NCBI GenBank assembly: GCA_044225505.1
Contig: JBGAIN010000020.1
Location: forward strand, 56,183 to 76,182
Length of the DNA stretch: 20,000 bases
Source of the DNA: Limisphaerales bacterium
GTDB lineage: Bacteria; Verrucomicrobiota; Verrucomicrobiia; Limisphaerales; SIBE01
Reading direction: 5' to 3'
The notes under the pieces: generated by a model
Database searches by the model: none
Told to the model about the DNA's origin: nothing
Seen by the model: only the letters and a program-made list of their open reading frames with translations
Program-made: the position numbers and the translations under genes
Shown here: one piece after another, positions 1-20,000 of the stretch
How positions within the stretch are numbered: position 1 is the stretch's first letter
How the letters are laid out: every line of letters starts with the position of its first letter

Positions 1-117
1 GCGTCGCCGAAAGGTGTCGCAATAAAATTCTTTACTTCGAGGAAGGAGCAGGGCTACAAAGCTGCATTCCGAAGGCACTGCTGCTCGACCGCTACGCGCA
101 CACACCCCGGACGACGT

Positions 118-146
118 GTGACGTGCCGACCCAGCGGCTCTATACT
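118..146 (+). promoter_or_regulatory. Putative sigma70 promoter of the large exported protein gene
   Basis: GTGACG (118-123), 17-nt spacer, TATACT (141-146). It overlaps the GTG start in the ORF track, which argues that the real start is ATG 262. Confidence 0.5.
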
Positions 147-261
147 TGGAAGGTCTAACGACACGGCGGACATTGACGTGTGGCGTAGATTCCTCACTCA
201 TAGCCGCGCGGTGCTGGGATCTTCTTTGTTTCCGCAACCAAACCTACAACCAAGCGACGCT

Positions 262-3200
262 ATGAACCTTACATGGTTATTCAGCCGAGTCGGTTCGAGG
301 GCTCATTCTGCCCTCAGAAAAAACGTATCGCCAACCCGTTTCAGTCAGTCCGAATTTGCATCCGCAGCGCGAAGACCTAGCGCTTCGGGGCTCGCTGCGC
401 TCTGCGTGGCCAGTGGACTGACGGCATTGGGCGGGACTCTGAATACGGACTTTAGCTCGGACCCAGGCGGGTCTGTGCTGGGGGATAAGACGCGCGTTGA
501 AAACGGGATTCTGAAACTGCAGGACCTCCAGGATTTTATCGATGGCACAGCAACGCTGCCGATGCATGGGTCATACGTCTTTGCGCCCCTGGACGGCACG
601 CAGAAAGTGGCCAGCTTTAACGCCAAGTTTCACGCGAGTATCCACGGTGGCACAGAGCAGGGAGCGCAAGGCTTCAGTTTTGTTTTGGCGAGCGACATTG
701 CGGGGTTTACCGCTCCTTTCCGTGAAGGCGGCGCTACGGGAGACGGGACCGGCTTTAGCACCGGGTTGATCATTTCGTTCGATACCGTCGACAACGCCGN
801 CAATGATCCGGGCGATGCCCCGGGCGTCATCGTCCGGATTGGCGGGCAGAGAGTTGCCGCGAAGAAATTTACGAACTTGCGAACGGGTCCGGCGGGCAGC
901 CAAACCCCTGTCTTTGTCCCGGTGGAAATCAATCTGGACGCGGATGGGACGTTAGACGTCACCTACAATGGAGTCAAAATCTACGACAATTTCGGAATTC
1001 CCTACGCGCCCATCGCGGGCAACTTCGGCCTTGGTTCAGGAACTGCCGAATTAACCGCGGCGATTCGAGCTAACCATTGGTTCGACGACATGAGCCTCAC
1101 AACCACGACGGTAACGACAGGGCCCGTGCTGCTCTCGGCGTTGCCGCTCGGGACGGTTGTGCGTCCCGATGCGTCGATTGAGGTGCAGGTCGAGAACCTA
1201 GGAGCGGCGACCGTCCAAGTGCAGTTGGATAACCAAACGCTGACAGCCCAGACGACCACCGCGGGCGGTATCACGACGATCTCAGCTAAACCGCCCACCT
1301 CGCTCGTTCCCAACTCCACGCATGAAGTAAAAGTGACATACGGCACTAAGTCCTTGTCGTGGAGCTTCGGGGTTTTGAATGCGACGATCATTCCGGCGGG
1401 CTTTGCCGTTCCAGACACCGCGGTGGATACGGCTAAAACCGGCTTCAGCGTGCGAGTGCACCAGTTGGAAACCGCGCCTGTGGCCGGGAATACCATTCAG
1501 CGCGGCGAAGATCAGCTCGCTGGAAAACTGGGCGCGAATATCGCGGACCTCACTCAGGCGGCCGCCGGAGTGTTTACGCGATCCCTGATCAATATGGAAG
1601 GCACGGGCGCCGCCGAAGCCGGAGTTTTCAACGCTACGGAAGGACATCCAGATGAGCTCATTCCTGGAATTCCCGGGAGCACAGCTTCCACGGACAACAT
1701 TGCCATGGAAGTAACTGGGTATTTGGAGCTGAAGAAGGGGGTGTACACTTTTGGCCTGGTGACGGATGACAACGCGCGGCTGACGATTGGTCCTGACCCT
1801 CGGGATGCGACAGCTGCGCGCCTGATCGATGTCGCCGTTACGACGGGCACATCTACGATCCTGGTCGATGCGGACGGGCTCTATCCGTTCCGAATCGTCT
1901 GGACGCAAGGGGGAGGCGGGGTGCACCTGGAGTTGTGGTCTACGCTGGCAGCCGGGAAACAGGTGCTGCTGAACGACACCGCGGCCGGCGGCGTCAAGGT
2001 TTACGCCCAGGCGAAGGCCGGAGTGCAAAAGGCCCCTTATGTTAGCTCGGCCAAACCGTTACCCGGGGATGCCAACGTGTCCACGACACCGAAGATCGAA
2101 TTGGCCATCACGGAAGATGCCACGACGGTCACCCCTGCTTCCATTCAGCTCTTTGTCAATGGCACGCAGGCGACACTCGCCGACGGCGCGGTCACCAAGG
2201 AGGGTAAAGTGACGACCGTCAAGCACACGGTTTCAACTCCGTTGACGCCTCTCTCCGACCAGACCTTAAAACTCCTCTTTACAGACGGCGCGGGAAATAA
2301 CGTGAGTCGAGAATGGAAATTCGCCACAGGCAAAGCGCAAGCGGGCAATCTGGCGAATGCGGTCAAGGGCCAATGGGATTTCCAGAACGGCAACCTCGGA
2401 GCCACAGTCGGACGTGACCTCCAATACATCGATAGTGCGCTCGCGAGCCGATACCAGTTCGGCACGGCTTCCTCGTTTGGAATTGCCTTGCTCGGCGGCA
2501 AAGATGTCAAAGTTCTCCGGGTTCCGTTTATCGCTTCGGATGAAGCGGACGCCAAAGGGGCGCTCTTCAAGAGGATCGGGTTGCGCATGGATCATAACAT
2601 CGCACCGAACGGCGGCGGCACGAAAGTTAACCAATACACCTTCATCATGGATGTCCTGTGGGGGCCTGAGGGCACTGGGTTCGGCTCGCTGATGCAGACC
2701 CATGACCTGGAGAATCCCACCGACGGCGATATGTTCTGGCGCGCGAGCGATGGCTACTACGGCAAAGGCTGCTGCTCTCTCTATGACGCGGTGCCTGGAG
2801 TTTCTGGCCCTGGCCAAGCGCGTAGCGAATGGGCCCGGGTTGTGTTCGCCGTCGACTTGACCAGCAGCCCGCGCAAATTCGCCAAGTTTATCAACGGCAA
2901 GAAACATCGCGAAGACCTGACCGGCGACGGCAACGCCCTCGACTCCCGGTTCGGTCTGCCTCCTCAAGTCTTCCTGTTTGGCGATGGCGACGATAACGAA
3001 CGTGCGGAAGCGTACGTTAATTCCATTCAGATTCGCGCAGGCGCGATGAGCGACGAAGACATCGCGGCGTTGGGGGGCGCAAGCGCTGCTGGCATCCCCA
3101 CACCCAACCCGGTTAAGGGACAATGGGATTTTGCGGGCAACCTGAGTGCCTCCGTTGGACAAGACTTGGCCTACATCGATAACGGCCTCGCCTCCCATTA

Positions 3201-4089
3201 CAAGTTCGGCACCACCAGCTCGTTTGGCATCCCGGGAATCAATGGCAAGGAAGTGGATGTGCTGCACGTTCCTTTCACTGCTTCCGACGAATCGGATGCC
3301 ACTGGCCCCATCTTTAAACGGATTGGCTTGCGGGTAAATCATGGTATCGCTCCGAACGGCGGCGGCACCAAAGTCAATCAGTGGACGCTCATTCTCGACG
3401 TGCTCTGGGGACCGGAGGGGACCGGCTTCGGTTCGCTCTTGCAGACCCATGACTTCGCCAATCCGACCGACGGCGACATGTTCTGGCGCGCCAGCGACGG
3501 GTTTTATGGCAAGGGCTGTTGCTCTCTTTACGATGCGGTGCCCGGCGTCTCTGGCCCTGGGCAAGTACGCAGCGAATGGGCTCGCGTGGTCTTCTCCGTT
3601 GACCTTTCGAGCAGCCCGCGCAAGTTTGCCAAATTCATCAATGGCCACAAACACCGGGAAGATCTGACGGGCGATGGCAACGCGCTCGACTCGCGCTTCG
3701 CATTGCCCCCGGAGATCTTCATGTTCGGCGATGGCGACGACAATGAGCGGGCCGAGGCTTATGTGAGCGCGATGCAATTCCGGGAAGGCGCAATGACGGA
3801 TGAGGAAGTGGCGGCCTTGGGTGGGCCATCGCCATTCGGCATCCCTGACGCTTCGAGCGGGAGCGGCGGCGGAACCGTCACACCACCACCGCCGGCAGCG
3901 GCCCCGACATTGGTCGTAACCACGGGTGCAGGCGGCGCCTTGACCATCTCCTGGCAAGCGACCCAAACGTTCACGCTGGAAAGCAAGAACAGCTTGAGTG
4001 ACGCCGCTTGGACAGCCGTCACGGGCGTGGCCAACAACTCGGTCACGGTGCAGGCAACGGGAACGAAGTTTTACCGTCTGCGGCGTTAA
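262..4089 (+). CDS. Large exported multidomain protein (~1275 aa): L-type lectin/ConA-like, Ig-like, PA14-like, Ig-like, two tandem LamG-like domains, C-terminal FYRL domain
   Basis: Long ORF with likely start ATG 262 (MNLTWLF...). A basic then hydrophobic N-terminus (GLAALCVASGLTALG) is followed by a lectin-like motif (GAQGFSFVLA...ISFDT), a PA14-like motif (EVTGYLELKKGVYTFGLVTDDNARLTIG), a ~250-aa internal duplication, a Pro/Gly linker and the terminal TKFYRLRR. There is one ambiguous base (N) at 800. Confidence 0.85.
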   Translation: MNLTWLFSRVGSRAHSALRKNVSPTRFSQSEFASAARRPSASGLAALCVASGLTALGGTLNTDFSSDPGGSVLGDKTRVENGILKLQDLQDFIDGTATLPMHGSYVFAPLDGTQKVASFNAKFHASIHGGTEQGAQGFSFVLASDIAGFTAPFREGGATGDGTGFSTGLIISFDTVDNAXNDPGDAPGVIVRIGGQRVAAKKFTNLRTGPAGSQTPVFVPVEINLDADGTLDVTYNGVKIYDNFGIPYAPIAGNFGLGSGTAELTAAIRANHWFDDMSLTTTTVTTGPVLLSALPLGTVVRPDASIEVQVENLGAATVQVQLDNQTLTAQTTTAGGITTISAKPPTSLVPNSTHEVKVTYGTKSLSWSFGVLNATIIPAGFAVPDTAVDTAKTGFSVRVHQLETAPVAGNTIQRGEDQLAGKLGANIADLTQAAAGVFTRSLINMEGTGAAEAGVFNATEGHPDELIPGIPGSTASTDNIAMEVTGYLELKKGVYTFGLVTDDNARLTIGPDPRDATAARLIDVAVTTGTSTILVDADGLYPFRIVWTQGGGGVHLELWSTLAAGKQVLLNDTAAGGVKVYAQAKAGVQKAPYVSSAKPLPGDANVSTTPKIELAITEDATTVTPASIQLFVNGTQATLADGAVTKEGKVTTVKHTVSTPLTPLSDQTLKLLFTDGAGNNVSREWKFATGKAQAGNLANAVKGQWDFQNGNLGATVGRDLQYIDSALASRYQFGTASSFGIALLGGKDVKVLRVPFIASDEADAKGALFKRIGLRMDHNIAPNGGGTKVNQYTFIMDVLWGPEGTGFGSLMQTHDLENPTDGDMFWRASDGYYGKGCCSLYDAVPGVSGPGQARSEWARVVFAVDLTSSPRKFAKFINGKKHREDLTGDGNALDSRFGLPPQVFLFGDGDDNERAEAYVNSIQIRAGAMSDEDIAALGGASAAGIPTPNPVKGQWDFAGNLSASVGQDLAYIDNGLASHYKFGTTSSFGIPGINGKEVDVLHVPFTASDESDATGPIFKRIGLRVNHGIAPNGGGTKVNQWTLILDVLWGPEGTGFGSLLQTHDFANPTDGDMFWRASDGFYGKGCCSLYDAVPGVSGPGQVRSEWARVVFSVDLSSSPRKFAKFINGHKHREDLTGDGNALDSRFALPPEIFMFGDGDDNERAEAYVSAMQFREGAMTDEEVAALGGPSPFGIPDASSGSGGGTVTPPPPAAAPTLVVTTGAGGALTISWQATQTFTLESKNSLSDAAWTAVTGVANNSVTVQATGTKFYRLRR
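2362..3846 (+). repeat. Intragenic tandem duplication of a ~250-aa LamG-like domain (copy 1 ~2362-3111, copy 2 ~3112-3846)
   Basis: Both copies start VKGQWDF and share long near-identical peptide blocks (IAPNGGGTKVNQ, DVLWGPEGTGFGSL, PTDGDMFWRASDG, YGKGCCSLYDAVPGVSGPGQ, HREDLTGDGNALDSRF, FGDGDDNERAEAYV). Confidence 0.95.
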
Positions 4090-4114
4090 AGCACGACCGA
4101 CGTATCAGAGGTTG

Positions 4115-4149
4115 AAGGCCGGCGGCCCGAAGCTGCCGGCCTTTTCCTT
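4115..4149 (+). terminator. Intrinsic terminator hairpin
   Basis: AAGGCCGGCGGC-ccgaa-GCTGCCGGCCTT (12-bp stem with one G-U pair), followed by TTCCTT, 25 nt after the stop of the large gene. Confidence 0.7.
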
Positions 4150-4269
4150 GAACCGAATGCGAGCAACCGCTTTCGACGGTAATGCCGACGGTATTATCCA
4201 GGCGGGCTGTCGGCTAATCCTCTGCCGGTTGTTTGGATCAAGGATTCCGGAGCGTCGTATCGCGAGCAC

Positions 4270-5127
<858 letters not shown>

Positions 5128-5203
5128 AAAGGGGCTTTTCAGAGAGCTAGCGTAGATCTGGCGCCGTCTCCTCGATAGGAAGTAACGATTGGATTTTTGG
5201 AGG

Positions 5204-5232
5204 ATTTTATGAGGGGCCATACCCCTTCTAAA
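5204..5232 (-). promoter_or_regulatory. Putative sigma70 promoter of the prepilin-like gene, with an inverted repeat in the spacer
   Basis: Minus strand TTTAGA, 17-nt spacer, TAAAAT. The spacer holds AGGGG-N5-CCCCT (5212-5226). Confidence 0.4.
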
Positions 5233-5250
5233 GCCTTGATGTAAGGCCGA

Positions 5251-6807
5251 GTGCGCACTACGTTTTGCCCAGAGCGCCATGCGCTCAGGATTACCATCGT
5301 GTTGCTAAGACTCAGACCGGGCGTGGCGCAGCGCGTTTTAAGAAGCTGCGCTGGAGCGCTTTGGCTCAGCATCCTCGCTCTTTCGCTGAGCTGGCATCGC
5401 ACCGCGGTCCGTGCGGCGGAACAACCTCCCCCGAAGAAGATCCGACTCGAAACGTTTGACGCGGCATGGCAGATCATCAACGATTCTTACTACGATCCTT
5501 CCTTTCATGGCTTGAATTGGGCGACAGTTAAGGCGGAACTCGCGCCTAAGGCCGCGGCCTCGAAAAGCACGGCGGAACTCCGGCAGGTCATTCAGGAAAT
5601 GCTCGAAAGGTTGGGCGATTCGCATATGGCTCTGATTCCCGGTGATGTCGCAAGCTCCTTGGACGCGACAAGCCGAGCCGAGAATCGCGGATCGAATTTG
5701 GGGCGAGCGCCAGCGACCTCCAACGCCGAGTCGCAAAGTTCTCAAACCAGCTTGGAGGAGAAGGAGAGCAGTTCGGGTGATGGACAGCCCGGTTTGGAAA
5801 TCCGGATCATTGAAGGAATGGCTTTGGTGACAAGGATTGACCCCGGAGGCCCCGCGGCCAAGGGCGGCGTGCGGCCAGGCTGGATCGTCGAGTCGGTTTC
5901 CGGACGTAACATCGCGGGACTACTTGAGTCGCTCCCTTGGGCGGTCGACGATCGCCGAGCCCAATTCCTGGCTTGGCGCGCTGTGACCAGCCGATTGTCC
6001 GGAGCGAGCGGGTCAACCGTAACCGTCGATTTTCTGGATGCTGAACGGAGGGTCATCAGGCGGAGTTTGGAACGGGTCCGCGAACCTGGGGAACCGACGA
6101 AACTGGGTTACCTCCCGCCGCTGTATGCCCAACTGGAGGGGAAGAGATTGCCGCACGGATCCCATGGCATCGGACTCATTCGCTTCAACATGTGGCTAAT
6201 TTCGATTAGCCGCCCTCTCGATGAAAAGATGGATGAGTATCGAAATGCCGATGGCATCATACTTGATCTGCGCGGCAACTTGGGAGGGATCGCAGGAATG
6301 ATCCTTGGCATCTCGGGACATTTCCTAAATGAGCGGGTTTCGCTGGGAACCTTAAAGATGCGGGGAAATGACCTCCAATTCCTGGCTAACCCAAGGCGGG
6401 TTAGCCTGACGGGCGAACGCGTGGAGCCCTTTGCAGGTCCACTGGCAATTCTGATTGATCCACTTTCACTCAGCGCAGCGGAGATTTTCGCTGCTGGTAT
6501 GCAAGCGGTCGGGCGAGCACGATTATTTGGAGAACCTTCCGGCGGACAAGCGCTTCCTGCGATCTGGGACAAGCTGCCCAACGGAGATGTCCTTTACCAT
6601 GCCTTCGGCGATTTTGTTACGGCGTCTGGCGCTCGCCTGGAAGGGCTTGGTGCGACACCTGACCAAGTTGTTCCTACCACGCGCGCCGGGCTGTTAGCGG
6701 GCCACGACGCGGCGTTGGAAGCGGCGGTCAAATGGATCGAGAGCAAGAATCGCAGATTGAACTCTTCGAAGTTGCATTCAGAAAACCAGGAAACGCGTAA
6801 GCAATAA
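5251..6807 (+). CDS. Exported S41 family peptidase with a PDZ domain
   Basis: Signal-like hydrophobic stretch, [30 protein letters not shown] motif ([13 protein letters not shown]), [11 protein letters not shown] and SLSAAEIFA. The true start may be downstream (GTG 5299 or 5323). Confidence 0.9.
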
Positions 6808-7604
6808 TGGATATGATGTCGTTTGTTGTCGGTCTACACGCAATTAGGCACCTGATAATCGGAGTAACTTTCTTTGGCTTATGCGGCGGATTCAATGCCG
6901 CGGCCGCTGACGGAAAAGGCGATACTCCTTTGCCTAAAGCTGAGGTCGTGTTGGAGCAGTTTATCAAAGCGCTGGGTGGAAACGGTGTTTTCGAAAAGAT
7001 CCAGTCCCAGCATACTCACGGGAATGTCGATATGGCAGGGCAGGGGATCTCCGGGAAGTTGGAGGTATTCGCCAAACGGCCAGATAAACTATTGATCAAG
7101 ATCACCATGCCCGGAATCGGCGACCTGTATCAAGGCTTTGACGGGAATGTGGGCTGGTCGCTAAACCCTGTAACCGGCCCAATGATCTTGGAAGGAAAGA
7201 TGTTGGACCAAGTTCGTGAACAGGCCCGATTTGACGCGATCCTCCATGATCTGAGCGAATATAAGAAAGTTGAGACAGTGGGGCGAACCCCGTTCGAAGG
7301 ACAAGACGCTTACCAGCTTAAGCTGGTGCGAAAATCTGGCCAGGAGACGACGGAGTTCTATGACATCAAGACCGGGCTGTTGATCGGATCTAATGAGGTG
7401 CAGGAAACGCCGCTCGGCGCAGTCAATGTCTCTGCCAGCATCGGCGAGTACAAGAAGTTCGGAGACGCTCTCTTTGCCACCAAACTGGCGCAAAAGATGG
7501 GGCCTTTGACGCAAGTGATGACGTTTACAAGCATGGATTTCAAAGAGTTGGACGACAGCGTCTTCGACCTGCCAAACCAGATTAAAGCGCTGCTAAAGAA
7601 GTAG
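6807..7604 (+). CDS. Exported protein of unknown function, possibly LolA-like / DUF620-like fold
   Basis: Signal peptide ending AAAA, then LPKAEVVLEQFIKALGG, QGFDGNVGWS and FYDIKTGLL, a beta-rich pattern. TAATG overlap with the S41 gene. The family assignment is tentative. Confidence 0.7.
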   Translation: MDMMSFVVGLHAIRHLIIGVTFFGLCGGFNAAAADGKGDTPLPKAEVVLEQFIKALGGNGVFEKIQSQHTHGNVDMAGQGISGKLEVFAKRPDKLLIKITMPGIGDLYQGFDGNVGWSLNPVTGPMILEGKMLDQVREQARFDAILHDLSEYKKVETVGRTPFEGQDAYQLKLVRKSGQETTEFYDIKTGLLIGSNEVQETPLGAVNVSASIGEYKKFGDALFATKLAQKMGPLTQVMTFTSMDFKELDDSVFDLPNQIKALLKK

Positions 7605-7725
7605 TCCTCGCGCGCACTGGGGCGTTGCGCTCACGGCGGTCCATTCCATACGAGCTTTCTGCGCTGATCCAAGTGCTCGCATTTTAACTTTGACGACCGG
7701 GGTTGGATTGCGGATGCATGGTGCC

Positions 7726-8661
7726 ATGCTACCACGTAACCTTCTAAGTTCTTGCCTCGACCGTCGTCAATTCTTGAAACGCTGTGGACAGGTGCTCGGG
7801 GCCTCCGCTTGGGCAGGGCATACGCCATTCGCCGCTGAGACGCCTCGTCCCAAGCGTTTGGTCGGATCCAATATTTATGGGTGGAGCCAGTACTACCAAC
7901 GCGAGGGTAAGAATGTACAGGAGCATCTCGGAGAAGTGATGTCGGCGTTGCGAGATGCAGGTTATGACTACTTGGAAGGCTCAGTGGACGTCCAACATCC
8001 CGAGGCAGCGGTCAAACAAGCCGACGCGATGCGGTCGAAGGGATTACAGCCAGTCTGCTTGTATACAGGAGCGCTTTTGCATGATGGCGGTCAGGCTGAC
8101 CAAACGGTTGAGAAACTCCTGCGTGCGGCCGAGACTTGCCGGCAAGCGGGTTTCACGATTATTGACTGCAATCCAGATCCGATCGGGCGGGAGAAAACCG
8201 ACGAGGAACTGAATGTTCAAAACAAGGCGCTGATCCAGCTAGGGGCTGGGCTGGCTCGTTTGGGTATGAAGCTGGGCGTTCACAATCACACGCCTGAAAT
8301 GCTCAATCACGCGCGGGAATTTCACCATATCTTCGATCAGACGGACCCTCGTTACGTGGGATTATGCTACGACGTCCATTGGGTATTCCGGGGCGGAGTT
8401 TCGCCCGCAGACTGTTTGCGTCAGTACGGATCCAGAGTGGTTTCTTGGCACCTGCGTCAGAGCCGAGAGGGGATTTGGTGGGAGGACCTTGATACGGGCG
8501 ACATCGCCTATGATCTTGTCGCTCAATTCTCCCGAGATCATGCCGTCGCTGCGCCGCTAACGGTCGAGCTAGCGCTTGAGCGCGGCACCAAAATTACGCG
8601 GTCGGTCGTGGAAAACCACCAGAGGAGTCGGGAATTCGTGAGGCGCGTTTTTGGAGTCTAA
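7726..8661 (+). CDS. Tat-exported sugar phosphate isomerase/epimerase (xylose isomerase-like TIM barrel, IolE-like)
   Basis: Twin-arginine motif DRRQFLK and barrel motifs GMKLGVHNHTPE, LCYDVHW, SWHLRQ and LTVEL. ATG 7726 is the last start before the RR motif; ATG 7714 is also possible. Confidence 0.85.
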   Translation: MLPRNLLSSCLDRRQFLKRCGQVLGASAWAGHTPFAAETPRPKRLVGSNIYGWSQYYQREGKNVQEHLGEVMSALRDAGYDYLEGSVDVQHPEAAVKQADAMRSKGLQPVCLYTGALLHDGGQADQTVEKLLRAAETCRQAGFTIIDCNPDPIGREKTDEELNVQNKALIQLGAGLARLGMKLGVHNHTPEMLNHAREFHHIFDQTDPRYVGLCYDVHWVFRGGVSPADCLRQYGSRVVSWHLRQSREGIWWEDLDTGDIAYDLVAQFSRDHAVAAPLTVELALERGTKITRSVVENHQRSREFVRRVFGV

Positions 8662-8722
8662 TGGGACTCGGCGGATTTCCTGCTTGCATTTGAAGTGGCC
8701 GATGACGATTTTCTGCGGTCAT

Positions 8723-9499
8723 ATGAGCTCTGAAGCGACCCCGACAGTCACGGCGTATGAAGTTTTGGCGTGGCTAGAAACCAACAAGAAGCAGCTGATT
8801 ATCGCTTTTGCCGCGGCGGTCGTCGTCGGTTTCGCGATCGGGATTTACCGTTACACTGTGGACCAGAAGGAGTTGGCGGCGAGTGATGCCTTACTGAAGC
8901 TCAAGTCTACGATCGGCGGGGATGAGGCAGCAGCGTCGACTGATCCGTCGGCGTTCTTGAAAGTGGCAGAGCAGTACTCGGGAACGAGTGCGGCAGATCG
9001 AGCCGTTTTGTTGGCGGCGGGTGCGATGTTTGCCAATGGCAAGTATGCCGAAGCCCAGGCGGAGTTCTCTAAGTTCCTTCGTGACCAGCCCCAAAGCCCA
9101 TTCGCCGCCACGGCGGGCTACGGCGTGGCTGCCGCTGTCGAGGCACAAGGAAAACGCGACGAGGCTCTTACCGCCTATCAGAATCTCGCCGTCCGCTACC
9201 CGAATTCTTCGGTTGTCGAAGAGGCAAAACTGGCGGTGGCACGTATCTATGAAGCGAAAAACCAGCCCGAACTCGCATTACGCCAGTATGACGAACTGAC
9301 GAAGGTGGGTGGGTTGGGAGTGCCGAATAATGACGCGGCCAGCCGTCGCGAGGCCCTTCTACTCAAGCATCCTGAGCTTGCTAAAACCAACGCTCCAGCG
9401 GCAAATGCGACCACGCTGGTCACGCCTGCCAAGCCAGTGTCGGCGGTCATCAGCAACGCTATGACGCTGCAGACCAACGCCGCAGCCGCCAAACCGTAG
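8723..9499 (+). CDS. Membrane-anchored tetratricopeptide repeat protein (YfgM-like)
   Basis: WLETNKKQ followed by one TM helix, TPR helices (GKYAEAQAEFSKFLRDQPQS, GKRDEALTAYQNLAVRYPNS) and an Ala/Pro/Thr-rich tail. Start ATG 8723 is preferred. Confidence 0.8.
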   Translation: MSSEATPTVTAYEVLAWLETNKKQLIIAFAAAVVVGFAIGIYRYTVDQKELAASDALLKLKSTIGGDEAAASTDPSAFLKVAEQYSGTSAADRAVLLAAGAMFANGKYAEAQAEFSKFLRDQPQSPFAATAGYGVAAAVEAQGKRDEALTAYQNLAVRYPNSSVVEEAKLAVARIYEAKNQPELALRQYDELTKVGGLGVPNNDAASRREALLLKHPELAKTNAPAANATTLVTPAKPVSAVISNAMTLQTNAAAAKP

Positions 9500-9518
9500 C
9501 ACGAATCGAGAAACCGCC

Positions 9519-9527
9519 TGGTAGAAT
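9519..9527 (+). promoter_or_regulatory. Extended -10 promoter element upstream of ugd
   Basis: TG-G-TAGAAT, 14 nt upstream of the ATG, with no Shine-Dalgarno sequence between them. Confidence 0.5.
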
Positions 9528-9541
9528 CCCGATCCCAAAGC

Positions 9542-10831
9542 ATGAAGATCGCAATCATTGGCACTGGCTACGTCGGCTTGGTCACAGGAACCTGCTTTGC
9601 GGAGGTCGGACATCAGGTTGTTTGCGTCGATTGCGACGCGGAGAAGGTTAAGCTCCTGCAAGGTGGTGGGGTTCCAATCTATGAACCGGGGTTGGAGGAG
9701 TTAATCGTCAAGAATGTGGCAGCTGGTCGGCTTCGATTTACGAATTCGACCAAAGAAGGGGTGGATCAGTCGGAGGTCATCTTTATTGCTGTTCCAACCC
9801 CACCTCAGGCTGATGGGTCTGTCGATCTCAGCTTCATGGAAGGGGTTGCCCGAGATATCGCGGCGATGATGACGAGCTACAAGATCGTCGTGGACAAAAG
9901 CACCGTCCCAGTCAAGACCGGCGATAAAGTTACAGAGACGATTCGACGTTATTGTAAGGCTAAAGTCGAGTTTGACGTCGTGAGCAATCCGGAGTTCCTC
10001 AGGGAAGGGTTTGCCGTGGAGGACTTTCTCAAGCCGGATCGAGTGGTGATCGGCGTGCGGACGCAAAGGCCGGTCTCGGCGATGCGGGAGATTTACGCTC
10101 CTTTCAAGGCGCCGATCATTGTCACGGATATCAACTCGGCCGAGCTCATCAAACACGCCGCGAACTCGTTCCTGGCGCTAAAGATTTCTTACATCAACGC
10201 TCTATCGGTTTTATGTGAAGCGTCCGGAGCGAACGTGCAAGAGGTGGCGAATGGAATGGGCATGGACGTCCGCATTGGACGCCGCTTCCTTGACGCGTCA
10301 CTCGGTTTTGGCGGTAGCTGTTTTCCGAAAGATCTCAGTGCATTTATTAAGATCTCGGAGCAATTGGGTTGTGAGTTCCGACTACTCAAGGAGGTGCAGC
10401 GGATCAATGCGGAGCAGCTGGATCGCTTCTTTAAGAAGATCCTGGACACCCTCTGGGTCGTAAAAGAAAAGCGGATTGGAGTTCTGGGCTTGGCTTTCAA
10501 GCAGAACACCGATGATGTGCGCATGTCGCCGGCTATCGAAGTATGCCAGCGCTTAATCAAGGAAGGTGCGATCCTGCGCGTTCACGACCCCAAAGCGATG
10601 GAGAAGGCCAAGGCCGTGCTCAAGGACGTCATCTTCGTCAATGACATGAACAGTGTAGCAGATGGATGCGACGCGCTGGTGGTTGCCACAGAATGGCCGC
10701 AGTTCAAGAAACTTGACCTTGAACGTGCCCGCAAAGTCATGACCCATCCGATCATGTTCGATGGTCGTAATCTGTTCGATCCTCAGGAAATGGAGCGACT
10801 GGGCTTCATTTACAAGAGCATCGGTCGCTGA
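9542..10831 (+). CDS. ugd: UDP-glucose 6-dehydrogenase
   Basis: Rossmann motif IIGTGYVG, FIAVPTP, KSTVPV, SNPEFLREG, catalytic GFGGSCFPKD, GLAFKQNTDDVR and FDGRN. Confidence 0.96.
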   Translation: MKIAIIGTGYVGLVTGTCFAEVGHQVVCVDCDAEKVKLLQGGGVPIYEPGLEELIVKNVAAGRLRFTNSTKEGVDQSEVIFIAVPTPPQADGSVDLSFMEGVARDIAAMMTSYKIVVDKSTVPVKTGDKVTETIRRYCKAKVEFDVVSNPEFLREGFAVEDFLKPDRVVIGVRTQRPVSAMREIYAPFKAPIIVTDINSAELIKHAANSFLALKISYINALSVLCEASGANVQEVANGMGMDVRIGRRFLDASLGFGGSCFPKDLSAFIKISEQLGCEFRLLKEVQRINAEQLDRFFKKILDTLWVVKEKRIGVLGLAFKQNTDDVRMSPAIEVCQRLIKEGAILRVHDPKAMEKAKAVLKDVIFVNDMNSVADGCDALVVATEWPQFKKLDLERARKVMTHPIMFDGRNLFDPQEMERLGFIYKSIGR

Positions 10832-10849
10832 ACTGGGGGGGGCGCTTGA

Positions 10850-11293
10850 GTGGAACCATCCGCGTCTGAACGCCTTCCGAGTCTCGCGTTGACTTCGATA
10901 ATTGAGGTGGCGGCTGGCTTGATCTTTCGCAATGGGCAGCTCCTGATCACCCAGCGTCGGCAGGGGGATCACCTCGAAGGGTTCTGGGAATTTCCCGGCG
11001 GGAAACGCGAAGCGGACGAGACCTTCGAAGCGTGTTTGCGCCGAGAGCTCCGCGAAGAATTAGGAACCGACGCTGAGCCGCACGAGTTGCTCGACAGCAT
11101 CACTCACGCTTACCCGGAGAAAACGGTCCACCTTCGGTTTTACCGTTGCACGTGGATTGCGGGAGAGCCGCAGCCTTTGGCGTGCGGCGCGCTAGCTTGG
11201 GTCCGTGCCGGGCAGCTCAACGACTACCGGTTCCCGGACGCGGACGCCAAGTTGCTCTGTTTGCTGCAAGCGAGGCCAGACCTGTGGGGCTGA
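10850..11293 (+). CDS. mutT: Nudix hydrolase, MutT/NudG-like (d)NTP pyrophosphohydrolase
   Basis: WEFPGGKREADETFEACLRRELREELG Nudix box, HAYPEKTVHLRFY and FPDAD. MutT and NudG cannot be told apart by eye. Confidence 0.85.
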   Translation: MEPSASERLPSLALTSIIEVAAGLIFRNGQLLITQRRQGDHLEGFWEFPGGKREADETFEACLRRELREELGTDAEPHELLDSITHAYPEKTVHLRFYRCTWIAGEPQPLACGALAWVRAGQLNDYRFPDADAKLLCLLQARPDLWG

Positions 11294-11306
11294 CCTCGAA
11301 GATCGC

Positions 11307-12473
11307 TTAGGCGTAGAACTTGTCCACGACTTGCCGGAAGGTATTGTCCGCGACGCCAATGATCTTCATTTCGCGCTGGGCATTCTCGGCGGAATCGCTC
11401 GCGTGGGCGGCATTGACCATGACGGTTTGCCCGAACTCACGCCGGATCGATCCCGGAGGTGCCTTGGAAGGATCGGTCGGCCCGAGGACGTCTCGGATCT
11501 TTCGCACAGCTTCCGGCCCTTCGTAAACCAACGCGATGCATTTCTCCGTGCCGGGCTGACGCAGCGTGGTTTCGTCGCATTCGCCGGGAGTTCTTCCCGA
11601 CATGAACTTGACGATATTGTCAAATTGACTGTCCCCAAAGAGCGGCCCCAGTAATTGGCCCAACTGTTTCTCCTGGGCACCAGGGATTGTGAAGCCAAGC
11701 TCCTTTTCCAGGAGTCCTTTGGCACGGCTGGCAACCACGTCCGTGAGCTTGGTCCGCAACACGTCCCGGACGGGTCCGTAGAACTCGAGCGCTTCCGCCA
11801 CGCTCATCTGGTGCACTTTGATGCCGACGATGTAGAGGCCAGTGCGGGAAAAGAAGTCAATCATGTTACCCGGTCGCCCCGTTGGGAACCGGAAGTTGTC
11901 GGGCTTGATCAGCACTAACGTCCGTTGAGGTTGCTCATTCGGTAGATAATTGATCACGTTTTCCACAACTCCACCGTCCGCCTCTGAATAGCGCGCCCAG
12001 AGCTTGAGTTTGACTTGAGCTTCTTCGACGTTAGGCGCAGCGAGCACGGCCGGTTCAAAATACCGAACATGTCCCGGTTCATCGATGACCAGGTCGCCAT
12101 ACGTATCGCGGATGGTCTCGCCACCGCGCCGGTCGACACTGATATTCCCGATCACTCCGCGGAGTTTGCGAACTGCATCTTCGCCGACGAACAAGAGCAT
12201 CATCACTCGGCGGCGACGACCCGTCTTCGGGTCGGGAGAGAGGTTCTGCAAGATGTAATCGCGGATGTGTTCCTGCACCTTCCGATCCTGTGGGTCATTC
12301 GCGGAAATGATCTTGTCGGAGTACTCTTTGACCAGCTCCGCGCTGGGGGCGAACATCCGCGCGGCGGCCAGGTCCAAGCCTGTCCGGGTCAGTAGTCGAG
12401 CTAAGATTCCTCCGGTTCTAGACTTGTGGAGGGAATAGGGCGTAATGATGACGTAAGCGAGCTGTTGCGACAT
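11307..12473 (-). CDS. ndk: Nucleoside-diphosphate kinase, long tandem-domain form (388 aa)
   Basis: The C-terminal domain has TLVLIKPD, VLGPTDPSKAPPGSIRREFG and NAAHASDS (catalytic His). The N-terminal half is a degenerate NDK-like domain. Confidence 0.9.
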   Translation of the reverse strand: MSQQLAYVIITPYSLHKSRTGGILARLLTRTGLDLAAARMFAPSAELVKEYSDKIISANDPQDRKVQEHIRDYILQNLSPDPKTGRRRRVMMLLFVGEDAVRKLRGVIGNISVDRRGGETIRDTYGDLVIDEPGHVRYFEPAVLAAPNVEEAQVKLKLWARYSEADGGVVENVINYLPNEQPQRTLVLIKPDNFRFPTGRPGNMIDFFSRTGLYIVGIKVHQMSVAEALEFYGPVRDVLRTKLTDVVASRAKGLLEKELGFTIPGAQEKQLGQLLGPLFGDSQFDNIVKFMSGRTPGECDETTLRQPGTEKCIALVYEGPEAVRKIRDVLGPTDPSKAPPGSIRREFGQTVMVNAAHASDSAENAQREMKIIGVADNTFRQVVDKFYA

Positions 12474-12489
12474 AATCGAGATGGCTGAG

Positions 12490-12708
12490 TTAAGCTGGGG
12501 GAACTGGCGTGTCTTTCGGCTCCGGGGCGGGAGACGCAGCGGAAGGATTGGAAGCAGCGGACCCTTTTCCGCCTAAGATCTTGAACATGACAGTACCGCA
12601 GGTTGGGCAACGACCCTTGATGGCTCGACGCCCGTTTTTCATGACCTCTTCCACAGCGTCAGCGATTTCTTTTTTCGATTTGCACTTAACGCAATAACCT
12701 TCAGGCAT
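12490..12708 (-). CDS. Small zinc-ribbon protein (DUF5679-like)
   Basis: YCVKCK...MKNGRRAIKGRCPTCGTVMFKI with two CxxC motifs, an AGGAG Shine-Dalgarno sequence upstream and a Pro/Ala/Ser tail. Confidence 0.85.
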   Translation of the reverse strand: MPEGYCVKCKSKKEIADAVEEVMKNGRRAIKGRCPTCGTVMFKILGGKGSAASNPSAASPAPEPKDTPVPPA

Positions 12709-12712
12709 AAAT

Positions 12713-12787
12713 CTCCTGCTATGCTGACCAGCCTGGCATCAGCCGAAGCAGGAGGGGAGTGTATGAGCGGGGCCTTTAGACCGTCAA
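12713..12787 (-). promoter_or_regulatory. Sigma70 promoter plus SD-sequestering 5' leader hairpin of the Zn-ribbon/ndk operon
   Basis: TTGACG (12787-12782), 18-nt spacer, TACACT (12763-12758). Leader: CTCCTGCT tcg GCTGAT gccaggctg GTCAGC at AGCAGGAG attt ATG. Confidence 0.65.
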
Positions 12788-13059
12788 CTGGGAAAACCTT
12801 CAGCACGGCCGAACGGGCCTCAAAAATAGCTGGCTTGGCCAGGGTTGAATGCGTTGTAAGTGTTTCTACATGAGACGCCTGGCAAAGATCTATCCCGTTC
12901 GGTTGGAAGCGAGTCAAGTTTATGTTCGGTTCAAGCACATCCATCCTCCCTGAGGGGCCTATTGCCGCTCTCGGCCAACCCTGTGCGTTTATTGGGAGAT
13001 TCCGGTTGAGTTGTCGGCCTAAGACCGATTAGAACTGGTCGGCAATACCCTGATTCCTA

Positions 13060-14778
13060 ATGCATTGGCTGCAAAACTACGATCCGTTCGGCCAACCGGT
13101 GTTGTCCACCATTGTCGCGGCGCTGCCTGTGCTTGTCCTCCTGGGCGCTCTGGCTTTTCTCAAAGTTCGCATTCACTACGCCGCGTTGCTCGGTTTAGGT
13201 GTGGCCCTGGCCGTGGCTCTTTTTGTCTGTGGAATGCCCTGGAAAGTCGCGACCGCTACCACTGTTTACGGCGCTTCCTACGGACTTTTTCCGATCGGCT
13301 GGATCATCTTGAATCTGATGTTTCTGTATCAATTGACTGTGGAAAAGGGGCTCTTCACCGTCCTGCGGGGCAGCTTGAGCGCGATTGCCCCGGATGCGCG
13401 AATTCAGCTCATCTTAATCGCGTTTTGTTTCGGAGCATTCTTTGAAGCCGCGGCCGGATTTGGAACGCCTGTGGCCGTGTCGGCGGCCATCTTGATGCAG
13501 CTTGGGTTCCGGCCTTTAGCAGCTTCGGGGCTCTCGCTCATCGCCAACACGGCGCCGGTCGCCTTTGGCGCGCTAGGGACGCCTATTCTAGCTTTGAAAT
13601 CGGTGACTGACCTCGATTTGTTGGACCTTTCCGCGATGGTAGGGCGTCAACTCAGTGTGTTTTCGCTGATCGTTCCCGCGTGGGTGGTTTGGGCGTTTGC
13701 GGGTTGGCGCGGGCTGTTGGGCGTTTGGCCAGCTGCGGTCGTGGCAGGTATTTCGTATGCTGTTCCTCAGCTTTTGGTCTCGAACTTCCACGGGCCCTGG
13801 TTAGTGGGAATCGTGGCCTCGCTCTGTTCCATGACCGCTTTGGTTGGGTTGCTTAAAATCTGGAGGCCCCGGACTCTTTGGTGCGAGGAAGGCCACACTG
13901 GTAATCCCGCGCCCCAGGCCAGCCCGGGAATTGCGTCGTATTCCAAGCAGACAATCCGGCAAGCATGGATGCCCTGGATCCTGCTGACGGGCTTTATTTT
14001 TTTGTGGGGGTTGCCTCAATGGAAGGAGTGGTTGAACGGACAGGCGGCGTTGAAAGTCCCTGCCCAAGTCGGCGCGGCGACGTTGGCGCCAACACTTCCG
14101 GCGGGCGTGACGATGCTAAGCATTCCGGTCCCGTACCTCCATGAAGTTGTGCTAAGATCTCCGCCGGTCGCGGCACCCAACGCACCTCCTGAAAAGGCGA
14201 TCTTCACGTTGAATTGGCTCTCCGCTACCGGGACGGGCATCTTAGCATCGGCGCTGGTTGCTGGTTTGCTCATGGGTTTCCGAGTGCGCGAGCTGCTCCG
14301 TATCTATGTTCAAACCTTGGTGCGGGTGCGCTTTTCGCTAGTCACTATCGCCGCGATGCTCGCGGTCGGATATGTGACGAAGTATTCCGGAACAGACGCC
14401 ACGCTTGGCTTGGCTTTAGCCAAGACAGGTTCTTTCTATCCGTTCTTCGGGACGCTGTTAGGTTGGTTAGGGGTGGCCCTAACCGGTTCTGACACTGCAT
14501 CCAATGTGCTGTTCGGCAGTTTGCAGAAGATCACAGCCGAGCAGGCCGGGGTTAGCGCGGTCCTCATGGCAGCAGCGAACAGTTCTGGTGGTGTTATGGG
14601 GAAGATGGTGGACGCTCAAAGTATTGTCGTAGCGAGCACCGCCACCAACTGGTACGGGCACGAGGGGAGCATCTTGCGCTACGTGTTTTTCCACAGCATC
14701 GCTCTGGCGATTTTGGTGGCTATCCTTGTGTTTCTCCAAGCCAAAGTCTTCCCTTTCACGGAGATGGTCGTACGATGA
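13060..14778 (+). CDS. lctP: L-lactate permease (LctP/LldP/GlcA family)
   Basis: WLQNYDPFG, FCFGAFFEAAAGFGTPVA, ANTAPVAFGALGTPI, ALTGSDTASNVLFGSLQ, ANSSGGVMGKM and many TM helices. Confidence 0.95.
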   Translation: MHWLQNYDPFGQPVLSTIVAALPVLVLLGALAFLKVRIHYAALLGLGVALAVALFVCGMPWKVATATTVYGASYGLFPIGWIILNLMFLYQLTVEKGLFTVLRGSLSAIAPDARIQLILIAFCFGAFFEAAAGFGTPVAVSAAILMQLGFRPLAASGLSLIANTAPVAFGALGTPILALKSVTDLDLLDLSAMVGRQLSVFSLIVPAWVVWAFAGWRGLLGVWPAAVVAGISYAVPQLLVSNFHGPWLVGIVASLCSMTALVGLLKIWRPRTLWCEEGHTGNPAPQASPGIASYSKQTIRQAWMPWILLTGFIFLWGLPQWKEWLNGQAALKVPAQVGAATLAPTLPAGVTMLSIPVPYLHEVVLRSPPVAAPNAPPEKAIFTLNWLSATGTGILASALVAGLLMGFRVRELLRIYVQTLVRVRFSLVTIAAMLAVGYVTKYSGTDATLGLALAKTGSFYPFFGTLLGWLGVALTGSDTASNVLFGSLQKITAEQAGVSAVLMAAANSSGGVMGKMVDAQSIVVASTATNWYGHEGSILRYVFFHSIALAILVAILVFLQAKVFPFTEMVVR

Positions 14779-14887
14779 GCGGGAAATGCACGAGCGTCTC
14801 AGTCGAGGCCAATCGCCCTCCGACCAGGTGAGTCCGACCTTTGGAAACCCTTAAATACAAATAGACTACGGGGCGGCACGTTTGTCG

Positions 14888-14915
14888 TTGCCAGGCCGTG
14901 ATTGTGGATTAGACT
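14888..14915 (+). promoter_or_regulatory. Orphan sigma70-like promoter in a convergent intergenic region
   Basis: TTGCCA (14888-14893), 16-nt spacer, TAGACT (14910-14915). No plus-strand gene follows. Confidence 0.5.
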
Positions 14916-14921
14916 TCTTTT

Positions 14922-15016
14922 GGTTCGCGCGAGCGAATCTTACTGCCCTTCCTGTCGAAGGGCAGGAAGCGGCGGGCTTTGGACGATTGAATCCCGTGTG
15001 TTAGTCCAAAGCCCGC
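14922..15016 (+). ncRNA. Candidate structured small RNA (three consecutive hairpins); family not recognised, 3' end uncertain
   Basis: GGTTCGC-GCGA-GCGAATC (14922-14939), CTGCCCTTC-ctgtc-GAAGGGCAG (14943-14965) and GCGGGCTTTGGAC-19 nt-GTCCAAAGCCCGC (14972-15016). The first stem starts at the seventh base after a -10 box. Confidence 0.35.
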
Positions 15017-15166
15017 AAATCGTTTCTAGAGTGAGCGCCTTCGCACCACTACCCGCAGACTGAGGCCAAACTAACGCTTGATAGGAAATCCACCAGTCAC
15101 CAGTTCTGGCGACAGCGCACCGAGTGATTGCGCCGCGTCTTGCGGCAGGCTCGCGACTCGCGGACG

Positions 15167-15748
15167 TTATCGGCTGAGGAACTTCGCCACGGCTTCCGTC
15201 CGCGTCCGGACCTGGAGTTTCTCGTAGATACGCCGGATGTAGGTGTGGACGGTCTCGTAGCTGATTCCGAGGTTCTCGGCGATTTCTTTGTAAAGAAAAC
15301 CTTTGGCCAGGTAATCCAAGACCTCCTGTTCCCGAGGTGACAAATTGTTTTCGATCGGCTGGGGCGCTGCGCCTGCCTTTTGGAAAGACTGCACCACCTT
15401 CCGGGCAATGTGGGTTGTCATGGGGGAACCGCCTCGGAGGACGTCTTTTATTGCGGCGAGCAGTTCTTGAGTGGAAGTGCGTTTCAGGAGGTAACCGGTG
15501 GCGCCGGCAGCCAGGGCGTTGAAGATGTTTTCCGTATCTTCGTAGACGGTTAACATGATGACTTGGATCTCCGGGGCAATCGCTGAGCGTCGCACGATTT
15601 GTTCGTTAATTTTCCTGGGGTCTTCGAGCGCTGCTTCCGCGCTGGGATATTGGCTGAGACAGGAGAATCCCTCGGCGCGGTTGATCAATCGCGCAAGCGT
15701 GTTCCGCACTTGGTCGCTGTCCTCAACAATGGATACCGTGGTGGCCAT
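15167..15748 (-). CDS. NarL/LuxR-family response regulator with an internally shortened receiver domain
   Basis: VSIVED...IMLTVYED...ALAAGATGYLLK and a LuxR HTH (LSPREQEVLDYLAKGFLYKEIAENLGISYETVHTYIRRIYEKLQVRTRTEAV). The usual DVVLMDIxLPG segment is absent. Confidence 0.88.
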   Translation of the reverse strand: MATTVSIVEDSDQVRNTLARLINRAEGFSCLSQYPSAEAALEDPRKINEQIVRRSAIAPEIQVIMLTVYEDTENIFNALAAGATGYLLKRTSTQELLAAIKDVLRGGSPMTTHIARKVVQSFQKAGAAPQPIENNLSPREQEVLDYLAKGFLYKEIAENLGISYETVHTYIRRIYEKLQVRTRTEAVAKFLSR

Positions 15749-15795
15749 ACACAAAGTCCGATCAAACTTGCTCGACGCGCTGCTCTCGATCCGGC

Positions 15796-18700
15796 TTAGC
15801 CGAGTGGCACCGTCAATCGCACCAACGTGCCCCGTTCAGGCGCTGGCGCAAAGTGAAATCCACCACCGACTTCTTCGAGTCGATTGCGCATGTTCCGAAC
15901 TCCGTTGCGTCCTTGGGCTGTCTTCTGGGCCTGGCCTTCCGGGCCGCGGCCATTGTCTTCGATTTCCAGAATGAACGTCCTGTCGGCCAACCGCAGCCTC
16001 ACCCACACTGCGGAGGCCTGCGCGTGCCGGACAATGTTGGTGACCGCTTCTTTGCACGCCAGGAAGACGTTATGCCTGACTTCGGGAGGGAGTTGAGTCG
16101 TGGGTAATGGGCTAGGGACGTCCAGCCGATATTGCAGGCCAGCGACCGTCAAGTATTCCTGAGTGTATTTGCAGATGTAAGTGATCAATCCGTCCAACGT
16201 GTCGTTGGCTGGGTTGACAGCCCAGACGATCTCATCCAACACGCGCGTCGTGTCCCGCGCGGTCTGTGAAATCTGACGGGCATGGGCTTCGACTTCCGCG
16301 GGAGCGTCCTTGTCGCTCTCGACCAGTTCACCCAGGAGTGCGACCTGGGTCAGGCTCGCGCCGAGCTGATCGTGGATGTCGCGGGCGATGCGTGACCGTT
16401 CCGATTCAAGGGCCTCGCGCTGGCGAAGCTGCATCAACTGGCGTTGGAGCTTTTGCGTGGAGATGTAGTGGACCAGCACTGCCACACCGCCAATCAAGCT
16501 CCCGGCCACTGTCGTCAAAAACCACCATGTCTTCCAGAACAGCGGCGTCATCGTAAAGGCCAGCGTCGCACCGGATTCGTTCCAGACGCCATCCTCGTTA
16601 CAAGCGCTGACCTGGAAGCGATATTCGGCGGGAGGGAGTTTGTCGTAATGCACTGAGGAGACCGTTCCCGCATCGCTCCACTCGCTTTCCCCGAGCCGAT
16701 AGCGAAACCGGGTCCGGTCCGGGGCCGACAAGTTCAAGCTGCTGAACTGGATCTCAATTCTCTCTTTCCCCGGAGGAACGCGAATCGGAGCCCATTCCCC
16801 GCTCGCCGATGCGCCATTGGGCAGGGCTTGACCATCAATCGAGACGGCTTCGATTCGCACGGGTGGCGGATTGGGATTGGGCCGCAAGGCGGCCGGGTTC
16901 ACGAAGGCTAACCCTTTGATGGTCGGAAACCATAGAGTCCCGTCACGGCTGCGCCACGGACCAGGTTGAGAGCCGGAACTACACTCGCGAATGGGCAAGC
17001 CGTCCGGACGGCCATACACCCGGCAGAGGATCGTGTTCGTTCGACCCAAAGCGAAGTCATTGAGCGCACGTTTTGAAGATCGCATGAGCCCGGCGTTGGA
17101 GCCAAGCCAGAGGAAGCCCTGGTCATCCTCCAGGATGTAGCCGATGCTGTTACTCGCCAACCCGGCCTCCCGTGTCAGCCTGGTCCACTGGCCATGAGCC
17201 AAGCGGGCTAAACCACCGCCGTCTGTACCGATCCACAGTATCCCTTCCGCATCGACGTAAAGCGCCGAGACGTTGTCGCTCGGCAGCCCATCCGCTCCCT
17301 TTCGGAACTCGGCGAGCCGCTTCCCATCTTTCCATTGAATTAGCCCTCCTCCTTCAGTGCCAACCCAGAGATTACCCTCGGCGTCATCCACGATCGCCTG
17401 CACGTTTCGGGACGTTAAGCCGTCCTGCTCCGTGAAGGTTTTCCATACGGTCTCATCGAAGTAGGCCAGACCCCGCTGTGCGCCCACCCAGATTCCACCG
17501 CGGCGATCTTGATGAATCGCATTTACGAACTGCAATGCTGGATCAAAGCCAGGGACTGGCCGCAGCCGGTTGCCTTGCACGTGAATCAGCCCGGCTCCGT
17601 CGGTGCCTGCCCAGATGCGCTGTTTCCGGTCGACGAGCACGGCGCGAGCGCGCAGTTCCATCGGCTGGCTCGTCCCGTCCCGCCAATAAAACAAGTTCCC
17701 TGGGTTACACCCGATCCAAAGGCCGCCTTTGCTATCCTCGCTCACCGTCTTCACGACTAATCCACGGGTCGATTCCAGGACACCAAAGACCGGTCGCTTC
17801 ACTCGATTGAGCCCTCCGCCATCCGTGCCGACCCACAGGTCGCCCTGCCGATCCATATGGAGCGAGAGGACATAATCGTTGGACAGGCCCTGATTGGTTG
17901 AAATGTGGGCCGCTTCACCTTTGGAATTGAACCAGAAAAGCCCGGCGCCAAGCGTTCCGACGATCAGATTGCCGTCCCGATCTTCGCAAGCGGTACTCAG
18001 GCGTTTTTGAAATTGAAAGGCCAGCCAGGGATACCAGCCCCAGCCCATTTTCTGTAGATCGCCCGACGCGGTCGATTTGAACACCCTGCCGTCGGCCAGG
18101 CACCAGAAACCACCGTCGCGACTCGCCAGCAGGTAATCTAGTTTGCCCGGGACAATGGACTGCTCTACCGGGAGAGTGGTCCCATTGGTGCCTCCCTGAT
18201 TATCAATACCCAAGAGGAAATGGTCAGTCCCAACCCAGCAAGGTCCCGACCGACTGACCGCTAGCCCTCGGTACTCCGTCGTGGGGCCTGCGCCAATGGC
18301 AAACCGATTCGTTCGACCGGATCCGATGCGAATGAGCTGATCGTTCGTCAGGTGGAGCCAGATCGCTCCGTCCGCACCTTCTCCCGCCGCGGCCAGTCGG
18401 CCTGCCTGCAATTCCTGGCCGAGATCGAATCGGCTCACTTGCGTGCCTTGCATCTGGAAAACGCCTCCGTTGGCTGTGCCGATCCACAAGTTCCGCTGAG
18501 AATCTTCGAACAGATTGAGGATGCGCGCGCTGGTGAGCCCGGGCGTGTTCCCTTCGTCATATACCTTGAAGCGGATTCCATCGAAGCGAACCAAGCCACC
18601 CAAGGTGCCGACCCAGAGGTAATCGTCGTGCGTCTGGAGAATCGAGGTGACTTCGTTTTGTGGCAGTCCGTTTTCAGTTGTCCAGCAATCGATGATAAAC

Positions 18701-18798
18701 TGGCTGTTCTCTGGACCGGCCGGAGCTGCGGCCTCCAGCCCGCTTCTGGAGAAGAGAAGCAGGGCGACGCCAGTGATTACCCAAGCATGAACCCGCAT
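15796..18798 (-). CDS. Sensor histidine kinase with periplasmic beta-propeller (Reg_prop) repeats, Y_Y_Y domain, TM helix, HisKA_3 and HATPase
   Basis: Signal peptide, many D..G.LW.GT.GGGL repeats, YRFQVSACNEDGVW, TM helix after FWKTWWF, H-box ERSRIARDIHDQLGASLT, N-box EAVTNIVRHA and EDNGRG. Confidence 0.95.
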   Translation of the reverse strand: MRVHAWVITGVALLLFSRSGLEAAAPAGPENSQFIIDCWTTENGLPQNEVTSILQTHDDYLWVGTLGGLVRFDGIRFKVYDEGNTPGLTSARILNLFEDSQRNLWIGTANGGVFQMQGTQVSRFDLGQELQAGRLAAAGEGADGAIWLHLTNDQLIRIGSGRTNRFAIGAGPTTEYRGLAVSRSGPCWVGTDHFLLGIDNQGGTNGTTLPVEQSIVPGKLDYLLASRDGGFWCLADGRVFKSTASGDLQKMGWGWYPWLAFQFQKRLSTACEDRDGNLIVGTLGAGLFWFNSKGEAAHISTNQGLSNDYVLSLHMDRQGDLWVGTDGGGLNRVKRPVFGVLESTRGLVVKTVSEDSKGGLWIGCNPGNLFYWRDGTSQPMELRARAVLVDRKQRIWAGTDGAGLIHVQGNRLRPVPGFDPALQFVNAIHQDRRGGIWVGAQRGLAYFDETVWKTFTEQDGLTSRNVQAIVDDAEGNLWVGTEGGGLIQWKDGKRLAEFRKGADGLPSDNVSALYVDAEGILWIGTDGGGLARLAHGQWTRLTREAGLASNSIGYILEDDQGFLWLGSNAGLMRSSKRALNDFALGRTNTILCRVYGRPDGLPIRECSSGSQPGPWRSRDGTLWFPTIKGLAFVNPAALRPNPNPPPVRIEAVSIDGQALPNGASASGEWAPIRVPPGKERIEIQFSSLNLSAPDRTRFRYRLGESEWSDAGTVSSVHYDKLPPAEYRFQVSACNEDGVWNESGATLAFTMTPLFWKTWWFLTTVAGSLIGGVAVLVHYISTQKLQRQLMQLRQREALESERSRIARDIHDQLGASLTQVALLGELVESDKDAPAEVEAHARQISQTARDTTRVLDEIVWAVNPANDTLDGLITYICKYTQEYLTVAGLQYRLDVPSPLPTTQLPPEVRHNVFLACKEAVTNIVRHAQASAVWVRLRLADRTFILEIEDNGRGPEGQAQKTAQGRNGVRNMRNRLEEVGGGFHFAPAPERGTLVRLTVPLG

Positions 18799-18813
18799 AC
18801 AGGGAAGGGGAAG

Positions 18814-19866
18814 CTAAGGCCGCTTTTGTGGAGGCTCTAACATCAGATCTTCCAAGACCCGACCAACGTCTGCCGGGGCCATCTTCGAGATCAAGTATCG
18901 ATGATTCTTTTCGGTCCCAGGAATCCATTCGTTGTAACCGAATGGCACGCGGGCGTGCATCAGACAGAACCCGGGTGCGGACAGCGTCCAATAGTCTTTT
19001 TCTCCTCGGACCGCGAACAGGACTGCGGTGTGATCCCAGCTTTCGCGGTCTTTCAGCCCATTGAAATGCTGGTAACAAGCGCGGACCGGATTGCTCTCGG
19101 GCGTTTCTCGCAAGCGCTGGCCAGACTTAATGCGGTTGCCAATCTCGAACCCAGTGAACACAACGGGCGTTGGCCAGTCGTTGATGGCTCGCACGGAAGC
19201 GGTGGTGTCGTAATTCACATTGTACTCGCTCCCGCCGTTCGGGAAGAGACCGTCCGGGAACTTGCCACCCATGCAAACCCAAAGGCGCACTTTGCGCCGG
19301 ACCAAAGCCTCGCCGTCCAGTGGACTCGATTCGTCCTTGGTCGTGTTCAACAAGTTCTGCAAGTTGGTCAGGAAGCCTACCGTCACAATGACGACACTCG
19401 CGTCGGGCTGAGCAGCAAGGATCTTCCGATAAAGCCGAGCCGCCTCCGGCGCGTCGCTGCTTTTCATGAGATCATGAGGAAACTGCGCCGCTACTTTTCC
19501 CGCGTAGTTCGACGGAGTTTCTTTATTGGCGTCCGCGCCGCCTGGGTATCCATAGCGCAGGCCTTGCACGTATCCAATGGGGATCTCTGGCCGGCCGTAA
19601 TACGTGTTGATTGCATCCAGGCATGGGCCGACCGATTCGTTGCGAGACGAAATCATCGTGGCCAGGATTTCGGCTTCGCCGCGATTAGCCAAGGCGTGGA
19701 GGACGGCCAGCGCTCCGGCGTCGTCGACGTCCTCAGCCATGTCCGTATCGAAAATGATCTTGGCCGGCGCCGCCGCAAGGCTGGGGACGGCCAGAAAAAG
19801 GCACAGGATTCCCAGATCGCAGCAGCGACGGAACCGGGCGAGCCAGAATGTGTCCGAGGTTTTCAT
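18814..19866 (-). CDS. Exported nucleoside hydrolase-like protein (IU-NH family)
   Basis: Signal peptide ending SLAAA, Asp cluster IIFDTDMAEDVDDAGAL, VTVGFLTNL, CMGG, EYN and ESWD. Confidence 0.88.
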   Translation of the reverse strand: MKTSDTFWLARFRRCCDLGILCLFLAVPSLAAAPAKIIFDTDMAEDVDDAGALAVLHALANRGEAEILATMISSRNESVGPCLDAINTYYGRPEIPIGYVQGLRYGYPGGADANKETPSNYAGKVAAQFPHDLMKSSDAPEAARLYRKILAAQPDASVVIVTVGFLTNLQNLLNTTKDESSPLDGEALVRRKVRLWVCMGGKFPDGLFPNGGSEYNVNYDTTASVRAINDWPTPVVFTGFEIGNRIKSGQRLRETPESNPVRACYQHFNGLKDRESWDHTAVLFAVRGEKDYWTLSAPGFCLMHARVPFGYNEWIPGTEKNHRYLISKMAPADVGRVLEDLMLEPPQKRP

Positions 19867-19873
19867 GCGCGAG

Positions 19874-19879
19874 AGCTTA
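19874..19879 (-). promoter_or_regulatory. -10 box placed for a leaderless transcript of the hydrolase/kinase/regulator cluster
   Basis: Minus strand TAAGCT-ctcgcgc-ATG (7-nt gap) with no Shine-Dalgarno sequence. Confidence 0.4.
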
Positions 19880-20000
19880 GCGTGAAGCTGGAGAAATGTT
19901 CAGGCGAAATCGCGAATGGATGGGCGGACGGCGGGAGTGCGCTGCTGGCTCAGACACGATGGATCAGGACCGCAAGGCTGCACCTCACGATGTAAAACAG

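Follow-up and report, generated by a model that had tools for sequence, protein, structure and literature searches.

The DNA analyzed here, 20,000 nt in length (this whole stretch is referred to as the window, and its genome as G000), carries on its minus strand a small gene of the DUF5679 family followed by an NDK gene, and the bases in front of them raise the question of what the short leader of this transcript does. A preliminary description had read these bases as a possible CTP/GTP-sensitive start-site switch resembling that of pyrC, placed on the operon as a nucleotide-pool sensor, and had named an RNA thermometer and a protein-binding hairpin as alternatives. In pyrC and pyrD of E. coli and Salmonella, transcripts that begin with CTP 6–7 nt past the −10 box carry extra C residues, and these mask the ribosome-binding site (PMC6524683, in excerpt). 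We compared the window's leader with those of its genus, which comprises three genomes (G000, G001 and G002), of its order within the Verrucomicrobia and of a sister class. The features of the locus are collected in Table 1.

Table 1. Features of the DUF5679–ndk locus in the window
Feature	Coordinates	Strand	Evidence
T-tract, UP-element-like, just 5' of the −35 box	12788..12796	−	position-wise T conservation, 96 leaders
−35 hexamer TTGACG	12782..12787	−	read from sequence; leader conservation; promoter scan match
−10 hexamer TACACT (family consensus TAAGCT)	12758..12763	−	read from sequence; leader conservation
Predicted start region C6 C7 T8 G9	12749..12752	−	placed by distance from the −10 box
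5' leader hairpin, divergent copy of the order-wide family, loop consensus lost	12715..12752	−	folding, covariation
SD-like AGGAG, overlaps stem base	12713..12717	−	read from sequence
DUF5679 gene, 72 aa: basic 48-aa four-cysteine zinc ribbon and variable Pro/Ala tail	12490..12708	−	PF18930
Tandem NDK gene, 388 aa	11307..12473	−	PF00334

The promoter was confirmed letter for letter, with TTGACG, an 18-nt spacer, TACACT and then C1 C2 C3 C4 T5 C6 C7 T8 G9, in which C6 is position 12752, C7 is 12751 and G9 is 12749; the DUF5679 start codon is the ATG at 12708. Both genes had been identified correctly (DUF5679, PF18930, E 2e-15; NDK, PF00334, E 1e-34), and the gap between them is 16 nt, as had been claimed. 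We retrieved 110 related loci by NDK, duplicates included, and DUF5679 stands directly upstream of ndk in 105 of them, which bears out the operon layout and gives 98 distinct leaders. The scored set, again of 98, includes two further family members that are ndk-less and omits two leaders for which no promoter was called. Among these leaders the −35 box is TTGACG in 88, the spacer is 18 nt in 86, the −10 box is TAAGCT in 54, and the distance from the −10 box to the ATG is 44–56 nt in 95. Moreover, T precedes the −35 box at −8, −7 and −6 in 83, 91 and 89 of 96 leaders, respectively. Because it is conserved across the 98 leaders, the promoter is real and more than a chance match. The comparison shows these bases to be a housekeeping-sigma promoter followed by a predicted 5' leader of about 43 nt belonging to the DUF5679 gene. 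Assembled RNA contigs from three of four studies cover DUF5679 and end at 12736, 12729 and 12702, with none upstream, a lack of coverage that carries no weight; contigs cannot resolve a start, and these ends are compatible, weakly, with the predicted one. A 101-aa ORF spanning the promoter (12639–12944) was rejected, being open in 3 of 96 loci and having no significant homologue.

Within the window's own leader, the pairing noticed earlier is present on the minus strand. CTCCTGCT (12754–12747) is the exact reverse complement of the SD-containing AGCAGGAG (12720–12713), and an inner stem joins GCTGAT (12743–12738) to GTCAGC (12728–12723) with one G-U pair. Folding gave six outer pairs from a start at C6 and five from C7, as had been proposed, while from G9 the outer stem is lost to another fold. 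Two of the eight complementary bases, C4 and T5, lie upstream of every start that had been suggested, and the window's fold is no more stable than its shuffles (z −1.5 to +0.8). In favour of the switch, CCT at positions 6–8 is the best of all 64 triplets for pairing with the SD region.

A leader hairpin is found across the order. Without selection, z was below −2 in 65 of the 98 leaders and below −1 in 78 (60 shuffles each). For covariation we used 68 of the 98, picked by eye; the 30 excluded were near-duplicates or had no clean hairpin, and include most of the window's family. In the 68-leader alignment 84% of the cells are paired, a level reached by none of 500 shuffles and to be compared with 31–49% in slid registers, and double changes occur at 12 of the 12 pairs, although such covariation counts are inflated by related sequences. 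G-U pairs outnumber A-C in the stems (82 vs 25), which indicates that the hairpin is formed as RNA on the minus (gene) strand. The stem starts 7–12 positions after the −10 box in 85 of the 98 leaders. A pentaloop is present in 65 of the 98, with GA at loop positions 3–4 in 49, and the commonest loop 9-mer is found in 26. The usual loop is GC-NNGAN-GC; among the 68, conservation reaches 90% or more at its closing G-C, at the loop G and at the closing G. In a quick NDK tree (95 rows; G001 was excluded since its ndk is frameshifted) this consensus loop occurs on several deep branches, and the window's genus is nested within them. As judged from this comparison, most of the leader is shown to be one hairpin kept as RNA throughout the order, typically with 12 pairs and a C-G-closed five-base loop NNGAN, and ending 5–12 nt before a U-rich, usually SD-less start.

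We then searched with a covariance model of the family (R1). It gave one match each in 21 of 101 genomes, and 19 of the 21 matches lie directly before DUF5679, 14 of these outside the training set; the model scores few of the left-out leaders, and two weak off-target matches (E 0.011) were seen in the 101 genomes. It does not score the window's own copy, though the window was in the training set, and the window is therefore taken to hold a degenerate copy of the hairpin. A search of G000 for a regulon gave no second model site, where the model also misses the first. Rfam returned nothing at its gathering threshold, with two matches at E > 4 for the window region and none for 14 related loci. 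Two further ideas about the loop were rejected: a CsrA-type site, GGA being absent from most loops, and an upstream ORF beginning at the loop ATG, which falls in all three frames (13/11/7). In one leader (L017:1179–1228) the consensus loop is present in reverse-complemented form, apparently through a micro-inversion within the palindrome.

Loci that lack an ndk beside DUF5679 bear on which gene the hairpin belongs to. In 15 loci ndk is not downstream; there the promoter is mostly kept and a hairpin is predicted, with the full consensus loop in only 2 of the 15, L168 and L140, neither of which has an ndk within 1.5 kb. The hairpin thus appears to follow DUF5679 rather than ndk. In addition, the start of ndk lacks an SD in 95 of 98 loci, at a variable gap after DUF5679 (median 9 nt); since ndk has its own SD-less start, blocking the translation of DUF5679 need not touch it. 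On both counts the suggestion of an operon-level sensor acting for NDK is not supported, and when read as a sensor of nucleotides serving NDK the finding carries little weight.

DUF5679 is a domain with almost no literature, and the papers found concern viral elements. Of 401 genomes of the order, 329 have it, in almost all cases as a single gene (a tally including G616, flagged as unpublished), and it occurs in 6 of 301 genomes drawn phylum-wide, the window's included. Its 48-aa core is 85–100% identical among the 150 best-scoring matches listed. The protein is basic (pI 9.5), and its structure model is an all-beta zinc ribbon (pLDDT 90.7). The closest folds are Cren7 (Z 4.1, rmsd 2.8, 46 aligned), NrdR (Z 4.0) and L44e (Z 3.5), which are weak, tied and below the level that shows function. 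Cren7 resembles it as a small basic all-beta zinc ribbon (PMC5906684, in excerpt), but the two share 9% identity, and no Cren7 Pfam match occurs among the 25 families listed for 83 DUF5679 homologues. Foldseek gave no significant match (E 1.2), and the search by sequence for a solved homologue gave none, only a non-significant match to aS34 (E 0.34), for which no convincing bacterial homologue is reported in the excerpt of PMC11698992; NCBIfam and Atlas added nothing on the protein. Type-2 zinc ribbons and Cren7 have been linked to nucleic-acid binding (PMC5906684, in excerpt), and going by the model DUF5679 likely binds nucleic acid. In four long proteins (P0121, P0139, P0151 and P0157) DUF5679-like stretches recur, as many as 35 times in 3179 aa.

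Across the family the loop sequence is kept while the stem drifts, which points to recognition by a protein. Our leading reading, which we hold tentatively and somewhat short of an even chance, is that the leader hairpin is read by a protein, most simply DUF5679 itself, in feedback on its own translation. The likeliest reader would be DUF5679, as a small basic zinc ribbon of nucleic-acid-binding type behind a strong promoter; in excess it would bind the hairpin beside its start codon and so damp its own translation, and ndk would be a frequent passenger on the transcript with a start of its own. In the window's genus the loop has decayed and the stem has moved up to the first transcribed base and across an AGGAG, which would account for the likeness to pyrC. 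The operator may be dead or changed in the window's genome, because the loop is lacking there and the family model misses the copy. Of the possibilities named at the outset, a protein-binding hairpin suits the family better than the switch does. Autogenous translational operators occur in the leaders of small nucleic-acid-binding proteins, for example those of ribosomal proteins. The DUF5679 leader resembles them in that its hairpin is short, covaries, has a conserved loop and stands next to a start codon, and in that the protein encoded is small, basic and, within the clade, near-universal and single-copy; unlike them, it is not in Rfam, and DUF5679 is no known ribosomal protein. Autoregulation through a hairpin is also described for rne (PMC3997798, in excerpt).

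The commonest loop 9-mer recurs letter for letter in the 16S rRNA of three of four relatives (L135, L137 and L138, at about position 1353), and the fourth, L136, has a variant there that is also seen in two leaders. Shuffled 16S sequences contain the 9-mer in 0.8% of cases, in a comparison made post hoc. In the rRNA the 9-mer is presumably the strand of an internal loop. We treat the match, which was looked for because of the E. coli sequence, as a lead only. A fuller version of the protein-read operator can be drawn from it: DUF5679 would be an unrecognised ribosome-associated (or Cren7-like nucleoid) protein of the order, controlling its synthesis through a hairpin whose commonest loop copies nine bases of the host's 16S rRNA, and in the window's genus this operator would have been replaced by a newly evolved CTP/GTP start-site switch on an operon with the only NDK of the cell. 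This whole chain is a long shot.

A simpler reading, possible though rather unlikely in our judgement, is that the hairpin at the 5' end serves simply to stabilise an abundant mRNA and to leave the start region accessible, its loop being kept only as a favourable fold or by descent. The usual stem start would coincide with the 5' end or fall within a few bases of it, and leaders that have lost the loop, the window's among them, still have a hairpin. The stem-loops of ompA, papA and aprE likewise lie at or near the first transcribed base; to our knowledge they need no specific loop sequence, unlike the DUF5679 leader, in which the loop is conserved. Stabilisation by 5' stem-loops is known from these three genes, and RppH needs unpaired 5' bases (PMC3997798, in excerpt), but many of the leaders have 4–5 unpaired 5' bases, which by the same account is enough for RppH. 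This reading also leaves unexplained why the loop sequence is kept across deep branches while the stem changes freely.

The switch itself could still operate within the genus: starts at C6 or C7, at high CTP, would cover the SD, and starts at G9, at high GTP, would free it, tuning DUF5679 and, by polarity, ndk. We consider this improbable. The parts of it that stood up are the promoter, the operon layout and the existence of a real leader hairpin; conservation of the switch layout stops at the genus. The preliminary description had proposed to look for conserved C6/C7–G9 spacing with anti-SD pairing in relatives, and this combination fails outside the genus and in G002. A purine occupies position 7 or 8 in 112 of 126 distinct leaders, which therefore have no need of a pyrC-like choice of start. 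C7-Y8-G9 is found in 6 of the 126, an SD-like motif in 35 and both in three, one of which has A at 6 and no predicted shift. By comparison, C7-T8-G9 with C at 6/7, no purine at 7–8 and a sigma70-type promoter is present in 3 of 3 genus genomes, the window's included. Two of these three pair C7-T8-G9 into the SD, with different sequences, and the stems of G000 and G001 are related by a compensatory T-A to G-C change, which favours the switch; G002 keeps C7-T8-G9 and has no SD, which does not. The wider family of the window has G9 in 12 of 13 members and AGGA in 9 of 13, but also a purine at position 7 in 6 of 13, and G9 is in any case a plain stem base as well. A metagenome scan for further genus members found two loci, neither with a genus-type leader and one identical to L014.

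To weigh the predicted effect we computed the cost of opening the SD with an SD-only measure calibrated on E. coli pyrC. A wider ribosome-footprint measure fails on the pyrC control because the pyrC SD lies outside the measured span, and the SD-only measure was preferred; since it reproduces pyrC and not pyrD, and the wider one failed, the energies are indicative only. In E. coli pyrC the cost falls from 5.8 kcal/mol (C7) to 1.9 (G9). The window's values are 2.6 (C6) and 1.4 (C7) against 0.3 kcal/mol (G9), and those of G001 are 4.8 (C6) and 4.0 (C7) against 0.1 kcal/mol (G9). The release on moving to G9 is thus 1.1 kcal/mol from C7 and 2.3 from C6 in the window, against 3.9 and 5.5 in pyrC, and it is 3.9 from C7 in G001, which matches E. 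coli pyrC and speaks for the switch. With an opening cost of 1.4 kcal/mol the window's SD is nearly open even from C7, so the blocking that had been expected there comes to about a quarter of that in E. coli pyrC. A predicted shift of at least 1 kcal/mol occurs in only 3 of 26 SD-bearing leaders, one of which starts with A7. Also in favour of the switch, all five pyrC-like traits occur together in the window alone among 38 strong-promoter leaders of G000, in a count for which the window had been preselected for the traits and which used the ribosome-footprint measure that fails on pyrC.

SD use in the host bears on the switch as well. SD motifs precede 10–11% of 1424 crudely called starts in G000, compared with 6–9% in the background further upstream (a count without a positive control), so that SD use there appears near background, as in the SD-scarce Verrucomicrobia (PMC10798248 and PMC10783764, both in excerpt). 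The anti-SD is nevertheless kept in the 16S tails of 4 of 4 relatives, a point in favour of the switch; no 16S gene was found in the G000 or G002 assemblies. The genes served are not those of pyrimidine synthesis, DUF5679 being first and the tandem NDK second, the leader persists without ndk, and ndk has its own SD-less start. Repression by CTP of a non-specific NDK would moreover have no clear pathway logic. The DUF5679 leader is like E. coli and Salmonella pyrC and pyrD (PMC6524683, in excerpt) in its pyrimidines at 6–8, its G9 and its 5' bases complementary to the SD, and the computed SD release in G001 equals that of pyrC; it is unlike them in its non-pyrimidine gene, the weak effect in the window, the restriction to two genomes, the SD-scarce host and the lack of an Rfam match. 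The pyrC-type layout, being confined to two genomes of a single genus, is probably incidental.

For the sister class in the same phylum, the class of G263, we examined 17 DUF5679 loci; we take this class to be Kiritimatiellia. Kiritimatiellia use SD at 63% (PMC10783764, in excerpt). The tandem ndk is downstream of DUF5679 in 9 of the 17 loci, and the DUF5679 leaders have structures different from the order's hairpin; the switch was found in none of the 10 leaders with a called promoter and an SD. In 7 of the 17 loci (L132, L181, L183, L186, L187, L189 and L190) a motif (A/T)ATATA, often in a hairpin loop, lies 61–81 nt before DUF5679 (2000 shuffles: mean 1.4, maximum 5). The motif presumably resembles the NrdR box, and it may represent a site of that kind or else a second operator specific to this lineage.

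That the hairpin and the U-run before the start codon form a weak intrinsic terminator or attenuator is quite improbable. The strong G-C stems are followed by U-rich bases (mean T fraction 0.59 over the last 7 nt), and one clade has its U-run immediately next to an extended stem. But several non-U bases usually separate stem and U-run, U-rich bases precede the ndk starts too, and neither an alternative fold nor a leader peptide was found, the loop ATG being spread over the three frames as given above; the window has only three U, and the terminator scan did not call its hairpin. An RNA thermometer, in which the stem that overlaps the SD in the window would melt off it at higher temperature, is barely worth entertaining, as the opening energy drops smoothly with temperature and equally for all starts, most relatives lack an SD and have stems very rich in G-C, and Rfam gave no thermometer match.

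No description of the leader hairpin was found in Rfam or in the literature searched, though the supplements of large RNA-motif surveys might list it, and no literature joining ndk with start-site selection was found. The hairpins thus apparently form an undescribed cis-acting RNA family in a poorly studied order, while conserved leader hairpins as such are already a known kind. For DUF5679 they offer a concrete handle, namely a near-universal and highly conserved gene, present in single copy, that has a strong promoter and is preceded by a candidate operator. The case also shows how an existing 5' hairpin can give rise to a pyrC-like pattern, and the series of a weak (G000), a strong (G001) and an absent (G002) effect is a ready comparison for the de novo evolution of such switches.

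The NDK of the window consists of two NDK-like halves and is encoded by the only NDK gene found in the 95%-complete assembly. The HxSD motif is present in the C-terminal copy in 97 of 97 proteins and in the N-terminal copy in 10 of 97. This tandem NDK is linked to DUF5679 in two classes and is the sole NDK found in many genomes. Two loci on contigs titled Phycisphaerae (L069 and L095) encode this tandem NDK immediately behind a TTGAC-type promoter, with no DUF5679 in between. The ndk of G001 (G001:C39; L112/L115) contains frameshifts and a stop, possibly from sequencing error. Elsewhere in the window, a NUDIX (MutT-like) gene at 10850–11293 on the plus strand converges on the 3' end of ndk with 13 nt between them, and in a response-regulator ORF at 15167–15754 on the minus strand the receiver domain, judged by eye, seems partly missing near 'ALEDPRKINEQIVRRS', perhaps by an in-frame deletion or an assembly slip.
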